This document shows positions 1 to 64,000 of a stretch of 64,000 nt of DNA, piece after piece. Within the stretch, counting starts at the first letter, position 1; every line of letters starts with the position of its first letter. The stretch is from Bacteroidales bacterium (GTDB lineage Bacteria; Bacteroidota; Bacteroidia; Bacteroidales; WCHB1-69), in assembly GCA_017617445.1 (NCBI GenBank), contig JAFZWE010000012.1, positions 50,818 through 114,817 of the forward strand, written 5' to 3'. Under the pieces are notes generated by a model, which was not told the DNA's origin, did no database searches, and saw only the letters and a list, made by a program, of their open reading frames with translations. The translations under genes were made by a program, and so were the position numbers.

Positions 1-177
1 CTTGGCTACCCCCTGTTGGTTGGTGACAATGATGAAACGTCGGAACCTGCGTTTGAGCAGCGGAATCGAACAGAGAAAGTCGTCCCGGAGAATGAGCTCA
101 TCTGGGGCTTTCACATAATCTCCCTCCAGTTGGACATTAACCACTCCGTCCCGATCCAAAAACAACGTGTCGTTCAT
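1..177 (-). CDS. HAD-IIIA family phosphatase (GmhB-like), first 59 codons only; the gene runs off the left edge
   Basis: Manual minus-strand translation from the ATG at 175..177 gives MNDTLFLDRDGVVNVQLEGDYVKAPDELILRDDFLCSIPLLKRRFRRFIIVTNQQGVAK. It carries HAD motif I 'FLDRDGV' and motif II 'VTNQ'. It is absent from the ORF track because no stop lies in the window. Confidence 0.6.
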   Translation of the reverse strand, partial: MNDTLFLDRDGVVNVQLEGDYVKAPDELILRDDFLCSIPLLKRRFRRFIIVTNQQGVAK

Positions 178-205
178 CTTTTTTTCAGCATTCATAAAAA
201 GCGTG

Positions 206-213
206 CAAAATTA
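206..213 (-). promoter_or_regulatory. -7 box TAnnTTTG (TAATTTTG) for the HAD phosphatase gene
   Basis: The plus strand reads caaaatta, 29 nt upstream of the ATG at 177. Confidence 0.5.
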
Positions 214-239
214 CGCCAATCTCTTGAACTGCCAAGGGC

Positions 240-1823
240 CTATTCCTCACATTTCCGGTCGTACTCTTCTATCAGTGCCTTGAATTCCGGAAGTTCACGC
301 AGGTTGTCATAGCGGGGACTCACTTTCAAAACGTAAGCTTGTCCGAAATAGACCCCTTTTTCACATGCCTTGCGAAGATATTTCATGGACAGATCCACTT
401 CGCCTATTTGTGCGTAAATATCTGAAGCATGGAACAATGAGTCAGGAGAGTCCATGTCGTTCGGATAGCTCTTGAGGGCTTGGACCAGCGCGCTGGCCTT
501 GTCTCCCAAAAAATAATAGGGGGTGATCATGTCATCCCGCAGGGTGATGGATTTTTCAAAGCAACTCCGCGCTCCTTCCACATCACCTTTCTGTAATTTA
601 CATTTTCCAAGTAAATTGTATGAGAATGCTTTTTGGGGTGTCTCAGGCATGAGTCCGATTTTTTGTTCAACATACTGGATGGCGTTAAGCCAATCCCTGT
701 TTTCGTATGCATAGTATGACAGATTGTCCAGCAATGATGTGTCAGCAGGATTCTCTTCCAGTTTTTCGCGGAGCAGCTGAAGCGTTTTTTCACCTTGACC
801 GTTGGCATGATAGAGGAGGTATCGCACTTCAATGTATTGGTCTGCGGAATCGGGGAAGGTGGCGCAAAGTTCATCCAACACTTGAAGCGATTTTGCATAG
901 TCATTGGCTTGGAAGTAAGCATTCATGATCAAACTGTACACGTATTCTTCAGGCTCGGTCTTCAGTATTTTCTCGTAGTATTTTGCAGCGGCGTGAAAAT
1001 GGCAGTGATAGGAGCTTACCAAACCGCACAAACGGGTCCAGAAGGATTCGGAGGGATATTTGTATTGTTGGGCTTGCAATTTCTCAATCAGCAGGGTTTC
1101 AGCGGAATCCGATATACTCAGCATCTCTGAGATCACATCATCGGAGTTGTTGAGCATCAGCAGACTGACGATGTCATCCGTACTTTCGTCATATTTCCCC
1201 AATTGGCGGTATATTTCAGCCCGATAGTAATACGACACTTCAGCTTTACGGTTGTGCTTGATGGCGGCATTCAGGTAGCCGAGAGCTTCGTCTGGTTCTT
1301 CCGGGTCGTATGTCATCTCGGCCAGACAGTTGTACGCCCAGGTTACAGTCGGATCCAGCTCAATCACTTTGAGGTAGTCTTTCTTTGCTTGGGTATACTG
1401 TCCGATTTCCTTGCACATATCCGCCCGGGTGCGGTAGCAGTGGTAGTCGGTGGGATTGCTTTTGATGCCGTCGGCAAAGGATTTCATCGCGGCGTCAATA
1501 TTCCCAAGGTTGTAGTAAATGAATGCACGTTCCTTGTGCGCCAGCCATTTTTCCGATTTCGGAAGATTTTTTACCGCTTTTTCCAAAAAAGTCAGCGCCT
1601 GCCCGAACTGTCCGAGACTGCTGTAGCAATACGCAAGCCCATAGTAATAGTGCCCGTCTTTGGGATTTTCTGCCAGACCCTGCTGGAAAGTGGCAATGGC
1701 TCCCTCATAGTTTTCCCGTTGTGCCTGCTCAATGCCCTGGGTATAGTAGTCAGGCTTTTGAGCATATAGGGTCATTGTTGCAATGAAAAAGACAAAGGCG
1801 ATGGTGGTTTTAATTTTAATCAT
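240..1823 (-). CDS. Secreted TPR-repeat protein
   Basis: ORF 240..1850 contains many TPR-like helix pairs, e.g. 'YYYGLAYCYSSLGQFGQALTFLEKAV'. I moved the start to the internal Met (MIKIKTTIAFVFFIATMTLYAQ, signal peptide) because a -7 box lies at 1848..1855. Confidence 0.8.
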   Translation of the reverse strand: MIKIKTTIAFVFFIATMTLYAQKPDYYTQGIEQAQRENYEGAIATFQQGLAENPKDGHYYYGLAYCYSSLGQFGQALTFLEKAVKNLPKSEKWLAHKERAFIYYNLGNIDAAMKSFADGIKSNPTDYHCYRTRADMCKEIGQYTQAKKDYLKVIELDPTVTWAYNCLAEMTYDPEEPDEALGYLNAAIKHNRKAEVSYYYRAEIYRQLGKYDESTDDIVSLLMLNNSDDVISEMLSISDSAETLLIEKLQAQQYKYPSESFWTRLCGLVSSYHCHFHAAAKYYEKILKTEPEEYVYSLIMNAYFQANDYAKSLQVLDELCATFPDSADQYIEVRYLLYHANGQGEKTLQLLREKLEENPADTSLLDNLSYYAYENRDWLNAIQYVEQKIGLMPETPQKAFSYNLLGKCKLQKGDVEGARSCFEKSITLRDDMITPYYFLGDKASALVQALKSYPNDMDSPDSLFHASDIYAQIGEVDLSMKYLRKACEKGVYFGQAYVLKVSPRYDNLRELPEFKALIEEYDRKCEE

Positions 1824-1847
1824 GTTTTGGAGTTTATATATTGGGCA

Positions 1848-1855
1848 CAAAAATA
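1848..1855 (-). promoter_or_regulatory. -7 box (TATTTTTG) for the TPR gene
   Basis: The plus strand reads caaaaata, 25 nt upstream of Met at 1823. Confidence 0.5.
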
Positions 1856-1902
1856 CGTTAAATTTTTATATCATAAAGAGGTGGGCGTTCCCTTTTTTAA
1901 AG

Positions 1903-1910
1903 TAATTTTG
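1903..1910 (+). promoter_or_regulatory. -7 box (TAATTTTG) for the MATE gene
   Basis: The box reads taattttg, 18 nt before the ATG at 1928. Confidence 0.5.
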
Positions 1911-1927
1911 CGCTTTTGAGTTTGTCT

Positions 1928-3346
1928 ATGGCATCTGCAACTTTGGATAAAATACAAGAGCTTGAACACAAGGGAGTTGGAAGACTTTTGTGGCAATATG
2001 CACTGCCTGCGGTAGTCAGCCAGATTATCGCATCTGTGTACAACATGGCCGACCGCGCTTTTATCGGACATGGGGTGGGGGTGGCAGCCATTGCGGGGCT
2101 TTCCATCACCATGCCGGTGATGAACATTGTGCACGCTTTCGGCTCGCTGGTCGGCGTGGGCGCCTCCGCGCGCATGTCCATTGTCCTGGGCCGCAAGGAT
2201 TACCGCTGGGCTGAAAATATTTTGGGAAACAGCGTGTTGCTCACTTTTCTCTTCGGGTTCCTGTTCGTCACCAGCGGCTATCTGTTCATGGATCCGATTC
2301 TGGAGATTTTTGGTGCCAGCGAGGAAACCATTGGATATGCACGTGAATATCTGATGATTGTACTTCCTGGAATGTTCATGACCACGCTCACATTCAACCT
2401 CACCGGTTTGATTCGCGCGTCAGGCTATCCGATCAAGTCCATGGTGATTCTGGGTGGCGGCGCGTTGTTGAACATGCTGCTGGACCCGCTTTTCATTTTC
2501 GGCTTCCACTGGGGCATTGCAGGCGCGGCATGGGCCACCACCATCTCCATGTCGGTCACGGGAGTGGCTGCTGTGTGGCATTTTGCCAAACCCTCGTCCT
2601 TCATTCGCTTCCGTCGCCACGCATGGACCCCCAGAGGTTACATTTTCCGCAATATCCTGATGATCGGATTGAGCCCGTTCCTGATGAATGTGGCCGCGGC
2701 AGGGGTGGTCGGTATCCTCAATTCGCAACTGCTCCGCTATGGCGCCGACCTCGCGGTGGGCACTTATGGCGTAGTGAACACTTACGCCAATTTATTGGTG
2801 CTTGTGATTCTGGGGATCTGCCAGGGAATGCAGCCGATTGCCGGCTATAATTACGGAGCCGGTCATAACGACCGCCTTAAACAGGTTTATCTGCTGACAA
2901 TGAAAGTATGCGTACTGGTCGGACTGGTCGGGAGCCTGATTTCCTGCATCATGCCGGCCTATATGGCCCGGCTTTTCACCCGAGACCCCGCACTGATAGA
3001 GATGGCAGTGCCCGCCACCCGCTTTTTGATGGTCATGTTCCCCCTGATTGGCTTTACCATCACAAACTCCAATTTCTTCCAGTCCATTGACAAACCGTGG
3101 ATTGCCATTGTCACCAGCCTTTCGCGCCAGGTGATATTCCTTGTGCCGCTGAGTTACCTTGTTCCATTGGCATTCGCGCAAGCAGGCGGCCACGGACTGA
3201 TGGGTGTCTGGATGGCCTGCACTCTCTCCGATGTGGCAGGAGCCGCTCTGGCCGCAATGCTGCTATATCATCAGCGCAAGGTATTCCAGCCCGGCCATGT
3301 GCCGGAACCGCCCCGGATGGTCAAAGAGGCCGGCCCCAAAGATTAA
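1928..3346 (+). CDS. MATE family efflux transporter
   Basis: ORF 1916..3346 is polytopic and hydrophobic. The N-terminus 'LLWQYALPAVVSQIIASVYNMADRAFIGHGVG' is typical of MATE/NorM. The first ATG is at 1928, 18 nt after a TAnnTTTG box. Confidence 0.85.
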   Translation: MASATLDKIQELEHKGVGRLLWQYALPAVVSQIIASVYNMADRAFIGHGVGVAAIAGLSITMPVMNIVHAFGSLVGVGASARMSIVLGRKDYRWAENILGNSVLLTFLFGFLFVTSGYLFMDPILEIFGASEETIGYAREYLMIVLPGMFMTTLTFNLTGLIRASGYPIKSMVILGGGALLNMLLDPLFIFGFHWGIAGAAWATTISMSVTGVAAVWHFAKPSSFIRFRRHAWTPRGYIFRNILMIGLSPFLMNVAAAGVVGILNSQLLRYGADLAVGTYGVVNTYANLLVLVILGICQGMQPIAGYNYGAGHNDRLKQVYLLTMKVCVLVGLVGSLISCIMPAYMARLFTRDPALIEMAVPATRFLMVMFPLIGFTITNSNFFQSIDKPWIAIVTSLSRQVIFLVPLSYLVPLAFAQAGGHGLMGVWMACTLSDVAGAALAAMLLYHQRKVFQPGHVPEPPRMVKEAGPKD

Positions 3347-3355
3347 TGGGTCGTT

Positions 3356-4525
3356 TCAAGTATGTTCCTCACAAAAATATTTCAAAAAAGCCGGATATGA
3401 TTTCGCCACGGGAGCCATCTCCGAAATTCGGATGCCGAATTGGAGTCGGAGCAGTTGGTAGGCCATCACCAGCCTGTGGTCATTGTGAACTTCAAACAAA
3501 GGAGAGAAATTCTTCACTAAAAATCTATTCATCCCATTGATATATAATAATTTGTCGCCTATTACTTGACATTCACACAATGTTCCGATGGCGTCTGCCA
3601 GATGGTCTAAACGTCGCGATTCCTTCAGGTTCAGTGTGCCAACGTTGTGCATAGTGAGCCGGAACGGATATGCGGCAGCCAATGCGACCAGCACAGGGAC
3701 AAGATCGGGATGGTCGTGCATGTCCAATTCAATGTCGGGAACGGATGCTGCTCCCAATCGCTCAATCACTATCCCGTTACTTTTTTGGATTGAACGAACA
3801 AGTCCCCAATCCTCCATCCATCGGGCGATGATGCAGTCCCCTTGCACAGAATCCATTTTCAATAGATTGAGTTGCAATGAATTAATAGAGCGAGAAAGTG
3901 CCAAATAGGCATACCAGAAAGCGGCGGTGCTCCAGTCGCCCTCGGCGGGCACGGGCTTTTCTGCACAGACTGCTGAAAGCACCTGGCGAGTCATGTCGAT
4001 ATAAGCTTGTGAAGGAGTGGGCGTGGGAGAGATGTCCAGTTCTTCCAACCCGATTTTGGGGCCAATGAGAAGGAGGGCACTGGCGAACTGACTGCTTTGG
4101 CTGCAATCCACAGACAACTTTCTTGCGTGCAGTGGACGGCCCTCAATCAGCCACCCTTGGGGGCAGGAAACAATGTGTGCCCCTGTTTGAATTAATACAT
4201 CAATAAGACTTTGTATAGGTCTGTTTAATAGCCTTTTTTGACCTGTTAAAATCCATTTTCCGGGCATAATGGAGAGCACTGCTGCCAAAAATCGGTAGGC
4301 AGCGCCGCAGTCTTCTGCGGAAATGGCCACAGGGGAGGGGGAAGGAAGGAGCGTGGCATGGCGGATGCGTACCAGCGCATCATGAACCACGTGGGCGTCA
4401 GAAGAATCCTCGGACGACACATCTTCAATTTTTCCATGGTAAAGAAATCCGGCAATGAGTGAACGGATCTGAATGCTTTTGGAGCAGTTCAGGTCAATGG
4501 ATTCATGGTCGGAGACAGGGTGCAT
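3356..4525 (-). CDS. aroA: 3-phosphoshikimate 1-carboxyvinyltransferase (EPSP synthase), divergent
   Basis: The 389-aa ORF carries 'LNCSKSIQIRSLI', 'CGAAYRFLAAV' and 'LKESRRLD', which resemble the EPSP synthase motifs LPxSKSxSNR, GTAMRFL and KESDR. Confidence 0.75.
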   Translation of the reverse strand: MHPVSDHESIDLNCSKSIQIRSLIAGFLYHGKIEDVSSEDSSDAHVVHDALVRIRHATLLPSPSPVAISAEDCGAAYRFLAAVLSIMPGKWILTGQKRLLNRPIQSLIDVLIQTGAHIVSCPQGWLIEGRPLHARKLSVDCSQSSQFASALLLIGPKIGLEELDISPTPTPSQAYIDMTRQVLSAVCAEKPVPAEGDWSTAAFWYAYLALSRSINSLQLNLLKMDSVQGDCIIARWMEDWGLVRSIQKSNGIVIERLGAASVPDIELDMHDHPDLVPVLVALAAAYPFRLTMHNVGTLNLKESRRLDHLADAIGTLCECQVIGDKLLYINGMNRFLVKNFSPLFEVHNDHRLVMAYQLLRLQFGIRISEMAPVAKSYPAFLKYFCEEHT

Positions 4526-4545
4526 TCAAATCAAAATTGATGCTG

Positions 4546-4553
4546 CAAAAGTA
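4546..4553 (-). promoter_or_regulatory. -7 box (TACTTTTG) for aroA
   Basis: The plus strand reads caaaagta, 20 nt upstream of the ATG at 4525. Confidence 0.5.
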
Positions 4554-4642
4554 CATATTTTCAGGCTATAGGGCAATAGTGCGATGGTTAAATTTTTTTA
4601 TAAAAAGAAAATATAAAATGACTTGAGGTAAATTTTTTTTTG

Positions 4643-4650
4643 TATTTTTG
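4643..4650 (+). promoter_or_regulatory. -7 box (TATTTTTG) for the glgA-like/DUF4270/glmS unit
   Basis: The box reads tatttttg, 19 nt before the ATG at 4669. Confidence 0.55.
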
Positions 4651-4668
4651 CAGTCAAATATATAGTTT

Positions 4669-5493
4669 ATGGCAAAAAAGAGAATTTTGTATATCACTCC
4701 GGAGATATTTCCCTATTTACCAGAGAGTTACACGTCAAATATTTGCAGATTCTTACCCCAAGGCATTCAAGAGAGAGAAAATGAAATCCGTACTTTCATG
4801 CCTAAGTTCGGGTGTATCAATGAGCGCAAGAACCAGTTGCATGAGGTAATCCGTCTTTCAGGGCAGAACATCATCGTCAACAACTCAGACCATCCGTTGA
4901 TCATCAAGGTGGCTTCCCTTCAAGTGGTGAGAATGCAAATCTATTTCATCGACAGCGAGGATTATTTCAAGAGAAAGCAACTTTATTATTCTCCGGAGGG
5001 TGAATTTTTTGCCGACAATGACGAACGCATGATTTTCTTTGCCAAGGGCGTGATTGAAACTGTGCGCAAACTGGGATGGACTCCTGACATTGTCCATTGT
5101 CATGGATGGATTTCCTCCCTGGTCCCTCTTTTTGCCAAAACATGCTATAAGGATAATCCCCATTTCCAGAATGCCCGGATTGTGTATTCCATTTACAATG
5201 ACGGTTTCTCCGAAATGCTGCGTCCCGACTTCATGAAAAAACTGGTCGGCACCGGCATAGACGAGGCTTTTGTAAAAGGTTTGGAAGAACCCAACTATAA
5301 TGCATTGATGCGGAAGGCAGTGGAATTCTCCGATGCTGTGGTCATCGCACAGGATGGTATCTCTGATGAGCTGGTGAACTGTGTGAAGGATTCCGCCAAA
5401 CTCACGTTCTCTCACCCGCAAGACCAAGCTTTTGTGGACGAGTACAATCAGTTTTACGACACACTTCTGGAACAAGAACTTTTAATTTTTTAG
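4669..5493 (+). CDS. Short glycogen/starch synthase-like protein (GT5 N-terminal domain only)
   Basis: The 274-aa ORF has 'ILYITPEIFPY' and 'PDIVHCHGWISSLVP', the starch synthase catalytic-domain motifs. No C-terminal GT1 half is present. Confidence 0.75.
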   Translation: MAKKRILYITPEIFPYLPESYTSNICRFLPQGIQERENEIRTFMPKFGCINERKNQLHEVIRLSGQNIIVNNSDHPLIIKVASLQVVRMQIYFIDSEDYFKRKQLYYSPEGEFFADNDERMIFFAKGVIETVRKLGWTPDIVHCHGWISSLVPLFAKTCYKDNPHFQNARIVYSIYNDGFSEMLRPDFMKKLVGTGIDEAFVKGLEEPNYNALMRKAVEFSDAVVIAQDGISDELVNCVKDSAKLTFSHPQDQAFVDEYNQFYDTLLEQELLIF

Positions 5494-5497
5494 CGGA

Positions 5498-6823
5498 ATG
5501 AGAAAAATCTTCCTGGCACTGTTCTGCGTTTTCGCAGCGCTTTTGTTTGGTTGTAAGAAGGAGGTCAACACCATCGGACTTGACTTGCAGGATGAGGATA
5601 TCCTCAATGCGGATTACATGGAAATTCCCATGGATGCCTATTCGGTTCTGGACGATTCCATTAACACCCGGAACCTGCTAAACAATGTGGTCGGGCAAGT
5701 CACTGACCCGATTTTTGGCACAACCACAGCCATTACCTATACTAATTTCGCACTCACCGGCAATTCGGTTGCCTTTCCAGAAGATGCCACCTTGGATTCC
5801 GTAGTGCTCACCCTGCAATATTCGGGTTTTTTCGGAGACACCACCAGCCCTCTCTCCTTTGATGTTTTTGAACTGAACGAGGATCTCAGCGCCTCCGCCT
5901 ATTACGGTTCGGACTATATTGACCTTTCCGGCAGCGAAAACCTTGTGCATGGTGGCGGTACCATCATCTACCCGAAGCCCAACACCCAGGTTACCGTGGA
6001 CTCCAGCAGTTCCGCACCCCATTTGAGAATCCGCCTCAAGAACAGTTTCGGGAATCGGCTGATGGACATGTCCTCCTCATCCCTGGCCAGCACCACCTCA
6101 TTCCAGGCCAATTTCAAAGGACTGTCCATATCCGCTACCAAAACAGGAGGTGGGATAGGAAATCTTTGCTATATCAGCCTCACCTCATCCATGTCGGGTC
6201 TCGTACTCTATTACCATAACAGCCAGGATGAAAGCAAGAAATATACATTCCCCATCAACGGCGACTGTGTGAGATACAACTGCTACCTGCACGGCTACGA
6301 AACAGATGCCAACTCCCAGTTCCGCAACCAGGTGATCCAAGGGAATCACTCTCTGGGCAGTGAACTGCTGTATGCCCAGCCGACTGGTGGTGTGAAAACC
6401 CGTGTCAACATGCCGCAATTGTATGAAATGCTGGGGAATAAAAATGTGGTCATCAATCGCGCGGAACTTGTGCTCACCAATGTGTCCACAGATGGCGAGT
6501 ATTTCTTCCAACCCTATAATCTTTCACTGCAACTGCTTAAAAAAGACAACACTACCGCCTATACGCCCGATGACGCCACCCAGACTTCCACAAGCTATTT
6601 CGGCGGAGTGTATGATGAAAAGACAAAGCAATACCGTTTCCGCATCACAAAGTATATCCAACAATGTTTGAGATCATACATGCAGAACGGTGAAATTCCA
6701 GATCAGGGCCTGAATGTGGTGGTGGCAGGTGCCGGAATCCGCGCCAACCGCCTGATTTTCCGTGGCACTGACCCGATTTACTCCGACCGATTCAGGTTGG
6801 AAATCTATTATACAGAATACTAA
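5498..6823 (+). CDS. Lipoprotein, DUF4270-like (family call from context and memory)
   Basis: The 441-aa ORF has the lipobox 'ALLFGCKKE'. It sits between the short glgA-like gene and glmS, as DUF4270 genes do in Bacteroidota. Confidence 0.55.
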   Translation: MRKIFLALFCVFAALLFGCKKEVNTIGLDLQDEDILNADYMEIPMDAYSVLDDSINTRNLLNNVVGQVTDPIFGTTTAITYTNFALTGNSVAFPEDATLDSVVLTLQYSGFFGDTTSPLSFDVFELNEDLSASAYYGSDYIDLSGSENLVHGGGTIIYPKPNTQVTVDSSSSAPHLRIRLKNSFGNRLMDMSSSSLASTTSFQANFKGLSISATKTGGGIGNLCYISLTSSMSGLVLYYHNSQDESKKYTFPINGDCVRYNCYLHGYETDANSQFRNQVIQGNHSLGSELLYAQPTGGVKTRVNMPQLYEMLGNKNVVINRAELVLTNVSTDGEYFFQPYNLSLQLLKKDNTTAYTPDDATQTSTSYFGGVYDEKTKQYRFRITKYIQQCLRSYMQNGEIPDQGLNVVVAGAGIRANRLIFRGTDPIYSDRFRLEIYYTEY

Positions 6824-6847
6824 AATCATTCAACAAAACGGATTGAT

Positions 6848-8692
6848 ATGTGTGGAATCGTAGCATATACGGGATGCCATCAGGCTTACCCGATTTTAAT
6901 TAAAGGACTTAAGCGTTTGGAATACCGCGGCTATGACAGCGCGGGAATCGCCCTCTCTCAGAAAGATAGCATCGCACTGTACAAATGCCGGGGCAGAGTG
7001 TCAGATCTAGACGAATTTTGTGCAGATAAAAACATCCAGTCTTGTACAGGCATTGGCCACACCCGATGGGCTACCCATGGGGAACCTAATACTCAAAACG
7101 CCCATCCCCATCTGTCGGCCGATGGGAAAATAGCGTTGATTCATAACGGTATCATTGAAAATTACCTCGTATTGAAACAGGAACTGATCAGCCGCGGATA
7201 CACATTCCAAAGCGATACTGACACGGAAGTTTTGGTGCATTTGATTGAGGATATCTTCAGGACAGAGGAAGTCTCCTTGCCAGAGGCGGTGAGAATTGCC
7301 CTCACCGGTGTGGTAGGAACGTATGCCCTGGCCATCCTCTCCACAGACCAGCCCGACCAGCTCATTCTCGCCAAAAAAGGAAGCCCTCTGCTGATTGGTG
7401 TGGGGGATAATGAGTATTTCATCGGTTCGGACGGGGCTCCCATTGTGGAATATACCCAAAAAGTGGTCTATCTGGAGGACGGAGATGTGGCAGTCGTTTC
7501 CCCAAACAAAAAGATGGAAATCCGCAACATCAATGAGGAGGGGAAAATCCGCCGCTATCAGCAAAAACTGCAATTGAATCTGGAACAATTGGAAAAGGGC
7601 GGTTTTGAACACTATATGCTGAAGGAGATTTTTGAACAGCCCAAAGCCATCCGCGACAGTATGCGAGGAAGACTGAATGTCAAGAAGGATGTCGTTTCCT
7701 TGGGAGGCATTATTGAATATGAAACCAAAATGATGAACGCCCGCCGCTTCATCATGGTGGCTTGCGGTACATCGTGGCACGCAGCTACTGTTGCCGAATA
7801 TTTGTTTGAAAGTTTGGTGCGTGTTCCAGTGGAAGTGGAGTACGCATCGGAGTTCAGATACCGTAACCCATTGATATATGAGGATGATGTGGTGATCGCC
7901 ATCTCCCAGTCTGGAGAAACAGCGGATACCATTGCTGCTGTGGAACTGGCCAAGTCCAAAGGGGCTACCGTGATTGGCATTTGCAATGTGGTGGGTTCCA
8001 CTTTGGCCCGAAACACCCATGCCGGTTCGTACACCCATGCCGGACCGGAAATAGGGGTAGCTTCCACCAAGGCTTTCACCGCCCAGGTGACCGTGCTCAC
8101 CCTGATGGCTCTCAGCCTCGCACGTAAAAAGGGAAATCTCGCCTTATCCGAATATCACCAGATCATCAACAACCTGGAAGAGATTCCCGCCAAGATGGAA
8201 GAGACGCTCAAACTCAACGAACAGATCAAGGAAATTGCCCACAGTTTTGTGGACAAACGCAATGCCATCTATTTGGGCCGGGGCATCAACTTCCCGGTGG
8301 CATTGGAGGGCGCGCTCAAGCTGAAGGAAATCTCATATATCCATGCGGAGGGCTATCCTTCTGCGGAAATGAAACACGGTCCCATCGCCTTGATTGATGA
8401 GGAAATGCCCGTAGTGGTACTGGCAACAGAGCAGGAGACATACGAGAAAACGGTCAGCAATATCCAGGAGGTGAAGGCTCGGAAAGGGAAAATCATTTCC
8501 GTGGTCACCCGTGGCGATGCATCTGTGAAAGCCATGTCTGATTACTGTATTGAAATTCCTGAAACTCTGGAACTGCTCACACCGCTGCTTTCCTGCGTAC
8601 CGTTGCAACTGCTGGCCTACCATGTGGCTGTGCTCAGAGGCTGCAATGTGGACAAGCCACGCAACCTGGCCAAATCTGTAAGCGTGGAATAA
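6848..8692 (+). CDS. glmS: Glutamine--fructose-6-phosphate aminotransferase
   Basis: The 614-aa ORF starts 'MCGIVAY' (Ntn catalytic Cys), has two SIS domains and ends '...KPRNLAKSVSVE'. Confidence 0.97.
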   Translation: MCGIVAYTGCHQAYPILIKGLKRLEYRGYDSAGIALSQKDSIALYKCRGRVSDLDEFCADKNIQSCTGIGHTRWATHGEPNTQNAHPHLSADGKIALIHNGIIENYLVLKQELISRGYTFQSDTDTEVLVHLIEDIFRTEEVSLPEAVRIALTGVVGTYALAILSTDQPDQLILAKKGSPLLIGVGDNEYFIGSDGAPIVEYTQKVVYLEDGDVAVVSPNKKMEIRNINEEGKIRRYQQKLQLNLEQLEKGGFEHYMLKEIFEQPKAIRDSMRGRLNVKKDVVSLGGIIEYETKMMNARRFIMVACGTSWHAATVAEYLFESLVRVPVEVEYASEFRYRNPLIYEDDVVIAISQSGETADTIAAVELAKSKGATVIGICNVVGSTLARNTHAGSYTHAGPEIGVASTKAFTAQVTVLTLMALSLARKKGNLALSEYHQIINNLEEIPAKMEETLKLNEQIKEIAHSFVDKRNAIYLGRGINFPVALEGALKLKEISYIHAEGYPSAEMKHGPIALIDEEMPVVVLATEQETYEKTVSNIQEVKARKGKIISVVTRGDASVKAMSDYCIEIPETLELLTPLLSCVPLQLLAYHVAVLRGCNVDKPRNLAKSVSVE

Positions 8693-8693
8693 G

Positions 8694-10331
8694 CTATTTC
8701 CTGATTTTCACCCTTCTGAGATCCAACATGTTGGTGGGATTGGGCTCCAGTCCCTCCACATTTTTCTGCACAAAGCGAATGGCTTTGTCATAGTATAGCA
8801 GCATTGCCGGCGCATCCTCCATCAGCATGGAGTCCAAACGGGTGTAATAGTCGTTGCGCAGGGAATCATCCAGTATGGTTTGGGATTTTTCAAACATCCT
8901 GTCAAACTCCGGATTGACATAATGGGTATAGTTGGAACCGTTGGGCTGCAAATTCTTAGAGTAGAAAAGCGAAAGGTAGTTCTCAGAATCGGGATAATCG
9001 CAAATCCAAGAACCCCGGAAAGCGGGCAGACGGTAAGCTCGCATCATCTGCCGTTGTTGGGCCGACTGCTGCACGTCCAATTCAACAGTGACACCAATCT
9101 GTGCCAACTCGTGTTGGATGTATTGACATAAATCCAAATAAGATGCTGAAACAGAAATGGTTATTGGAGAAAGACCTTTACCTCCAGGGAAGCCGGCTTG
9201 GGCCAATAATTGTGCGGCACGCTGGGGATCATAGTGATAGCCCTTCACACGCTGTGCATCAAAAGAGGGCATTCCCATTGGTACAAATCCGGATGTCCCC
9301 GCATAACCGATGTTGTTGCGTAGATAACGCATCATTTTCTTCCGGTCAAAACCGTAATTCAATGCCTGTCGCACCTCTTTGATCAGCAATGGATTGCCGT
9401 CCCCATCGTCACGCAACATGAAGCCGATGTATTCGGTATTCAAATAGGGGGAGGTGAGCATTTGGATCTTGTCGGAATATTTGTTTTGCAATTCTCCGCT
9501 GGGGGTCAGCAGGGCATCCTTGTAACAGGCCTCAATGCCCGACATGAAATCCAAAGAGCCTTTCATGAACTCCATGAAAACGGATTGTTTGTCCACAATG
9601 AACGTAATGGCGACCGCATCCAGATAGGGAAGGCGTGTGCCGTTTTCGTCATACTCAAAATAGGCAGGGTTTTTCCGCAGTACCAATTTGACACCATCCT
9701 CCCACAATTGGAACTGGAACGGCCCCGTTCCCACCGGATGTCGCCCGAAATCCTTGCCATATTTTTCCACCACCTCTTTCGGCACCACGGAACAATATTT
9801 CATAGCCAAAATACCGAGGAAAGAGGGATTGGTTTGATCTAATTTTATTTGTAAAGTACTATCGTTTAATGCAATAAAATAATGTTTGCCATTGGGATCC
9901 GTGGCCACATGCTGAAATATCCAGCTTCCAGGGGAGGCCACAGAGGGATCCACAATACGTTGGAAGCTATAGACAAAATCATGAGCTGTCACTTGGCGTG
10001 GCGCAGGAAATTGATATTCAGGGGTGTTCTGGAAGAAAACATCCTGTCTCAGGTGGAAAGTGTACACTAAACCATCGGGACTGATATCCCAGCTTTTGGC
10101 TATGGAGGGTATCACCTGAAGAGAGTCATCCAAATCCACCAAGCCATTGTAAATCAAATTGCAGGGCCAAATGGTGGATTGCCCTGAGGAAAAGGCCGGA
10201 TCCAGAGAGGTGATGCCGCTGGATTCGTTGTAGTGGAATATCATCAAATCGCTGTTGTCATGCCGGTTGCCACAAGAGCAAAGCCAGAAGGACAAGGCAA
10301 AAAAGATGAAAAAAAATTTTATTTTTTTCAT
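8694..10331 (-). CDS. ABC transporter substrate-binding lipoprotein (family 5, peptide/nickel type); no permease adjacent
   Basis: The 545-aa ORF has the lipobox 'WLCSCGN'. Its length and sequence pattern resemble DppA/OppA-like SBPs. Confidence 0.75.
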   Translation of the reverse strand: MKKIKFFFIFFALSFWLCSCGNRHDNSDLMIFHYNESSGITSLDPAFSSGQSTIWPCNLIYNGLVDLDDSLQVIPSIAKSWDISPDGLVYTFHLRQDVFFQNTPEYQFPAPRQVTAHDFVYSFQRIVDPSVASPGSWIFQHVATDPNGKHYFIALNDSTLQIKLDQTNPSFLGILAMKYCSVVPKEVVEKYGKDFGRHPVGTGPFQFQLWEDGVKLVLRKNPAYFEYDENGTRLPYLDAVAITFIVDKQSVFMEFMKGSLDFMSGIEACYKDALLTPSGELQNKYSDKIQMLTSPYLNTEYIGFMLRDDGDGNPLLIKEVRQALNYGFDRKKMMRYLRNNIGYAGTSGFVPMGMPSFDAQRVKGYHYDPQRAAQLLAQAGFPGGKGLSPITISVSASYLDLCQYIQHELAQIGVTVELDVQQSAQQRQMMRAYRLPAFRGSWICDYPDSENYLSLFYSKNLQPNGSNYTHYVNPEFDRMFEKSQTILDDSLRNDYYTRLDSMLMEDAPAMLLYYDKAIRFVQKNVEGLEPNPTNMLDLRRVKIRK

Positions 10332-10346
10332 GGGGTCGTTTCTTGT

Positions 10347-10382
10347 AAAAAAAAAGAGATGAAATGTTATTATTTCACCTCT
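10347..10382 (-). terminator. Rho-independent terminator after the small lipoprotein gene
   Basis: The hairpin is agagatgaaat/atttcacctct (11 bp, 1 mismatch, 6-nt loop). It is followed on the minus strand by a 9-T run. Confidence 0.65.
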
Positions 10383-10404
10383 TCTTTTATTGATTTACAG
10401 AAAA

Positions 10405-10626
10405 TTAAGCAGCAGGTGCTTCGTTCTCCATTTCTTCACCTTCGGTCTCCATTTCTTCCAAATTGGCCATGTCAGTGGTGTCAATTTGAGGAGTGGCTGC
10501 GGTATCTACTTTAGCTGCAGCGGTGGCAGTGGTGTCCTTGTTTTCAGCATTTTCTTTTTTTGCTGTGTCACCACAAGAGGCGAACAAAAATGCGCTAACT
10601 GCTAAAATTGCAAATAATTTTTTCAT
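10405..10626 (-). CDS. Small acidic lipoprotein, unknown function
   Basis: The 73-aa ORF has the signal plus lipobox 'MKKLFAILAVSAFLFASCGD' and a T/A/E-rich tail. It has its own -7 box (10671..10678) and terminator (10347..10382). Confidence 0.6.
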   Translation of the reverse strand: MKKLFAILAVSAFLFASCGDTAKKENAENKDTTATAAAKVDTAATPQIDTTDMANLEEMETEGEEMENEAPAA

Positions 10627-10670
10627 AACTTACAGATTATTTGAATAATTGGTTTGATTTTTATTGGGCG

Positions 10671-10678
10671 CAAAAGTA
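10671..10678 (-). promoter_or_regulatory. -7 box (TACTTTTG) for the small lipoprotein gene
   Basis: The plus strand reads caaaagta, 45 nt upstream of the ATG at 10626. It overlaps the left arm of the ilvE terminator. Confidence 0.45.
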
Positions 10679-10710
10679 CAGCAATTTTGTAATTGCTGTA
10701 CTTTTTTTTT
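10672..10710. terminator. Bidirectional terminator after ilvE
   Basis: The perfect 11-bp stem gtacagcaatt/aattgctgtac has a 4-nt loop. It is flanked by AAAA and T9. Confidence 0.7.
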
Positions 10711-10721
10711 CATAATAAATG

Positions 10722-11747
10722 TTAATCAACATCAATGATGTCGCACCAGCCGAATTTGTCTTCCACTTCGCCGTACTGAATGCCAGTCAAGCGGTTGTAA
10801 AGTTTGACGCACCACGGGCCGGGTTCACCGTTCTTGGCAATCTGGAACACCTGTCCGCTTTCGCGATCCTGGATGCTGTCAACCGGAGAGATGACGGCGG
10901 CAGTACCGCAGGCGCCAGCCTCTTCGAAAGTGGCGATTTCATCAATCGGAATATGGCGGCGTTCAACGGTCAAGCCCATATCGGCAGCCAGCTCGCGGAG
11001 GCTCTTGTTGGTGATGGAGGGCAGGATGGAACCGGAATCCGGAGTGATATATTTGCCGTCCTTGATGCCGAAGAAGTTGGCGGGACCAGCCTCGTCAATG
11101 TACTGTTTTGTTTTGGCATCAGCAAAGATGGAGGCAGCAAACCCTTCGTGGTGAGCGCGTTCGCCGGCACGGAGGCTGGCAGCGTAGTTGCCACCCACTT
11201 TCACATGACCGGTACCCTGCGGGGCGGCACGGTCGAAGTCGCGCACAATCTGCATCGGAACAGGTTTGAAACCAGCCTTGAAGTAAGGTCCGACGGGCGT
11301 TACGAAGATCATGAAAAGATATTCGTCAGCGGGGCTGACACCAACCTTTGCACCAGTGCCGATGAGCAGCGGGCGGAGATACAGGCTTGCGCCGGTGCCG
11401 TACGGCGGGATGAAGTCGGCATTAAGCTGGACCACTTTCCAGCATGCCTCTTTGAAAAGTTCATCGGGAACCTTGGCCATCAGGATGGCTTCTGCGGAAC
11501 TTTGGAGACGGTGGCTGTTTTCAATCCAACGGAAGATACGCACCTTGCCGTCTTTTCCGCGGTAGCACTTCAAGCCCTCAAAGGCTTCCTGTCCGTAGTG
11601 CAGACAGGTGGCGGCCATGTGCATGGTGATGTCTTCTGAAGAGGACACTTCCAGCTGTCCCCATTTTCCGTTTCTGTAGTAGCAGCGAACATTGTAGTTC
11701 GTCTTGACATAACCAAAGGATAATTTACCCCAGTCAATGTTTTCCAT
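10722..11747 (-). CDS. ilvE: Branched-chain amino acid aminotransferase
   Basis: The 341-aa ORF shows class IV aminotransferase features ('EGLKCYRGKDGKVRIFR', 'GTGASLYLRPLLIG', 'VKVGGNYAASL'). Confidence 0.9.
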   Translation of the reverse strand: MENIDWGKLSFGYVKTNYNVRCYYRNGKWGQLEVSSSEDITMHMAATCLHYGQEAFEGLKCYRGKDGKVRIFRWIENSHRLQSSAEAILMAKVPDELFKEACWKVVQLNADFIPPYGTGASLYLRPLLIGTGAKVGVSPADEYLFMIFVTPVGPYFKAGFKPVPMQIVRDFDRAAPQGTGHVKVGGNYAASLRAGERAHHEGFAASIFADAKTKQYIDEAGPANFFGIKDGKYITPDSGSILPSITNKSLRELAADMGLTVERRHIPIDEIATFEEAGACGTAAVISPVDSIQDRESGQVFQIAKNGEPGPWCVKLYNRLTGIQYGEVEDKFGWCDIIDVD

Positions 11748-11789
11748 AGTTTTTTATTTTAATTATTTGATTAATAAAATGTTGTTTTT

Positions 11790-12302
11790 CTAAACATAGT
11801 GCAAAGTGCGGATGTCATCGGCATTGATTTTGGCGCGTCCGTCCAATGCTTGGATTTCCATCAGGAAATGTGTGGCGATGAAAGAGGGCTTGAAATTCCG
11901 CACGAGCTCAATGGCGGCTGCAGCAGTACCCCCAGTGGCAAGGATGTCGTCAAAAATGAGCACACGCTGGTTCTCCTTCATGGCATCAGTGTGCACCTCA
12001 ATGGAGGCCTCGCCGTACTCCAGCTGGTACGTGGCCTTGTAGGTGGAGTAGGGGAGCTTGCCCGCTTTGCGGATGGGCACAAACGGCACATGCAACGCGA
12101 GGGCCAGCGCGGGGGCGAAGAAATAGCCACGCGCCTCTAAACCCACAATCACATCCGGTTTTATCTCTTTGGCCATCTCCAACAACATGTTAAACACCTC
12201 CTGAAAATAGTCAGCGTTGTTCATGATGGTAGTGATGTCTAAAAATTGAATCCCTTTCTTCGGGAAATCAGGAATTACGCGGATTTTACTGGTATCAAGC
12301 AT
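11790..12302 (-). CDS. apt: Adenine phosphoribosyltransferase
   Basis: The 170-aa ORF has the PRPP-binding motif 'VLIFDDILATGGTA' and 'FPKKGIQFLDIT'. Confidence 0.9.
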   Translation of the reverse strand: MLDTSKIRVIPDFPKKGIQFLDITTIMNNADYFQEVFNMLLEMAKEIKPDVIVGLEARGYFFAPALALALHVPFVPIRKAGKLPYSTYKATYQLEYGEASIEVHTDAMKENQRVLIFDDILATGGTAAAAIELVRNFKPSFIATHFLMEIQALDGRAKINADDIRTLHYV

Positions 12303-12327
12303 ACTTTTCGTTTTTCAAATCAAGGTG

Positions 12328-12335
12328 CAAAGTTA
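12328..12335 (-). promoter_or_regulatory. -7 box (TAACTTTG) for apt
   Basis: The plus strand reads caaagtta, 26 nt upstream of the ATG at 12302. Confidence 0.5.
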
Positions 12336-12356
12336 CACTTTTATTTTGATATTCCT

Positions 12357-13703
12357 CTACTCTTTTTTGATAAAAATAAATGTTTTTATTCCTCTTTTCC
12401 CGTAAATGGCAAAAATATATTTCCCAGGAATTATTTTGTTGCTGTTCAATCCAATAGTATTTTCATGCAACACACCTTTTGCCACTTTCCGTCCATTCAT
12501 GCCAATGATTTCGTAGTTAGAACCCGCATAGTCTGCGGGGTAGTCGATATGGAGTCGGTCAGAAGTGGGATTAGGGTAGATGCGGAAACCCTCTGAGTCG
12601 TAATGCTGGATTCCAATAGTGTCTGTGGGAATGGTGTCTGTGGGGACAGTATCCGTAGGTATGGTATCCGTTGGAATGGTATCGAAGGTGGCGAGGTAGG
12701 GGAGAAGGTAGTCACTGAAATCCAGCCGTTGCAGTTTCGCCGGACGGTCAATGGTGATGCCTAGCTGCGTGGTGGTGAAGTGTTCATTGGTAATGTAGAA
12801 ATCCGTGGCGTTGCTGGTGGCGATGGCTTCTACCTGGTCTTTTACCAAAGTGCCAAAATTCAAACGACGTTTGTTGCCCGAAAAGAATTCTTCCCCTTGA
12901 AAATCATAAAGTAACACAATAAATGGATGCAGTGATGAAAGGTAGCTGCCGCCGTTGTAGTCGTAGCCGCAAAGGGCTGCCAGGCGGTATTCGGGCACGT
13001 AGGTCGCACCGGTGACCAACCCGCCCACGTTGTAGGTGGCTCCCCGTCGGGCGACATGTGTGCCGGGCGTTTTCGGAAGCGCATAGAGGGTGGTCTGCTC
13101 CGACGCCCACTGCTTGGTGAACAGGTAGATACTGTCACGCCCCACAATGAACGACTCGCAGTCGAAATCGGTGGCCTGCGGATGCGAGGTGAAGTCGGTC
13201 TGGTCTTCGTATGAAAACCAGATGGTATCCACCGCAAAGGTCTGATCCAGCAGCGATGCTTTGCTGATACGCAGGATGTGCAAATCCTGTCGCACGCCGC
13301 TGTTGTTGCCGAAATCGCCGAAATAGAGATACAGACTGTCTTGCGACACCTCTTCCGTATCACAACTGCTTATTCCACTGATACACAATGTTTCAGCAAT
13401 GGCTGCAGTGGTGCTGTCCAAACGGTACAGACAGCAGTCGTTGTGGTCGGGGTAGGTCCAGTAGCCGCCGTTCCAAAAGAGTAGGGTAGAGGAGCCCTCT
13501 ATCGAGGCATCCAGCTGCCCGATCTCCACGGGACTGATGGTAGTGGAAGCATACTCGCAGCTGCCATCGTTCACGGTGGCATTGGCATTGTAGTTCGTGG
13601 CCAGCGGGTCGGTGCAGCCACAAACCTGAGCTGCCACGGGCATCGTGGCCATCAACAGAACTCCTAAGAAAACTATCAGGGAACGCATATTACTGATTTT
13701 CAA
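12357..13703 (-). CDS. T9SS type A sorting-domain secreted protein
   Basis: The 448-aa ORF has a signal peptide and an N-terminal 'CGCTDPLATNYNANATVNDGSCEY' module. It also has a PTDTI pentapeptide repeat and the C-terminal 'RIYPNPTSDRLHI...' T9SS CTD. Confidence 0.8.
   Translation of the reverse strand: MKISNMRSLIVFLGVLLMATMPVAAQVCGCTDPLATNYNANATVNDGSCEYASTTISPVEIGQLDASIEGSSTLLFWNGGYWTYPDHNDCCLYRLDSTTAAIAETLCISGISSCDTEEVSQDSLYLYFGDFGNNSGVRQDLHILRISKASLLDQTFAVDTIWFSYEDQTDFTSHPQATDFDCESFIVGRDSIYLFTKQWASEQTTLYALPKTPGTHVARRGATYNVGGLVTGATYVPEYRLAALCGYDYNGGSYLSSLHPFIVLLYDFQGEEFFSGNKRRLNFGTLVKDQVEAIATSNATDFYITNEHFTTTQLGITIDRPAKLQRLDFSDYLLPYLATFDTIPTDTIPTDTVPTDTIPTDTIGIQHYDSEGFRIYPNPTSDRLHIDYPADYAGSNYEIIGMNGRKVAKGVLHENTIGLNSNKIIPGKYIFAIYGKRGIKTFIFIKKE
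12615..12689 (-). repeat. Tandem 15-bp coding repeat (about 5 copies) encoding (P/I)TDTI pentapeptides
   Basis: The units are aatagtgtctgtggg / aatggtgtctgtggg / gacagtatccgtagg / tatggtatccgttgg / aatggtatcgaaggt. The protein reads 'DTIPTDTIPTDTVPTDTIPTDTIG'. Confidence 0.85.
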
Positions 13704-13732
13704 TTCTCAATTTTCAATTTTCAGTTTTCATT

Positions 13733-14506
13733 TTACTTCATTCCTCTGGCTTTACGAATATTGTCGTAAGCCTGACTGAGACGGGCGAACTTTTCCTCTG
13801 CGGCCTTTCGCATCTCTTCTCCGAGGTGAGCCACTCTGTCTGGATGATGTTTCTTGGCCAGTGCACGGTAGGCTTTCTTCACTTCATCATCTGTGGCGTC
13901 TTGGGAAATTTCCAGAATTTTGTAGTCGTTGGAGAGCTCTTCTGCCTTGGAGGTGTATCCAGAGCTTCTGTAACCACCGCCAGCTTGTCCGGAGGTGCTC
14001 CCCATAAACATGTGCTTGATGGATTCATAGTCGCCCGGTGCCACCCCCATCCACATGGAAATGTTGCGGATCATGGAGATTTCATCCGGATGCAAAAAGC
14101 CATCTGCATTGGCCAGTCCAAAAAGGTACTGCACAATCAACAGTCGCTCATGAATGGAGGATTCTGTGCGCAATGTGGCACATACCGACTGGATGTTGTA
14201 GTCGTTTTTCATGATTTCCTGCAAACGGTGCAAGGCATCTTCCGTGCGACTCGGTCCCAGTGCATTCATCAGGAAATCACGAAGATAATACAATTCAGAC
14301 CGCTTGAAATGCCCGTCTGCCTTGATAACTGCGGAAGAAAGGATCAGCAAAGATTCGGTGAAATCCTGGCGATTATACACTCGGGTGTGAACCTTTACTG
14401 TAGGACGAAGGAGAGAATCCACAACCATGCCGATGATATACCCTAATACAGCGCCCCCCAATCCGCCAGTGATGGCTCCAATGATAATTCCCGCTAACCT
14501 GAACAC
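13733..14506 (-). CDS. DjlA-like membrane co-chaperone (TerB-like domain plus C-terminal J domain)
   Basis: The 257-aa ORF has an N-terminal TM segment and a J domain 'DYKILEISQDATDDEVKKAYRALAKKHHPDRV' containing HPD. Confidence 0.8.
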   Translation of the reverse strand: MFRLAGIIIGAITGGLGGAVLGYIIGMVVDSLLRPTVKVHTRVYNRQDFTESLLILSSAVIKADGHFKRSELYYLRDFLMNALGPSRTEDALHRLQEIMKNDYNIQSVCATLRTESSIHERLLIVQYLFGLANADGFLHPDEISMIRNISMWMGVAPGDYESIKHMFMGSTSGQAGGGYRSSGYTSKAEELSNDYKILEISQDATDDEVKKAYRALAKKHHPDRVAHLGEEMRKAAEEKFARLSQAYDNIRKARGMK

Positions 14507-14512
14507 TTTTTC

Positions 14513-15802
14513 CTAAATTTTTTTCCCGTACAAATCAAAATGGTCGGCTCGATCTATCCTGACAGAGTAGAAATCTCCGACATTCAGTTTTTCATTTTTT
14601 TGAATCAGCACAGAATCATCCACTTCCGGAGAGTCAAATTCACTTCTGCCGATGTAATATTGATCATTTTCCTCATCAATAATAACTTTAAGTACACTTC
14701 CTATCTTCTTTTTATTCAGCTCTAAAGATATTTTTTCCTGTAAGGAAATCAACTCTTCAAGACGGCGGTTTTTCTCACGTTCCTTGATGGGATCTCCCAG
14801 AGGAAAAGCGGGAGTGCCCTCTTCTTGGGAATAGGAGAAAAAGCCCAAACGGTCGAATTTTATATCTTCCACAAAACGAAGCAGTTCCTTATGTTGTTCG
14901 CGACTTTCTGTGGGGTAGCCGGAGATGAGGGTGGATCGAAGTGCAATGCCGGGCACCTTTTCCCGCATTCGTTCCAGCAGCTTGTAGATTTGCGCTGATG
15001 TACCGCCCCGGCCCATGCTTTTCAGCACCTCTTCATTGATGTGCTGCAGCGGAATGTCCATGTAACGGCAGATGTTGGGATAGTCGTTCATGACATCCAG
15101 CACCTCATACGGGAAGTTGACGGGATAGGCATAATGCAGCCGAATCCACTCTATCCCTTTGATTTGGGCTATTTTGCGGAGTAGTCGTTCCAAATCGCGA
15201 TGCTGGTATAGGTCCACACCATAGTTGGTGAGATCCTGGGCGATAAGCATCAGTTCCTTCACCCCCTTGTCGGCCAGCAATTCCGCCTCGCGGACCAGCG
15301 TTTCTATGGGTTTTGACACCTGCTTGCCGCGAATGAGCGGGATGGCGCAGTAGGCACAATGACGGTCGCACCCCTCGGAAATCTTCAGGTACGCGTAGTG
15401 CAGGGGAGTGGAGAGGACCCGCTCTGTCTGCTGCAGCATGTCAAAGCGGGGCATGCCCAAGAGTTCGTTGAGCCGTGCAAAAGGAAAGATGCCGTCCACC
15501 TCGGGGATGCTCTCTTTCAAATCCGCTTCATAGCGTTGTGCCAGACAACCGATGACGTAAACTTTTTTGACAAACCCCTGTTTTTTCCGCTCCACTTGAT
15601 AGAGAATTTCATCAATGGCCTGCGCCTTAGCGTCATGGATGAACGCACAGGTATTGACAATCACGATGTCAAAGTTCCGGTTGGAGTTGGAATTGTGGAA
15701 AACACGGTGCCCATTGCGCTGCAACTGCGCTGCCAAAACTTCTGAATCCACGCTGTTTTTGGAACACCCCAGTGTGATAATATTGATTGTCATACGGTTC
15801 AA
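14513..15802 (-). CDS. rimO: Ribosomal protein S12 methylthiotransferase
   Basis: The 429-aa ORF has 'ITLGCSKN', the radical-SAM motif 'CDRHCAYCAIP' and a C-terminal TRAM-like region. Confidence 0.9.
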   Translation of the reverse strand: MNRMTINIITLGCSKNSVDSEVLAAQLQRNGHRVFHNSNSNRNFDIVIVNTCAFIHDAKAQAIDEILYQVERKKQGFVKKVYVIGCLAQRYEADLKESIPEVDGIFPFARLNELLGMPRFDMLQQTERVLSTPLHYAYLKISEGCDRHCAYCAIPLIRGKQVSKPIETLVREAELLADKGVKELMLIAQDLTNYGVDLYQHRDLERLLRKIAQIKGIEWIRLHYAYPVNFPYEVLDVMNDYPNICRYMDIPLQHINEEVLKSMGRGGTSAQIYKLLERMREKVPGIALRSTLISGYPTESREQHKELLRFVEDIKFDRLGFFSYSQEEGTPAFPLGDPIKEREKNRRLEELISLQEKISLELNKKKIGSVLKVIIDEENDQYYIGRSEFDSPEVDDSVLIQKNEKLNVGDFYSVRIDRADHFDLYGKKI

Positions 15803-15805
15803 TAT

Positions 15806-15871
15806 CTGATGATAAAGTTAAAAGGAGATGAGTCATGTATGTTGACAGGTCTCCTTTTAACTGATGATAAA
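15806..15871. repeat. 45-bp inverted-repeat hairpin flanked by 10-11 bp direct repeats (c)tgatgataaa
   Basis: The direct repeats are at 15806..15816 and 15861..15871. The inverted repeat arms are at 15817..15828 and 15850..15861. Confidence 0.8.
15817..15861 (-). terminator. Hairpin after gcvT (12-bp perfect stem, 21-nt loop)
   Basis: The stem is gttaaaaggaga...tctccttttaac. There is no strong T-run, so terminator function is uncertain. Confidence 0.4.
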
Positions 15872-15891
15872 TTCAAAGAGTAGGTTGAAGT

Positions 15892-16983
15892 TTAGTTGCC
15901 TTTATAGAAGGGCATCTTAACTACAACAGCCTTGAGGAGTTTTTCACGCACCTTGATATAAATTTCGGTATCCACCTTGGAGAATTCCGTTTTCACCCAT
16001 GCGGTTCCCACATTTTTCTCAATGCTCGGTCCGTGTGTGCCTGAACGCACGATACCGATATGGTTGCCTTCAGCATCGCAAACTTCATATTCCAAACGCG
16101 GAATACCACGATCAATCATTTCAAAACCAACGAGTTTGCGTTTCAAACCCTCAGCCTTGAGGTTGAGCATGTACTCTTTATCAATGCAATCCTTGGCATT
16201 GAGCTTGGTGATCCAGCCCAGACCAGCCTCGATGGGACAGATGGTGTCGTCGATTTCGTGGCCGTAGAGGCAGAAACCCATCTCCAGACGGAGGGTGTCG
16301 CGAGCTCCCAGACCAATGGGTTTGATATCATATTCCTTGCCGGCTTCAAAAACAGCGTCCCAAATTTTCATTGCATCTTCATTCTTGAAGTAGATTTCGC
16401 AACCGCCCGAACCGGTATAACCAGTGGTAGAGAAGATTACGTTCGGAATGCCGGCGAAGGTAAGGGTTTTGGTGGTATAATACTCCATGTCGGTGACGGG
16501 AGTCTCGGTCAGCTTCTGCATGGCTTTGAGTGCCAGAGGACCTTGGATGGCCAATTGGGAAATCTGGTCGGAAATGTTGGCGATTTCAGCACCGAATTTC
16601 TCGTTCTGCTGGCTCACCCATGCCCAGTCTTTGTCAATGTTGGCAGCGTTCACCACCAGCAGGTAATCGTTTTCAGCGAGGTTATAAACCAAAAGGTCGT
16701 CCACGATACCGCCTTTGCCGTTCGGGAAGCAGGAATACTGCACCTTGCCGGGATAGAGAGCAGCCACATCGTTGGAAGTGATATATTGCAGAAGATCAAG
16801 TGCTTTGGGACCTTTGACAGTGAATTCGCCCATGTGTGAGACATCAAAAACACCCACTTTGCTTCTTACATGAAGGTGTTCGGCTGTGACGCCTTCATAC
16901 TGTACAGGCATCCAAAAGCCTGCAAATTCCACCATCTTTGCACCTAATTTCTCGTGCGTTTCTTTAAAAACAGTTGTTTTCAT
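15892..16983 (-). CDS. gcvT: Glycine cleavage system aminomethyltransferase
   Basis: The 363-aa ORF has 'GVFDVSHMGEF' and 'GLGARDTLRLE'. Confidence 0.95.
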   Translation of the reverse strand: MKTTVFKETHEKLGAKMVEFAGFWMPVQYEGVTAEHLHVRSKVGVFDVSHMGEFTVKGPKALDLLQYITSNDVAALYPGKVQYSCFPNGKGGIVDDLLVYNLAENDYLLVVNAANIDKDWAWVSQQNEKFGAEIANISDQISQLAIQGPLALKAMQKLTETPVTDMEYYTTKTLTFAGIPNVIFSTTGYTGSGGCEIYFKNEDAMKIWDAVFEAGKEYDIKPIGLGARDTLRLEMGFCLYGHEIDDTICPIEAGLGWITKLNAKDCIDKEYMLNLKAEGLKRKLVGFEMIDRGIPRLEYEVCDAEGNHIGIVRSGTHGPSIEKNVGTAWVKTEFSKVDTEIYIKVREKLLKAVVVKMPFYKGN

Positions 16984-17047
16984 AGTTACAATGATTTACT
17001 TAATAATATATATTGTTGCGTTCAATTACAATTTTTAAAAACAGCTG

Positions 17048-17055
17048 CAAAATTA
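17048..17055 (-). promoter_or_regulatory. -7 box (TAATTTTG) for gcvT
   Basis: The plus strand reads caaaatta, 65 nt upstream of the ATG at 16983. Confidence 0.45.
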
Positions 17056-17098
17056 CGCTTTTTTTTTGGATTTTTTTTAACGCTTTTGAAATATTGTG

Positions 17099-17106
17099 TA
17101 TTTTTG
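17099..17106 (+). promoter_or_regulatory. -7 box (TATTTTTG) for the 17143 gene
   Basis: The box reads tatttttg, 37 nt before the ATG at 17143. Confidence 0.5.
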
Positions 17107-17142
17107 CACGTTCAATTTTGCAATGAATCAAATTTTACATCA

Positions 17143-17841
17143 ATGAAGAAAATTAGCTTGTTACTGTTGGCCGTCCTTACCATCGGCCTGAACACTGTGA
17201 ATGCCCAAAAACCTTTTGCTGGCATAATCAAATCTAAAGTGACCATTGAAGGAACCACTGATCCAAACATCCTAGCTCAAGTACCCGACGAACTGGTGGT
17301 TTACATGTATGGAAATTATACTAAAACCGTTGTGAAATCTCCCGGTGCTATCGTCAGCGTTATCACAAATGGCGAAACAAAAGTGATGAACCAAATTTTT
17401 GAAGTAACGGGTATGGGGAAATATATTATTGAAACCACAGAATCCGAAATATCAGAAGCACACGCAAACAGGGAATACAACTACAATTATACGGGTGAAA
17501 AGAAAATGATCGCCGGTTACTCTTGTGAAAAGGTTATTCTCACCACCATTGACAAGGAAACCGATGAAGAAACGGAATTGATCCTGTATGTCAGCAAAGA
17601 TCTGAACGCTAATCCCAATATCAATTTCGCCAGCCAGCCCGGTCTTGTGGGTTATCCGCTCTGTACGCAAGCCAAAACTGAAATCAATGGCACTGAAATC
17701 ACCCAAACCACTGAAGCATTTGAAGTTACACCAAGCAAAAAAGTCAAACTTGTGGACTTCATGCTCCCGTCAGATGGACAGAAGGTTACCATGGAAGAAT
17801 TAATGAAAAAATTTGGCATGGGTGGAGATGACGATGAATAG
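17143..17841 (+). CDS. Secreted hypothetical protein (possibly DUF4412-like)
   Basis: ORF 16954..17841. I set the start at the internal Met with signal peptide 'MKKISLLLLAVLTIGLNTVNAQ'. A -7 box at 17099..17106 lies inside the ORF-track N-terminal extension. Confidence 0.65.
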   Translation: MKKISLLLLAVLTIGLNTVNAQKPFAGIIKSKVTIEGTTDPNILAQVPDELVVYMYGNYTKTVVKSPGAIVSVITNGETKVMNQIFEVTGMGKYIIETTESEISEAHANREYNYNYTGEKKMIAGYSCEKVILTTIDKETDEETELILYVSKDLNANPNINFASQPGLVGYPLCTQAKTEINGTEITQTTEAFEVTPSKKVKLVDFMLPSDGQKVTMEELMKKFGMGGDDDE

Positions 17842-17868
17842 GAATTTGAATTTCTGAATTTTCAATAG

Positions 17869-17903
17869 GGGAGGATGTAAAATGAACATTCTCCCTGTTT
17901 TTT
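17869..17903 (+). terminator. Rho-independent terminator after the 17143..17841 gene
   Basis: The stem is gggaggatgt/acattctccc (10 bp, one G-U), followed by a tgtttttt run. Confidence 0.65.
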
Positions 17904-17917
17904 ATATACAAAATACT

Positions 17918-18592
17918 ATGAATCAGGAGTTTTATAAAAATCTAATCGGAGAAATCCCTTCCCGTGTAACCTTGATTGCTGTTTCCAAAACCAAGCCCGA
18001 AAGCGACATACTGACGCTATATGAGCTGGGGCAACGGCATTTCGGGGAAAATTGGGCGCAGGAACTCCGGCAAAAACACGAAGATCTGCCCAAAGATATC
18101 TGCTGGCACTTTATCGGTCATCTTCAAACCAACAAGATCAAGTACATTATTCCGTACGTGCACCTGATCCACAGCATTGACAGTTTCCATCTGCTGGAGG
18201 AGGTCAATCGGCAGGCGGAAAAATGTGGAAGAGTGGTACCGTGCCTGTTGCAGTTTCATATTGCTACCGAAGAGACCAAATTTGGATTTTCGCTGGAAGA
18301 ATGTTTTCAAATGATTGAAAACCAAGAATTTAAAAAACTTCAAAATATTGAGCTCCGCGGTGTGATGGGCATGTCCAGCGTTACAGACGACCAGTCCCAA
18401 ATCCGGAGAGAATTTGCACAGCTCCGCACGTATTATGACGAACTCAAACAGAATTTCTTTTCACACCAAGATTCTTTCAAAGAAATCTCCATGGGCATGA
18501 GCGGTGATTATCCCATTGCCATTGAGGAAGGCTCCACCATGATCCGCGTCGGCAGCGCCATCTTTGGGGCGAGAGACTACGGGAAGGGATGA
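17918..18592 (+). CDS. YggS family pyridoxal-phosphate homeostasis protein
   Basis: ORF 17882..18592 has 'FGENWAQEL' and 'HFIGHLQTNK'. I moved the start to Met13 because codons 1-12 lie inside the upstream terminator hairpin. Confidence 0.9.
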   Translation: MNQEFYKNLIGEIPSRVTLIAVSKTKPESDILTLYELGQRHFGENWAQELRQKHEDLPKDICWHFIGHLQTNKIKYIIPYVHLIHSIDSFHLLEEVNRQAEKCGRVVPCLLQFHIATEETKFGFSLEECFQMIENQEFKKLQNIELRGVMGMSSVTDDQSQIRREFAQLRTYYDELKQNFFSHQDSFKEISMGMSGDYPIAIEEGSTMIRVGSAIFGARDYGKG

Positions 18593-18593
18593 A

Positions 18594-18619
18594 CAATTGA
18601 CAATTGACAATTGTCAATT
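18594..18619. repeat. caattga direct repeats ending in a perfect 18-bp palindrome aattgacaattgtcaatt
   Basis: Read directly; the palindrome spans 18602..18619, immediately after the yggS stop codon. Confidence 0.8.
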
Positions 18620-18670
18620 AAACATGAACAGGATGTTTCATTCCGTAAAGTGCTGATTCACACAGTTGTA

Positions 18671-18698
18671 GAGACGCGACGAATCGCGTCTCTTTTTT
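18671..18698 (+). terminator. Rho-independent terminator after yggS (GAGACGCGA hairpin family)
   Basis: The stem gagacgcga/tcgcgtctc is 9 bp and perfect, with loop cgaa, followed by T6. Confidence 0.75.
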
Positions 18699-18781
18699 CA
18701 ATAATCAGAAAAAAAATCTCCCCAGATGAGTGAAATATTTGTCTCATAATTGATATTATGTTAAATAGAATAGGCGTAAAA

Positions 18782-18810
18782 GAGAATGCCGTCATCACGA
18801 CGGCACTCTC
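18782..18810 (-). terminator. Terminator after the GT2 gene
   Basis: The stem gagaatgccgtc/gacggcactctc is 12 bp with 1 mismatch. A TTTT run follows on the minus strand. Confidence 0.5.
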
Positions 18811-18831
18811 CTAACAAAAATACCATGAAAA

Positions 18832-19566
18832 CTATCCCAGCCGCTCCCATTTACGGAACCAGCTTCGGATTTTAAGTCCAATCACCCCAAAAATAGCTTC
18901 AGAGAAAATGCCCTTGCTCATTTTTGAAGTGCCTTCTGTACGATCTTTGAAAATGATGGAAACTTCCTGGATCTTGAATTTCAGCTTCCATACAGTAAAT
19001 TTCATCTCAATTTGAAATCCGTAACCCACATGATGAATTTTACTGAAATCTATGGCACGAAGTGTGTCGGCTTTGTAGCAGATAAAACCCGCTGTAGTAT
19101 CACGCACAGGAAGTCCGGTGATAAGACGCACATACGTGGAGCCATAATATGACATCAACAGTCGTGACATGGGCCAGTTGAGTACATTGACTCCATTGCA
19201 GTAGCGGGATCCCACAGCAGCATCTGCACCATCCACGGAACAAGCTTTGTACAAACGCTCCAAATCGTAAGGGTCGTGGGAAAAATCTGCATCCATCTCA
19301 AAAATATAGTCGTATTGGTGTTCCAATGCCCACTTGAAACCATGGATATAAGCCGTTCCCAAGCCTAATTTACCTGTCCGCTCCTCCATGAAAAGTCGGT
19401 CAGGGTACTCCCCTATCAACCGCCGTACAATATCAGCGGTGCCATCGGGGGAATTATCCTCAATGATCAAGATATGGTAGTCACCCAGAGAAAAGGTGAA
19501 ACGGATGATTTTCTCGATGTTCTCCTTCTCATTATAGGTTGGAATAATAACTAACTTCTTGTCCAT
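18832..19566 (-). CDS. GT2 polyprenol-phosphate mannosyltransferase-like glycosyltransferase
   Basis: ORF 18832..19647 has 'VIIPTYNEKENI' and 'DADFSHDP'. The start is set at the internal 'MDKKLVII' to avoid overlap with the upstream gene, which ends at 19574. Confidence 0.85.
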   Translation of the reverse strand: MDKKLVIIPTYNEKENIEKIIRFTFSLGDYHILIIEDNSPDGTADIVRRLIGEYPDRLFMEERTGKLGLGTAYIHGFKWALEHQYDYIFEMDADFSHDPYDLERLYKACSVDGADAAVGSRYCNGVNVLNWPMSRLLMSYYGSTYVRLITGLPVRDTTAGFICYKADTLRAIDFSKIHHVGYGFQIEMKFTVWKLKFKIQEVSIIFKDRTEGTSKMSKGIFSEAIFGVIGLKIRSWFRKWERLG

Positions 19567-19573
19567 TTGTATT

Positions 19574-20602
19574 TTAGTTATTTTTTTCAAGGATAATATA
19601 AACCGGCAGGTGATCGCTGTAACCTCCGAGGAAAGTTCCACCGGCAAGAGTTCTGAAGGGGGTTCCCTCGTATGTTCCGGTTTTGTTCAGCAAAAAATTC
19701 GCACGGAAAATGCGCACTCCACTATAACGAAATCCTTGTGTGGCATTGAGTAATCCGTATGAAATGATGATCTGGTCAATCACATTAGGCTCATCGCGAT
19801 ATACGTAAGACCAAATGCCCTCCATGTATAATTTGTACATAGGGTTGAACAATTGGTTTACAGAAACATCCTTGGCTTTTGTTTTGGGTTGAAGGCTATG
19901 CACGATACTCTTGGCATTCGGATTGTCGTTCAAGTCGCCCATTAAAACGATTTTTGCGGCAGGATTTGACAGCATGATGGAGTCGGTGATATGCTTGCTC
20001 AATTCTGCGGCAGCGATGCGTTTTGGCATACTCAATTTTTCTCCGCCGATTTTTGAAGGCCAGTGATTGACAATGATATGGATGGTGTCAGTACCGTCAA
20101 TCACTCCCTGGATAAGGAGTTGGTCTCGGGTACGGAAAGCGGTATCGCCTGTGACCAGCCGATAAGGCCTTTTATAAATCACTTTAAAGCGATCTTTCTG
20201 GTAAAGCAGGGCTACATCCACTCCGCGGCGGTCTGGGGAGTCGTGGTGCACCACCCCGTAGTTAAACGGTTGGAGCGCTGGCCGACTGACCAAATCCAAG
20301 AGTACACCTTCGTTTTCCACTTCAGAAACGCCCAAGGCCACGAGGCCACCGTACTCTTTGGCAATCTGTGAGATGGCGTATGCCATGTTGTTCTGTTTGA
20401 TGTTGTATCTCTCGGTGGTCCACTGATATTCTCCGTCGGGCAGGAATTGTGCATCGTTGGTTCTCGGATCGTCAATCGTGTCAAAAAGGTTTTCAAGATT
20501 GTAGAAACCGATGATCGCGATGTTTTTTTCCTGAGCAAAAACAGAAAACAGTCCAGCGGTACACAGGACAAAAATCAAAAGACACTTTTTCAGCATATCC
20601 AT
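19574..20602 (-). CDS. Endonuclease/exonuclease/phosphatase family protein, secreted
   Basis: The 342-aa ORF has a signal peptide, 'VNHWPSK' and the C-terminal 'YSDHLPV' EEP motif. Confidence 0.8.
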   Translation of the reverse strand: MDMLKKCLLIFVLCTAGLFSVFAQEKNIAIIGFYNLENLFDTIDDPRTNDAQFLPDGEYQWTTERYNIKQNNMAYAISQIAKEYGGLVALGVSEVENEGVLLDLVSRPALQPFNYGVVHHDSPDRRGVDVALLYQKDRFKVIYKRPYRLVTGDTAFRTRDQLLIQGVIDGTDTIHIIVNHWPSKIGGEKLSMPKRIAAAELSKHITDSIMLSNPAAKIVLMGDLNDNPNAKSIVHSLQPKTKAKDVSVNQLFNPMYKLYMEGIWSYVYRDEPNVIDQIIISYGLLNATQGFRYSGVRIFRANFLLNKTGTYEGTPFRTLAGGTFLGGYSDHLPVYIILEKNN

Positions 20603-20613
20603 CTTGTTAGCTT

Positions 20614-21495
20614 TTAGTTGTTCAGTGCTTCCGCACCGCTTACAATCTCTATCAGCTCGTTGGTAATAGAGGATTGGCGGGCGTTGTTGTACTTGAGACG
20701 CAAATCTTTCAGGATTTCAGTGGCATTGTCGGTGGCTTTGTGCATGGCGGTCATGCGCGCGCCGTGTTCCGAAGCAATAGAATCCAGCAGAGTTTTGTAT
20801 AGCTGGAGTTTTAAAATCTTGGGAATGAGTTCTGTAAGAATGGATTCCTGATCCGGTTCGAAGATGTAGTCGTGGTTCATGGCACTCCCCTCCCCTTGTG
20901 TCTCCAACTGCCGGATGGGAAGGAAGTCTTCCGCCACCAGCATCTGGGTAGCCTGGTTCACGAAGCGATTATATATAATTTGTACGACGTCAATCTTCTT
21001 TTCCATAAAGTCAGCCATCAACTGTTCTGCGAGACGGGAGATCTCCTCAAAGGAGGAGTTTTCAACCAGCTCTTCATTGGACCAGGCGATCTCATGCTCT
21101 TTGGAAAGTTGTTCCTTGGCTTTTTTCCCGATGCAGTACAGTTGCACATTGCCAGCGGCACGCTGTGAGGCATACTCCTCTTTGAGCAGGGCGTCCACCT
21201 TCTTGACGATGTTGGTGTTGAAGGCTCCGCACAAGCCGCGATTGGAGGAGATGACCACCAAGGCCACACGTTGGGGCTCACGCACCTGGAAAAGCGGCAT
21301 CGCATCCAGACTGTCGGAATTGCCGGAAAGGTTCTGCAGAATCTCATTGAGTTTGTTGGAGTACGGACGCAAATTGATAATGGCCATTTGGGCACGTCTC
21401 AACTTTGAGGCCGACACCATCTTCATCGCACTCGTGATTTTCTGAGTGGACTGGACGGATGCGATTCTGACTCTGATTTCTTTTAGACTTGCCAT
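20614..21495 (-). CDS. atpG: F1 ATP synthase gamma subunit
   Basis: The 293-aa ORF starts 'MASLKEIRVRIASVQSTQKITSAMKMVSASKLRRAQ' and ends '...ITNELIEIVSGAEAL'. Confidence 0.95.
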   Translation of the reverse strand: MASLKEIRVRIASVQSTQKITSAMKMVSASKLRRAQMAIINLRPYSNKLNEILQNLSGNSDSLDAMPLFQVREPQRVALVVISSNRGLCGAFNTNIVKKVDALLKEEYASQRAAGNVQLYCIGKKAKEQLSKEHEIAWSNEELVENSSFEEISRLAEQLMADFMEKKIDVVQIIYNRFVNQATQMLVAEDFLPIRQLETQGEGSAMNHDYIFEPDQESILTELIPKILKLQLYKTLLDSIASEHGARMTAMHKATDNATEILKDLRLKYNNARQSSITNELIEIVSGAEALNN

Positions 21496-21501
21496 AAGTG
21501 A

Positions 21502-23091
21502 TTACAATTCATACTTTTTAACTACATCATTGCAAACGTCTTCCAGTTCAGCGGTCAGTTCATCGTTGATTTTACCGCTTTTGAGCTGTGCCAGCAGTCC
21601 CTGATGGCTTTCATGAAGGACATTCAGGTATTCGTCCTCAAAATTTTTGATACGGTTGGTCGGCACAGAAAGCAGCAGTCCCTTCACACCGCAGTAGATG
21701 ATGGCAATTTGGTCTTCCACTGTGAGAGGCGTGTACTGGGGTTGCTTCAAGATTTCAACGTTGCGCACACCTTTATCGAGGGTTTTCTGTGTGGAGGCAT
21801 CCACATCGGAACCGAACTTGGCGAAGGATTCAAGCTCACGGTACTGTGCTTGGTCAAGTTTCAAGGTACCAGCCACCTTCTTCATGGATTTGATCTGAGC
21901 GTTACCGCCGACACGGGACACAGAGATACCCACATTGATGGCGGGCCGCACACCGGAGTTAAACAAAGATGTCTCCAGATAGATCTGCCCGTCAGTGATA
22001 GAGATGACGTTGGTCGGGATATAAGCGGAAACGTCTCCTGCCTGTGTTTCAATGATGGGCAGGGCTGTCAGGGAGCCGCCACCTTTGACAATGGGTTTCA
22101 GCACCTCGGGCAGGTCGTTCATTTGAGCGGCGATTTCATCAGATTCAATGATCTTGGCAGCTCTTTCCAGAAGTCTGGAATGGAGGTAGAACACATCACC
22201 GGGGTAAGCCTCACGTCCAGGCGGGCGACGGAGAAGCAAAGAGACTTCGCGGTAAGCCACAGCCTGTTTGGAAAGGTCGTCATAAATGATGAGGGCCGGA
22301 CGTCCCGTGTCGCGGAAATACTCGCCAATGGCGGCACCGGCAAACGGAGCATAGAACTGCATGGCAGCGGTATCCGATGCGGTGGCAGTCACCACAATGG
22401 TGTACGGCATGGCACCATGTTCCGTCAGGGTCTTCACGATGCTGGCCACGGACGAACCCTTTTGTCCGACAGCTACATAAATGCAATATACGGGATTTCC
22501 TTCCTCATAGAATTTTTTCTGGTTGATGATGGTGTCAATGGCGATGGCGGTTTTACCCGTCTGGCGGTCACCAATGATCAGCTCACGCTGGCCCCTGCCG
22601 ATCGGGATCATGGCGTCGACAGCCTTGATACCGGTTTGGAGAGGTTCCTTGACGGGCTGGCGGAAGATGATACCGGGAGCTTTACGCTCTATGGGCATTT
22701 CATACAAGTCGCCTTCAATTTTGCCTTTGCCGTCAATGGGTTCTCCCAGGGTGTTGATGACACGGCCGCAAAGCCCCTCTCCCACCTTGATGGAAGCAAT
22801 TCGTCCGGTGCGTTTGCAAACGTCGCCTTCGTTCAGCGTCTTGGCGTCGCCGAGCAACACCACACCGACGTTATCCTCTTCAAGGTTGAGCACAATACCC
22901 ATAATGGTTTCCTCTTCTTTTTCAAAGACCACAAGCTCACCCGACTGGGCGTTCTGGAGCCCATAGACACGGGCGATGCCGTCACCGACAATCAGCACTG
23001 TGCCGACTTCTGCCAGTTCAGACTTGGAGTCGTAGTTTTGTAACTGTTGACGGAGTATCGCAGTTACTTCTGATGGTTTAATGTCTGCCAT
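21502..23091 (-). CDS. atpA: F1 ATP synthase alpha subunit
   Basis: The 529-aa ORF has the Walker A motif 'GDRQTGKT' and '[14 protein letters not shown]'. Confidence 0.97.
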
Positions 23092-23124
23092 AATATTTAA
23101 ATACTTGTTTTATTTTTAATATGA

Positions 23125-23682
23125 TTAGAAATTCTGCTGGTACAGGTTTTTGGAGAATTCCGCTCTCAGCTTGTTGATTCTCCCGGAGATGCTGGCGTCA
23201 AAGAGGAAGTCGTCCACATGGAGGATGAGTCCGCCGATGATTTTAGGATTGACTACCTGCTGAAGCCGGATGGTGGAGTGGGTTTCCTCTTCCAGCAGTT
23301 TTTGTATCTCCTGAAGAAGGTGTTCGGGGAGTTCAACCGCCGTGGTAAGTGTGGCGGATTTCATGTTATGGTGGCGGTAATAATCCTGTTCGTAGAAATA
23401 AAAAATGTCCATCAGCGCAGGCTCGCGGCGTTTCTTGAGAATCAGCAGCAAGAACTGGAGGGTGATGGGTTCTATTTTTCCGGAGAAAAGGGCATTGAAG
23501 ATGGATTCCTTCTTGTCGGCAGGCATCACCGGACTTTCAATGATGACCCTGAGCTCGCGGTTCTCCTTGAACACTTGGTTGAGCAGGACGACATCGCGGT
23601 AGACCTTTTCCTCTTTTGTCTGCTCCTCGGCAAAGTCGTACAATGCACCGGCATAGCGACTGGAGAGTTTAGATTTTTTCAT
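23125..23682 (-). CDS. atpH: F1 ATP synthase delta (OSCP) subunit
   Basis: ORF 23125..23721. The start is set at the internal 'MKKSKLSSRYAGALYDFA', a typical delta N-terminus. Confidence 0.85.
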   Translation of the reverse strand: MKKSKLSSRYAGALYDFAEEQTKEEKVYRDVVLLNQVFKENRELRVIIESPVMPADKKESIFNALFSGKIEPITLQFLLLILKKRREPALMDIFYFYEQDYYRHHNMKSATLTTAVELPEHLLQEIQKLLEEETHSTIRLQQVVNPKIIGGLILHVDDFLFDASISGRINKLRAEFSKNLYQQNF

Positions 23683-23693
23683 CTGTGAATCAA

Positions 23694-24188
23694 TTAGTTG
23701 ATACTTACATCTTTCATCCACTTGGCCACAAGAGCTTCTTGTTTGTTTTTGTCAGACAGCTCTTCGGAAAGGATTTTTTCCGCAATTTCAATGGACATCT
23801 GCGCAATCTCGTTCTTGATGTCCGTCAGGGCTTTCATCTTCTCAAAATGGATGGTCTGTTTGGCCTCGTTAATGAGATTCTGCGCTTCGCGGCTGGCCTT
23901 CTCCTTGGCATCGTCGTACATCTTTTCGCTCAACTTCCGGGCTTCGGAAAGAATGACATCGCGTTCCTCTTTGGCCTTTTGGAGCAGTGCCTCATGCTCG
24001 GACTTCAATGCTTTCATCTCTTCACGTGCCTTGGCGGCGGCATTGAGCTGTTCCTCAATGCGTTGCTCACGGCTGTTGATAGCCTTGACAATCACAGGCC
24101 ATGCAAATTTTCTAAGAATAAAATAAAGGATGCCGAAACCGATGAGCATCCAAAAAAGCAGTCCGAATCCTGGAGTAATTAAATCCAT
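23694..24188 (-). CDS. atpF: F0 ATP synthase subunit b
   Basis: ORF 23694..24224. The start is at 'MDLITPGFGLLFWMLIGFGILYFIL' (single TM) followed by a long charged helix. A -7 box lies at 24222..24229. Confidence 0.85.
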   Translation of the reverse strand: MDLITPGFGLLFWMLIGFGILYFILRKFAWPVIVKAINSREQRIEEQLNAAAKAREEMKALKSEHEALLQKAKEERDVILSEARKLSEKMYDDAKEKASREAQNLINEAKQTIHFEKMKALTDIKNEIAQMSIEIAEKILSEELSDKNKQEALVAKWMKDVSIN

Positions 24189-24221
24189 AGTTTTTGAATT
24201 TGGGTTATAAAAAAAACGCGG

Positions 24222-24229
24222 CAAATATA
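24222..24229 (-). promoter_or_regulatory. -7 box (TATATTTG) for atpFHAG
   Basis: The plus strand reads caaatata, 34 nt upstream of the atpF ATG at 24188. Confidence 0.55.
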
Positions 24230-24344
24230 CAACTTTTCTTCTGATTTTCCTCCGTCAAAACTTTTTTTTATTTTTCACCTTCTGCAAGCCCGCCGGCAAC
24301 AAACTTGTTTGATGTGCAGCAACACAGAATTCATTTTTTTATTG

Positions 24345-24352
24345 TACTTTTG
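24345..24352 (+). promoter_or_regulatory. -7 box (TACTTTTG) for recG
   Basis: The box reads tacttttg, 62 nt before the ATG at 24414. Confidence 0.45.
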
Positions 24353-24413
24353 CCGTTGCCTGCGAAACTGCTGGATTGACGATGTTTCTTCTTTTACTGA
24401 CAAATGCAATATT

Positions 24414-26528
24414 ATGACTCCCAGTTTTTTACAAACACCTATTGAATACTTGAAAGGCATCGGCCCCCAGCGGGCCAATGTGCTGAAGCGTGAATTTTCA
24501 ATCTTCACTTATGGGGATTTGCTCTACAATTTCCCTTTCAGGCATGTGGACAAAAGCACGATTCACAAGGTCTGCGACATCCAGCAAGAGGGAGTTTACA
24601 TGCAGTTCCGCGGGCACGTTGTCGGCTATCAGATCCTCGGGCAGCAGCGCAACAAGCGGATTTCCGCACAGTTTTCCGATGGAACCGGCACCGTAGAGTT
24701 GGTCTGGTTCAACGGCCTCAAGTGGGTGGAGGAAATCCTGCAGGAAAAACATAAAGACATGGTCATCTTCGGGAAACCCACGCTCTTTAATCACCGCTGG
24801 AACATCTCCCACCCCGAAATCATCGACCCTAAAGCTCGGCAGGAAAACAATATCCCGGAACATTTTTACCCGCTGTACAACACTTCGGAGAAGGCAAAAA
24901 AAGCCGGATTGGATTCCAAAGCCATGGCCAAGTTGACGGCCACCCTGCTGATCCAGCATAAGAACAGCATCTTTCCAGAGCACCTTTCCAAGGAAATCAT
25001 TGACGAACATCATCTGATGTCTTTGAAAGAGGCATTGTTTAATATTCATTTTCCTGAAAATCAAGAGAAACTGAATCAGGCCAATTTCAGGTTGAAATTT
25101 GACGAATTGTTTTTTACGCAACTCAAATTATTGAAATTGAAATTGTTGACAGAGCGAAAGTTCCGGGGACATATTTTTGCCCATGTGGGAGAGAGTTTCA
25201 ACCATTTCTATCACCACCGGCTGAAATTCGATCTGACAGGGGCGCAGAAGCGCGTGATCAAGGAAATCCGGGCGGATATGGGAAGTGGGCGGCAGATGAA
25301 CCGCCTGTTGCAGGGAGATGTGGGTAGCGGAAAGACCGTGACGGCTCTGCTGGTCATGCTGATTGCCCATGACAACGGATTCCAGTCCTGCCTGATGGCC
25401 CCGACCGAGATTCTGGCACAGCAGCATTTCGCCAACATCTCCCGGCAACTGGGAGACATGGGGGTGTCGGTGGCGTTGCTCACCGGATCCACCAAGTCGG
25501 CGGAACGCCGGCAGATACTGGCGGGCATTGCTGACGGCAGCATCCATATCCTGATTGGCACGCACGCGTTGATTGAGGACAGTGTGGTGTTCCGCAATCT
25601 GGGGCTGGCGGTGATTGACGAGCAGCACCGCTTCGGAGTGGAACAGCGCGCCAAACTGTGGGAAAAAAACCGCATTCCACCACATGTGCTGGTGATGACC
25701 GCCACACCCATACCGCGCACGCTCGCCATGACGGTTTATGGCGACCTGGACCTTTCTGTCATTGACGAATTGCCCCAGGGCCGCAAGCCCATCATCACGG
25801 CCCACTATTTTGAGCGCGACCGGCTCAAACTGCTGGGCTTCATGCGGCAACAGATTGACCTGGGACGGCAGGTGTTTGTGGTTTATCCGTTGATTACCGA
25901 ATCCGAGAATCTGGATCTTATTGATTTGCAGAATGGTTATGAAGCCATGTCCAGATATTTCCCCCTTCCCCGCTACGCAGTGGGCATGGTGCATGGCCGG
26001 ATGAAAAATGAAGAGAAAGATTACGAGATGCGCCGGTTTAGCGAGGGCAGCACCAACATTCTGGTATCCACCACAGTGATTGAGGTGGGAATAGACATCC
26101 CCAATGCAACGGTGATGGTGATTGAGAATGCCGAGCGGTTTGGGCTTTCGCAGTTGCACCAGCTTCGCGGGCGCGTGGGGCGCGGAGGCGCGCAGTCGTA
26201 TTGTATTTTGATGACCAAAGACCAGCTCTCATCGGATGGACGACAGCGCATCCAGGCAATGGTGAGCACGACCGATGGATTTGAGATCGCGAACTGCGAC
26301 CTCAAGCTGCGCGGCCCTGGCGATTTGCAGGGCACCCAGCAGAGCGGAGTGCTTGATTTCAAAATCGCGGATATTGTCAAAGATGAAAAGCTGGTAGCCT
26401 ATACAAGAGCACTGGCAAAACGCATTCTGGAAACCGACCCCGATCTCTCGCAACCCGCCCACCAAGTCATGGCTGACTATTTACGTGTTTTGATGAAAAG
26501 TGAAAAATTTTGGGGCATGATCAGCTGA
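24414..26528 (+). CDS. recG: ATP-dependent DNA helicase RecG
   Basis: ORF 24309..26528. The start is at 'MTPSFLQTPIEYLKGIG'. It has Walker A 'GDVGSGKT', 'DEQHRFG' and 'QLHQLRGRVGRG'. Confidence 0.95.
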   Translation: MTPSFLQTPIEYLKGIGPQRANVLKREFSIFTYGDLLYNFPFRHVDKSTIHKVCDIQQEGVYMQFRGHVVGYQILGQQRNKRISAQFSDGTGTVELVWFNGLKWVEEILQEKHKDMVIFGKPTLFNHRWNISHPEIIDPKARQENNIPEHFYPLYNTSEKAKKAGLDSKAMAKLTATLLIQHKNSIFPEHLSKEIIDEHHLMSLKEALFNIHFPENQEKLNQANFRLKFDELFFTQLKLLKLKLLTERKFRGHIFAHVGESFNHFYHHRLKFDLTGAQKRVIKEIRADMGSGRQMNRLLQGDVGSGKTVTALLVMLIAHDNGFQSCLMAPTEILAQQHFANISRQLGDMGVSVALLTGSTKSAERRQILAGIADGSIHILIGTHALIEDSVVFRNLGLAVIDEQHRFGVEQRAKLWEKNRIPPHVLVMTATPIPRTLAMTVYGDLDLSVIDELPQGRKPIITAHYFERDRLKLLGFMRQQIDLGRQVFVVYPLITESENLDLIDLQNGYEAMSRYFPLPRYAVGMVHGRMKNEEKDYEMRRFSEGSTNILVSTTVIEVGIDIPNATVMVIENAERFGLSQLHQLRGRVGRGGAQSYCILMTKDQLSSDGRQRIQAMVSTTDGFEIANCDLKLRGPGDLQGTQQSGVLDFKIADIVKDEKLVAYTRALAKRILETDPDLSQPAHQVMADYLRVLMKSEKFWGMIS

Positions 26529-26554
26529 GGTTGCGACAGCCCAACTTTAACCCG

Positions 26555-26610
26555 GAAGTTACATGGCATCACATAATTTGATTTTCCATGCGTAACTTCA
26601 TAGTTTTTTT
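26555..26610 (+). terminator. Possible terminator after recG
   Basis: The arms are gaagttac(a)tgg ... ccat(gc)gtaacttc with a 19-nt loop, followed by T7. Confidence 0.4.
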
Positions 26611-26632
26611 AGTTGTTTTAACAAAAAACATG

Positions 26633-26640
26633 TACTTTTG
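26633..26640 (+). promoter_or_regulatory. -7 box (TACTTTTG) for the TolC-family gene
   Basis: The box reads tacttttg, 36 nt before the ATG at 26676. Confidence 0.5.
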
Positions 26641-26675
26641 CCGCGCTATTCGGTAAACCGCAGTTGAGTTTCCCC

Positions 26676-28031
26676 ATGATGAAGAAAACAGTTGTCTTTT
26701 GGATGTTTTTTTGTCTGATGGCCTCTATGGTTCAGGCACAAGCTGTCTATACCTTAGATAGCTGCAAACGGCTGGCGGTAAAGGGGAATCTGACTCTCCA
26801 AAACCACCGGCTGGCCATTGAAAGCGCACGCCAGACGAAGAAGGAGGCATTCACAAAATTCTTTCCTTCGGTTTCCGCCATTGGGTTTGCTTTCAAGACG
26901 AACCGCTACATGATGGATTTTGACTATGATTTGGGGCGGTGGCAGACGGGGTTCTTCTCCCCTGTCATGATCTCCATAGACCTTCCCTCCATCCCCATGC
27001 AGATGCTGGACGGTGGTTTGATGGGCGGAGTGACGGCGGTGCAGCCGTTGTTTGCGGGGTTGCGCATTGTGCATGGCAACCAACTGGCAAAACTTGGCTG
27101 GCAGGCGGCAGAGAAACAGGCGGAGATGTCGGAAGCGGAAGTGTGTGAGCTGGTAGAGGGGTATTATTGGCAGATTGTGGCATTGTGTGAGAAACGGAAC
27201 ACCCTGATGACCTTGGGCAAACAGCTGGAGCATATCCATCAGGATGTGGAGGCGGCTGTGGAGGCGGGCGTGACCACCCCCAACAATCTGTTGATGGTCA
27301 AATTGAAGGAGCAGGAACTGGCCTCCGGCCAGCTCAAGGTGGAGAACGGGATTCGTATGTACAAGAAGATCCTACGGCAGACTGCACAAATCCCGGAAAT
27401 TGATTTTGAACTGGCGGTGGATTCCCTGGCGATGCCTGAAATGCCCCAAGGGGATTATATGGATCCGCAACAAGGCGCAAGCCAACGCACAGAATCCACC
27501 CTGCTTGACATGCAAGTGCGGGCATCGGAATTGCAAACCCGCATGGAAATGGGCAAATACCTGCCTCAAGTGGCTGTTGGTGCGGGATATTCCGCCTATT
27601 GGATGCAAGTCAACAGCGACAATACCGCTGCCAACCATTTCGGAATGGTGTTTGGCACTGTTTCTGTCCCCCTCAGTGACTGGTGGGGCGGAGCACATGC
27701 CATTCAAAAAAGCCGCATTCAGGAACAGATCGCCCGCAATGAACGTACACAAAACATGCAATTGATTGAAATGCAAATAGAACGCTCATGGGATGAATTG
27801 GCGGAAGCCTATCAACAGCTGATATTGGCCCGTAATTCCATTGACCTCGCCCGAGAGAACCTTCGGCTGCAGCAGGACTATTTTGATGCCGGCACTGCCA
27901 CGTTGACAGAACTGCTGAATGCCCAATCCACCTTGCAACAGAGTGCTGACAACTATACAGAGGCTTTTGTGGATTATCAGGTAAAAAGAAGAGCATATCT
28001 AAAAAATATCGGCAAACCTTCCTTTGAGTAG
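26676..28031 (+). CDS. TolC family outer-membrane efflux protein (no pump partners adjacent)
   Basis: The ORF has a signal peptide '...MASMVQAQA' and the two-repeat OEP-like organisation, with a coiled 'LLNAQSTLQQSADNYTEAFVDYQ' region. Confidence 0.8.
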   Translation: MMKKTVVFWMFFCLMASMVQAQAVYTLDSCKRLAVKGNLTLQNHRLAIESARQTKKEAFTKFFPSVSAIGFAFKTNRYMMDFDYDLGRWQTGFFSPVMISIDLPSIPMQMLDGGLMGGVTAVQPLFAGLRIVHGNQLAKLGWQAAEKQAEMSEAEVCELVEGYYWQIVALCEKRNTLMTLGKQLEHIHQDVEAAVEAGVTTPNNLLMVKLKEQELASGQLKVENGIRMYKKILRQTAQIPEIDFELAVDSLAMPEMPQGDYMDPQQGASQRTESTLLDMQVRASELQTRMEMGKYLPQVAVGAGYSAYWMQVNSDNTAANHFGMVFGTVSVPLSDWWGGAHAIQKSRIQEQIARNERTQNMQLIEMQIERSWDELAEAYQQLILARNSIDLARENLRLQQDYFDAGTATLTELLNAQSTLQQSADNYTEAFVDYQVKRRAYLKNIGKPSFE

Positions 28032-28053
28032 TTTTTTGCTTTGAAAAAAAACG

Positions 28054-28061
28054 TATATTTG
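28054..28061 (+). promoter_or_regulatory. -7 box (TATATTTG) for the CoA-transferase A gene
   Basis: The box reads tatatttg, 58 nt before the ATG at 28119. It lies inside the ORF-track N-terminal extension. Confidence 0.5.
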
Positions 28062-28118
28062 CCGCCGTTTTGCAAGTGCAACGATAAGAACAAATACAAT
28101 AATTTAAAAAACATAAAT

Positions 28119-28766
28119 ATGAAGAAATTAATCTCAGTTGAAGAAGCCGCCGCAATGGTAAAAGACGGCATGACGATCATGGTGGGTGGCTTTTTGGCCG
28201 CCGGCTCCCCTATCAAACTGATTGAAGCCATCGCCAACGGTCCCGCCAAAGACCTTACTCTTATCTGCAATGACGCTGCCTATCCGGAAAAGGGAAGCGG
28301 CAGACTGATTGCTGCCGGCAAGGTGAAAAAGATGATTCTCTCCCACATGGGCACCAATCCGTTGGCTGTTGCCGGGTTCAATGACAAAACCCTGGAAGTG
28401 GAATTCTCCCCCCAAGGCACCTTGGCTGAAAGAATCCGTGCGGCAGGTGCTGGCCTCGGCGGCGTACTCACTCCTACCGGCATTGGCACTGTGGTGGAAG
28501 AAGGAAAGCAGAAAATCACCATTGACGGCAAAGAATACTTGCTGGAGAAACCGCTCCATGCGGACATGGCCATCCTTGGCGCCAATATCGCAGATGAAAG
28601 CGGCAACCTGATTTACAAGGGCACTACCCAAAACTTCAACCCCATGATGGCCACCGCCGCTGACCTGGTCATCGCTGAAGCCAAACAGATTGTCAAAGTC
28701 GGGGAAATCGCTCCTGAACAGGTACACACCCCCGCCCTGTTTGTTGATTATTTAGTGCAATTCTAA
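28119..28766 (+). CDS. 3-oxoacid/acetate CoA-transferase subunit A
   Basis: ORF 28041..28766. The start is at 'MKKLISVEEAAAMVKDGMTIMVGGF'. Family I CoA-transferase A-subunit motifs 'SHMGTNP' and 'PQGTLAERIRAAGAGLGG' are present. Confidence 0.85.
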   Translation: MKKLISVEEAAAMVKDGMTIMVGGFLAAGSPIKLIEAIANGPAKDLTLICNDAAYPEKGSGRLIAAGKVKKMILSHMGTNPLAVAGFNDKTLEVEFSPQGTLAERIRAAGAGLGGVLTPTGIGTVVEEGKQKITIDGKEYLLEKPLHADMAILGANIADESGNLIYKGTTQNFNPMMATAADLVIAEAKQIVKVGEIAPEQVHTPALFVDYLVQF

Positions 28767-28786
28767 TTTATCCTTTCACTTTATCT

Positions 28787-28814
28787 GGGCAGACTGACCG
28801 TCTGCCCTTTTTTT
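28787..28814 (+). terminator. Rho-independent terminator after the CoA-transferase A gene
   Basis: The stem gggcagac/gtctgccc is 8 bp and perfect with a 5-nt loop, followed by T7. Confidence 0.8.
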
Positions 28815-28820
28815 ACATTT

Positions 28821-29687
28821 ATGGAAATTTCTTTGCAATATACTGATATGGCGCAACATCTGGTTTATGTGACCAACAAGGGAGCGAGTGTGCCCTACAC
28901 CGAATTGGCCCATCAACGGAATTTCTTCCTGATTGCAGGCCCCTGTGTAGTAGAGAACCGGGAAATCACCTTTGAGGTGGCTCGCGAGGCCAAAGCCGTC
29001 TGTGCGGAGTTCAACGTCCCATTCTTTTTCAAAGCCTCCTACCGCAAAGCCAACCGCTCCTCTCTGCACTCATTCACTGGCATCGGGGATGAAGCCGCCC
29101 TGCAAATTCTGGCAGACGTGAAACAGACCCTGGAAGTGCCCATTGCGACGGACATCCACACGGAACAGGAGGCGGAATTCGCCGCACAAGTGGCTGACAT
29201 CATCCAGATTCCCGCTTTTATGTCAAGGCAGACCTCCCTTCTGGTGGCCGCTGCCCGTACCGGGAAGATTGTGAATATCAAGAAAGGCCAGTTTCTCTCA
29301 CCAGAGGCCATGCGCTTTGCGGTGGAGAAAGTGCGCGAAGCAGGCAACCCCAATGTGATGCTCACCGAGCGGGGAACCTCCTTCGGCTATCAGGACCTGA
29401 TTGTGGATTTCCGAGGGGTAAAAGCCATGCAAGAAAACCAATGCCCCGTAGTGCTGGACTGCACTCACTCTCTGCAACAGCCCAACCAACCGCAGGGGGT
29501 CACCGGAGGCCATCCTGAACTCATTGAAACCATCGCCAAAGCGGGGGTCGCTGTGGGCTTCGACGGATTGTTCATGGAAACGCACCCCTGTCCGGAGAAA
29601 GCGCTTTCAGATGGTGCAAATATGCTTCCCCTCAATAAATTAAGACCCTTGATTGCCAAATTGGTCAAAATCAGGGCCGCCTTATAA
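28821..29687 (+). CDS. kdsA: 3-deoxy-8-phosphooctulonate (KDO-8-P) synthase
   Basis: The 288-aa ORF has 'FLIAGPCVVE' and 'FFFKASYRKANRSS'. The true start may be Met10 (28848). Confidence 0.92.
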   Translation: MEISLQYTDMAQHLVYVTNKGASVPYTELAHQRNFFLIAGPCVVENREITFEVAREAKAVCAEFNVPFFFKASYRKANRSSLHSFTGIGDEAALQILADVKQTLEVPIATDIHTEQEAEFAAQVADIIQIPAFMSRQTSLLVAAARTGKIVNIKKGQFLSPEAMRFAVEKVREAGNPNVMLTERGTSFGYQDLIVDFRGVKAMQENQCPVVLDCTHSLQQPNQPQGVTGGHPELIETIAKAGVAVGFDGLFMETHPCPEKALSDGANMLPLNKLRPLIAKLVKIRAAL

Positions 29688-29702
29688 AACCCCATTAAAA
29701 AC

Positions 29703-31841
29703 ATGGAAATAAGAAACTACGCTGCTGTTATCGCCCAGGAGCTGAACCTGCAAAAACAGCAGGTGGAAAATGTCTTGCAACTTCTGGATTCCGGGGCCAC
29801 CATCCCTTTTATCGCACGATACCGGAAAGAGGCCACTGACTCGTTAGACGAAGTGCAGATCGGCCAAATCCGCGACCGACACATGAAACTGGTGGAGTTG
29901 GACAAACGGAGGGCGGCCATACTGGACTCCATCCGTGAGCAGGGCAAGCTGACTCCAGAGCTGGAACGCCAGATAGAAGATGCCGTTTCTCTCACCGCTT
30001 TGGAGGACCTGTACCTCCCCTATCGCCCCAAGCGCAAAACCCGCGCTTCCATCGCTAAAGAGAAGGGCTTGGAGCCTTTGGCCGCCATCATCATGAGCCA
30101 GCGAGAAAATAACCTGCTCCGCATTGCACGACAACACATTAACCCCGGAAAAGGCATTGCATCTGAAGAGGAAGCTTTGTCCGGTGCGCGGGACATCATC
30201 GCCGAATGGGTGTCGGAAAACATCTCCGTCCGCAACCGCCTGCGCTCCTATTTCCTCAAAGAAGCCGTCATCACATCCAAAGTGATCAAAGGAAAAGAAA
30301 GGGATGGCGAAAAATATACAGCATATTTCAATTTCTCAGAGAAGATCAGCCGTTCTCCCTCCCATCGCATTCTGGCCATGTTCCGAGGCGAGGAAGAGGG
30401 TTTCCTGCGCGTGTCCATCGCTCCCGACGAAACCCGAATCCTGCCAGGATTGACCAAACATTTTATAAAAGCAAACAACTTATGCAGCGAACAAGTAAAA
30501 CTTTCAGTCACTGATTCTTACAAGCGTTTATTGCAGCCACAGTTGGAGACGGAGATGCGACATGTTTTCAAGGAAAAGGCCGACCGGGAAGCCATCCAGG
30601 TGTTTGTGGAAAACCTGCGCCAACTGTTGCTGGCCCCGCCGCTCGGAGAGAAAACCGTCATGGCCATTGACCCTGGTTTCCGTACCGGCTGCAAAGTCGT
30701 GATTCTGGACAAACAGGGAAAACTGCTGCACAATGAGACCATCTATCCGCATCCACCGAAGGCAGAGTACAGACTCTCCAGCGACAAACTCAAAAGGATG
30801 GTGTTGCAATACAAGGTGGAGGCCATTGCCATCGGCAATGGCACTGCAGGACGCGAAACGGAATATTTTGTCAGCAAAATCCCCTTTGAGCGCGAGGTGC
30901 AGGCCATTGTAGTGAATGAAAGCGGGGCATCCGTGTATTCCGCCTCCGCTGTGGCGCGGGAGGAGTTTCCCGATTACGATGTCACTGTGCGCGGGGCGGT
31001 CTCCATCGGCCGGAGACTGATGGATCCGCTGGCGGAACTGGTCAAGATTGACCCCAAATCCATCGGTGTGGGACAATACCAACACGATGTCAACCAAACA
31101 CTTCTGCAAGAAAGTCTGGAAGAAACTGTGGAGAGTTGCGTCAACTATGTGGGGGTGGAAGTGAACACGGCCAGCAAGGAGCTGTTGTCGCATGTGTCGG
31201 GCATCGGGCCGGCATTGGCCAAGAACATTGTGGCTTACCGCAATGAGAACGGACCGTTCGCCTCGCGGCAGGCATTGAGGCAAGTACCCCGTTTTGGGGA
31301 CAAGGCATTTGAGCAGTCGGCAGGTTTCTTGCGTATTCGCAACGCATCCAATCCACTGGATTCCAGCGCAGTACACCCTGAAAGCTATGCTATTGTGGAT
31401 GCCATGGCCCAATACTGCCAATGCACTGTCGCAGAACTGATGCAGCAGGAGGAGTTGAGGAAGCGCATCCGTTTGGAGGATTTCATCACCGAACGGGCAG
31501 GCCTGCCCACCCTGAAAGACATCATGCAGGAGTTGGCCAAGCCCGGCAGGGACCCGCGTACACGCTTTGATGTTTTTGAATTTGACAAGAATGTTTCCAG
31601 CATCAATGATGTAAAGGCAGGCATGGTGTTGCCGGGAATCATCACCAACATCACCAATTTTGGATGTTTTGTGGATATCGGCGTACATCAGGACGGGCTG
31701 GTACATATTAGCCAGTTGGCCGACCACTATGTAGGCAACCCCAATGATGTGGTGAAACTCAACCAGAAGGTGAAGGTCAAGGTGTTGAATGTGGAAGTGG
31801 AACGGAAACGCATCAACCTGACCATGAAGGGAGTGGAATAG
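29703..31841 (+). CDS. tex: Tex-like transcription accessory protein (S1 RNA-binding)
   Basis: The 712-aa ORF has the Tex N-terminal 'IPFIARYRKE', a YqgF-like middle region, an HhH region and the C-terminal S1 'GIITNITNFGCFVDIGVHQDGLVHIS'. Confidence 0.92.
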   Translation: MEIRNYAAVIAQELNLQKQQVENVLQLLDSGATIPFIARYRKEATDSLDEVQIGQIRDRHMKLVELDKRRAAILDSIREQGKLTPELERQIEDAVSLTALEDLYLPYRPKRKTRASIAKEKGLEPLAAIIMSQRENNLLRIARQHINPGKGIASEEEALSGARDIIAEWVSENISVRNRLRSYFLKEAVITSKVIKGKERDGEKYTAYFNFSEKISRSPSHRILAMFRGEEEGFLRVSIAPDETRILPGLTKHFIKANNLCSEQVKLSVTDSYKRLLQPQLETEMRHVFKEKADREAIQVFVENLRQLLLAPPLGEKTVMAIDPGFRTGCKVVILDKQGKLLHNETIYPHPPKAEYRLSSDKLKRMVLQYKVEAIAIGNGTAGRETEYFVSKIPFEREVQAIVVNESGASVYSASAVAREEFPDYDVTVRGAVSIGRRLMDPLAELVKIDPKSIGVGQYQHDVNQTLLQESLEETVESCVNYVGVEVNTASKELLSHVSGIGPALAKNIVAYRNENGPFASRQALRQVPRFGDKAFEQSAGFLRIRNASNPLDSSAVHPESYAIVDAMAQYCQCTVAELMQQEELRKRIRLEDFITERAGLPTLKDIMQELAKPGRDPRTRFDVFEFDKNVSSINDVKAGMVLPGIITNITNFGCFVDIGVHQDGLVHISQLADHYVGNPNDVVKLNQKVKVKVLNVEVERKRINLTMKGVE

Positions 31842-31865
31842 ACATTTTTATAGGCAAAAAAAGAA

Positions 31866-31894
31866 GAGCAGCGGTGTAACCGTTGCTCTTTTTT
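31866..31894 (+). terminator. Rho-independent terminator after tex
   Basis: The stem gagcagcgg/ccgttgctc is 9 bp with one G-U pair and a 5-nt loop, followed by T6. Confidence 0.8.
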
Positions 31895-31895
31895 G

Positions 31896-31969
31896 TGGTC
31901 CCACTCGGGCTCGAACCAAGGACCCGCTGATTATGAGTCAGCTGCTCTAACCAACTGAGCTATGGGACC
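31896..31969 (-). tRNA. tRNA with CAT anticodon (elongator Met or lysidine-modified Ile2; not initiator)
   Basis: The reverse complement GGTCCCATAGCTCAGTTGGTTAGAGCAGCTGACTCATAATCAGCGGGTCCTTGGTTCGAGCCCGAGTGGGACCA folds as a cloverleaf. The anticodon stem is GCTGA/TCAGC and the loop is CTCATAA. There are no 3 G-C pairs in the anticodon stem, which argues against fMet. Confidence 0.88.
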
Positions 31970-31992
31970 TGTTCCCTTTCGGAAATCGGCGG

Positions 31993-32000
31993 CAAAAATA
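31993..32000 (-). promoter_or_regulatory. -7 box (TATTTTTG) for tRNA(CAT)
   Basis: The plus strand reads caaaaata, 24 nt upstream of the tRNA 5' end at 31969. Confidence 0.55.
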
Positions 32001-32042
32001 CAACTTTTTTTGGAAAGCCGGGGCACAAAATCAGTGTGGAGC

Positions 32043-32072
32043 AAAAAAAAAGACGATGCGTGAACACCGTCT
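32043..32072 (-). terminator. Rho-independent terminator after rpoD
   Basis: The stem is agacgatg/caccgtct. A T-run (plus-strand A8) follows on the minus strand. Confidence 0.65.
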
Positions 32073-32091
32073 TTTATATTGTATGTTTTTT

Positions 32092-32955
32092 TTATCCCAG
32101 ATATGCTTTCAGGTTTTTGCATTTCGCCTGGTTTTTCAGACGTCGGATGGCTTTTTCCTTGATCTGGCGGACACGCTCGCGTGTCAAGTCAAATTTCTCT
32201 CCAATCTCTTCCAATGTCATGGGATGCTTGCTGTCCAAGCCGAAATAGAGCTTGATGATGTCGGCCTCGCGGGGCGGAAGGGTAGAGATAGTACGGTTGA
32301 TCTCCTGTTTCAGTGATTCATAGAGAAGGCCTTTGTCGGGCGTGGGGGAATCTTCTGACTTGAGCACATCGTACATGTTGTTGTCCTTGTCCTGAGTCAG
32401 AGAGGCATCCATGGAGAGGTGGCGGGAGGAGTTGCGCATGGAATCTTTTACTTCGGCCTCAGTGAGATCCAGCAAGTTGGCGATTTCATCGGCGCGGGGC
32501 TCGCGCTCGTACTCCTGTTCCAGAAAGGCGTAAGCCTTGTTGATCTTGTTGATGGTACCGATTTTGTTGAGAGGCAGACGCACAATACGGGACTGTTCGG
32601 CAAGCGCCTGAAGGATAGATTGACGAATCCACCATACAGCGTATGAGATGAACTTGAAACCGCGGGTCTCGTCAAAACGCTGGGCGGCTTTGATAAGTCC
32701 AAGGTTGCCCTCATTGATCAGGTCGGGCAGGCTCAGCCCCTGGTTCTGGTACTGCTTGGCTACGGAAACGACGAAACGGAGATTCGCTTTGGTGAGCTTG
32801 TCTAACGCCGCCTGGTCCCCCTCTTTGATTTTTCGTGCCAACTCCACTTCCTCTTCTGCCGTGATCAACTCCACTTTTCCAATGTCATGCAAGTATTTGT
32901 CCAACGATGCAGTCTCTCGGTTGGTTACTTGCTTGGTGATATTTAATTGTCTCAT
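32092..32955 (-). CDS. rpoD: Primary RNA polymerase sigma factor (Bacteroidota 287-aa type)
   Basis: '[12 protein letters not shown]' and '[18 protein letters not shown]' mark region 2. '[27 protein letters not shown]' marks region 4.2. Confidence 0.93.
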
Positions 32956-33035
32956 ATTCCGTAAAATTTGCTGCCTTTTACGACAGATTTTTTGATTTTG
33001 TTACAAACAAAACGCACCCCTGTGAAAAAAGTCCG

Positions 33036-33043
33036 CAAAGGTA
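33036..33043 (-). promoter_or_regulatory. -7 box (TACCTTTG) for rpoD
   Basis: The plus strand reads caaaggta, 81 nt upstream of the ATG at 32955. It lies just downstream of the kinase-operon terminator. Confidence 0.45.
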
Positions 33044-33054
33044 CACTTTTTCCG

Positions 33055-33092
33055 AAAAAAAAGCAGTTTTTCATACGAAAAACTGCTTTTTT
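33055..33092. terminator. Strong bidirectional terminator closing the kinase operon
   Basis: The structure is A8 - gcagttttt / aaaaactgc (9 bp, 6-nt loop) - T6. It begins 18 nt after the kinase stop codon. Confidence 0.8.
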
Positions 33093-33109
33093 CACTTGAA
33101 ATACGTTTC

Positions 33110-35068
33110 TTATTCGTAATATTCAATCTCTCTTGTGGTTTTTATCGGTTTATTTCTGTCGCTTGAAATGGTAATTGTACGTGAAATCCAGTTGTCATAG
33201 CCATCATAATCATAAGTGATATTGAGCGAATTTCTGCCTTCTCCGCTGTATTGTATACGTTCTGCATCACCACGGGAATTATAGCTGATACTCCATGAAG
33301 AATTATATTCACCCGATGTTCTGGAACTTATAATCCTGTTTTCCGAATCATAATGGAAGGTAAGGGTCGTGGTAAACGTTTCATAGCTGTCATGATCGCA
33401 AACATATTCCTCACTATATTCATCCCAATACCCATTATACCTTTTTTCCAGGGATGTTATCTGTATCAGATTGTTATGCTCGTCATATTGGAAAGAAAAA
33501 GTATATTGGGCCCTCTCACCTTCTCCCACTATTTCGTAAATGTAGTCATCGGGACTGCCGGAAGTGATTTGTGTAGTAGAGGAGTACGGGATGGGATATT
33601 TTTTTGCCCAATGTTCACCATCATTTACAACACACCACAAGTCATCGTCTATAAACAGATTATATAAGAAGTAGTTTAGAGACACTTCACCCAATCCTCC
33701 ATCCATGATGGGTCTGAAGGGAAGTATCCTTTGTACATTTCCACTTTTGCTTTTGTTTACCAGCAGGTCGTTAGAGTAACTATAGGTCCATTCTAAGATT
33801 TCCCCATACTCATTGGATTCACCTTCCGTAAGATAACCCTCTTCGTCAAAAGCGAAGGAATAGGTACACTCGTCTCCATCTTGATCCACATAGTGTTCAA
33901 CGATAGACTTGACAGGGCCGCGAGCGTTGAAAAACTCCGAGGCGTGTCCTCCCACATATCTTTCCTCTATACTCTCTTCCACATTATATTTTTTGGCTTT
34001 CTTGTCTTTCATCCAAAACCATGCGGCAGTGCCTCCGCCCGCCAGCACCAACACGCCAATGATGAGACCGATGACCAGTCCCGTACGTTTTTTCTTCTTT
34101 TTCTTTGGAGTACTGGACTGCTGCGGGATTTCTGTTTGAGCTACCATAGTCTTGGAAGCGGGTTGGGGTGAAGGCTCTTCCATGCGGGTGCCATCTTCAT
34201 AGGAGTGTTGAGGTGCATTGGAAATGGAGCTGCCAACTGGCGGCAATGGCGGCAAGTTGGAGCGCACTGCAGTGGCATTGGGTGTGGCAGGGGTGCCGAA
34301 AGGCACCAGTGCGGGGCGCTCTTCCGGATTCTTGGCCAGATAGGGTTCCAGAAGCGATTGCCATTCGTAAGGGATGCCCGTTAAATCCAGCGGCATCTCC
34401 ACAATACATTTGCGGATCTGATAGTCGCTGGTGGTGGTGGTGTCATACGGGGTCTTGCCTTGGAGGAGATGCAAGAAAGTGACCGCCAAGGAGTAGAGGT
34501 CGGTTTTGCTGTCAATGTGTTTGGAATCTTCCACTTGTTCCGGACTCATGTACAGAAGGGTGCCCATGGTGGCGCCGGTCTGTGTCATCACCATGCCGTC
34601 CTGCACCTTGGCAATACCGAAATCCAGCAGTTTCACATTGCCCGCCATATCAATGAAGATGTTGGAGGGCTTGATGTCGCGGTGGACGACCCCCTTGTCA
34701 TGGGTGTAGTTCAAGGCGGAAACCAGCTGGTTCCACCACCGTTGCAGTTGTTCCTGCGTAAACCGTTCCCCGTTCTTCATACGGGAACTGAGGTCTTCGC
34801 CCTCAAGGTATTCCATGATCATGCAGGGACGACCGTCCAGAATGCCATAGTCATAGGCCTGCCTGATGTTCGGATGCTGGAGGGATACCATCACGCCAGC
34901 TTCATTGCGGAAGCGGTTCACGATATTCTCTTCGTCGCAGAATTTAGGCAGCAGAATTTTGACCGCAGCTGCTTTGCCCAAAGTGTTTTCAGCGTACCAC
35001 ACTTCCGCCATTCCCCCCTTCCCTAACGGGCGGAGCAGCGTGTAGCCGTTTACGTTTTTGTTTTGCAT
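33110..35068 (-). CDS. Hanks-type Ser/Thr protein kinase, single TM, C-terminal YD/RHS-like repeat ectodomain
   Basis: The 652-aa ORF has 'LGKGGMAEVW', 'AAVKIL', 'HRDIKPSNIF', 'DFGIAK' and 'YMSPEQ'. A poly-K stop-transfer segment is followed by the TM 'GLVIGLIIGVLVLAGGGTAAWFW' (aa 329-353). Repeats follow, such as 'YTFSFQYDEHNNLI', 'LTFHYDSENRII' and 'ITYDYDGYDNWI'. Confidence 0.9.
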   Translation of the reverse strand: MQNKNVNGYTLLRPLGKGGMAEVWYAENTLGKAAAVKILLPKFCDEENIVNRFRNEAGVMVSLQHPNIRQAYDYGILDGRPCMIMEYLEGEDLSSRMKNGERFTQEQLQRWWNQLVSALNYTHDKGVVHRDIKPSNIFIDMAGNVKLLDFGIAKVQDGMVMTQTGATMGTLLYMSPEQVEDSKHIDSKTDLYSLAVTFLHLLQGKTPYDTTTTSDYQIRKCIVEMPLDLTGIPYEWQSLLEPYLAKNPEERPALVPFGTPATPNATAVRSNLPPLPPVGSSISNAPQHSYEDGTRMEEPSPQPASKTMVAQTEIPQQSSTPKKKKKKRTGLVIGLIIGVLVLAGGGTAAWFWMKDKKAKKYNVEESIEERYVGGHASEFFNARGPVKSIVEHYVDQDGDECTYSFAFDEEGYLTEGESNEYGEILEWTYSYSNDLLVNKSKSGNVQRILPFRPIMDGGLGEVSLNYFLYNLFIDDDLWCVVNDGEHWAKKYPIPYSSTTQITSGSPDDYIYEIVGEGERAQYTFSFQYDEHNNLIQITSLEKRYNGYWDEYSEEYVCDHDSYETFTTTLTFHYDSENRIISSRTSGEYNSSWSISYNSRGDAERIQYSGEGRNSLNITYDYDGYDNWISRTITISSDRNKPIKTTREIEYYE

Positions 35069-35080
35069 ATTTAAAAAGTA

Positions 35081-35872
35081 TTAATACGTACCCACAATGA
35101 GCCTGATATCAAAATTCCCGTACATCACCGGGGTCTGATTGTTGCTTGTATATTTTGAAACATGGTCATGTACATATTTGAAAATCTCATACATAATGAT
35201 GCGGCCATTGCCATCCTCATCGGCACCTCCCTTGAGCCCCTGAAGCAGATAATAGGTGAAAACGCCATGATTCAGGCTCTCCTTATTCTCCCTGGAGACC
35301 TCATCATCCTTGCAGGACATCATCACCGCTACCTGCACATCTTTGAAAGAGGTGGATGTACTGGGGTGTGTCGCATTGGAGGTGGTCTTGAAAGAACCGG
35401 CAAAACACGCATCCGCAAAGATAAGCTTGGTTTTGGCCTTGGAAGATTTGAACTTGGCTTTCACATCACTGAACGACAGCGCACGGACAACACCGTAGTA
35501 GTCATCAGCATCCGTGTCATAAGCGACAAAATGGTCCTGAAAACCATGGCCGGAAAAGAAGAAGATGATTCTATCGGCATCAGTGGCCCTGCCAAAAGCC
35601 TTGTCCATGGCACTCAAAATATTGCTCCGGGTGGCCTGGTTGTTGGTGAGCAGGTAGATATTACCCGCCGGCACACTGCCCCCGTTTTCAGATTTCAAAT
35701 AGTTTGAAAATGCGACCGCATCATTGACCGTGCACTGCAAGTTCTGAACCTGAGATGAACTGTATTGGTTGATACCCACGATGACCGCATAGGTTTGGCC
35801 CGCTACCAGGACGGGAATCGTTATCGCTACAATGGCGAGGAATAAAAGTGCTTTTTTAATAAACATATCCAT
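35081..35872 (-). CDS. Caspase-family (peptidase C14) protease with N-terminal signal peptide or anchor
   Basis: ORF 35081..35953. The start is set at 'MDMFIKKALLFLAIVAITIPVLVAGQ', which removes the overlap with the upstream gene. It has 'YAVIVGINQY', 'FFFSGHG' (His109, codon at 35546..35548) and 'FADACFAGS' (Cys156, codon at 35405..35407). The C-terminal motifs 'GVFTYYLLQGLKGGADEDGNG' and 'QTPVMYG' are also present. Confidence 0.85.
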   Translation of the reverse strand: MDMFIKKALLFLAIVAITIPVLVAGQTYAVIVGINQYSSSQVQNLQCTVNDAVAFSNYLKSENGGSVPAGNIYLLTNNQATRSNILSAMDKAFGRATDADRIIFFFSGHGFQDHFVAYDTDADDYYGVVRALSFSDVKAKFKSSKAKTKLIFADACFAGSFKTTSNATHPSTSTSFKDVQVAVMMSCKDDEVSRENKESLNHGVFTYYLLQGLKGGADEDGNGRIIMYEIFKYVHDHVSKYTSNNQTPVMYGNFDIRLIVGTY

Positions 35873-35879
35873 GTTGCAT

Positions 35880-37253
35880 TTACTGTTGTTGCTGTTCTGT
35901 AGCGGCAGGATTCTCTGCATCTTCATTAACTGCATTATTGTTTTTATCACCATTAGAAGTAATTGGCTGTGTTACAGGAGGCACAGAAGTTGCAGGAGGT
36001 ATAGAAGCAGTGACATGTTTCCCTCGTTTTTTTGGGGTTTCTCTTTCAGACTGTGACTTTGAGTCTTTGGTATCCTGGTCACTGGCACTATTGTTGACTT
36101 TGTTGTCCTGTTTTTGTTTTTCCACTTGTAGTCCTGTCCCGTTTTTTCCTTTTGAAGATTGCTTGTGATCCGTTTTTATCGGGCTGATCACGTTCTCGCT
36201 TTGTTTCTTACCTGAGGAATGGGACCAATAATACCCCCCGATGCCAGCCAGCAGAAGCAGACACAGAAGTGCGATGAAAAGGTAGAGTTTGTTTCTGGAA
36301 GGTTTCGGGTCAGGTTGAGAGGTTGGGACAGACTGCGTGTTCTGAGCGGAAGTATCCGGGGCGGAAGTGTTCGGAGTGTTGCCAGCGGCGGTTACTGCTG
36401 CAGTGAAATCATCCTCTTCGGCAGTTTCTTCCTCAGCTTCCTGTTGTTGTTTGAGATACAGTGCAAAATCGTCGCGAATGTCCTGGAAGGTAGTCCATTC
36501 CAGTTCCTCATTCCGTCCGATGGAGAAGGCGTCACCCTCCTCAATCTCCACCAGCATGGCGGTATTGTTGTCCCGGGAGAGTTCCGCACACTGGGCCGCC
36601 ATCTTGTCACGTTTCTGTGCCAATGAAAGGGAGTTGTCGGCCATCAGTTCAATCAGTTCGCTGTCTCCCCAGCCCTCCACCACGCCGTCGGAGCAGAGGA
36701 GGAAGATGTCGCCGGCTTTCAGTTCGTCAATCCGCACGATGGCGGCCTTGCTGATCTTTCCGGTGCTGTTGGCGATGATGGCGTTGGAGATACGGTTGGA
36801 CATGGGGTGGAATCGGCCCGCCTCAAGGGTGATGTCATGGTAGCGCATCATCTCACCCACGAGCGACTGATCCCAGGTGTGCCACAATTTCTCCTCCGCG
36901 GGACGGTACAGATAGATGCGGCTGTCGCCGATATGTGCGGCGAACCACCCCTGCGGAGTCGGGAAGATGCCCGTAAAGGTCGTGCCCATCTTTTCCAGTT
37001 CCGGTTCCTTCTCCAGCAGCGCGTTCATGTCCTTCTGCGTGATGTCCAGCATCTGCTGGATGGTCTCCTTGCCCAAATCCGGGATAGGCTGTTCAAAATG
37101 CTTGAGCATCTCTTGGATGACGAAACCGCTGGCACGTTCGCCAGATACATGGCCCCCGACGCCGTCGCAGACCATCAGCACATGTTCCGAATAGCCCAAA
37201 CTGTCCTCATTATTGGAACGTTTGCCCAGTTGTGAAAAGCTTTCTATTTTCAT
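35880..37253 (-). CDS. PP2C-family Ser/Thr phosphatase, single TM, low-complexity extracytoplasmic tail
   Basis: The 457-aa ORF has 'NEDS', 'VCDGVGGH', 'LLCSDGV' and 'DNNTAMLVEI'. The TM is 'LYLFIALLCLLLLAGIGGYYW' (aa 323-343), followed by a K/Q/S/N-rich tail. Confidence 0.88.
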   Translation of the reverse strand: MKIESFSQLGKRSNNEDSLGYSEHVLMVCDGVGGHVSGERASGFVIQEMLKHFEQPIPDLGKETIQQMLDITQKDMNALLEKEPELEKMGTTFTGIFPTPQGWFAAHIGDSRIYLYRPAEEKLWHTWDQSLVGEMMRYHDITLEAGRFHPMSNRISNAIIANSTGKISKAAIVRIDELKAGDIFLLCSDGVVEGWGDSELIELMADNSLSLAQKRDKMAAQCAELSRDNNTAMLVEIEEGDAFSIGRNEELEWTTFQDIRDDFALYLKQQQEAEEETAEEDDFTAAVTAAGNTPNTSAPDTSAQNTQSVPTSQPDPKPSRNKLYLFIALLCLLLLAGIGGYYWSHSSGKKQSENVISPIKTDHKQSSKGKNGTGLQVEKQKQDNKVNNSASDQDTKDSKSQSERETPKKRGKHVTASIPPATSVPPVTQPITSNGDKNNNAVNEDAENPAATEQQQQ

Positions 37254-37267
37254 TATTTTGTTTTTTA

Positions 37268-37939
37268 CTAACTGATGATCACCTTTACCTGAGTGTGTCC
37301 CATGGTAATCACACTACCATTTTCCAAATAAACTTCCTGTCCCTCTTTCAGGGGTTTGCCGTTCAACATTGTGCCATTTTTGTCCTCATGTCTTTTGATG
37401 GTGAACATGTCCGCGCTCTTTCTTGTGATGATGCAGTGGGGCCTGCTCATGTATGCGTCCGTAGTGTTGATTTCAACATCGGCGAGGTGGCTTGCACTTT
37501 TCCTTCCCACGATGCTTCGGTCAAGTTGCACGAGCAGAGTCTGGGCTGGGGTGTCCGCATTGGGCTGCACCTCCAGCCTTAGCTCCTTGTGGGAGGAAGG
37601 GGTAACGATTACCGTTTCACTGCCTTTATTCTGTGCTGGCGGAGTACCAGGCACAATGGTTTCTGCAGAATCGCTGCCTGAAGCAGGAGTCTGTGGCAGC
37701 GGGGTCTGCATGGGAACGGGGCTGGGAGCTGGGGTTTTCACCACACGGACTGGCTTGTGCAATTCCGGCAAGGAGACTTCCCTTCCGCTCAGCAGCAACG
37801 ACTTGTTTTCCTCTGTCATGCAAATTTCAATGGGGCGTTTGCATTTGGGACAGGTGAAGTTGATATAACGGCCCACCGGGATATTGGCCGGCAGGCCAAA
37901 TTTGATTTTGTAGTTGCAATTACAAATAACTGTGGCCAT
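37268..37939 (-). CDS. Zn-ribbon / Pro-rich linker / FHA domain protein
   Basis: The 223-aa ORF has an N-terminal 'CNCN...CPKC' four-Cys ribbon. The C-terminal FHA signature is 'IVGRKS...SRPHCII...NGTMLNGKPL'. Confidence 0.85.
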   Translation of the reverse strand: MATVICNCNYKIKFGLPANIPVGRYINFTCPKCKRPIEICMTEENKSLLLSGREVSLPELHKPVRVVKTPAPSPVPMQTPLPQTPASGSDSAETIVPGTPPAQNKGSETVIVTPSSHKELRLEVQPNADTPAQTLLVQLDRSIVGRKSASHLADVEINTTDAYMSRPHCIITRKSADMFTIKRHEDKNGTMLNGKPLKEGQEVYLENGSVITMGHTQVKVIIS

Positions 37940-37941
37940 AA

Positions 37942-38961
37942 TTATACTAAATCGTCAACATTCATATTGCTGTCAATTGGGAGGTTGGGATCCCAGTTGA
38001 TGTCAGCTGTATAATCAATTTCATCATTTGAAAAGTCATCGGAGGGACTGATGGGCAACTCTTCCATGGGGGAGGGTTCGTAAAGCTCAGCGGCCAAGAC
38101 ATCCACCGGGTCAAGGATCAGGTCCAGGTGTCCGTCACCGTCAATGTCAGCCAAAACGTCCACCATGTCGTTACCGTTGGCATCCACCAGGGCGATATCC
38201 GCCATGCCGTCTCCGTCAACATCTATGGGAATGATTTCATCCGTAGAGAACACGGTCTGCACAGGTTCTTCCAGGAACAACGGTTCCGCTTCCTCCTGCT
38301 GGGCCAGGTAATCGTTGTAGTCATCCTCGGTTCTGTTGACAGCAGCAAAATAGTCGTCTTTTTCATCGGCAGACATCTGGTCCCACTCCTCTTTATAGTA
38401 GGTGCCGTAGGATTTGCCGTGCCAATGGAAGATGCCACCGGGCCCGACTTCATGTCGGGCGGCAGCAAAGGCTTGTGAAAAACTCATGTCATCGCTGACA
38501 TTTTCGGCCACCTGGAGGCAACCTTCAGCAGGTTGGTAGGAAGTGGAAATATCGATATCGTCCGACAGAGATATCTCCACATCGTCTTCCAGCAAATCCT
38601 CGTTAATCACGATGTTGGGGGCATCCTCCTGAACGTCAGCCGATCGGGCCGCAGCACTGTTTTCCGCCTCGCGAAAAGCTGTTTCACGAAAGTTGTCGGT
38701 TTCGGCTGCGTTGGCTGCATGGATGGCCGCACCACCCACGGCAACCGCTGCCATACCCCCACCGATGACTGCTGCCTTGACGCCCACACCGGACCCTCCC
38801 TTGGCGGATTTTCCCGAGGACTTGGAGTTGCTAATGATGGTGTGCTCCTCGCACGCGCTACCGGATTTTACGGATTTCTCCTCTGTGCCACCGTCAAACA
38901 CGGTGGTTTTATCACAGGAACTGGAAATCATGGTCTTTTCTTCTTGGTTATTTGTATTCAT
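37942..38961 (-). CDS. Acidic single-TM protein with three DxDxDG-type loops, unknown family
   Basis: The 339-aa ORF has a Gly/Ala-rich TM 'GVKAAVIGGGMAAVAVGGAAIHAA' (aa 59-84). It has a conserved-looking block 'MSFSQAFAAARHEVGPGGIFHWHGKSYGTYYKEEW'. The loops are 'DVDGDGMAD', 'DANGNDMVD' and 'DIDGDGHLD'. Confidence 0.7.
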   Translation of the reverse strand: MNTNNQEEKTMISSSCDKTTVFDGGTEEKSVKSGSACEEHTIISNSKSSGKSAKGGSGVGVKAAVIGGGMAAVAVGGAAIHAANAAETDNFRETAFREAENSAAARSADVQEDAPNIVINEDLLEDDVEISLSDDIDISTSYQPAEGCLQVAENVSDDMSFSQAFAAARHEVGPGGIFHWHGKSYGTYYKEEWDQMSADEKDDYFAAVNRTEDDYNDYLAQQEEAEPLFLEEPVQTVFSTDEIIPIDVDGDGMADIALVDANGNDMVDVLADIDGDGHLDLILDPVDVLAAELYEPSPMEELPISPSDDFSNDEIDYTADINWDPNLPIDSNMNVDDLV

Positions 38962-38989
38962 AAATGAATGTTTTTAAATGATTTATGGT

Positions 38990-39718
38990 TTACTTTTTAA
39001 ATTGCGCATTGCACTTGGGATTGGGACAACCAGAGGCCTGAATGATTTTCCAATGCTGGTTGAGGTTGAATTTCGTTCCACACTTGGGACAACAGTATTT
39101 GTCCTGATACTTCAACAGCAAATCCAGGCTCTGCTCCTTCACATTCTCCTGCTTGTGATTTGTGGGAAGGAATGCGACCAATGCGGTCAACACGGAGGTG
39201 ACCGACATGGCTACAAGTCGTGCAGTGGATGCTGCCGAAGATTTTTCCCCGAAAATCAAACCGGAAAAGCCTATGAAACACAGACCTATGACAGCCCCTG
39301 ACAACATGACAATGTTGCGCGGCATGGACATCTTTTTTTGGAATTTACTATTAAGTTTGTTCAGTTCCTCCATATAGTTCTCATACACGGGAATAACTTC
39401 TTGCTGGAATTCACGGGAATAGTCTGTAGTGATCAGGTCAAATATCTTCCGAACATTCAACTTGAACCCCATTGCTTCATCCATACAGCCCAAATAAACA
39501 GTGTCATCTTTGTCCAACGGCCCGCTTGAAGCCATGCGAAGTCCGTTGACGAAAGTGCCGTTGCTCGCCTTCACCTCCTGGATAGAGATGGATTGTGCGT
39601 CTCTGTCTATTAACAATTTGGCATGATGTCTTCCCACCAATTTCCTGTCAGCCGGCACAGTGATGCAACCTTTTCCCACATCCTCTCTGCCGATTTTTAT
39701 TTCAACAATATTAGACAT
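38990..39718 (-). CDS. FHA domain / two TM segments / C-terminal Zn-ribbon protein
   Basis: The 242-aa ORF has the FHA signature 'IKIGRED...VGRHHAKLL...SNGTFVNG'. The TM segments are 'IVMLSGAVIGLCFIGFSGLIF' and 'LVAMSVTSVLTALVAFL'. The ribbon is 'CCPKCG...CPNPKC'. Confidence 0.85.
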   Translation of the reverse strand: MSNIVEIKIGREDVGKGCITVPADRKLVGRHHAKLLIDRDAQSISIQEVKASNGTFVNGLRMASSGPLDKDDTVYLGCMDEAMGFKLNVRKIFDLITTDYSREFQQEVIPVYENYMEELNKLNSKFQKKMSMPRNIVMLSGAVIGLCFIGFSGLIFGEKSSAASTARLVAMSVTSVLTALVAFLPTNHKQENVKEQSLDLLLKYQDKYCCPKCGTKFNLNQHWKIIQASGCPNPKCNAQFKK

Positions 39719-39740
39719 TACTCAGATAATCAAATAATTA

Positions 39741-39748
39741 CAAAAATA
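39741..39748 (-). promoter_or_regulatory. -7 box (TATTTTTG), proximal candidate for the FHA/PP2C/caspase/kinase operon
   Basis: The plus strand reads caaaaata, 22 nt upstream of the ATG at 39718. Confidence 0.5.
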
Positions 39749-39772
39749 TAAATAGATTGGTTTATGAACGCG

Positions 39773-39780
39773 CAAAAGTA
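39773..39780 (-). promoter_or_regulatory. -7 box (TACTTTTG), distal candidate for the FHA/PP2C/caspase/kinase operon
   Basis: The plus strand reads caaaagta, 55 nt upstream of the ATG at 39718. Confidence 0.45.
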
Positions 39781-39823
39781 AATAAAAATTATGAAAGACG
39801 TTCGTTTTTTTTTCTGTAAAACA

Positions 39824-39831
39824 TAACTTTG
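39824..39831 (+). promoter_or_regulatory. -7 box (TAACTTTG) for the GNAT-CutC gene
   Basis: The box reads taactttg, 35 nt before the ATG at 39866. Confidence 0.5.
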
Positions 39832-39865
39832 CAAAACAAAATTAAAATTTCTTTCATACTTGACA

Positions 39866-41101
39866 ATGATTGGATTCTCGCCGTTTTATATTCGCCCCGC
39901 CACTTCCAATGATACGCGTTTTGTGGCAAGAGCCATATTGGAAGCCGTGGGTGTCCCTTCCATTGGAGAGTCCATGCTGGAAAGCCAGCGTGTGATGTGC
40001 GCCCGAGAAGATGTGTTGTACAGTTGGCGGAACACCCGTTTGCTGGAGTGTGATGGGAAGGTGGCAGGCTCCCTCACCTCATACGATGCCCGGCATTACC
40101 GGCGCATGAAAGCGGTCACTTTCCCGTTGATCCGCGAGATGTGCGGCAAAGATTTTACTGACATGCCAGACGAAGCCTCTGCTGGGGAATATTACTTGGA
40201 TTCCCTGTATGTTTCTCCTGAATTCCGTCACCGAGGAATCGGATCTGCCCTGCTCCGGGACGGGATAGAACAGGCTCGGCGTCTGCGTCTTCCTCGGGTT
40301 TCCTTGATTGTGGAACGGGACCATCATGATGCGCAAAGACTTTACCATTCCCTCGGTTTTGAGAAAATTGACAGAATACACGCTTTTCAAGGCGACTACA
40401 TCAAGATGTCCATATCATTGAATTACAATCCCTTATTAGAGGTATGTGCAGCATCCGTGAACTCAGCATTCACAGCTGAACGCGCAGGGGCTCCTCGCAT
40501 TGAACTTTGCCAACGCCTGGATCTTGGCGGGCTCACCCCTGACAGACAAGACATTGCGCGCTGTGTGAGTGAGCTCTCCCTGCAAACTTTTGTTCTCATC
40601 CGTCCACGGGGCGGAAATTTCTGCTACTCCCCGGAAGAATTTTCCACCATCATGGACGACATCCGCTATTGCCAATCCGCAGGGGCCGCTGGCGTGGTGG
40701 TCGGTTTTTTGAATGAAGATGGGTCCGTCCAGGAGGAGCAATGCCGCCGCGCTGTGGAAGCCGCCTACCCGATGCAGGTGACTTTCCACCGCGCCTTTGA
40801 CCGCTGCCGGCACTGGCCTTCCGCGCTGGAACAGATCATTGAATGCGGCTTTAACCGAATACTCACCTCCGGTCAAAAAGCCACTGCCATGGAAGGATGT
40901 GACACACTGCGCGAAATACAACGGCAGTCTAACGGACGCATCATCATCCTGGCCGGCAGCGGAGTCAATGCAGCCAATGCACAAAAAATCATGCAAACTT
41001 CCGGCGTGACAGAACTGCATGGGAGCTGTAAGCGCAACGGCTACGAAAGCGACCCCAATGAGATACAACTTCTCCTGAAACAGTTGGTACAAAATCCATA
41101 A
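39866..41101 (+). CDS. Fusion protein: GNAT N-acetyltransferase (N-terminal) plus CutC copper-homeostasis domain (C-terminal)
   Basis: ORF 39860..41101 is a single frame. The GNAT motif A is 'LYVSPEFRHRGIGSALLRDGIEQA' and the domain ends '...GFEKIDRIHAF'. The CutC-like part runs 'LLEVCAASVNSAFTAERAGAPRIELCQRLDLGGLTP...VTFHRAFD...ILTSGQ'. Confidence 0.75.
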   Translation: MIGFSPFYIRPATSNDTRFVARAILEAVGVPSIGESMLESQRVMCAREDVLYSWRNTRLLECDGKVAGSLTSYDARHYRRMKAVTFPLIREMCGKDFTDMPDEASAGEYYLDSLYVSPEFRHRGIGSALLRDGIEQARRLRLPRVSLIVERDHHDAQRLYHSLGFEKIDRIHAFQGDYIKMSISLNYNPLLEVCAASVNSAFTAERAGAPRIELCQRLDLGGLTPDRQDIARCVSELSLQTFVLIRPRGGNFCYSPEEFSTIMDDIRYCQSAGAAGVVVGFLNEDGSVQEEQCRRAVEAAYPMQVTFHRAFDRCRHWPSALEQIIECGFNRILTSGQKATAMEGCDTLREIQRQSNGRIIILAGSGVNAANAQKIMQTSGVTELHGSCKRNGYESDPNEIQLLLKQLVQNP

Positions 41102-41155
41102 ATCAGGCAGCCACATTTGTATAAAAAAACATACGGTTGTCAGTATTTTGCGATT

Positions 41156-41163
41156 TACTTTTG
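41156..41163 (+). promoter_or_regulatory. -7 box (TACTTTTG) far upstream of the HTH gene (possible sRNA or long leader)
   Basis: The box reads tacttttg, 309 nt before the ATG at 41472. Confidence 0.35.
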
Positions 41164-41471
41164 TAAAACAACCTTGTCTCATATTCTATATTTAGTTTAG
41201 GAAAATTGTACAGCACTCTGTGGTTCAATTCATTCATCATTAAATTGTCGTTGTGATTGTGCGGCTCACTCCTCTCACATCATATTTCATTGATCGGCAG
41301 TGTACAGTGTCATTTTTTTTCATGTATGAGATTAAATCGTGACAACTTTCACATTGTTAAAAACACACCATGATTCTAATTTTTTTACAAAAATAAACAC
41401 TGCGTTTATTTTGTTTTATTGTAACAAAGTGTATACAAATCCGTACACGCCGCTGTTAATAATATATCGTT

Positions 41472-42074
41472 ATGGATGAAAATATCAGCCGGCGCATTCG
41501 GGAAATCATGGAAAATTCCAACTTGTCGGCTTCCGCTTTTGCAGCTGAAATAGGAATCACGCGTTCCAATTTGGCGCATATTTTCTCAGGGAGAAACCAG
41601 CCCAGTTTTACCATGCTTGAGAAAATCCTCAAAGCCTTTCCCAATGTACGCACGGAATGGTTAGTCACAGGCGTGGGGGACATGCTAAAAAGCCCTGATG
41701 AAATTGCATTGGCTGAAGAGGTTAGCAGTCGCCGCAAAGGACCTGTACAGACAGAACTTTCGTTTGATGGGATTCCTGACATTGTAGCGGGAATTGGAGG
41801 TCCTTCCCCAGCCGCTCCCCTCCCCGACCCCACCCCCGCCACTATCGCTGTTGACAACAGCACTGGAGGTGCTGTAAAGGAAGATACCCCCTCACAATCG
41901 TGGGAAAAGTCAGAAAATACTGGAAACCAACCTGTTTCTGCACGTCCCGTCCGCTCTCCGGGCCGCCCCCGCACCAACACCGCCACTTCCCACGTTGCAG
42001 GCAGAAAGGTACGGAAGATTGTCTATTTTTACACCGACAACACCTTTGAGGAGTTCCTCCCCACTACCATGTAA
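41472..42074 (+). CDS. XRE-type helix-turn-helix protein with Pro-rich C-terminal half
   Basis: The 200-aa ORF has the N-terminal HTH 'LSASAFAAEIGITRSNLAHIFSGRNQPSFTMLEKILKAF' followed by a P/A/G-rich tail. Confidence 0.75.
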   Translation: MDENISRRIREIMENSNLSASAFAAEIGITRSNLAHIFSGRNQPSFTMLEKILKAFPNVRTEWLVTGVGDMLKSPDEIALAEEVSSRRKGPVQTELSFDGIPDIVAGIGGPSPAAPLPDPTPATIAVDNSTGGAVKEDTPSQSWEKSENTGNQPVSARPVRSPGRPRTNTATSHVAGRKVRKIVYFYTDNTFEEFLPTTM

Positions 42075-42091
42075 TCAGGGATTAGGGAAAT

Positions 42092-42126
42092 AAAAAAGGG
42101 GGTGACATCCAGTGTGTCACCCCCTT
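42092..42126. terminator. Bidirectional terminator between the HTH gene and korB
   Basis: The stem gggggtgaca/tgtcaccccc is 10 bp and perfect with a 7-nt loop. A6 lies on the left. Confidence 0.8.
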
Positions 42127-42148
42127 GTCGTTAATTGTCAAATGTACT

Positions 42149-43180
42149 TTATACTTCCCATGTATCGCCGCTGTTGAGCAGGTCGTCCACACATTTGTAC
42201 TTGCCATTGGCTTTGCACTCGTCCATCTGCTCCTCGTAAAGCTGGGTGTAGGAAATCTTCTTGACATTACGGATAACACCGAGAGCTACCGGCAGATCGC
42301 CGCTCATGCGGGCCAACATCATGTGAATACCGGTATCCTCCGTGGTTTCATCATGCACCATGATATCCTCCAGGGTGACGCCGTTTTCACCGATGGTGAC
42401 TGCTTCCAGGCAACGTCCGTTGAAACGGAGTCCCTTGTTTTTATCTTTGCCGAAAATCATCGGTTTGCCATGTTCCAGCACGATAGTGCGATCATCGCGA
42501 ACAGCGCGGTCAGTGATGGCAGCATGAGCCTTATCATTGAAAATCACGCAGTTCTGCAACACTTCCACCACACTGGTGCCATCATGCATGGCCGAACGGG
42601 TCATCACATCGGTGGTAAGAGCGGGCACACAGTCCAGAGTTCTGGCATAGAATGTACCTTGCGCGCCCATCACAAGTTCTCCCGGATTGAAGGGATAGTC
42701 GATGGTACCAAACGGAGAGGTCTTGGTAATCTGTCCGAACTTGGTGGTCGGTGAGTACTGCCCCTTGGTCAGACCGTAGATCTCGTTGTTGAAAATGGTG
42801 ATGTTCAAATCCTGATTTCTGCGCACTGCATGGATGAGGTGGTTGCCACCGATGGCCATGGAGTCACCGTCGCCCATATTCACCCAAACGCTCAGTGCGG
42901 GATTGGCCAATTTGGCTCCTGTGGCGATGGCGCACGCACGACCGTGAATACTGTGGAAACCGTATGTATCAACATAATACGGAATTCTTGACGAGCAGCC
43001 GATACCGGAAACCATAAGGATGTTTTCCTTCTTGTGCCCTGTCTTGGGAAACGTGTTGAGCATGGCACTCAGGATGGCGTGGTCACCGCAGCCGGGACAC
43101 CATTTCACCATCTGGTCGCTTTGGAAATCATTTTTTGTATAGGGGCATTCCGCCTTGGGAACAAAATGTCTTTCAATCAT
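42149..43180 (-). CDS. korB: 2-oxoglutarate/2-oxoacid:ferredoxin oxidoreductase beta subunit
   Basis: The 343-aa ORF has 'WCPGCGDHAIL' and the TPP-binding 'GDGDSMAIGGNH'. Confidence 0.9.
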   Translation of the reverse strand: MIERHFVPKAECPYTKNDFQSDQMVKWCPGCGDHAILSAMLNTFPKTGHKKENILMVSGIGCSSRIPYYVDTYGFHSIHGRACAIATGAKLANPALSVWVNMGDGDSMAIGGNHLIHAVRRNQDLNITIFNNEIYGLTKGQYSPTTKFGQITKTSPFGTIDYPFNPGELVMGAQGTFYARTLDCVPALTTDVMTRSAMHDGTSVVEVLQNCVIFNDKAHAAITDRAVRDDRTIVLEHGKPMIFGKDKNKGLRFNGRCLEAVTIGENGVTLEDIMVHDETTEDTGIHMMLARMSGDLPVALGVIRNVKKISYTQLYEEQMDECKANGKYKCVDDLLNSGDTWEV

Positions 43181-43183
43181 AGC

Positions 43184-45019
43184 TTACTCTCCTAAAATTT
43201 TAGTGAAACAATCTTTTAACTCGCCCACTTCGAAAGGAAGTCCCATGATTTTGTTGTACTGTTTCATCGGGCATTCGGGGAACTGGGTGCGCAGATAGCC
43301 GGCGAACTGACCGTTGTTGAGCTCGCAGACCACAATTTTCTTGTATTTGCGCAGGATGTCTCCTGTATTTTTCGGCAGAGGACAAATGTAGTTGAAATGG
43401 GTATAGGCCACTTTTTTGCCTTCGTTGTTCATCTCTTCCACGGCGAGGGTGAGGGCTCCGGAGGTTCCGCCCCAGCCCACCACCAGCAGGTCGGCATCGG
43501 GATTACCCGTAACTTCCTGATCAGGAATGTAATTGGCCACACGGTTCACTTTTTCCTGACGGTTCTTGCACATAAGGGCATGGTTTTCAGGATCAGTGCT
43601 CAGCGGTCCGTCGGGGCATTTCTCCAAACCACCCACGCGGTGACGGAGACCTTCCATTCCCGGAAGTGCCCATTCGCGGGCGAAGGTTTCGGGATCGCGG
43701 CGGAACGGACGGTAGTTCGGGTCGTTCGGGGTGGCTAAACGCGGCGTGATGCTCGGAAGATCGGCCACCTTCGGGATGCGGAACAGCTGGGAGCCGTTGC
43801 CCAGATAACCGTCGGTAAGCAGGATGACGGGGGTCATGTGCTCCAACGCAAGTTTGGCGGCATTGTATGCCCAGTAGAAACAGTTGGCGGAGCTGGAAGC
43901 GGCCACCACGATCAGGGGAGCCTCTCCATTACGTCCGTACAATGCCTGGTTCAAGTCGCTCTGTTCGGTCTTGGTCGGCAGACCGGTGGAGGGGCCACCA
44001 CGCTGCACATCAACCACAACCAAAGGAAGTTCCACCATGACAGCCAGACCGAGAGCCTCGCTCTTGAGGGAGAGGCCGGGACCGGAGGTGGAGGTGCAGG
44101 CCAGCGCGCCGGCGTAGGAAGCGCCAATGGCGGAGCAAATGCCCGCAATCTCGTCTTCAGCCTGGAACACTCTGGCACCCAGAGCTTTGTGTTTTGCCAA
44201 TTCCACCATCACATCCGTAGCGGGGGTGATAGGATAGGAACCGAGGAACAGACGGCGGCCCGAACGTTCGGCAGCGGCCAAAAGCCCCCAGGCTGTGGCA
44301 ACATTACCAGTGATGTTGCGGTAACGTCCTTTAGGCATTACAGCAGGAGCTGCCTCAATGATATGGGAATGAATGAGTTCCACCTTATCGGCATACTCAT
44401 AACCTTCAGACAAAACAGCCTTGTTGAGCTTCACCACATCGGGTTTCTTGGCAAACTTGCGCTCCAGATAAGCAAAAGTCTGCTCCAAGGTTTTGTGTGT
44501 CATGTAGAAGATGATACCGAGGGCGAACATGTTGCGGCACTTGTCATACACCTTCTTGTCTGCCCCCTGCTCTTTACCGATTTTCTCGGTGAAAGAGGTG
44601 ATGGGTGCCTTGACGATAGCGTACTCGCGCTCCATTTCATCGGTGAAGGGGTCGGATTCGTAGCCAGCCTTCTTCATGGCCTCTTCGGTGAACGTGTCAA
44701 TGTCAACGATGACAACAGCGCCTTTCTTGGCCCACTTGAGGTTGGATTTGAAGGAGGCGGGGTTCATGGCGACGAGAATGTCGCACTTGTCACCGGAGCT
44801 GTAAATGTGGTTTCCCACGTGCACCTGATATCCGCTCACACCGGCGATGGTGTTGTGCGGGGCACGGATTTCAGCGGGATAGTCGGGGAAGGTGGCGATG
44901 TCATTGCCGGTCAGGGCGGAAGCATCCGAGAACAGGGTTCCCGACAACTGCATACCGTCACCGGAGTCGCCAGCGAAACGGACGACAATGTCGTCTTTTT
45001 TGATGATTTGATCTGCCAT
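43184..45019 (-). CDS. korA: 2-oxoglutarate/2-oxoacid:ferredoxin oxidoreductase alpha subunit
   Basis: The 611-aa ORF has a fused gamma-like N-terminus ('GDSGDGMQLSG') and an alpha domain ('GSYPITPATD'). It lies 3 bp upstream of korB. Confidence 0.9.
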   Translation of the reverse strand: MADQIIKKDDIVVRFAGDSGDGMQLSGTLFSDASALTGNDIATFPDYPAEIRAPHNTIAGVSGYQVHVGNHIYSSGDKCDILVAMNPASFKSNLKWAKKGAVVIVDIDTFTEEAMKKAGYESDPFTDEMEREYAIVKAPITSFTEKIGKEQGADKKVYDKCRNMFALGIIFYMTHKTLEQTFAYLERKFAKKPDVVKLNKAVLSEGYEYADKVELIHSHIIEAAPAVMPKGRYRNITGNVATAWGLLAAAERSGRRLFLGSYPITPATDVMVELAKHKALGARVFQAEDEIAGICSAIGASYAGALACTSTSGPGLSLKSEALGLAVMVELPLVVVDVQRGGPSTGLPTKTEQSDLNQALYGRNGEAPLIVVAASSSANCFYWAYNAAKLALEHMTPVILLTDGYLGNGSQLFRIPKVADLPSITPRLATPNDPNYRPFRRDPETFAREWALPGMEGLRHRVGGLEKCPDGPLSTDPENHALMCKNRQEKVNRVANYIPDQEVTGNPDADLLVVGWGGTSGALTLAVEEMNNEGKKVAYTHFNYICPLPKNTGDILRKYKKIVVCELNNGQFAGYLRTQFPECPMKQYNKIMGLPFEVGELKDCFTKILGE

Positions 45020-45051
45020 TTATTTTGGTTTTATATTTATTCTATAAATAA

Positions 45052-45081
45052 TGTAGAGACGCGATGTATCGCATCTCTACA
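45052..45081 (-). terminator. Hairpin after kbl (GAGACGCGA hairpin family)
   Basis: The stem tgtagagacgcga/tcgcatctctaca is 13 bp with 1 mismatch and loop tgta. Confidence 0.5.
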
Positions 45082-45093
45082 AATATCCGATTA

Positions 45094-46284
45094 TTATTTC
45101 AACACGCCCAATTCCTTGCCAACCTTGGTGAAGGCTGCGATACATTTGTCGAGGTTCTCGCGGCTGTGAGCGGCGGACACCTGAACACGGATACGGGCTT
45201 GGCCTTTCGGCACCACCGGATAATAGAAACCGGTGACGAAGATGCCTTCCTCCTGGAGTTTGGCAGCCATTTCCTGTGACAGTTTGGCGTCATAGAGCAT
45301 GACCGCGCAAATAGCGGACTGCGTGGGTTTGATGTCAAAACCTGCAGCGGTCATCTTCTCCACGAAATAGGCGGTGTTCTCATGCAGCTTGTCCTGAAGT
45401 TCGTTGGTCTCGGACATCATCTCCACCATCTTGCAGCCTGCAGCGGCCACCATGGGAGGGATGGAGTTGGAGAAGAGGTACGGACGGGAACGCTGACGAA
45501 GCATGTCGATGATCTCCTTCTTACCTGTGGTGAAACCGCCGATAGCGCCACCGAAAGCCTTGCCGAGGGTACCGGTGAGGATTTCCACCTGGCCACGCAA
45601 ATTGTAGTGCTCTGTCACACCGCGACCGGTCTTGCCGACCACGCCAGCAGAGTGGGATTCGTCCACCATCACCATGGCGTCGTATTTGTTAGCCAGCTCC
45701 ACGATCTTGTCGAGCGGGGCCACATTGCCGTCCATAGAGAATACACCGTCGGTGACGATGAGGCGGAAACGCTGGGCCTGGGCTTTCTTGAGTTGTTCCT
45801 CAAGGTCGGCCATGTCAGCATTGGCATAGCGGTAACGCACTGCTTTGCAAAGTCTCACACCGTCAATGATGGAGGCGTGGTTCAAAGCGTCGGAAATGAT
45901 GGCATCCTGGTCTGTCAACAGCGGTTCAAACACACCACCATTGGCGTCAAAACAGGCGGCATACAGGATAGTATCTTCTGTGCCGAAAAATTCAGCGATC
46001 TTTTGTTCCAATTGTTTGTGAAGATCGGAGCAGCCGCAGATGAAACGCACGGAGGCCATGCCGTAGCCGTGGGTTTCCAGCGCCTCCTTGGCAGCGGCAA
46101 TCAGTTTGGGGTTGTTTGCCAGGCCAAGGTAGTTGTTCGCGCAGAAGTTCAGCGCCTTCTGACCGTTCTTCAATGTGATTTCCCCTCCTTGCGGAGAAAC
46201 GATGATACGTTCATTCTTGTACAAACCCGCTTCTTGAATGTCTTTCAATTCATTTTGCAGGAAAGCTTGAAATTTTTGATACAT
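45094..46284 (-). CDS. kbl: Glycine C-acetyltransferase (2-amino-3-ketobutyrate CoA ligase)
   Basis: The 396-aa ORF has 'NFCANNYLGL', 'VDESHSAG' and 'TDGVFSMDG'. Confidence 0.9.
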   Translation of the reverse strand: MYQKFQAFLQNELKDIQEAGLYKNERIIVSPQGGEITLKNGQKALNFCANNYLGLANNPKLIAAAKEALETHGYGMASVRFICGCSDLHKQLEQKIAEFFGTEDTILYAACFDANGGVFEPLLTDQDAIISDALNHASIIDGVRLCKAVRYRYANADMADLEEQLKKAQAQRFRLIVTDGVFSMDGNVAPLDKIVELANKYDAMVMVDESHSAGVVGKTGRGVTEHYNLRGQVEILTGTLGKAFGGAIGGFTTGKKEIIDMLRQRSRPYLFSNSIPPMVAAAGCKMVEMMSETNELQDKLHENTAYFVEKMTAAGFDIKPTQSAICAVMLYDAKLSQEMAAKLQEEGIFVTGFYYPVVPKGQARIRVQVSAAHSRENLDKCIAAFTKVGKELGVLK

Positions 46285-46406
46285 AACGCTTGGGTTTAAA
46301 TTTATTATAAAATGATTATCTACCTGTTATTAAATTGTTTTACAATATATTACAAAACAAAAAAAACCATACCCTCCTCTCCTTCCACCATACATTATAA
46401 AGCGTG

Positions 46407-46414
46407 CAAAGGTA
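46407..46414 (-). promoter_or_regulatory. -7 box (TACCTTTG) for kbl
   Basis: The plus strand reads caaaggta, 123 nt upstream of the ATG at 46284. Confidence 0.4.
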
Positions 46415-46502
46415 TGATTTTTTTCCTTAGCCATTTCCATTTTTTTTACATTTTTTACAGGCAAAAACATCAAAAAAAGATGTTTACATGCAGGATTTTA
46501 TA

Positions 46503-46510
46503 TAAATTTG
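46503..46510 (+). promoter_or_regulatory. -7 box (TAAATTTG) for rpe
   Basis: The box reads taaatttg, 44 nt before the ATG at 46554. Confidence 0.5.
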
Positions 46511-46553
46511 CCGATTGTATTTCTTCACTGATTTTTTTTATAAACATTTGAAT

Positions 46554-47234
46554 ATGAATCCTTTAATAGCTCCTTCAATGCTATCAGCAGACTTTGGGAA
46601 TCTTTCCAGAGACATTGAGATGGTCAACCGCTCCCGTGCCGACTGGTTCCATCTGGACATCATGGACGGGGTTTTCGTTCCCAACATCTCTTTCGGGCTG
46701 CCCGTCGTCAAGGCCATTCGCAGTCTGGCCGAAAAGCCCCTGGATGTGCATTTGATGATCACTGGTCCGGAACGCTACGTTTCAGACTTTAAAAAAGCCG
46801 GTGCAGATTGGCTCACAGTGCATTACGAAGCAGTAACGCACCTTCACAGGGTGGTTTGGCAAATCAAAAATGAAGACATGCTGGCCGGGGTGGCTCTAAA
46901 TCCACACACACCCGTCTCTTTGCTGGAAGACATCCTTCCGGATCTTGACATGGTGCTGATCATGTCGGTGAATCCCGGTTTCGGAGGGCAGAAGTTCATC
47001 CAGAACAGCCTCCGCAAAATTTCAAAGTTGAAAGAGATGGTCCTGGGTTGCGGGTCCGACGCATTGATTGAAGTGGATGGTGGGGTGGATGCCCTCACAG
47101 CCCCCGCTCTTGTAGAGGCCGGTGCCGACATACTGGTGTCAGGGAATTACGTGTTCAAGGCCGCTTCACCCGAAGCAGCCATTGAGGGACTGAAAGAGCT
47201 GGGCGATGAGGAGGAAGCAGACGATGAAGCTTGA
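46554..47234 (+). CDS. rpe: Ribulose-phosphate 3-epimerase
   Basis: ORF 46515..47234. The start is at 'MNPLIAPSMLSADF'. It has 'HLDIMDG' and 'MSVNPGFGGQKF', with an acidic tail. Confidence 0.93.
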   Translation: MNPLIAPSMLSADFGNLSRDIEMVNRSRADWFHLDIMDGVFVPNISFGLPVVKAIRSLAEKPLDVHLMITGPERYVSDFKKAGADWLTVHYEAVTHLHRVVWQIKNEDMLAGVALNPHTPVSLLEDILPDLDMVLIMSVNPGFGGQKFIQNSLRKISKLKEMVLGCGSDALIEVDGGVDALTAPALVEAGADILVSGNYVFKAASPEAAIEGLKELGDEEEADDEA

Positions 47235-47326
47235 TTTTTCATTCTATCGGCACATTCTGTCGTCCTTTTTACAATAATATAATATAGGCTTGTACACAAA
47301 TCCAGGAAAATTTCCATAAAAAAGTG

Positions 47327-47334
47327 TAACTTTG
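47327..47334 (+). promoter_or_regulatory. -7 box (TAACTTTG) for deoC
   Basis: The box reads taactttg, 24 nt before the ATG at 47358. Confidence 0.5.
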
Positions 47335-47357
47335 CCGCCCAATTGAAACAAACGATT

Positions 47358-48203
47358 ATGGCTTACATTGAACCCATTGCTTATCCGTATTCAGATGCGG
47401 AAATCCAAACAAGACTGGCTGAATATCAGTCTGCTGAGCTTAAAAATTTCAACCATGCGGATGCCTGCCGCTTCATTTTGAGTGTCATAGACCTGACCAC
47501 ATTGGAGGGCAGTGACAATGCCGCCAAAGTGAAACAACTGTGTGAGAAAGCGTTGAATTTCAAGGATGAAGGTCGCCGCATTCCTCGCACGGCGGCGGTG
47601 TGTGTGTATCCCCCTTTCGCAGCCCAAGCCAAAAGTCTGCTTGCGGGCAGCGATGTGCATGTAGCCTGTGTGGCCGGCGCATTCCCTGCCGGGCAGTCTC
47701 CCATTGAAATCAAGGTTGCCGAAGTGGCATACGCCGTCGCGCAAGGAGCCGATGAAATCGACATGGTCATCTCCCGTGGAAAGTTCCTGGAGGGGGACTA
47801 TCGGACTGTGTACAACGAAATTGCAGCCATCAAAGCGGCGTGCGGCACGGCGCACCTCAAGGTGATTCTTGAAACCGGCGAACTGAAAACTGCAGACAAT
47901 ATCTACAAGGCCTCACAGCTGGCCATTGCCGCCGGTGCCGATTTCATCAAGACATCCACCGGCAAAATCGCAGTCAACGCCACACCCGAGTCGTTCCTTG
48001 TCATGCTGGATGCCATCAAATCCCATTACGAAAAAACCGGCCAAATGGTCGGCATGAAACCTGCCGGCGGAATATCGGATGTGCCCACCGCCATCGCCTT
48101 TTTGAAAATCCTGGAGCAAGTACTTGGAGACAAATGGCTAACTAACAAGTATTTCAGAATCGGCGCCAGTCGTTTGGCCGACAAAATCCACGCAGAAATA
48201 TAA
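47358..48203 (+). CDS. deoC: Deoxyribose-phosphate aldolase (long form)
   Basis: ORF 47343..48203 (TTG in the track); the first ATG is at 47358. It has 'IDLTTLEG' and the Schiff-base motif 'DFIKTSTGK'. Confidence 0.88.
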   Translation: MAYIEPIAYPYSDAEIQTRLAEYQSAELKNFNHADACRFILSVIDLTTLEGSDNAAKVKQLCEKALNFKDEGRRIPRTAAVCVYPPFAAQAKSLLAGSDVHVACVAGAFPAGQSPIEIKVAEVAYAVAQGADEIDMVISRGKFLEGDYRTVYNEIAAIKAACGTAHLKVILETGELKTADNIYKASQLAIAAGADFIKTSTGKIAVNATPESFLVMLDAIKSHYEKTGQMVGMKPAGGISDVPTAIAFLKILEQVLGDKWLTNKYFRIGASRLADKIHAEI

Positions 48204-48250
48204 AATTAAAAAAAAATCGTAAATATAAGATACAGAATAAAATAAAATTG

Positions 48251-48258
48251 TATTTTTG
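48251..48258 (+). promoter_or_regulatory. -7 box (TATTTTTG) for HU
   Basis: The box reads tatttttg, 63 nt before the ATG at 48321. Confidence 0.5.
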
Positions 48259-48320
48259 CACGCCGATTTGAAAGGCAGTTAAATCATTATAAATAGTTGT
48301 TTTAATCTAATTTTTTAATC

Positions 48321-48611
48321 ATGACCAAAGCAGAAATCGTAAACGAAATCGCTAACAAGACCGGCATTGACAAAAATGCGGTTCAAACCGTTGTTGAATC
48401 TTTTATGACTTCCGTGAAGAGTTCTCTCGTAAACGACGAAAACGTGTATTTGAGAGGTTTCGGCAGCTTCATCGTGAAACAGCGCGCCCAGAAAACAGCA
48501 CGCAACATTTCCAAAAAGACCAGCATTACCATTGCAGCTCACAAAATCCCCGCATTCAAACCCTGCAAGACTTTCGTAAATACAGTAAAAGAAAATAACC
48601 TTATTAAGTAA
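48321..48611 (+). CDS. HU family DNA-binding protein
   Basis: The 96-aa ORF has 'MTKAEIVNEIA', 'RGFGSF' and 'IPAFKP'. Confidence 0.92.
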   Translation: MTKAEIVNEIANKTGIDKNAVQTVVESFMTSVKSSLVNDENVYLRGFGSFIVKQRAQKTARNISKKTSITIAAHKIPAFKPCKTFVNTVKENNLIK

Positions 48612-48628
48612 CCTTAAATCTTATTATT

Positions 48629-48718
48629 ATGCCAAGCGGTAAAAAGAGAAAAAGACATAAAATGTCAACGCATAAGCGGAAAAAACGTCTAAGAAAGAAC
48701 AGACATAAGAAGAAATAA
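48629..48718 (+). CDS. 29-aa highly basic peptide, bS22-like small ribosomal protein candidate
   Basis: This was read by hand and is below the ORF-track cutoff: MPSGKKRKRHKMSTHKRKKRLRKNRHKKK*. It resembles mycobacterial bS22 (KKRRKRMSKKKHRKLLRR-type). It sits between HU and rng and is followed by a terminator at 48741..48775. Confidence 0.55.
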   Translation: MPSGKKRKRHKMSTHKRKKRLRKNRHKKK

Positions 48719-48740
48719 ACCCGCTTATGTAAGGAAAAAA

Positions 48741-48775
48741 ACTAAGTCACAATGAACTGTGATTTAGTTTTTTTG
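48741..48775 (+). terminator. Rho-independent terminator after the bS22-like micro-ORF
   Basis: The stem actaagtcaca/tgtgatttagt is 11 bp with one G-U pair and a 6-nt loop, followed by T7. Confidence 0.75.
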
Positions 48776-48800
48776 TTTTAATGCTAATAACACTCATATC

Positions 48801-50432
48801 ATGTCTGAAATAACGAAAGAATTAGTCATCACCTCTCATCCCGATGAAGTACAGATAGCGCTTTTGGAGAACAAGCGCCTGATGGAGATCCATCAGGAGA
48901 AGATCACGGAGCAGTTTTGTGTGGGCAACATCTTTCTTGGGAAAGTACGCAAAATCATGCCGGGGCTGAATGCCGCCTTCATCAATATCGGCAGCGACAA
49001 GGACGCTTTTCTGCATTACCTTGACCTGGGGCCTGACACATTGACCATGTCTGAATTTGTCAAGAGGGTCACCAGTGGACAGAAGCGTTGTTCCCTGGGG
49101 TCGGTGGAGCGCCAGCCACAGGTCAGCCGCAATGGAAAGATTTCCGAAATACTGTCACCCGGACAGCAGATCCTCGTTCAGATTGCCAAGGAAAGCATCT
49201 CCACCAAAGGACCGCGAGTCACCACGGAGATCTCCTTCGCCGGCCGTTACACCGTGATCACCCCATACGGGGAAAAAGTTTTTATCTCGCAGAAAATCAA
49301 AGGGGCAGTTGAACGCAAGCGCCTCCGTCAGGTGGTCAGTGGCATCAAGCCCCGCAACTTCAGCGTCATTGTGCGGACTGTCGCACAAAACAAAACCGCA
49401 GAAGAACTGGAAAAAGACATCAACCAGCAACTGGAACGCTGGAATGCCATGGTACAGAAAGTGGCTGTGTCACAGCCTCCTACCAAAGTAGCCTCCGAAT
49501 TAGACCGCACCTCTTCTCTCATCCGTGACGTACTCAATGACTCTTTCCACGCCATTTACGTGGACAACAAAGAGCTTTTCTCAGAAATCAAGAACTACAT
49601 CAAATCCTTCTCCGACAAACAGGATGGCACCGCCGGGGTGGACATCGTCAAATACTACAAGGAGAACACCCCAATTTTTGAGCATTTCAATGTCGCCAAA
49701 CAGATCAAGGGCTCCTTTGGCAAAATCGTCACCATCAAAAACGGAATTTATCTCGTCATTGAGCAGACCGAGGCCCTCTGTGTGATTGACGTCAACAGCG
49801 GGAATCGGGTAAAATCTTCCAACACACAGGAAGAGAATGCTTTACAGGTCAACATGGCCGCGGCGGAGGAGATCGCCCGCCAAATGAGACTGCGTGATAT
49901 CGGCGGCATCGTCGTCATTGACTTCATTGACATGAACACCGCCGCCAACCGGATGGCACTCTACAAACAGATGTGCGAACTGATGAACGGAGACCGCGCC
50001 CGACACACCATCCTCCAGCTTTCCAAATTCGGCCTGATGCAGATCACCCGCCAACGCGTGCGCCCCGTGACCAACATTGACATATTGGAACAGTGCCCCG
50101 TATGCTACGGAACAGGAAAAATCAAACCCGCCATCCTGATCGAAGAAAACCTGGTGAATATCATTGAATTTCTTTTGCAGAAACAAATTGAAAGCAAAAT
50201 CACCATAGAAGTCCACCCGATTTTATACGCCTATCTTACCAAAGGATTGATCAGCAAACAGATGAAATGGTTTTTCCATTACAAAAAATGGATTCATCTG
50301 AAACAAAATCCAGAGTCTCACTTGCTACAATATAAATTTTTCAACAAAGACAATGAAGAGATTGTCTTGTGGGACAACCAGCCGAAATCCGCTGCCAGCA
50401 GTGACCGCTCCAGCAATAAAAAACAAGCATGA
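48801..50432 (+). CDS. rng: Ribonuclease E/G family endoribonuclease
   Basis: The 543-aa ORF has an S1 domain 'GNIFLGKVRKIMPGLNAAFINIG', the catalytic 'VIDVNSG' and 'GGIVVIDFIDM'. Confidence 0.9.
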   Translation: MSEITKELVITSHPDEVQIALLENKRLMEIHQEKITEQFCVGNIFLGKVRKIMPGLNAAFINIGSDKDAFLHYLDLGPDTLTMSEFVKRVTSGQKRCSLGSVERQPQVSRNGKISEILSPGQQILVQIAKESISTKGPRVTTEISFAGRYTVITPYGEKVFISQKIKGAVERKRLRQVVSGIKPRNFSVIVRTVAQNKTAEELEKDINQQLERWNAMVQKVAVSQPPTKVASELDRTSSLIRDVLNDSFHAIYVDNKELFSEIKNYIKSFSDKQDGTAGVDIVKYYKENTPIFEHFNVAKQIKGSFGKIVTIKNGIYLVIEQTEALCVIDVNSGNRVKSSNTQEENALQVNMAAAEEIARQMRLRDIGGIVVIDFIDMNTAANRMALYKQMCELMNGDRARHTILQLSKFGLMQITRQRVRPVTNIDILEQCPVCYGTGKIKPAILIEENLVNIIEFLLQKQIESKITIEVHPILYAYLTKGLISKQMKWFFHYKKWIHLKQNPESHLLQYKFFNKDNEEIVLWDNQPKSAASSDRSSNKKQA

Positions 50433-51196
50433 AACCTTTGATATTAATTTCCAACGACGACGGCTACGAAGCCAAGGGTTTGCAGTCTCTGGTCAAAGTG
50501 GCCAAAGAGTTCGGCGAAGTGGTGGTGGTGGTGCCAGACGGACCGCGTTCCGCGTGCAGCCATGCCATCACCATGAGCATACCCCTCCGAATCCGAAAAT
50601 ACCGCACCGATGACGACGGCACTGTCTATTATCGCAGCAACGGGATGCCCTCCGACTGCGTGAAATTGGGACTGAAGGTAGTGCTGAAAAACCGCAAGGT
50701 GGACCTGGTGCTCACAGGCATCAACCACGGATTGAATACTTCGGTGAGTGTACTCTACTCCGGCACAATGGGAGCAGCCATGGAAGGCAGCGTTGAGAAT
50801 GTCAAAGCCATTGGCTTCTCCTTGGCAGACTACTCCCCGAATGCGGATTTTTCCACTGCAGAAGTAATTGCCAGAAAAATCATAAAAAAAACACTGGCCA
50901 CGCCATTTCCACCACAGACCGCCCTGAATGTGAACATTCCACAATGTCCGTTGAAGGAAATCAAAGGCATCCGAATCACCCGACAGGCCCTCGGCTACTG
51001 GAACGAGGTTCTGGAGGAACATCAGGATCCGTACGGCGGAACCTACTATTGGCTGACTGGCTGGTTAGAGAATCCTGATACCGGCGAGGACACCTGCGAA
51101 TGGGCTGTACATCATCAATATGTGTCCGTCCAACCCGTTCAACACGACCTGACCGCACATGAACATATTCCCACTTTTAAATTTTTGGAAGAATGA
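50429..51196 (+). CDS. surE: 5'/3'-nucleotidase SurE
   Basis: The 255-aa ORF has 'ILISNDDGYEAKG' and 'GINHGLN'. Its start overlaps the rng stop (ATGA). Confidence 0.92.
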   Translation: MKPLILISNDDGYEAKGLQSLVKVAKEFGEVVVVVPDGPRSACSHAITMSIPLRIRKYRTDDDGTVYYRSNGMPSDCVKLGLKVVLKNRKVDLVLTGINHGLNTSVSVLYSGTMGAAMEGSVENVKAIGFSLADYSPNADFSTAEVIARKIIKKTLATPFPPQTALNVNIPQCPLKEIKGIRITRQALGYWNEVLEEHQDPYGGTYYWLTGWLENPDTGEDTCEWAVHHQYVSVQPVQHDLTAHEHIPTFKFLEE

Positions 51197-51507
51197 GAAA
51201 ACTGATAGAAAAATTACGCCGTGACTCTTGGGGAATGGGGATCTTTCTTGGCATTGCCGCCCCAGCCCTCACTTTTGGACTGCTCTACGGGCTCTTTGCC
51301 GCAGTGCTGGCCATCTTCGGACTGCCTGTCACGGAGACTTTGAACAAGGACCTGATCCTCAAAATCGTCCTGCTGGCCATCGTCCCCAGCGTATTCATCC
51401 TTCGCTATTATCTCATGAAGCTCAAATACGACCTCACCGGACGCGGCATCCTGCTGGTCACTTTCATCATCGCCATCGTTTTCGCCATCTTCCAATTCGC
51501 TGTCTAA
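51193..51507 (+). CDS. Small integral membrane protein, unknown function
   Basis: The 104-aa ORF has three predicted hydrophobic helices. It has an ATGA overlap with surE. Confidence 0.6.
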   Translation: MRKLIEKLRRDSWGMGIFLGIAAPALTFGLLYGLFAAVLAIFGLPVTETLNKDLILKIVLLAIVPSVFILRYYLMKLKYDLTGRGILLVTFIIAIVFAIFQFAV

Positions 51508-51517
51508 TCCAGATGCC

Positions 51518-52249
51518 ATGAAGGTCATCCACGCCGCCCGTTTCACCATTGATGAAAATATTTATGAACAGGAAGACAACATCTTCCTGTTTGACAAGCC
51601 CTATCAGGCAACCTCTTTTGATCTGGTGGCTAAAGTCAAATATGCCATGAAACGGAAATTCGGGAAGAAGGTGAAGGTGGGACATGCCGGCACCCTGGAC
51701 CCGCTGGCCAGCGGACTGATGATTGTCTGCACCGGGAAGTTCACCAAACAGATTGACCTTTTTCAGTCGGCCGACAAAGAATACACGGGAACCATCCGGT
51801 TGGGCGCAACCACTCCCAGTTTTGATTTGGAAAAGCCTGTGGATGCAGAATACCCCACTGCACATATCACACCGGAAATGGTGAGGGAAACTGCCGCTTC
51901 TTTTATTGGTGCGCAAGAGCAAATCCCGCCCCAGTTTTCCGCACTCCGCATTGACGGACGCAGAGCTTTCTCCTATGCACGGCAAGGAGAAGAGGTGGAA
52001 ATCAAACCACGAGCCATTACCATTTCTGAATTTGAAATCACCCGCTGTGAACTCCCCGAAGTGGATTTCAGAATTGTTTGTTCCAAAGGCACATACATCC
52101 GATCCATCGCACGCGATTTCGGACTTGCGCTGCAAAGCGGAGGACATTTGACTGCCCTGCGCCGCACCCGGATTGGAGAGTTCCGCGTGGAAAACGCCAT
52201 CCGTCCCACCCCTCTTCCCTCCCCCATTCCCCCAGCCGAACAGCCATGA
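51518..52249 (+). CDS. truB: tRNA pseudouridine(55) synthase
   Basis: The 243-aa ORF has 'GHAGTLDPLASGLMIV'. Confidence 0.92.
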   Translation: MKVIHAARFTIDENIYEQEDNIFLFDKPYQATSFDLVAKVKYAMKRKFGKKVKVGHAGTLDPLASGLMIVCTGKFTKQIDLFQSADKEYTGTIRLGATTPSFDLEKPVDAEYPTAHITPEMVRETAASFIGAQEQIPPQFSALRIDGRRAFSYARQGEEVEIKPRAITISEFEITRCELPEVDFRIVCSKGTYIRSIARDFGLALQSGGHLTALRRTRIGEFRVENAIRPTPLPSPIPPAEQP

Positions 52250-53310
52250 TCCCTGCCCTTCCCATCATCGCCTTAGGCGCCATGTCAGGCACTTCCCTGG
52301 ACGGCCTGGATTTGGCATTGTGTCGTTTTACACAGGACGAGACAGGATGGAATTACCATACTTTGCATTGCCAAACCTTTGGATACTCAGCTGAATTCAA
52401 AGAGCAACTGGCCCGTGCGGAAAATATGTCCGCCTTGGATTTCATGCGCTTGGACCGAGAATTCTCCGAAATGACAGCCGCCCATATCAATCAATTTTTG
52501 GAGCAATTCCCAGAAAAACCGGCACTGATTGCCTCGCACGGACAGACAATTTTCCACCAGCCCGACAAAGGACTTACGGTGCAAATCGGCAATGGTGCAA
52601 TCATCGCCGCCCGCACAGGCATTCCCACCGTCTGTGACTTCCGCACCACGGATGTGGCGTTGGGCGGTCAAGGAGCTCCCCTAGTACCCATTGGCGACAA
52701 ACTGCTGTACCACAGCTACAAAGCCTGCCTAAATCTCGGTGGATTTTGCAATATCTCTTTTGATGAAAACGGCCACCGCATGGCCTTTGACATCTCCCCA
52801 TGCAACATGATGCTCAACCTGTTGGCCTCACGCATAGGACATCCTTTTGATAATCAAGGAGAAAATGCCCGTAAAGGTACAATGATTCCAGAATTGCTGC
52901 ATCAGCTGAATCACCTGGATTACTACAGTCAAACAGGTGCCAAATCCTTAGGAAAAGAGTGGTTTGTAGAAAAAGTGCAGCCCCTGCTCAACGGGGAACA
53001 CGCGCCTGAGGATTTGCTCCGTACTGCAGCCGAACACATCTCCTTTCAAATTGCCAGAATATTAAATCAGCAGAAAATCGAAACGTTATTAGTTACAGGC
53101 GGCGGAGCTCACAATACATTTTTATTGGAACTGATTCAGGAGAAATCTCCAGAATGCACACTCACTGTCCCCAATGATGAGACGGTGGATTTCAAGGAAG
53201 CAATTATTTTTGCTTTTTTGGGTGTGCTGCGCGTAATGCGCCAACATAACTGCTTGGCAGATGTAACCGGAGCTTGCCGCGACAACTGTGGTGGCGCAGT
53301 TTATCTGTAG
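52246..53310 (+). CDS. anmK: Anhydro-N-acetylmuramic acid kinase
   Basis: ORF 52078..53310. The start is at 'MIPALPIIALGAMSGTSLDGLDLAL', with an ATGA overlap with truB. The upstream part of the ORF lies inside truB. Confidence 0.88.
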   Translation: MIPALPIIALGAMSGTSLDGLDLALCRFTQDETGWNYHTLHCQTFGYSAEFKEQLARAENMSALDFMRLDREFSEMTAAHINQFLEQFPEKPALIASHGQTIFHQPDKGLTVQIGNGAIIAARTGIPTVCDFRTTDVALGGQGAPLVPIGDKLLYHSYKACLNLGGFCNISFDENGHRMAFDISPCNMMLNLLASRIGHPFDNQGENARKGTMIPELLHQLNHLDYYSQTGAKSLGKEWFVEKVQPLLNGEHAPEDLLRTAAEHISFQIARILNQQKIETLLVTGGGAHNTFLLELIQEKSPECTLTVPNDETVDFKEAIIFAFLGVLRVMRQHNCLADVTGACRDNCGGAVYL

Positions 53311-53314
53311 GCTT

Positions 53315-54700
53315 TTACACCATTTTTTCAGGAACCACCCATGCATCATAATCCTCAGCGGAAACCATTCCCGACTGCACTGCGGCATCCCGGAGGGAAA
53401 GTCCGCTCTGATAGGCATATTGTGCAATCTGGGCCGCCTTCTCATAGCCGATGTGCACATTCAAGGCAGTGACCAGCATCAGCGAACCGTGCAGGTTGTC
53501 GTGAATGCGTTTTTCATTAGGCTGGAGACCGGCGATGCAGTTGTGGTTAAAGGAATCCGTGACATGGGAAAGCAAGCGGATGGATTGCACCAACGCATTT
53601 CCAATCATTGGCATAAAAACATTCAACTCCAGATGACCCTGCATGGCCCCGGCAGTAATGGCTGCATCGTTGCCGATCACCTGACAGCACACTTGCGTAA
53701 CTGCCTCACACTGTGTCGGATTTACCTTTCCAGGCATAATAGAAGAGCCTGGCTCGTTGGCAGGCAGGACCAACTCTCCAAGGCCGCTACGAGGACCGGA
53801 GCCCAGCAGCCGGAGATCATTGGCGATCTTCATCAGTGAAACGGCCGTGCGCTTTAACATGCCAGAAAGCTCTACCAAAGAGTCGTGTGAAGCCATGGCC
53901 TCAAACTTATTGGATGCAGCGGAAAAAGCGAGCCCTGTAAATTGGTTCAGACCATCCACCGTTCGTTGTATGTAACCGTCAGGAGTGTTAAGTCCCGTAC
54001 CCACAGCCGTTCCTCCCACAGGAAGTTCCATCACATGGGGCAGTACCGACTTGATGGCTTCCATATCATGCTCCACTTGGGCGACATATCCGGAAAATTC
54101 CTGACCCAAAGTCAACGGGGTGGCATCCATTAGATGGGTTCGTCCAATTTTCACAATGGTGGAAAATTCCGCTGACTTGCCAGCCAGTCCATCCCGAAGA
54201 CTTTGCAAAGCCGGGAGCAGTTCAAAACAAACCATTTGAGTGACAGCGATCCGAATGGCAGAGGGCATCACATCGTTTGTAGACTGCGACTTGTTCACAT
54301 CGTCGTTCGGGTGTACAAAACGTCGGCCACTGCCTATGGTGCCATGCTTTTTTATTTCTGCCCAATTGGAGATCACCTCATTGACATTCATGTTGGACTG
54401 GGTACCCGAACCAGTCTGCCAGACATGCAAAGGAAATTGGTCGTCATATTGCCCAGAAAGAATTGCGTCACAGCACTCAACGATCAAGTCCCGTTTTTCA
54501 ACTGAAAGTTGTCCGCAGGCACAGTTACTGCAGGCGGCGGCCCTCTTCACCATGGCGATGGCACGAATGATTTCCAGGGGCATCGGCTCCTTCCCTATTT
54601 TAAAATGCGTGCGTGCACGTTCTGTTTGCGCGCCCCACAGTTTATCTTCAGGGACAGGCACTTCGCCCAAGGAATCCTTTTCAATTCTGTAATTCTCCAT
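53315..54700 (-). CDS. fumC: Class II fumarate hydratase
   Basis: ORF 53315..54733. The start is probably 'MENYRIEKDSLGEV'. It has the signature 'GSSIMPGKVNPTQCEA'. Confidence 0.9.
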   Translation of the reverse strand: MENYRIEKDSLGEVPVPEDKLWGAQTERARTHFKIGKEPMPLEIIRAIAMVKRAAACSNCACGQLSVEKRDLIVECCDAILSGQYDDQFPLHVWQTGSGTQSNMNVNEVISNWAEIKKHGTIGSGRRFVHPNDDVNKSQSTNDVMPSAIRIAVTQMVCFELLPALQSLRDGLAGKSAEFSTIVKIGRTHLMDATPLTLGQEFSGYVAQVEHDMEAIKSVLPHVMELPVGGTAVGTGLNTPDGYIQRTVDGLNQFTGLAFSAASNKFEAMASHDSLVELSGMLKRTAVSLMKIANDLRLLGSGPRSGLGELVLPANEPGSSIMPGKVNPTQCEAVTQVCCQVIGNDAAITAGAMQGHLELNVFMPMIGNALVQSIRLLSHVTDSFNHNCIAGLQPNEKRIHDNLHGSLMLVTALNVHIGYEKAAQIAQYAYQSGLSLRDAAVQSGMVSAEDYDAWVVPEKMV

Positions 54701-54735
54701 ATTGCAAAAAACATGAGTCAAACCCATGTTCATTC

Positions 54736-55152
54736 TTAGTTCCCAAAAATATATTCAAACTCCTTGGTGCTGATCAACTTGCCGCTGGGGGCATAGTTGT
54801 ACTGCTTCTTTTTGCTCCCATCCTCATAATACTCAAACTTGCGGATTCTCACAGCTTTGTTCTTACTGTCATACACCACCTGTCTCACACAGTTTCCGTT
54901 TGCATCATATTCGTACGTAATACGGGATTTCTGTCCATAATTGGCATATTCAATTTCTTCCGTTTTTTTCCCATTGGCATTATAATACGTCACATGGTCC
55001 AGATAGCGGGAATTGCTACCAGCTGTAGTGTTCCACTCCTTAATGGTGAGATTCTTTTTACTGCGAGTGGTGGCAGACTGGGGGTATGCCACTGCAAGGC
55101 AACCGAAACATACCAAAATCATGGTAATTATCTGTTTCATTTTCAACAACAT
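54736..55152 (-). CDS. Small secreted YD-like repeat protein
   Basis: The 138-aa ORF has the signal peptide 'MKQIITMILVCFGCLAVAYPQ'. Its repeats include 'RITYEYDANGNCVRQVVYD' and 'FEYYEDGSKKKQYNY'. These resemble the kinase ectodomain at 33113..34009. Confidence 0.65.
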   Translation of the reverse strand: MLLKMKQIITMILVCFGCLAVAYPQSATTRSKKNLTIKEWNTTAGSNSRYLDHVTYYNANGKKTEEIEYANYGQKSRITYEYDANGNCVRQVVYDSKNKAVRIRKFEYYEDGSKKKQYNYAPSGKLISTKEFEYIFGN

Positions 55153-55859
55153 TAAACATTAATGGTAACTTGGAATGTATCCAATGTATAAACTTGTCCG
55201 GCTTCATCCACATCAATGAACTGAGAAATATAAGATGGCACTTCGTTTGAATTTTCCGTAACGGTATAAATCTCATAGCTGCCGGGGGCAAGTTGTTGAA
55301 AATAGTAATAGCCATCCATGCCGACGCGAACATCATCAAAGTGGTAGGGCTCACCCACCCGGCGGATATATACGCGGTGCTCATAAGCCCATCCCTCGCC
55401 GCGGTTGCTACCATTATGGATATAGGTGGCCCACACCTGACCTCGCACAATGGAGGTGCCGTATGCCTTCCCTTCATGTATGTAAATGGTGGGAACTGTC
55501 ACCGTCTTCCCGCATTTGACAGTCACGGTTTCAGAAACTGCCATCCTTTGTCCGGAAGGCAGTGTTGAATAGGCATAAATGGTGTATGTGCCGCTTTTCA
55601 AATATTTGAAACGGTAACTGCCATCCGGCCCCGTCTCCATGTCATCCCCGTAAATCACATCATCACCGTAAATGATGAACACATCTGTTTTGGCCGCTGC
55701 CAGAGTATCCGTGGTGAGGTTGTAATTGTCCTTATCATGGATGACGGCCATCACCTTGCCTTCAACAACTGCGGTACCGCCTTCACCCTCCTCCTTCAAA
55801 CAGGATGTGAAAAAGAGGGATGCGATGACGGTCAAAACAAATGGAATTAATTTTTTCAT
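55152..55859 (-). CDS. Lipoprotein with two carboxypeptidase-regulatory-like (Ig-like) domains
   Basis: The 235-aa ORF has the lipobox 'LFFTSCLKE'. 'DGSYRFKYLKSGTYTIYAY' and 'MDGYYYFQQLAPGSYEIYTV' are CarboxypepD_reg-type motifs. Confidence 0.65.
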   Translation of the reverse strand: MKKLIPFVLTVIASLFFTSCLKEEGEGGTAVVEGKVMAVIHDKDNYNLTTDTLAAAKTDVFIIYGDDVIYGDDMETGPDGSYRFKYLKSGTYTIYAYSTLPSGQRMAVSETVTVKCGKTVTVPTIYIHEGKAYGTSIVRGQVWATYIHNGSNRGEGWAYEHRVYIRRVGEPYHFDDVRVGMDGYYYFQQLAPGSYEIYTVTENSNEVPSYISQFIDVDEAGQVYTLDTFQVTINV

Positions 55860-55888
55860 TATTATTTTCTAACAGATAAGATTTAAAA

Positions 55889-58582
55889 TTATTGTGCCGT
55901 CACAGAGGTACCGTTTCCCGAAGTGGTAACGGTTGCACCGCTGTACAACCCGTGCCAACTGGTTCCACCGTTGATGGTGGGAGAGGTAAAGTAGGTGTAT
56001 GTGCCAGACTGGATGTCGGGGGTACTGACATAAACGCCGCCGCCACCGCCGCCCGGAGGACGGATGGGAGTGGGATCGCTGCCCTCAAAGCCACTGCCAC
56101 TGAAGGTGGGCCACTTGAAGGTCATGATTTCCGCATTGCTGCTGTTTCTGAGATAAAAACCGCTGGTAGCCACATTGGTGGTGGTTCCGCCGCCAGGGAA
56201 ACCCCCACCGCCGCTGCTGCCCAAACTCACATACTTCTGGTTGGTCATGCTCGGAGTGGCCTCTGTCACACCCATATTGCCACCCACCAGCACGAAGGTG
56301 CCGCCGGTAACATACAAGCGTCCGCCATGGTCACCGTTGTCATCAATGGCCACCTCGGTTCCACGGGCGATAATGGTTCCCCCGTTAATCTCTATTCTCG
56401 TCCCATTGCAGTCAATGCCGTCATTTCCGCGAGCGTATGCCCAGACATACCCGCCATTGATCTCAAGGTAGGCACTGGCATTGATGGCATCATCGTAGGC
56501 ATTTGCTTCCACAATACCACCATTAATATAAAGGCTGCTTTTGGTTTCAATGGCCTCCCCTGTGCTTTCACCAGAAGTTTGGGCGCAATAGGAAGAAACA
56601 TGCCCACTGTTGATGACAAGGTTGCCCTGCACCTTGATTCCCTTGGGAAGACCTTTCCAATAGTCGGAAGTTGACCCGCCGCCAGGGAAACCCCCACCGC
56701 CGCCGGAAACGTTGACCGGTGCGCCGGAAGTCATCACATCAACATCAATCAAATCGTTGTCTGCTCCCGATTCACCGATGGTCAGTGTGCCATCGCACAC
56801 GATACCACGGCCGCCTGTGCCCGTGCTTTGACAGTTGATGGTGCCACCTGTGATGGAAATGTTGGCATCTCCCTTGATGCAGCTGGGAGCATAGCCATCC
56901 GTGCAGCTGGTTCCGCTACCCACAAGAGTAGCCCCTTGTCCGGCTGTGGAAAGTGTAATGTTACCCCCTGCGATGTTGATATTCCCGTCAGCGGAAAGCC
57001 CTTTGGCACCGCCGGAAGTGGAGGTGCAGGTGGCACTGATGGTGCCGCCGTTGATGTTCAAGGTGCCATCCGACTTGATAGCGATACTGTTGGAAGCGGT
57101 TTGTCCCGACACATAGGTAGCACCGCTAACATTAGCCGTGATGCTGCCGTTATCAATCAGCAGGGAAATGTCCGATTTGAATCCTTTGCTGGCACTTCCC
57201 GAAAGAGTCATGGTGATAGCTCCATCATTGACCGTGATGGCATTGTCGGCAGCGATGCCCTTGCTGTCCCTGCCTGCTGCCGTCACATTGATGTTTCCAC
57301 CATTAATCACGATGTTGTTGTTGGCTTTCAAGCAGGCAGCGGAATAAGAATCGCTTTGGTTGGATGCATTGGTATAGGTGCCGCCGGCTCCTGCCACACT
57401 CAGCTCAATGTCTCCGCCGTTAACGGTGACATTGCCGTCAGCCGAAATGCCCTTGCCGCCGGAAGCGTTGGAGCTCAAAGTGACATGGATGTCCGTTCCG
57501 CCAGTGGCCGCACTAATCACAATATCCCCATCACATTTGATACCAGTGCAATGCGACGGATTGTTTTCAGTGACCACCGTGGCGCCCGACCCATTAATGG
57601 TGATGGTGCCGCCCTGCAAATCCATCAAACGACCCGCTTTTATCCCTTTGGTCTGGCCTCCGGTAAGCGTGAGGTTCAGTGTGCCTGCCGCCATCATGAA
57701 CAAGCTGTCGCATTTGATGCCCTTGCCGTCATCGGCGGAGACCTGGATATCCACCTCCCCACCGGAAATGTTGATGTAACGGCTACCCGCATCAATGCCG
57801 GTCTTGGCATTGGCAACCGTGATCTGCCCACCAAACAGCTCAATATAGTCATTGGAGTGGATCCCATCAGAAATGGCCCCGTTTACCTGGATGTTTCCGC
57901 TAATCATGCGAATATAGTCACTGCTGTAAAAGCCGTGCTGTACATTGCCCGTCACACTCACTGTGCCAGGACCATACACCACCACCTGCCCTTTGCTGTC
58001 AAAGGGGGCCTTGTCAGTACTGCCGGCACCATCGGTCAAAGAGCTGTTGTCCAGCATCGTCAGGGAGACTTTCACATCATCCAACACCTTAATGGCCGCC
58101 CCTGACGGATTGGTGATACTCACTCCGCTGAGTATCAAGTTGAAACGATGGTCGCTATTCATGGTCAGTGAGCCGTTGCTGGTCGTACCCGAAAGATGAT
58201 AGGTCACATCTTGCGTGCCAGACGCTCCATTGACCATCACCGTCCCCCCGTTAGTGGTAACAGTAACTCCCGCGTTCACCAACGGATTGATCACCGTAAC
58301 CTGCTGTTCATTCCAAATAATGTAAACAATGCGCCCGGTATCCACCACAGCATCCTCCGTGGCGAATACAATACTGTCAATCGCTGATACAGGGAACTGG
58401 AAATTGGTTTCTCCAAGATTATTGTGTACGATGGAGATGCTATTCACAAAACTGACACTGTCAATATTGTCAATCAGCTGGGAATGTACTGCATTGCTTC
58501 CATTGTAAATAATGATGCGTTCCTGTGCAGACCCCCAGTAGCAGCAGCACAGGACGACAAAGAGCAGAAATAATTTTTTCAT
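55889..58582 (-). CDS. Secreted parallel beta-helix protein, Cthe_2159-like carbohydrate-binding family
   Basis: The 897-aa ORF has a signal peptide. It carries about 15 degenerate 'I(N/S)GG.I.(I/V)....G.GI..D' coils, plus poly-Gly 'GGGGFPGG' inserts. Confidence 0.7.
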   Translation of the reverse strand: MKKLFLLFVVLCCCYWGSAQERIIIYNGSNAVHSQLIDNIDSVSFVNSISIVHNNLGETNFQFPVSAIDSIVFATEDAVVDTGRIVYIIWNEQQVTVINPLVNAGVTVTTNGGTVMVNGASGTQDVTYHLSGTTSNGSLTMNSDHRFNLILSGVSITNPSGAAIKVLDDVKVSLTMLDNSSLTDGAGSTDKAPFDSKGQVVVYGPGTVSVTGNVQHGFYSSDYIRMISGNIQVNGAISDGIHSNDYIELFGGQITVANAKTGIDAGSRYINISGGEVDIQVSADDGKGIKCDSLFMMAAGTLNLTLTGGQTKGIKAGRLMDLQGGTITINGSGATVVTENNPSHCTGIKCDGDIVISAATGGTDIHVTLSSNASGGKGISADGNVTVNGGDIELSVAGAGGTYTNASNQSDSYSAACLKANNNIVINGGNINVTAAGRDSKGIAADNAITVNDGAITMTLSGSASKGFKSDISLLIDNGSITANVSGATYVSGQTASNSIAIKSDGTLNINGGTISATCTSTSGGAKGLSADGNINIAGGNITLSTAGQGATLVGSGTSCTDGYAPSCIKGDANISITGGTINCQSTGTGGRGIVCDGTLTIGESGADNDLIDVDVMTSGAPVNVSGGGGGFPGGGSTSDYWKGLPKGIKVQGNLVINSGHVSSYCAQTSGESTGEAIETKSSLYINGGIVEANAYDDAINASAYLEINGGYVWAYARGNDGIDCNGTRIEINGGTIIARGTEVAIDDNGDHGGRLYVTGGTFVLVGGNMGVTEATPSMTNQKYVSLGSSGGGGFPGGGTTTNVATSGFYLRNSSNAEIMTFKWPTFSGSGFEGSDPTPIRPPGGGGGGVYVSTPDIQSGTYTYFTSPTINGGTSWHGLYSGATVTTSGNGTSVTAQ

Positions 58583-58617
58583 CGTGTAAAATTAATATTT
58601 GAATTAAAAATTAGCTT

Positions 58618-58625
58618 GCAAAGCT
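58618..58625 (-). promoter_or_regulatory. -7 box (TAGCTTTG) for the beta-helix gene trio
   Basis: The plus strand reads caaagcta, 36 nt upstream of the ATG at 58582. Confidence 0.45.
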
Positions 58626-58712
58626 ACGTTTTTTTTGAAGAACGAGAACTTTTGCCGGGCGATTTTCTTTCAATGGAAGATTAATTTTAGCGAAATGGAC
58701 AGCAGCGGATAT

Positions 58713-58742
58713 AAAAAAAGTGCCTTGGTAAGGCACTTTTTT
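58713..58742 (-). terminator. Bidirectional-type terminator after rocD
   Basis: The structure is A7 - gtgcctt/aaggcac - T6. Confidence 0.7.
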
Positions 58743-58758
58743 AAAAGAACAAGAATCA

Positions 58759-59988
58759 TTACTCAAATGAAAGGATAGCTTTCTTAATGAGTTCGATAGC
58801 TTCACGGAGTTCCTCTTCGGTGATGACCAACGGAGGAGCGAAGCGGATGATGTGCTGATGGGTAGGTTTGGCCAGAACGCCCAATTCTTTCATCTTTTCG
58901 CACACGTCCCATGCCTCTTTCCCGTTCTTCGGGCGGATGATGATGGCGTTGAGCAAGCCCTTGCCGCGCACCTGCTGGATCATTTCGCTTTTCACACTGT
59001 TCATTTCGTCACGGAAGATTTTTCCAAGGTATTCAGCGCGTTCGGCCAATTTTTCCTCTTTCACCACTTCCAGAGCGGCGATAGCCACTTTGCAGGCGAT
59101 CGGGTTGCCACCAAAGGTGGAGCCGTGTTCGCCAGGCTTGATGTTCAACATGATGTCATCATCAGCCAGCACTGCAGATACCGGCATGGTGCCACCAGAG
59201 AGGGCCTTGCCCAGAATCAGGATGTCCGGACGAACTCCTTCATGGTCGCAGGCAAGCATTTTGCCAGTACGGGCGATACCCGTCTGCACTTCATCAGCGA
59301 TGAAAAGCACGTTCTTGGCCTTGCAGAGGTCGTATGCTTTTTTCAAATAACCGTCATCGGGAACGTAAACACCGGCTTCGCCCTGGATGGGTTCCAAAAT
59401 GAAACCCGCCACATTCGGGTCTTCCAATGCCTTCTCCAACGCGGGAATGTCATTGTAAGCCACTTTGATGAAACCGGGGGTATAGGGACCGTAGCCACCG
59501 TAAGCCTCGGGATCAGTGGACATGGAAATGATGGTGATGGTACGACCGTGGAAATTGCCGTCGCACACAATGATCTTTGCCTGGTTTTCCGGCAGACCTT
59601 TCTTCATATAGGCCCACTTGCGGCAGAGTTTCAGGGCGGTCTCATCGGCTTCGGCACCTGAGTTCATAGGAAGAACCTTGTCATAACCGAACGTTTCTGT
59701 CACGTACTTTTCATACGGTCCAAGGCAATCATTGTAGAATGCGCGGGAGGTCAGGGTGACCTTCTGGCACTGGTCAATCATGGCACCGATGATTTTCGGA
59801 TGGCAATGTCCTTGGTTCACAGCTGAATAAGCGGAAAGGAAGTCAAAATACTTTTTTCCTTCAACATCCCACATAAAGGGACCTTTGGCTTTTGAGATTA
59901 CAACGCCCAGAGGATGATAGTTATGTGCACCATAACGATCCTCCATTTCAATGGCCTGTTGGCTTGATGTGATTTTTTCTACTGACAT
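58759..59988 (-). CDS. rocD: Ornithine--oxo-acid aminotransferase
   Basis: The 409-aa ORF has 'YGAHNYHP', '[15 protein letters not shown]' and '[11 protein letters not shown]'. Confidence 0.9.
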
Positions 59989-60040
59989 AATTAATCTGTT
60001 TTAATAATTCATTATGGTTTAATGATTTTGTTCAAAATAT

Positions 60041-60676
60041 TCATTCTCCCCTGCGTTCTTTTTCCATTTTCTTGCGGAGTTTGTTCTCTTTTTTTATCTC
60101 TTTGACCACTGCTTCCTGATCATATTCTTTCACGGTCAGTCCGAAATTGGCGATGCCTTTCAAGGCATCTGTACGCATGGCCTGATGGAAACGGAATACA
60201 TATTTCCCCTTCTGCGGGAACTGCACACGGACGGGGTAATACTCATTGACCGAGACGGTCTTGTCATTGATGGTGGTCGGGTACGGTACATTCATCATGC
60301 CATACTTCAACGGGGTGTGCATACAGAGAAAATAGTACTGCCTGTCTTTCAGCCGGCCGCCTCGTCCATACCAGTTACCATACACATCCGCAAGGTAAAT
60401 CTCTGTCGTGTCACGATATTCCATGCTGTCCGGGGTGACAAGATCCACAAAAAGATACAGATTCTGGTACTCGTAGTCCACGCTGTTGCGTATATTGAGA
60501 TACAAAGTGTAATATTGGGCGGTATCCTCAATATCCACTTCGCACTCCACATATTCATTCTGTTTCCATACCTCATTGTCAAACACCACAATCTTTTCCA
60601 TTAAGACGCCTTTGTTGCAGGCGGGGAAAAGCAACATGCTCAACAGCAGACCGGTCAGAAACAGGATTCGCTTCAT
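60041..60676 (-). CDS. gldH: Gliding-motility/T9SS lipoprotein GldH-like
   Basis: The 211-aa ORF has the lipobox 'LLFPACNK' and 'YEYQNLYLFVDLVTPD...YGNWYGRG'. It lies 2 bp downstream of the PSP1 gene, the usual GldH context. It has an extra basic C-terminal tail. Confidence 0.7.
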   Translation of the reverse strand: MKRILFLTGLLLSMLLFPACNKGVLMEKIVVFDNEVWKQNEYVECEVDIEDTAQYYTLYLNIRNSVDYEYQNLYLFVDLVTPDSMEYRDTTEIYLADVYGNWYGRGGRLKDRQYYFLCMHTPLKYGMMNVPYPTTINDKTVSVNEYYPVRVQFPQKGKYVFRFHQAMRTDALKGIANFGLTVKEYDQEAVVKEIKKENKLRKKMEKERRGE

Positions 60677-60678
60677 GG

Positions 60679-61899
60679 CTATTTGTCTTCAATATTCTTC
60701 AACTCGTCCAGGCTGTAATTCACATCTTCCGTCTTTTTCTGATTCACCACAGCAAAATCCTCCAGATTGTCAGGCATCTGATTCTTTTTATTCATTTCAA
60801 TGATTTCCAGCACTTTATCAAGAGGAATGGCAAAGATATTGGAATTGTCATTGGCATAGGAGTACCAGACGATTTTTTTGAATATGTCAATTTTATTATA
60901 GAGACCTTTTCCTTTTTTGGAAAGAAGCTTGACATTGGGCGCGGGGAATTTTTTGATTTCCTCTGCGTAGGTGGCCTGTTCAAAATTCAGGCAGCACTTG
61001 AGTTTTCCACACTGACCGGCCAGCTTTTGCGGGTTGAGCGACAACTGCTGGGTACGGGCAGAAGAGGTAGAGACCGACTGGAAGTTGGTCAGCCATGATG
61101 CGCAGCAAAGCTCACGCCCACAAGTGCCGATTCCTCCCAAACGGCCCGCTTCCTGCCGCACACCGATCTGGCGCATTTCTATGCGGATACGGAACTGTTC
61201 CGCCAAAATCTTGATCAGCTCACGGAAATCCACCCGGTCTTCCGCGGAATAATAGAAGATGGCCTTGGTTCCATCCCCTTGGTATTCCACATCATTCACC
61301 TTCATTTTCAAACCCAAATCCCAGGCAATGTAACGGGAAGACAGCATCGTGGTGTGTTCGCGGTTCACGGTTGAAATCCATTTTTCAATGTCCGAGGCAC
61401 GAGCGGTGCGGTAGAGTTTCTTTTTCACATCCTCCGGATTGACATGCTTGTGCTTCAACTGGCGGTAGACATTCTTGCCCAGCATGGAGATGATGCCGAT
61501 GTCATGCCCCGGAGCCGCCTCCACGGCAACGATATCCCCCACATGGAAAACGCCATCGGAGGGCAATACATAAAAATCCTTGTGACTGTTCTTGAAACGC
61601 ACCTCTGCAATCGGGCAATCCAAATAGTCGGTCGTGATGTCCATCTTGGAAATCCAGTCATACGACGACAATTTGCAAGCCTTACTGGAATATTCTTTGC
61701 AATTGGTTTCTTCTGGATGGGGAAGATTGCTCAACCCCCTTGACAAATAGGGGTTTTCAGAAATCTTAACGGCCTCTTTGCTTACGCCGGTGCGCAAATC
61801 GAGGTTCAAATACTCATCTAAATTCTCAACATGTGTCGGATCGTTCTCAATCTCCGTATATTTCTTTTTCTCCTTGTTGTTATCTTGATTTTCAGCCAT
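60679..61899 (-). CDS. PSP1 domain protein (RicT/YaaT-like)
   Basis: The 406-aa ORF has the Cys-rich PSP1 C-terminal block 'CGRELCCASWLTNF...GQCGKLKCCLNFE'. Confidence 0.85.
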   Translation of the reverse strand: MAENQDNNKEKKKYTEIENDPTHVENLDEYLNLDLRTGVSKEAVKISENPYLSRGLSNLPHPEETNCKEYSSKACKLSSYDWISKMDITTDYLDCPIAEVRFKNSHKDFYVLPSDGVFHVGDIVAVEAAPGHDIGIISMLGKNVYRQLKHKHVNPEDVKKKLYRTARASDIEKWISTVNREHTTMLSSRYIAWDLGLKMKVNDVEYQGDGTKAIFYYSAEDRVDFRELIKILAEQFRIRIEMRQIGVRQEAGRLGGIGTCGRELCCASWLTNFQSVSTSSARTQQLSLNPQKLAGQCGKLKCCLNFEQATYAEEIKKFPAPNVKLLSKKGKGLYNKIDIFKKIVWYSYANDNSNIFAIPLDKVLEIIEMNKKNQMPDNLEDFAVVNQKKTEDVNYSLDELKNIEDK

Positions 61900-61923
61900 T
61901 ATAGTAATAAAAAATGTGGCTGC

Positions 61924-61931
61924 AAAGATAC
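61924..61931 (-). promoter_or_regulatory. -7 box (TATCTTTG) for PSP1-gldH
   Basis: The plus strand reads caaagata, 25 nt upstream of the ATG at 61899. Confidence 0.5.
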
Positions 61932-61979
61932 GACTTTTTTTTATGGAGATGATGGGATTTTACATAATTGTAATATTTC

Positions 61980-63998
61980 TCATCGAACAAGCGTCACAGT
62001 GCCCACAGCCTCAAACTCACCATCAGCACCATACGTGTAGGAAATGCGGTAGATATAGCAGGCGGGCGGCATCAGGTTGCCATTGTAGCCTCCGTTCCAC
62101 CCAGTATAGGGATCTGTGGTATGGAACAACAACACGCCTTCACGGGAATATATATACATATTGTAATTCTCCATGGTGACGTACGAATTCACAGGAAGGA
62201 AAACCGAATTGATCCCGCCCGTGCGCGGACAGAACGCATTGGGAATATAGGTTTGGGGCAGCTGTTTGACAATGACAGTGTTTGACCGGCTTTTTTCCAT
62301 AAAACCGTAAGAGTCTGCAATTTCCTCTGCCTCAACAAAATAAGAAAACCCCTCCCCTTCTCGGCGAATATGAGTGACATCATCATCATAGCGATTGGCT
62401 GACAGGGCACCTCCCACCATTTCAAAATCCGTATCCGCCTCGCTTTTGCGAAAGAGCTGGTAACCGCTTGCACCAATTTCCCATCCGTCATACGAGTTCC
62501 ATTCCAACGTGTTGGTACGGCTTTCATTATCCTGTCTCCCCCGCAGCAAAATATTGTGCGAAATGTTGGAAAATGCCGTCTCCAGATCACAGTCGTTCTC
62601 CACGGAGGCTTTATAATAATAGAGGATTCTGTCCACCTGTAAATCTCTATCATCCAGAAAGACATACTCATCGGTCCCATTATTTTCCATCACGTCAAGG
62701 TGCACGAAATGGAGATCATCCCCCACGCTTCGGTACAGATGGACCCTCTGGAAAGAGACCGTAGTGCCCGTGGAGACTTTGATTTCCAGATTTTTGTTGT
62801 CCACTACGGAGACATACCGAATATAGGCGAAATCCTGATTGTCCTGAGAGTTGAAAGTGAAGGAGCACTGATCCGATGCAGCTGTCACATTGCCTCCGTA
62901 ATTGACGGCACGTACAATGCAAACATAACGGCTTTGGGGAGTTAGCCCGCTGAGCGTATAGGAGGTCTGGTTCCCCGCGGTTTCCCCGGCATAGAGGAAT
63001 GGGCCTCCATTTTCAGAACAATATACACGGTAAAACTCCACATCCATGGGAAGATTCTCATACTCATCCCAAGACAGATAAGCTTCCCTGCGGCACAAAT
63101 CATGAGTGGATGTCATCCTGATGGAGTGCTGGACATCGCTCATCGGGCTGGAGTTCATACAGCTGTCCAATGCAGCGATGCGGTAATGCTGGGGGGTATT
63201 GGGGGAATTCACCCCGTCGACCCAGGTGGTATTATTGATACCGAACACCGTATCAACGGGAATCCAGAGGGAATTTTCCAAATGATAAATGATGTAAGCG
63301 AAGGCATCCGGTGCCCAAGAGGGTTCCCAGCCCAGCCGGATTCGGGAGGTGTTCACCTCAACTGAAACGCTGTCCAACTGCGGGATGTCGGGTGGGAAAC
63401 CATCGGAAAAGACATCGCTGAGGAAACGCGACACACTACGGCAACCAGACTCGTCGGCCATCTCTACTCGGTACGACAACGACCCCGCGCAGATGGATAT
63501 CGTGTCTCGATAAATGAACTGCCCCGTGCTGCCCAACATCTGCCAGCTTCCAGGAGGATACTCACAAAAGATCTCATAATCCCCAGTAGCAGTCTGCACC
63601 TCAGGATTGTGCATGGGAGACCAACTCAAAATGGCCAAACCATTGTTCTGATTGGTCAAATATAATTCCAGTGTACAAAGGGTGTCCGAGGAAGCGGATG
63701 CTGTAGCCGAGCAAGCAGCGACAAAATAGTAACACTGTGCTTGGTTGATAGCATCAGCAGATGCGTGTAAGTATGTGTTTATTTGAGAATTACCAACTTG
63801 ATAAATCCTACTGAAATTCTGACCATCTGTAGAAAACCAAACCTCATAACGGTCAAAGTCAGCAGTATTGACCGGAATCCACGTGAGGGTGACCCCGCCA
63901 GCATCATCCACAGACAGGCACCGCAGGCTGGGCGGATCAATGGCCGCCGCCCGTAAGGTGCAAATCAACAGTCCAACGAAAAACAACAGTTTTTTCAC
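61980..63998 (-). CDS. T9SS type B (gliding-motility CHU_C) sorting-domain surface protein with Fn3/Ig-like repeats
   Basis: The 672-aa ORF has the signal peptide 'MKKLLFFVGLLICTLRAAA'. The C-terminal domain is 'IPNAFCPRTGGINSVFLP...MYIYSREGVLLF...WNGGYNG...YIYRISY'. Confidence 0.8.
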   Translation of the reverse strand: MKKLLFFVGLLICTLRAAAIDPPSLRCLSVDDAGGVTLTWIPVNTADFDRYEVWFSTDGQNFSRIYQVGNSQINTYLHASADAINQAQCYYFVAACSATASASSDTLCTLELYLTNQNNGLAILSWSPMHNPEVQTATGDYEIFCEYPPGSWQMLGSTGQFIYRDTISICAGSLSYRVEMADESGCRSVSRFLSDVFSDGFPPDIPQLDSVSVEVNTSRIRLGWEPSWAPDAFAYIIYHLENSLWIPVDTVFGINNTTWVDGVNSPNTPQHYRIAALDSCMNSSPMSDVQHSIRMTSTHDLCRREAYLSWDEYENLPMDVEFYRVYCSENGGPFLYAGETAGNQTSYTLSGLTPQSRYVCIVRAVNYGGNVTAASDQCSFTFNSQDNQDFAYIRYVSVVDNKNLEIKVSTGTTVSFQRVHLYRSVGDDLHFVHLDVMENNGTDEYVFLDDRDLQVDRILYYYKASVENDCDLETAFSNISHNILLRGRQDNESRTNTLEWNSYDGWEIGASGYQLFRKSEADTDFEMVGGALSANRYDDDVTHIRREGEGFSYFVEAEEIADSYGFMEKSRSNTVIVKQLPQTYIPNAFCPRTGGINSVFLPVNSYVTMENYNMYIYSREGVLLFHTTDPYTGWNGGYNGNLMPPACYIYRISYTYGADGEFEAVGTVTLVR

Positions 63999-64000
63999 GG

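Follow-up and report, generated by a model that had tools for sequence, protein, structure and literature searches.

Can a bacterial caspase homologue work on the opposite side of the membrane from a kinase and a phosphatase encoded beside it, and through what could it then be coupled to them? This question is raised by a six-gene locus in the 64,000-nucleotide stretch of DNA analysed here (the window). The functions of bacterial caspase homologues are largely unknown, and their discussion mostly presumes cytoplasmic roles in death or defence. The genes follow one another in the operon order given below, with gaps of 2-28 nt, and the two entries after the protease precursor give its parts:

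38990..39718, minus strand: FHA domain (aa 8-77; FHA match, 6.8e-8), two TM helices (aa 136-154 and 168-186) and a C-terminal CxxC...CxxxxC Zn ribbon
37942..38961, minus strand: protein X, 339 aa, with 248 homologues and no Pfam family
37268..37939, minus strand: Zn ribbon, Pro-rich linker and FHA domain (1.4e-12); no TM helix, cytoplasmic
35880..37253, minus strand: PP2C phosphatase (aa 1-235; Pfam PP2C_2, 4e-12), acidic linker, TM helix (Kyte-Doolittle 19-residue mean, KD19, 2.34) and tail
35081..35872, minus strand: Peptidase_C14 (caspase/metacaspase-family) precursor, 263 aa from MDMF (PF00656, AF2, Foldseek)
35798..35872, minus strand: predicted Sec/SPI signal peptide of the precursor, aa 1-25, cleavage G25↓Q26 (KD19, AF2 model, conservation, Gln at +1)
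35081..35797, minus strand: predicted mature periplasmic protease, Q26-Y263 and stop codon (invariant H109/C156, fold end)
33110..35068, minus strand: Hanks-type Ser/Thr kinase (STK; aa 9-253; Pkinase, 2.6e-49), Pro-rich linker, KKKKKKR, TM helix and ectodomain

We consider it very probable that the C14 gene encodes a cleaved and exported bare caspase of ~238 residues with an intact catalytic dyad, co-transcribed with the kinase, the PP2C phosphatase, two FHA proteins and X; how these would act together is a mechanism that we infer.

The sequence-only reading had recognised a C14 core from the motifs SGHG and DACFAG, and this identification was borne out. Pfam Peptidase_C14 (PF00656) matched residues 28-252 with 84.9 bits against a cut-off of 21.4, with no extra Pfam domain. 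The AF2 model (pLDDT 91.7) showed a clan CD fold, for which Foldseek returned MALT1, Yca1, legumain and GSU0716 (TM 0.6-0.66, E about 1e-11), and profile matches included AtMC4, Yca1 and TbMCA2 (E 4e-11 to 2e-8). The caspase-hemoglobinase fold carries its His-Cys dyad after strands 3 and 4, with catalytic His109 in SGHG (codon 35546-35548) and catalytic Cys156 in DACFAG (codon 35405-35407). H109 and C156 were invariant across 46 homologues, as were D51, S107 and D154. In alignments, the latter three fall in the metacaspase ND, SGHG and DxC motifs, where TbMCA2 has its S1 residues Asp95, Ser156 and Asp211 (PMC4357240), and the P1 specificity predicted for the C14 protein is cleavage after Arg or Lys. 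The EACC1-associated caspase family NF047832 scored 104 bits against a cut-off of 140, and none of the six module proteins gave an EACC1-partner-like match in Pfam or NCBIfam.

The longest minus-strand ORF of the C14 gene spans 35081-35953 (290 aa), and NCBI annotates a 281-aa form (P0001). The ATG of the MDMF start lies at 35872-35870, 7 nt from the PP2C stop codon at 35880-35882. Thus, as had been proposed from the sequence, this start abolishes the overlap with the PP2C gene, and the resulting N-terminus, MDMFIKKALLFLAIVAITIPVLVAGQTYAVIVGINQY..., is the one quoted earlier. Extension to 35953 would cover the final 24 codons of the PP2C gene. Homologues begin 2-10 residues ahead of the hydrophobic core and none matches the upstream extension; the comparative data favour a start at MDMF or MF. 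Both upstream starts (35953 and that of the NCBI form) were rejected, as they overlap the PP2C gene and are unconserved, and the export signal would remain with either of them.

The N-terminus of the MDMF form is laid out as a tripartite signal, with MDMFIKK as n-region, ALLFLAIVAITI as h-region and PVLVAG↓Q as c-region; by a home-made rule for SPI signals it has a basic n-region, an h-region of 7-15 residues and small residues at -1 and -3. The cleavage site was assigned by rule: Val lies three residues and Gly one residue before the cut, and Gln directly follows it; judging from these letters, signal peptidase I would probably cut between Gly25 and Gln26. Residues 8-26 gave a KD19 of 2.37, next to 2.32 and 2.34 for the TM helices of the kinase and the PP2C protein. 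Residues 2-17 formed a detached helix in the AF2 model. The caspase fold begins two residues past the predicted cleavage site. Six other window ORFs with top-scoring signal peptides have Gln at +1, as does VAG↓Q of the C14 protein, which therefore fits the Q-rule of Bacteroidetes, whereby Gln occupies +1 of the SPI site (PMC5837995). A lipobox ending in Cys at +1 was absent from the window protein, whose residues 1-25 hold no Cys. No type IX C-terminal sorting domain was found either; the final strand of the caspase fold is also the end of the protein, with no match to Por_Secre_tail or another Pfam family.

The signal is conserved well beyond the window. Nearly all of the 46 aligned homologues (32-47% identity) have a Met, a basic residue, ~12-15 hydrophobic residues and a small-x-small pattern ahead of the TYAVIVG strand. 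Across 80 genome loci, an export signal was present in 48/48 short C14 genes built of a signal and a bare core, 1-6 residues ahead of the core. These were classed by eye as ~39 SPI-like, ~7 lipoprotein-like and 2 PP2C-TM-C14 fusions, and by script as 40 SPI-like, 6 lipobox-like and 2 fusions. Because the export signal is conserved, the C14 protease almost certainly works in the periplasm.

The catalytic domains of the kinase and the phosphatase had been placed in the cytoplasm, since they precede the TM helices. The parts concerned are:

34022-34078, minus strand: TM helix of the kinase, aa 331-349 (KD19 2.32)
33113-34021, minus strand: ectodomain of the kinase, 303 aa, beta-rich
36231-36287, minus strand: TM helix of the PP2C protein, aa 323-341 (mean KD19 2.34)
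within 35880..37253, minus strand: tail of the PP2C protein, aa 342-457, low-complexity and Lys/Ser-rich, pI 9.2

In both window proteins the catalytic domain is N-terminal to a single TM helix, and the related loci agree, a TM helix preceding the catalytic domain in 0/71 kinases and 0/41 PP2Cs. The kinase ectodomain showed no PASTA match and only borderline ones to DUF4595 (34.0 bits, cut-off 34.2) and RHS_repeat (21.9, cut-off 22). The PP2C protein matched NCBIfam Stp1/IreP (1.7e-38) with 132 bits, under the cut-off of 230. A database search further retrieved 12 clusters of PP2C-TM-C14 fusions (522-529 aa, 49-93% identity). All eight inspected retain the K/R patch, a hydrophobic stretch of 18-20 residues and a site resembling AxA↓Q, and the fusions have one hydrophobic segment only between the two domains. 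Phosphatase and protease are therefore expected on opposite sides of one membrane helix, and retention of the AxA↓Q site suggests cleavage there too. The proposal that the protease is exported, across the membrane from the two catalytic domains, is thus supported both by the family-wide signal and by these natural fusions.

Two other readings of the N-terminus were weighed. A cytoplasmic caspase, made from an upstream Met (35953 or the NCBI 281-aa start) and directly phosphorylatable by the kinase, is barely credible. The ORF is open to 35953 and the 281-aa form stands in the public annotation, but the extension overlaps the last 24 PP2C codons and has no counterpart in homologues, and in the fusions a TM helix separates C14 from the cytoplasmic PP2C domain ahead of it. 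The sequence-only reading had assumed that initiation at 35953 would leave the protein in the cytoplasm; this fails, because the hydrophobic segment would still have no other before or after it and would serve as signal anchor, the longer n-region still leaving a KK-flanked type II anchor with the domain outside. Alternatively, the segment could be an uncleaved signal anchor (in some lineages a lipid anchor) that tethers a periplasm-facing caspase to the inner membrane beside the kinase, PP2C and X. The uncharged stretch through Ala24 is 17 residues long, near TM length, with only 1-6 residues between the segment and the first strand; Runella-type fusions use the same segment as an internal TM helix, and ~7 Cytophagales orthologues have lipobox-like sites (e.g. 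VSFGC↓R, FLGC↓R). We nevertheless think permanent anchoring unlikely: Pro20 breaks the stretch up, leaving 12 residues as h-region and 6 as c-region, with the V(-3), G(-1) and Q(+1) arrangement of the cleaved SPI substrates of this genome (PMC5837995), and the AxA↓Q site is kept even in the fusions.

If the protease is released to the periplasm, its coupling to the phospho-relay had been expected to run through the kinase ectodomain, the PP2C tail or the acidic 339-aa protein, X. Of these, the kinase ectodomain was rejected as a conserved docking partner, none of the kinases of the 80 related loci aligning to that of the window beyond residue 380, and the TM helix and tail of the PP2C protein are missing in about a third of its orthologues. 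Since the one is unconserved and the other often absent, X is the likeliest link across the membrane. Its parts are as follows, all on the minus strand within 37942..38961:

N-terminus, minus strand: Thr motif DKTTVFDG, then a Lys-rich patch; a cytoplasmic Thr motif is a feature of the family
38719-38775, minus strand: Gly/Ala-rich TM-like segment, aa 63-81 (mean KD19 1.63)
38287-38529, minus strand: conserved core after an acidic linker, aa 145-225, with 15 invariant residues
C-terminal part, minus strand: DxDxDG repeats and an acidic C-terminal tail

The outer part of X has a pI of 4.05. Its only Pfam matches, to FG-GAP, EF-hand and DUF7167, were weak, and the AF2 model was ordered only at aa 145-225 (pLDDT about 97) and 240-285 (about 80); a Foldseek comparison with the PDB gave no match under E = 2.8. 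A TM-like segment stands ahead of the conserved core in 28-31 of 39 X orthologues, and its flanks, Lys-rich on the N-side and acidic on the C-side, fit an N-in, C-out orientation. The location of the outer domain outside the cytoplasm is probable rather than certain, because the segment is rich in Gly and Ala (hence the value of 1.63) and AlphaFold gave no helix for it. X represents a new conserved family of membrane proteins and is a likely kinase substrate and FHA target. As for the potential readers, the Zn-ribbon-FHA protein has no hydrophobic peak and a TM helix is absent in 23/24 of its orthologues; the FHA-2TM-Zn-ribbon protein, with KD19 peaks of 2.21 and 1.94 and a Zn ribbon read from the sequence, is predicted to have both ends in the cytoplasm.

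The module recurs in Bacteroidales, Cytophagales and Chitinophagales, with identical gene order in Spirosoma linguale. Carriers include rumen and human-gut metagenome contigs as well as cultured Spirosoma linguale, Runella aurantiaca, Larkinella and Fibrisoma limi. Of the signal-bearing C14 genes, 33 had flanks of 5 kb or more, and in 31 of these three or more of the five partner families lay within 10 kb; in contrast, 23 of 26 multi-domain C14 genes without a signal had none of the five. Conversely, C14 was present in 13/18 X-centred loci. Since the X/FHA/PP2C/STK module occurred without C14 within 10 kb in the other 5/18, the core pathway can do without the protease, which often accompanies the module but is not an obligate part of it. 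The C14 gene is directly ahead of the kinase gene in the window and many other loci; in many Bacteroidales it adjoins X instead. It is common for a locus to encode several kinase paralogues whose ectodomains vary; at one locus these ectodomains appear to be the target of a diversity-generating retroelement. An origin in mobile elements was rejected, as phages gave no match and the only plasmid copy was that of Runella rosea. Sigma-70 promoter-like sites somewhat exceeded chance (15 against 8.7 expected, sd 2.8) in a scan ill-suited to Bacteroidota promoters, and terminator-like sites were at chance level (7 against 8.4 expected).

Kinase, PP2C and FHA genes are also clustered in actinobacteria (fhaA-fhaB-pstP-rodA-pbpA-pknA-pknB), with Stp1/Stk1 as the Firmicutes counterpart. 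The module resembles the actinobacterial cluster in its two FHA proteins (one membrane-bound), its TM PP2C with an outer tail and its TM Hanks kinase with an ectodomain, and in having genes for periplasm-facing enzymes between phosphatase and kinase. By the features that define the PknB/PstP/FhaA/FhaB type, the kinase, PP2C and FHA cluster was found, and a PASTA ectodomain and SEDS/bPBP genes were not; unlike the actinobacterial cluster, the module has no PASTA, RodA or PbpA, and C14 and X are its outward partners. The threonine phosphorylation pathway of the T6SS (PpkA-PppA-Fha1 with periplasmic TagR) likewise combines a TM Hanks kinase, a PP2C, an FHA reader and an exported accessory on the periplasmic side. 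However, the module proteins matched no T6SS-specific model, and their exported partner is a protease, not TagR-like. Specific NCBIfam families were rejected, all scoring under cut-off (PknB-PASTA 242 vs 450, FhaB 18-25 vs 125, TagH 29 vs 120).

We propose that the C14 protein carries a cleavable Sec signal, whose removal would free a bare, ~238-residue caspase domain in the periplasm. Facing the cytoplasm would be the kinase domain, the phosphatase domain, the FHA domains and the end of X that bears the Thr motif; on the periplasmic side would be the protease, the acidic conserved domain of X and the kinase ectodomain, which varies. The kinase would phosphorylate the Thr motif of X, the FHA proteins would read it, and the protease may act on, or be held by, the outer domain of X, the kinase ectodomain and the PP2C tail being less probable targets. 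Limited periplasmic proteolysis could thereby be coupled to cytoplasmic Ser/Thr phospho-signalling. Tentatively, then, the six genes may form a trans-envelope device in which a periplasmic caspase and a Ser/Thr phospho-relay communicate via X, whose clipping or sequestration sets or resets the signal, or the reverse; X would combine a cytoplasmic phospho-Thr/FHA docking motif with an outer domain bearing Ca-binding-like repeats. If true, bacterial caspase homologues gain a defined envelope signalling role distinct from cell death. A defined C14 subfamily is here predicted to be periplasmic and is genetically tied, sometimes fused, to a Hanks kinase/PP2C/FHA pathway. With a short list of candidate substrates (X, kinase ectodomains, PP2C tail) and tractable cultured carriers, the question of bacterial caspase function becomes concretely testable.

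Two further roles for the exported protease compete with communication via X. It could be an upstream periplasmic co-sensor or activator that binds or clips the kinase ectodomain, like TagR on PpkA; the topology follows the same logic, an exported partner beside TM Hanks kinase, PP2C and FHA genes, and the C14 gene often directly precedes the kinase gene. We find this improbable, as ectodomains vary between lineages whereas C14 is conserved, and many Bacteroidales have the C14 gene beside X and not the kinase. The protease could also be an effector of defence or programmed death, with cytoplasmic kinase signalling (e.g. upon phage infection) releasing or activating a periplasmic caspase, leading to envelope destruction and lysis. 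Caspase-family effectors occur in several bacterial conflict systems (PMC7159879), and the paralogous kinases with variable ectodomains, the retroelement apparently aimed at them in one locus and the kinase-domain matches to the PADLOC PD-T4-6 and Mad6 kinase models would suit such a role. To this we give little credence: among the PADLOC and NCBIfam models none that is specific to a system fits, those matched by the kinase describing generic domains, and the module is kept across orders like a core function, often without the protease. The window neighbours (sigma-70, Tex, KDO-8-P synthase, oxoglutarate oxidoreductase) are, by our own reading of their translations, presumably housekeeping genes, and the lack of phage matches and the single plasmid copy also speak against defence. 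A named defence system was rejected, PADLOC-DB v2 having matched a generic kinase and a generic caspase only, with no match for FHA1, X, FHA2 or PP2C.

Other clan CD proteases are exported by Bacteroidota, namely gingipains (C25, Arg/Lys specificity), PorU, C11 clostripain-like and legumain-like C13 proteases. Like them (see also PMC4357240), the window protease is a cysteine protease of the same fold, in the same phylum and predicted to work outside the cytoplasm; unlike them, it belongs to C14 and lacks a prodomain, a T9SS C-terminal domain and adhesin domains, and its gene is part of a signalling operon rather than of a locus for nutrition or virulence. No description of an operon of caspase, FHA, PP2C and kinase was found in the full-text literature searched; FHA comes up in Kaur et al. 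2020 and Zhang et al. 2012 in other contexts only, and neither FHA nor phosphatase occurred in a term search of PMC3501461. Exported C14 proteins are known, as are FHA/PP2C/STK modules; their combination appears undescribed. The architecture had been called unusual; as a one-off this does not stand, since the module is conserved phylum-wide and exported C14 proteins had already been noted (PMC3501461), but the novelty of the combination apparently does. In that survey (Asplund-Samuelsson et al. 2012, PMC3501461), 46/398 single-domain prokaryotic metacaspases had one N-terminal helix, in which the authors suspected a signal peptide. The present proteins share with prokaryotic metacaspase-like proteins, or orthocaspases (MEROPS C14, clan CD), the fold, the His-Cys dyad, the acidic S1 residues and the single N-terminal helix. 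Unlike orthocaspases in general, they form a subfamily of about 240-290 aa with a bare core after the signal, linked to the module in 31/33 cases and sometimes fused to PP2C.

The caspase-family protease gene (C14) is the fifth of six minus-strand genes separated by gaps of 28, 2, 14, 7 and 12 nt. Domains were assigned by Pfam and transmembrane (TM) segments by Kyte-Doolittle hydrophobicity:

38990-39718, minus strand: gene 1, FHA domain, two TM helices and Zn ribbon
37942-38961, minus strand: gene 2, protein X, a 339-aa conserved putative single-pass membrane protein
37268-37939, minus strand: gene 3, Zn ribbon and FHA domain
35880-37253, minus strand: gene 4, PP2C phosphatase, TM helix and tail
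35081-35872, minus strand: gene 5, C14
33110-35068, minus strand: gene 6, Hanks kinase, TM helix and ectodomain

With two TM helices, the first FHA protein should have both its ends in the cytoplasm; hydrophobicity revealed no TM helix in the second. The sequence TATTTTTG lies at 39741-39748 (minus strand), 23 nt upstream of the cluster's first ATG and with TTTG further upstream, and fits the Bacteroides -7 promoter consensus, TAnnTTTG; a sigma-70 promoter scan is unsuited to this phylum.

The open frame of C14 comprises 290 codons (35081-35953, minus strand), and the PP2C gene upstream ends with a TAA stop at 35880-35882. An in-frame ATG (MDMF...) at 35872 sits 7 nt downstream of this stop, so that a start there clears the overlap, as the sequence-only reading had proposed, and yields a product of 263 aa opening MDMFIKKALLFLAIVAITIPVLVAGQTYAVIVGINQY. 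Among 5.8 billion sequences, the sole identical protein was from a Bacteroidales MAG, and the next-closest relative shared 44% identity. Public annotation of the identical protein (P0001) makes it 281 aa (MKMQ...), starting 18 codons upstream and overlapping the PP2C gene; comparison with homologues speaks for MDMF or MF as the start and against an extension into 35873-35953 (minus strand). The caspase core recognised earlier was borne out, as Peptidase_C14 was assigned by Pfam to residues 28-252 (84.9 bits against a cut-off of 21.4), with His109 in 'SGHG' and Cys156 in 'DACFAG'. Foldseek matched the structure to MALT1 paracaspase, yeast metacaspase Yca1, legumain and GSU0716 (E ~1e-11, TM 0.6-0.66), and profile searches matched AtMC4, Yca1 and TbMCA2. 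H109 and C156 were invariant throughout the family, which is therefore under selection as an enzyme. D51, S107 and D154 were likewise invariant and aligned with the metacaspase motifs ND, SGHG and DxC, the motifs that hold the S1 residues Asp95, Ser156 and Asp211 of TbMCA2 (PMC4357240). From this match we infer that C14 would cleave after Arg or Lys. In C14 the final strand of the fold is also the C-terminus of the protein; neither a prodomain nor a T9SS sorting domain was found in C14, nor a lipobox in the window's copy.

A Sec-type signal or anchor had been proposed directly before this core, and the proposal held. The 19-residue Kyte-Doolittle mean of residues 8-26 was 2.37, level with the kinase and PP2C TM helices (2.32 and 2.34, respectively). 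The basic n-region (MDMFIKK) is followed by a 12-residue h-region (ALLFLAIVAITI), a helix-breaking Pro and a 6-residue c-region (PVLVAG), with Val at -3, Gly at -1 and Gln at +1 of the cleavage site predicted by rule. When all long ORFs of the window were scanned by simple rules, the C14 signal was among the best-ranked, and Gln was at +1 in all six other top-scoring signal ORFs (one of them read as TolC-like), in keeping with the Q-rule described for signal peptidase I substrates of Bacteroidetes (PMC5837995). In the AlphaFold model (pLDDT 91.7), residues 2-17 form a detached helix and the caspase fold opens with its first strand at residue 27. The feature was kept in 46 aligned homologues (32-47% identity) in the order Met, basic residue, hydrophobic run, small-x-small site and directly TYAVIVG. 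An export signal was present in all 48 short-type C14 genes of 80 genome loci, classed by script as 40 SPI-like, 6 lipobox-like and 2 fusions, and by eye as ~39, ~7 and 2.

In Runella, the PP2C and C14 frames form one ORF, in which PP2C (residues 10-250) is followed by PPPxKK, a hydrophobic segment and C14, with neither a stop nor a start codon ahead of the hydrophobic segment. Database search yielded 12 clusters of PP2C-C14 fusions in Runella and relatives (522-529 aa, 49-93% identity to the query). Fusions with an internal signal-like TM segment were:

L021:1648-3216, related locus
L064:9146-10711, related locus
P0241-P0252, database proteins

In all eight fusions read, PP2C and C14 are separated by a K/R patch, a run of 18-20 hydrophobic residues and a site resembling AxA|Q. 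Since a single membrane segment separates the domains, phosphatase and protease must lie on opposite membrane sides, and their fusion argues that the two work together. The kinase and PP2C domains were said to precede their TM helices; both do so in the window, KKKKKKR preceding the kinase helix, and 0 of 71 kinases and 0 of 41 PP2Cs of related loci had a TM helix ahead of their catalytic domain. The main earlier inference, that C14 would be exported across the membrane from these catalytic domains, was strengthened by the family-wide conservation of the signal and by the fusion proteins, and we regard it as well supported.

Three routes had been offered for coupling across the membrane, namely the kinase ectodomain, the PP2C tail and X. 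The kinase ectodomain gave borderline matches (DUF4595, 34.0 against a cut-off of 34.2; RHS_repeat, 21.9 against 22) and was common to no kinase in the 80 loci, ectodomains elsewhere being FGE-sulfatase-type or TonB_C. The PP2C TM helix and tail were missing in 15 of 41 orthologues. X is conserved along with C14 and probably spans the membrane. X is therefore our preferred link; it would be phosphorylated and read by the FHA proteins on the cytoplasmic side, and on the outer side C14 would bind it or cleave it to a limited extent.

X has 248 homologues and no Pfam family. In the alignment, a short conserved-Thr motif at the N-terminus (consensus ExTI/V; DKTTVFDG in the window) is followed by a Lys-rich patch, a ~20-residue uncharged Gly/Ala-rich segment, an acidic linker, a conserved core with 15 invariant residues (aa 145-225, nt 38287-38529; VSDDMSFSQAFAAARxEVGPGGxFxWHGxxYGTYYxxEWDxMS), DxDxDG repeats and an acidic C-terminal peptide. 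The AlphaFold model was ordered in the core (pLDDT ~97) and repeats (~80) only and resembled no solved structure. Past the hydrophobic segment, X has a pI of 4.05 and only 8 Lys/Arg among 258 residues, a charge distribution favouring N-in, C-out; this orientation is only probable, because the segment has low hydrophobicity (KD 1.63) and no helix was modelled there. Going by general properties of FHA domains, the kinase could plausibly target the Thr motif and an FHA domain dock there. X has two copies of the motif AAAR (aa 102-105 and aa 166-169), R169 being invariant and followed by EVGPGG; that an Arg-specific protease might cut here is pure speculation.

The six proteins were searched against all ORFs in the 80 genome loci. 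Spirosoma linguale has FHA-X-FHA-PP2C-C14-STK, the window's gene order, and a rumen-type Bacteroidales contig has X-FHA-PP2C-C14 and then three kinases. Of 33 signal-bearing C14 genes flanked by 5 kb or more on each side, 31 had three or more of the five partner families within 10 kb; 23 of 26 multi-domain C14 genes without a core-adjacent signal (mostly Saprospiraceae) had zero. Carriers were found in Bacteroidales (Prevotella, Bacteroides, Muribaculaceae, Porphyromonadaceae, Tannerella), Cytophagales (Spirosoma, Larkinella, Fibrisoma, Runella, Persicitalea, Rhabdobacter) and Chitinophagales. Gene order varies by lineage, with C14 after PP2C, after X or upstream of the kinases, always nearby. 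The association is lopsided: C14 was present in 13 and absent in 5 of 18 X-centred metagenome loci with flanks of at least 6 kb, and was missing from one further X locus. Since X loci without C14 exist, the protease is a frequent accessory to the X/FHA/PP2C/kinase core.

Actinobacteria, Firmicutes and type VI secretion have well-known clusters of FHA, PP2C and Hanks-kinase genes that include membrane-bound members. The present module lacks PASTA, RodA/PbpA and any match to T6SS-specific models; every NCBIfam score on its proteins was below cut-off and PADLOC gave no system-level match. Exported C14 proteins were anticipated by Asplund-Samuelsson et al. 2012 (PMC3501461), and term searches of that paper for FHA and phosphatase came up empty. 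No C14/FHA/PP2C/kinase operon turned up in literature searches. The earlier observation is real: a Ser/Thr signalling module that spans the membrane and includes an exported protease of the caspase family, its parts of known kinds and their combination apparently new.

In some gut Bacteroidales loci (human-gut metagenome contigs L133, L149 and L151), X-C14-FHA-PP2C is surrounded by five or six paralogous TM kinases, which suggests many sensors feeding into one core. A module copy at L087:2326-21395 (JGI 3300056999, Ga0558716_02937) contains a diversity-generating retroelement, made up of a reverse transcriptase, an HRDC protein and, at 7782-8020, a template-like repeat rich in Asn codons. This repeat shares 60-70% identity with the 3' end of a gene with an FGE-sulfatase domain; the same repeat families lie over the 3' ends of three kinase-FGE genes, and the kinase ectodomains of this copy appear to be hypervariable receptors. 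A 76-kb Runella rosea record labelled non-mobilizable plasmid (L088; NZ_CP030851.1, 1486-6775) has FHA-hypothetical-FHA-PP2C-caspase under generic PGAP names only, with no annotated kinase gene in the stretch examined. A stand-alone LytTR DNA-binding protein (120-145 aa) occurs just upstream of the module or beside C14 in many Bacteroidales loci (L033, L040, L049, L056, L070, L071, L073, L076, L079, L081, L085-L087, and also L100, L104, L113, L123, L124, L165) and could be a transcriptional output; the LytTR model gave no match in the window. Tandem pairs of long C14 proteins (420-670 aa), with the module not nearby, occur in Saprospiraceae, Lewinellaceae and Haliscomenobacter (L035, L043, L047, L048, L050, L054, L058, L063, L068, L084). 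Saprospiraceae relatives of this long type matched the Pfam MORN repeat (PF02493), and the tandem proteins seem to form a different, expanded C14 class.
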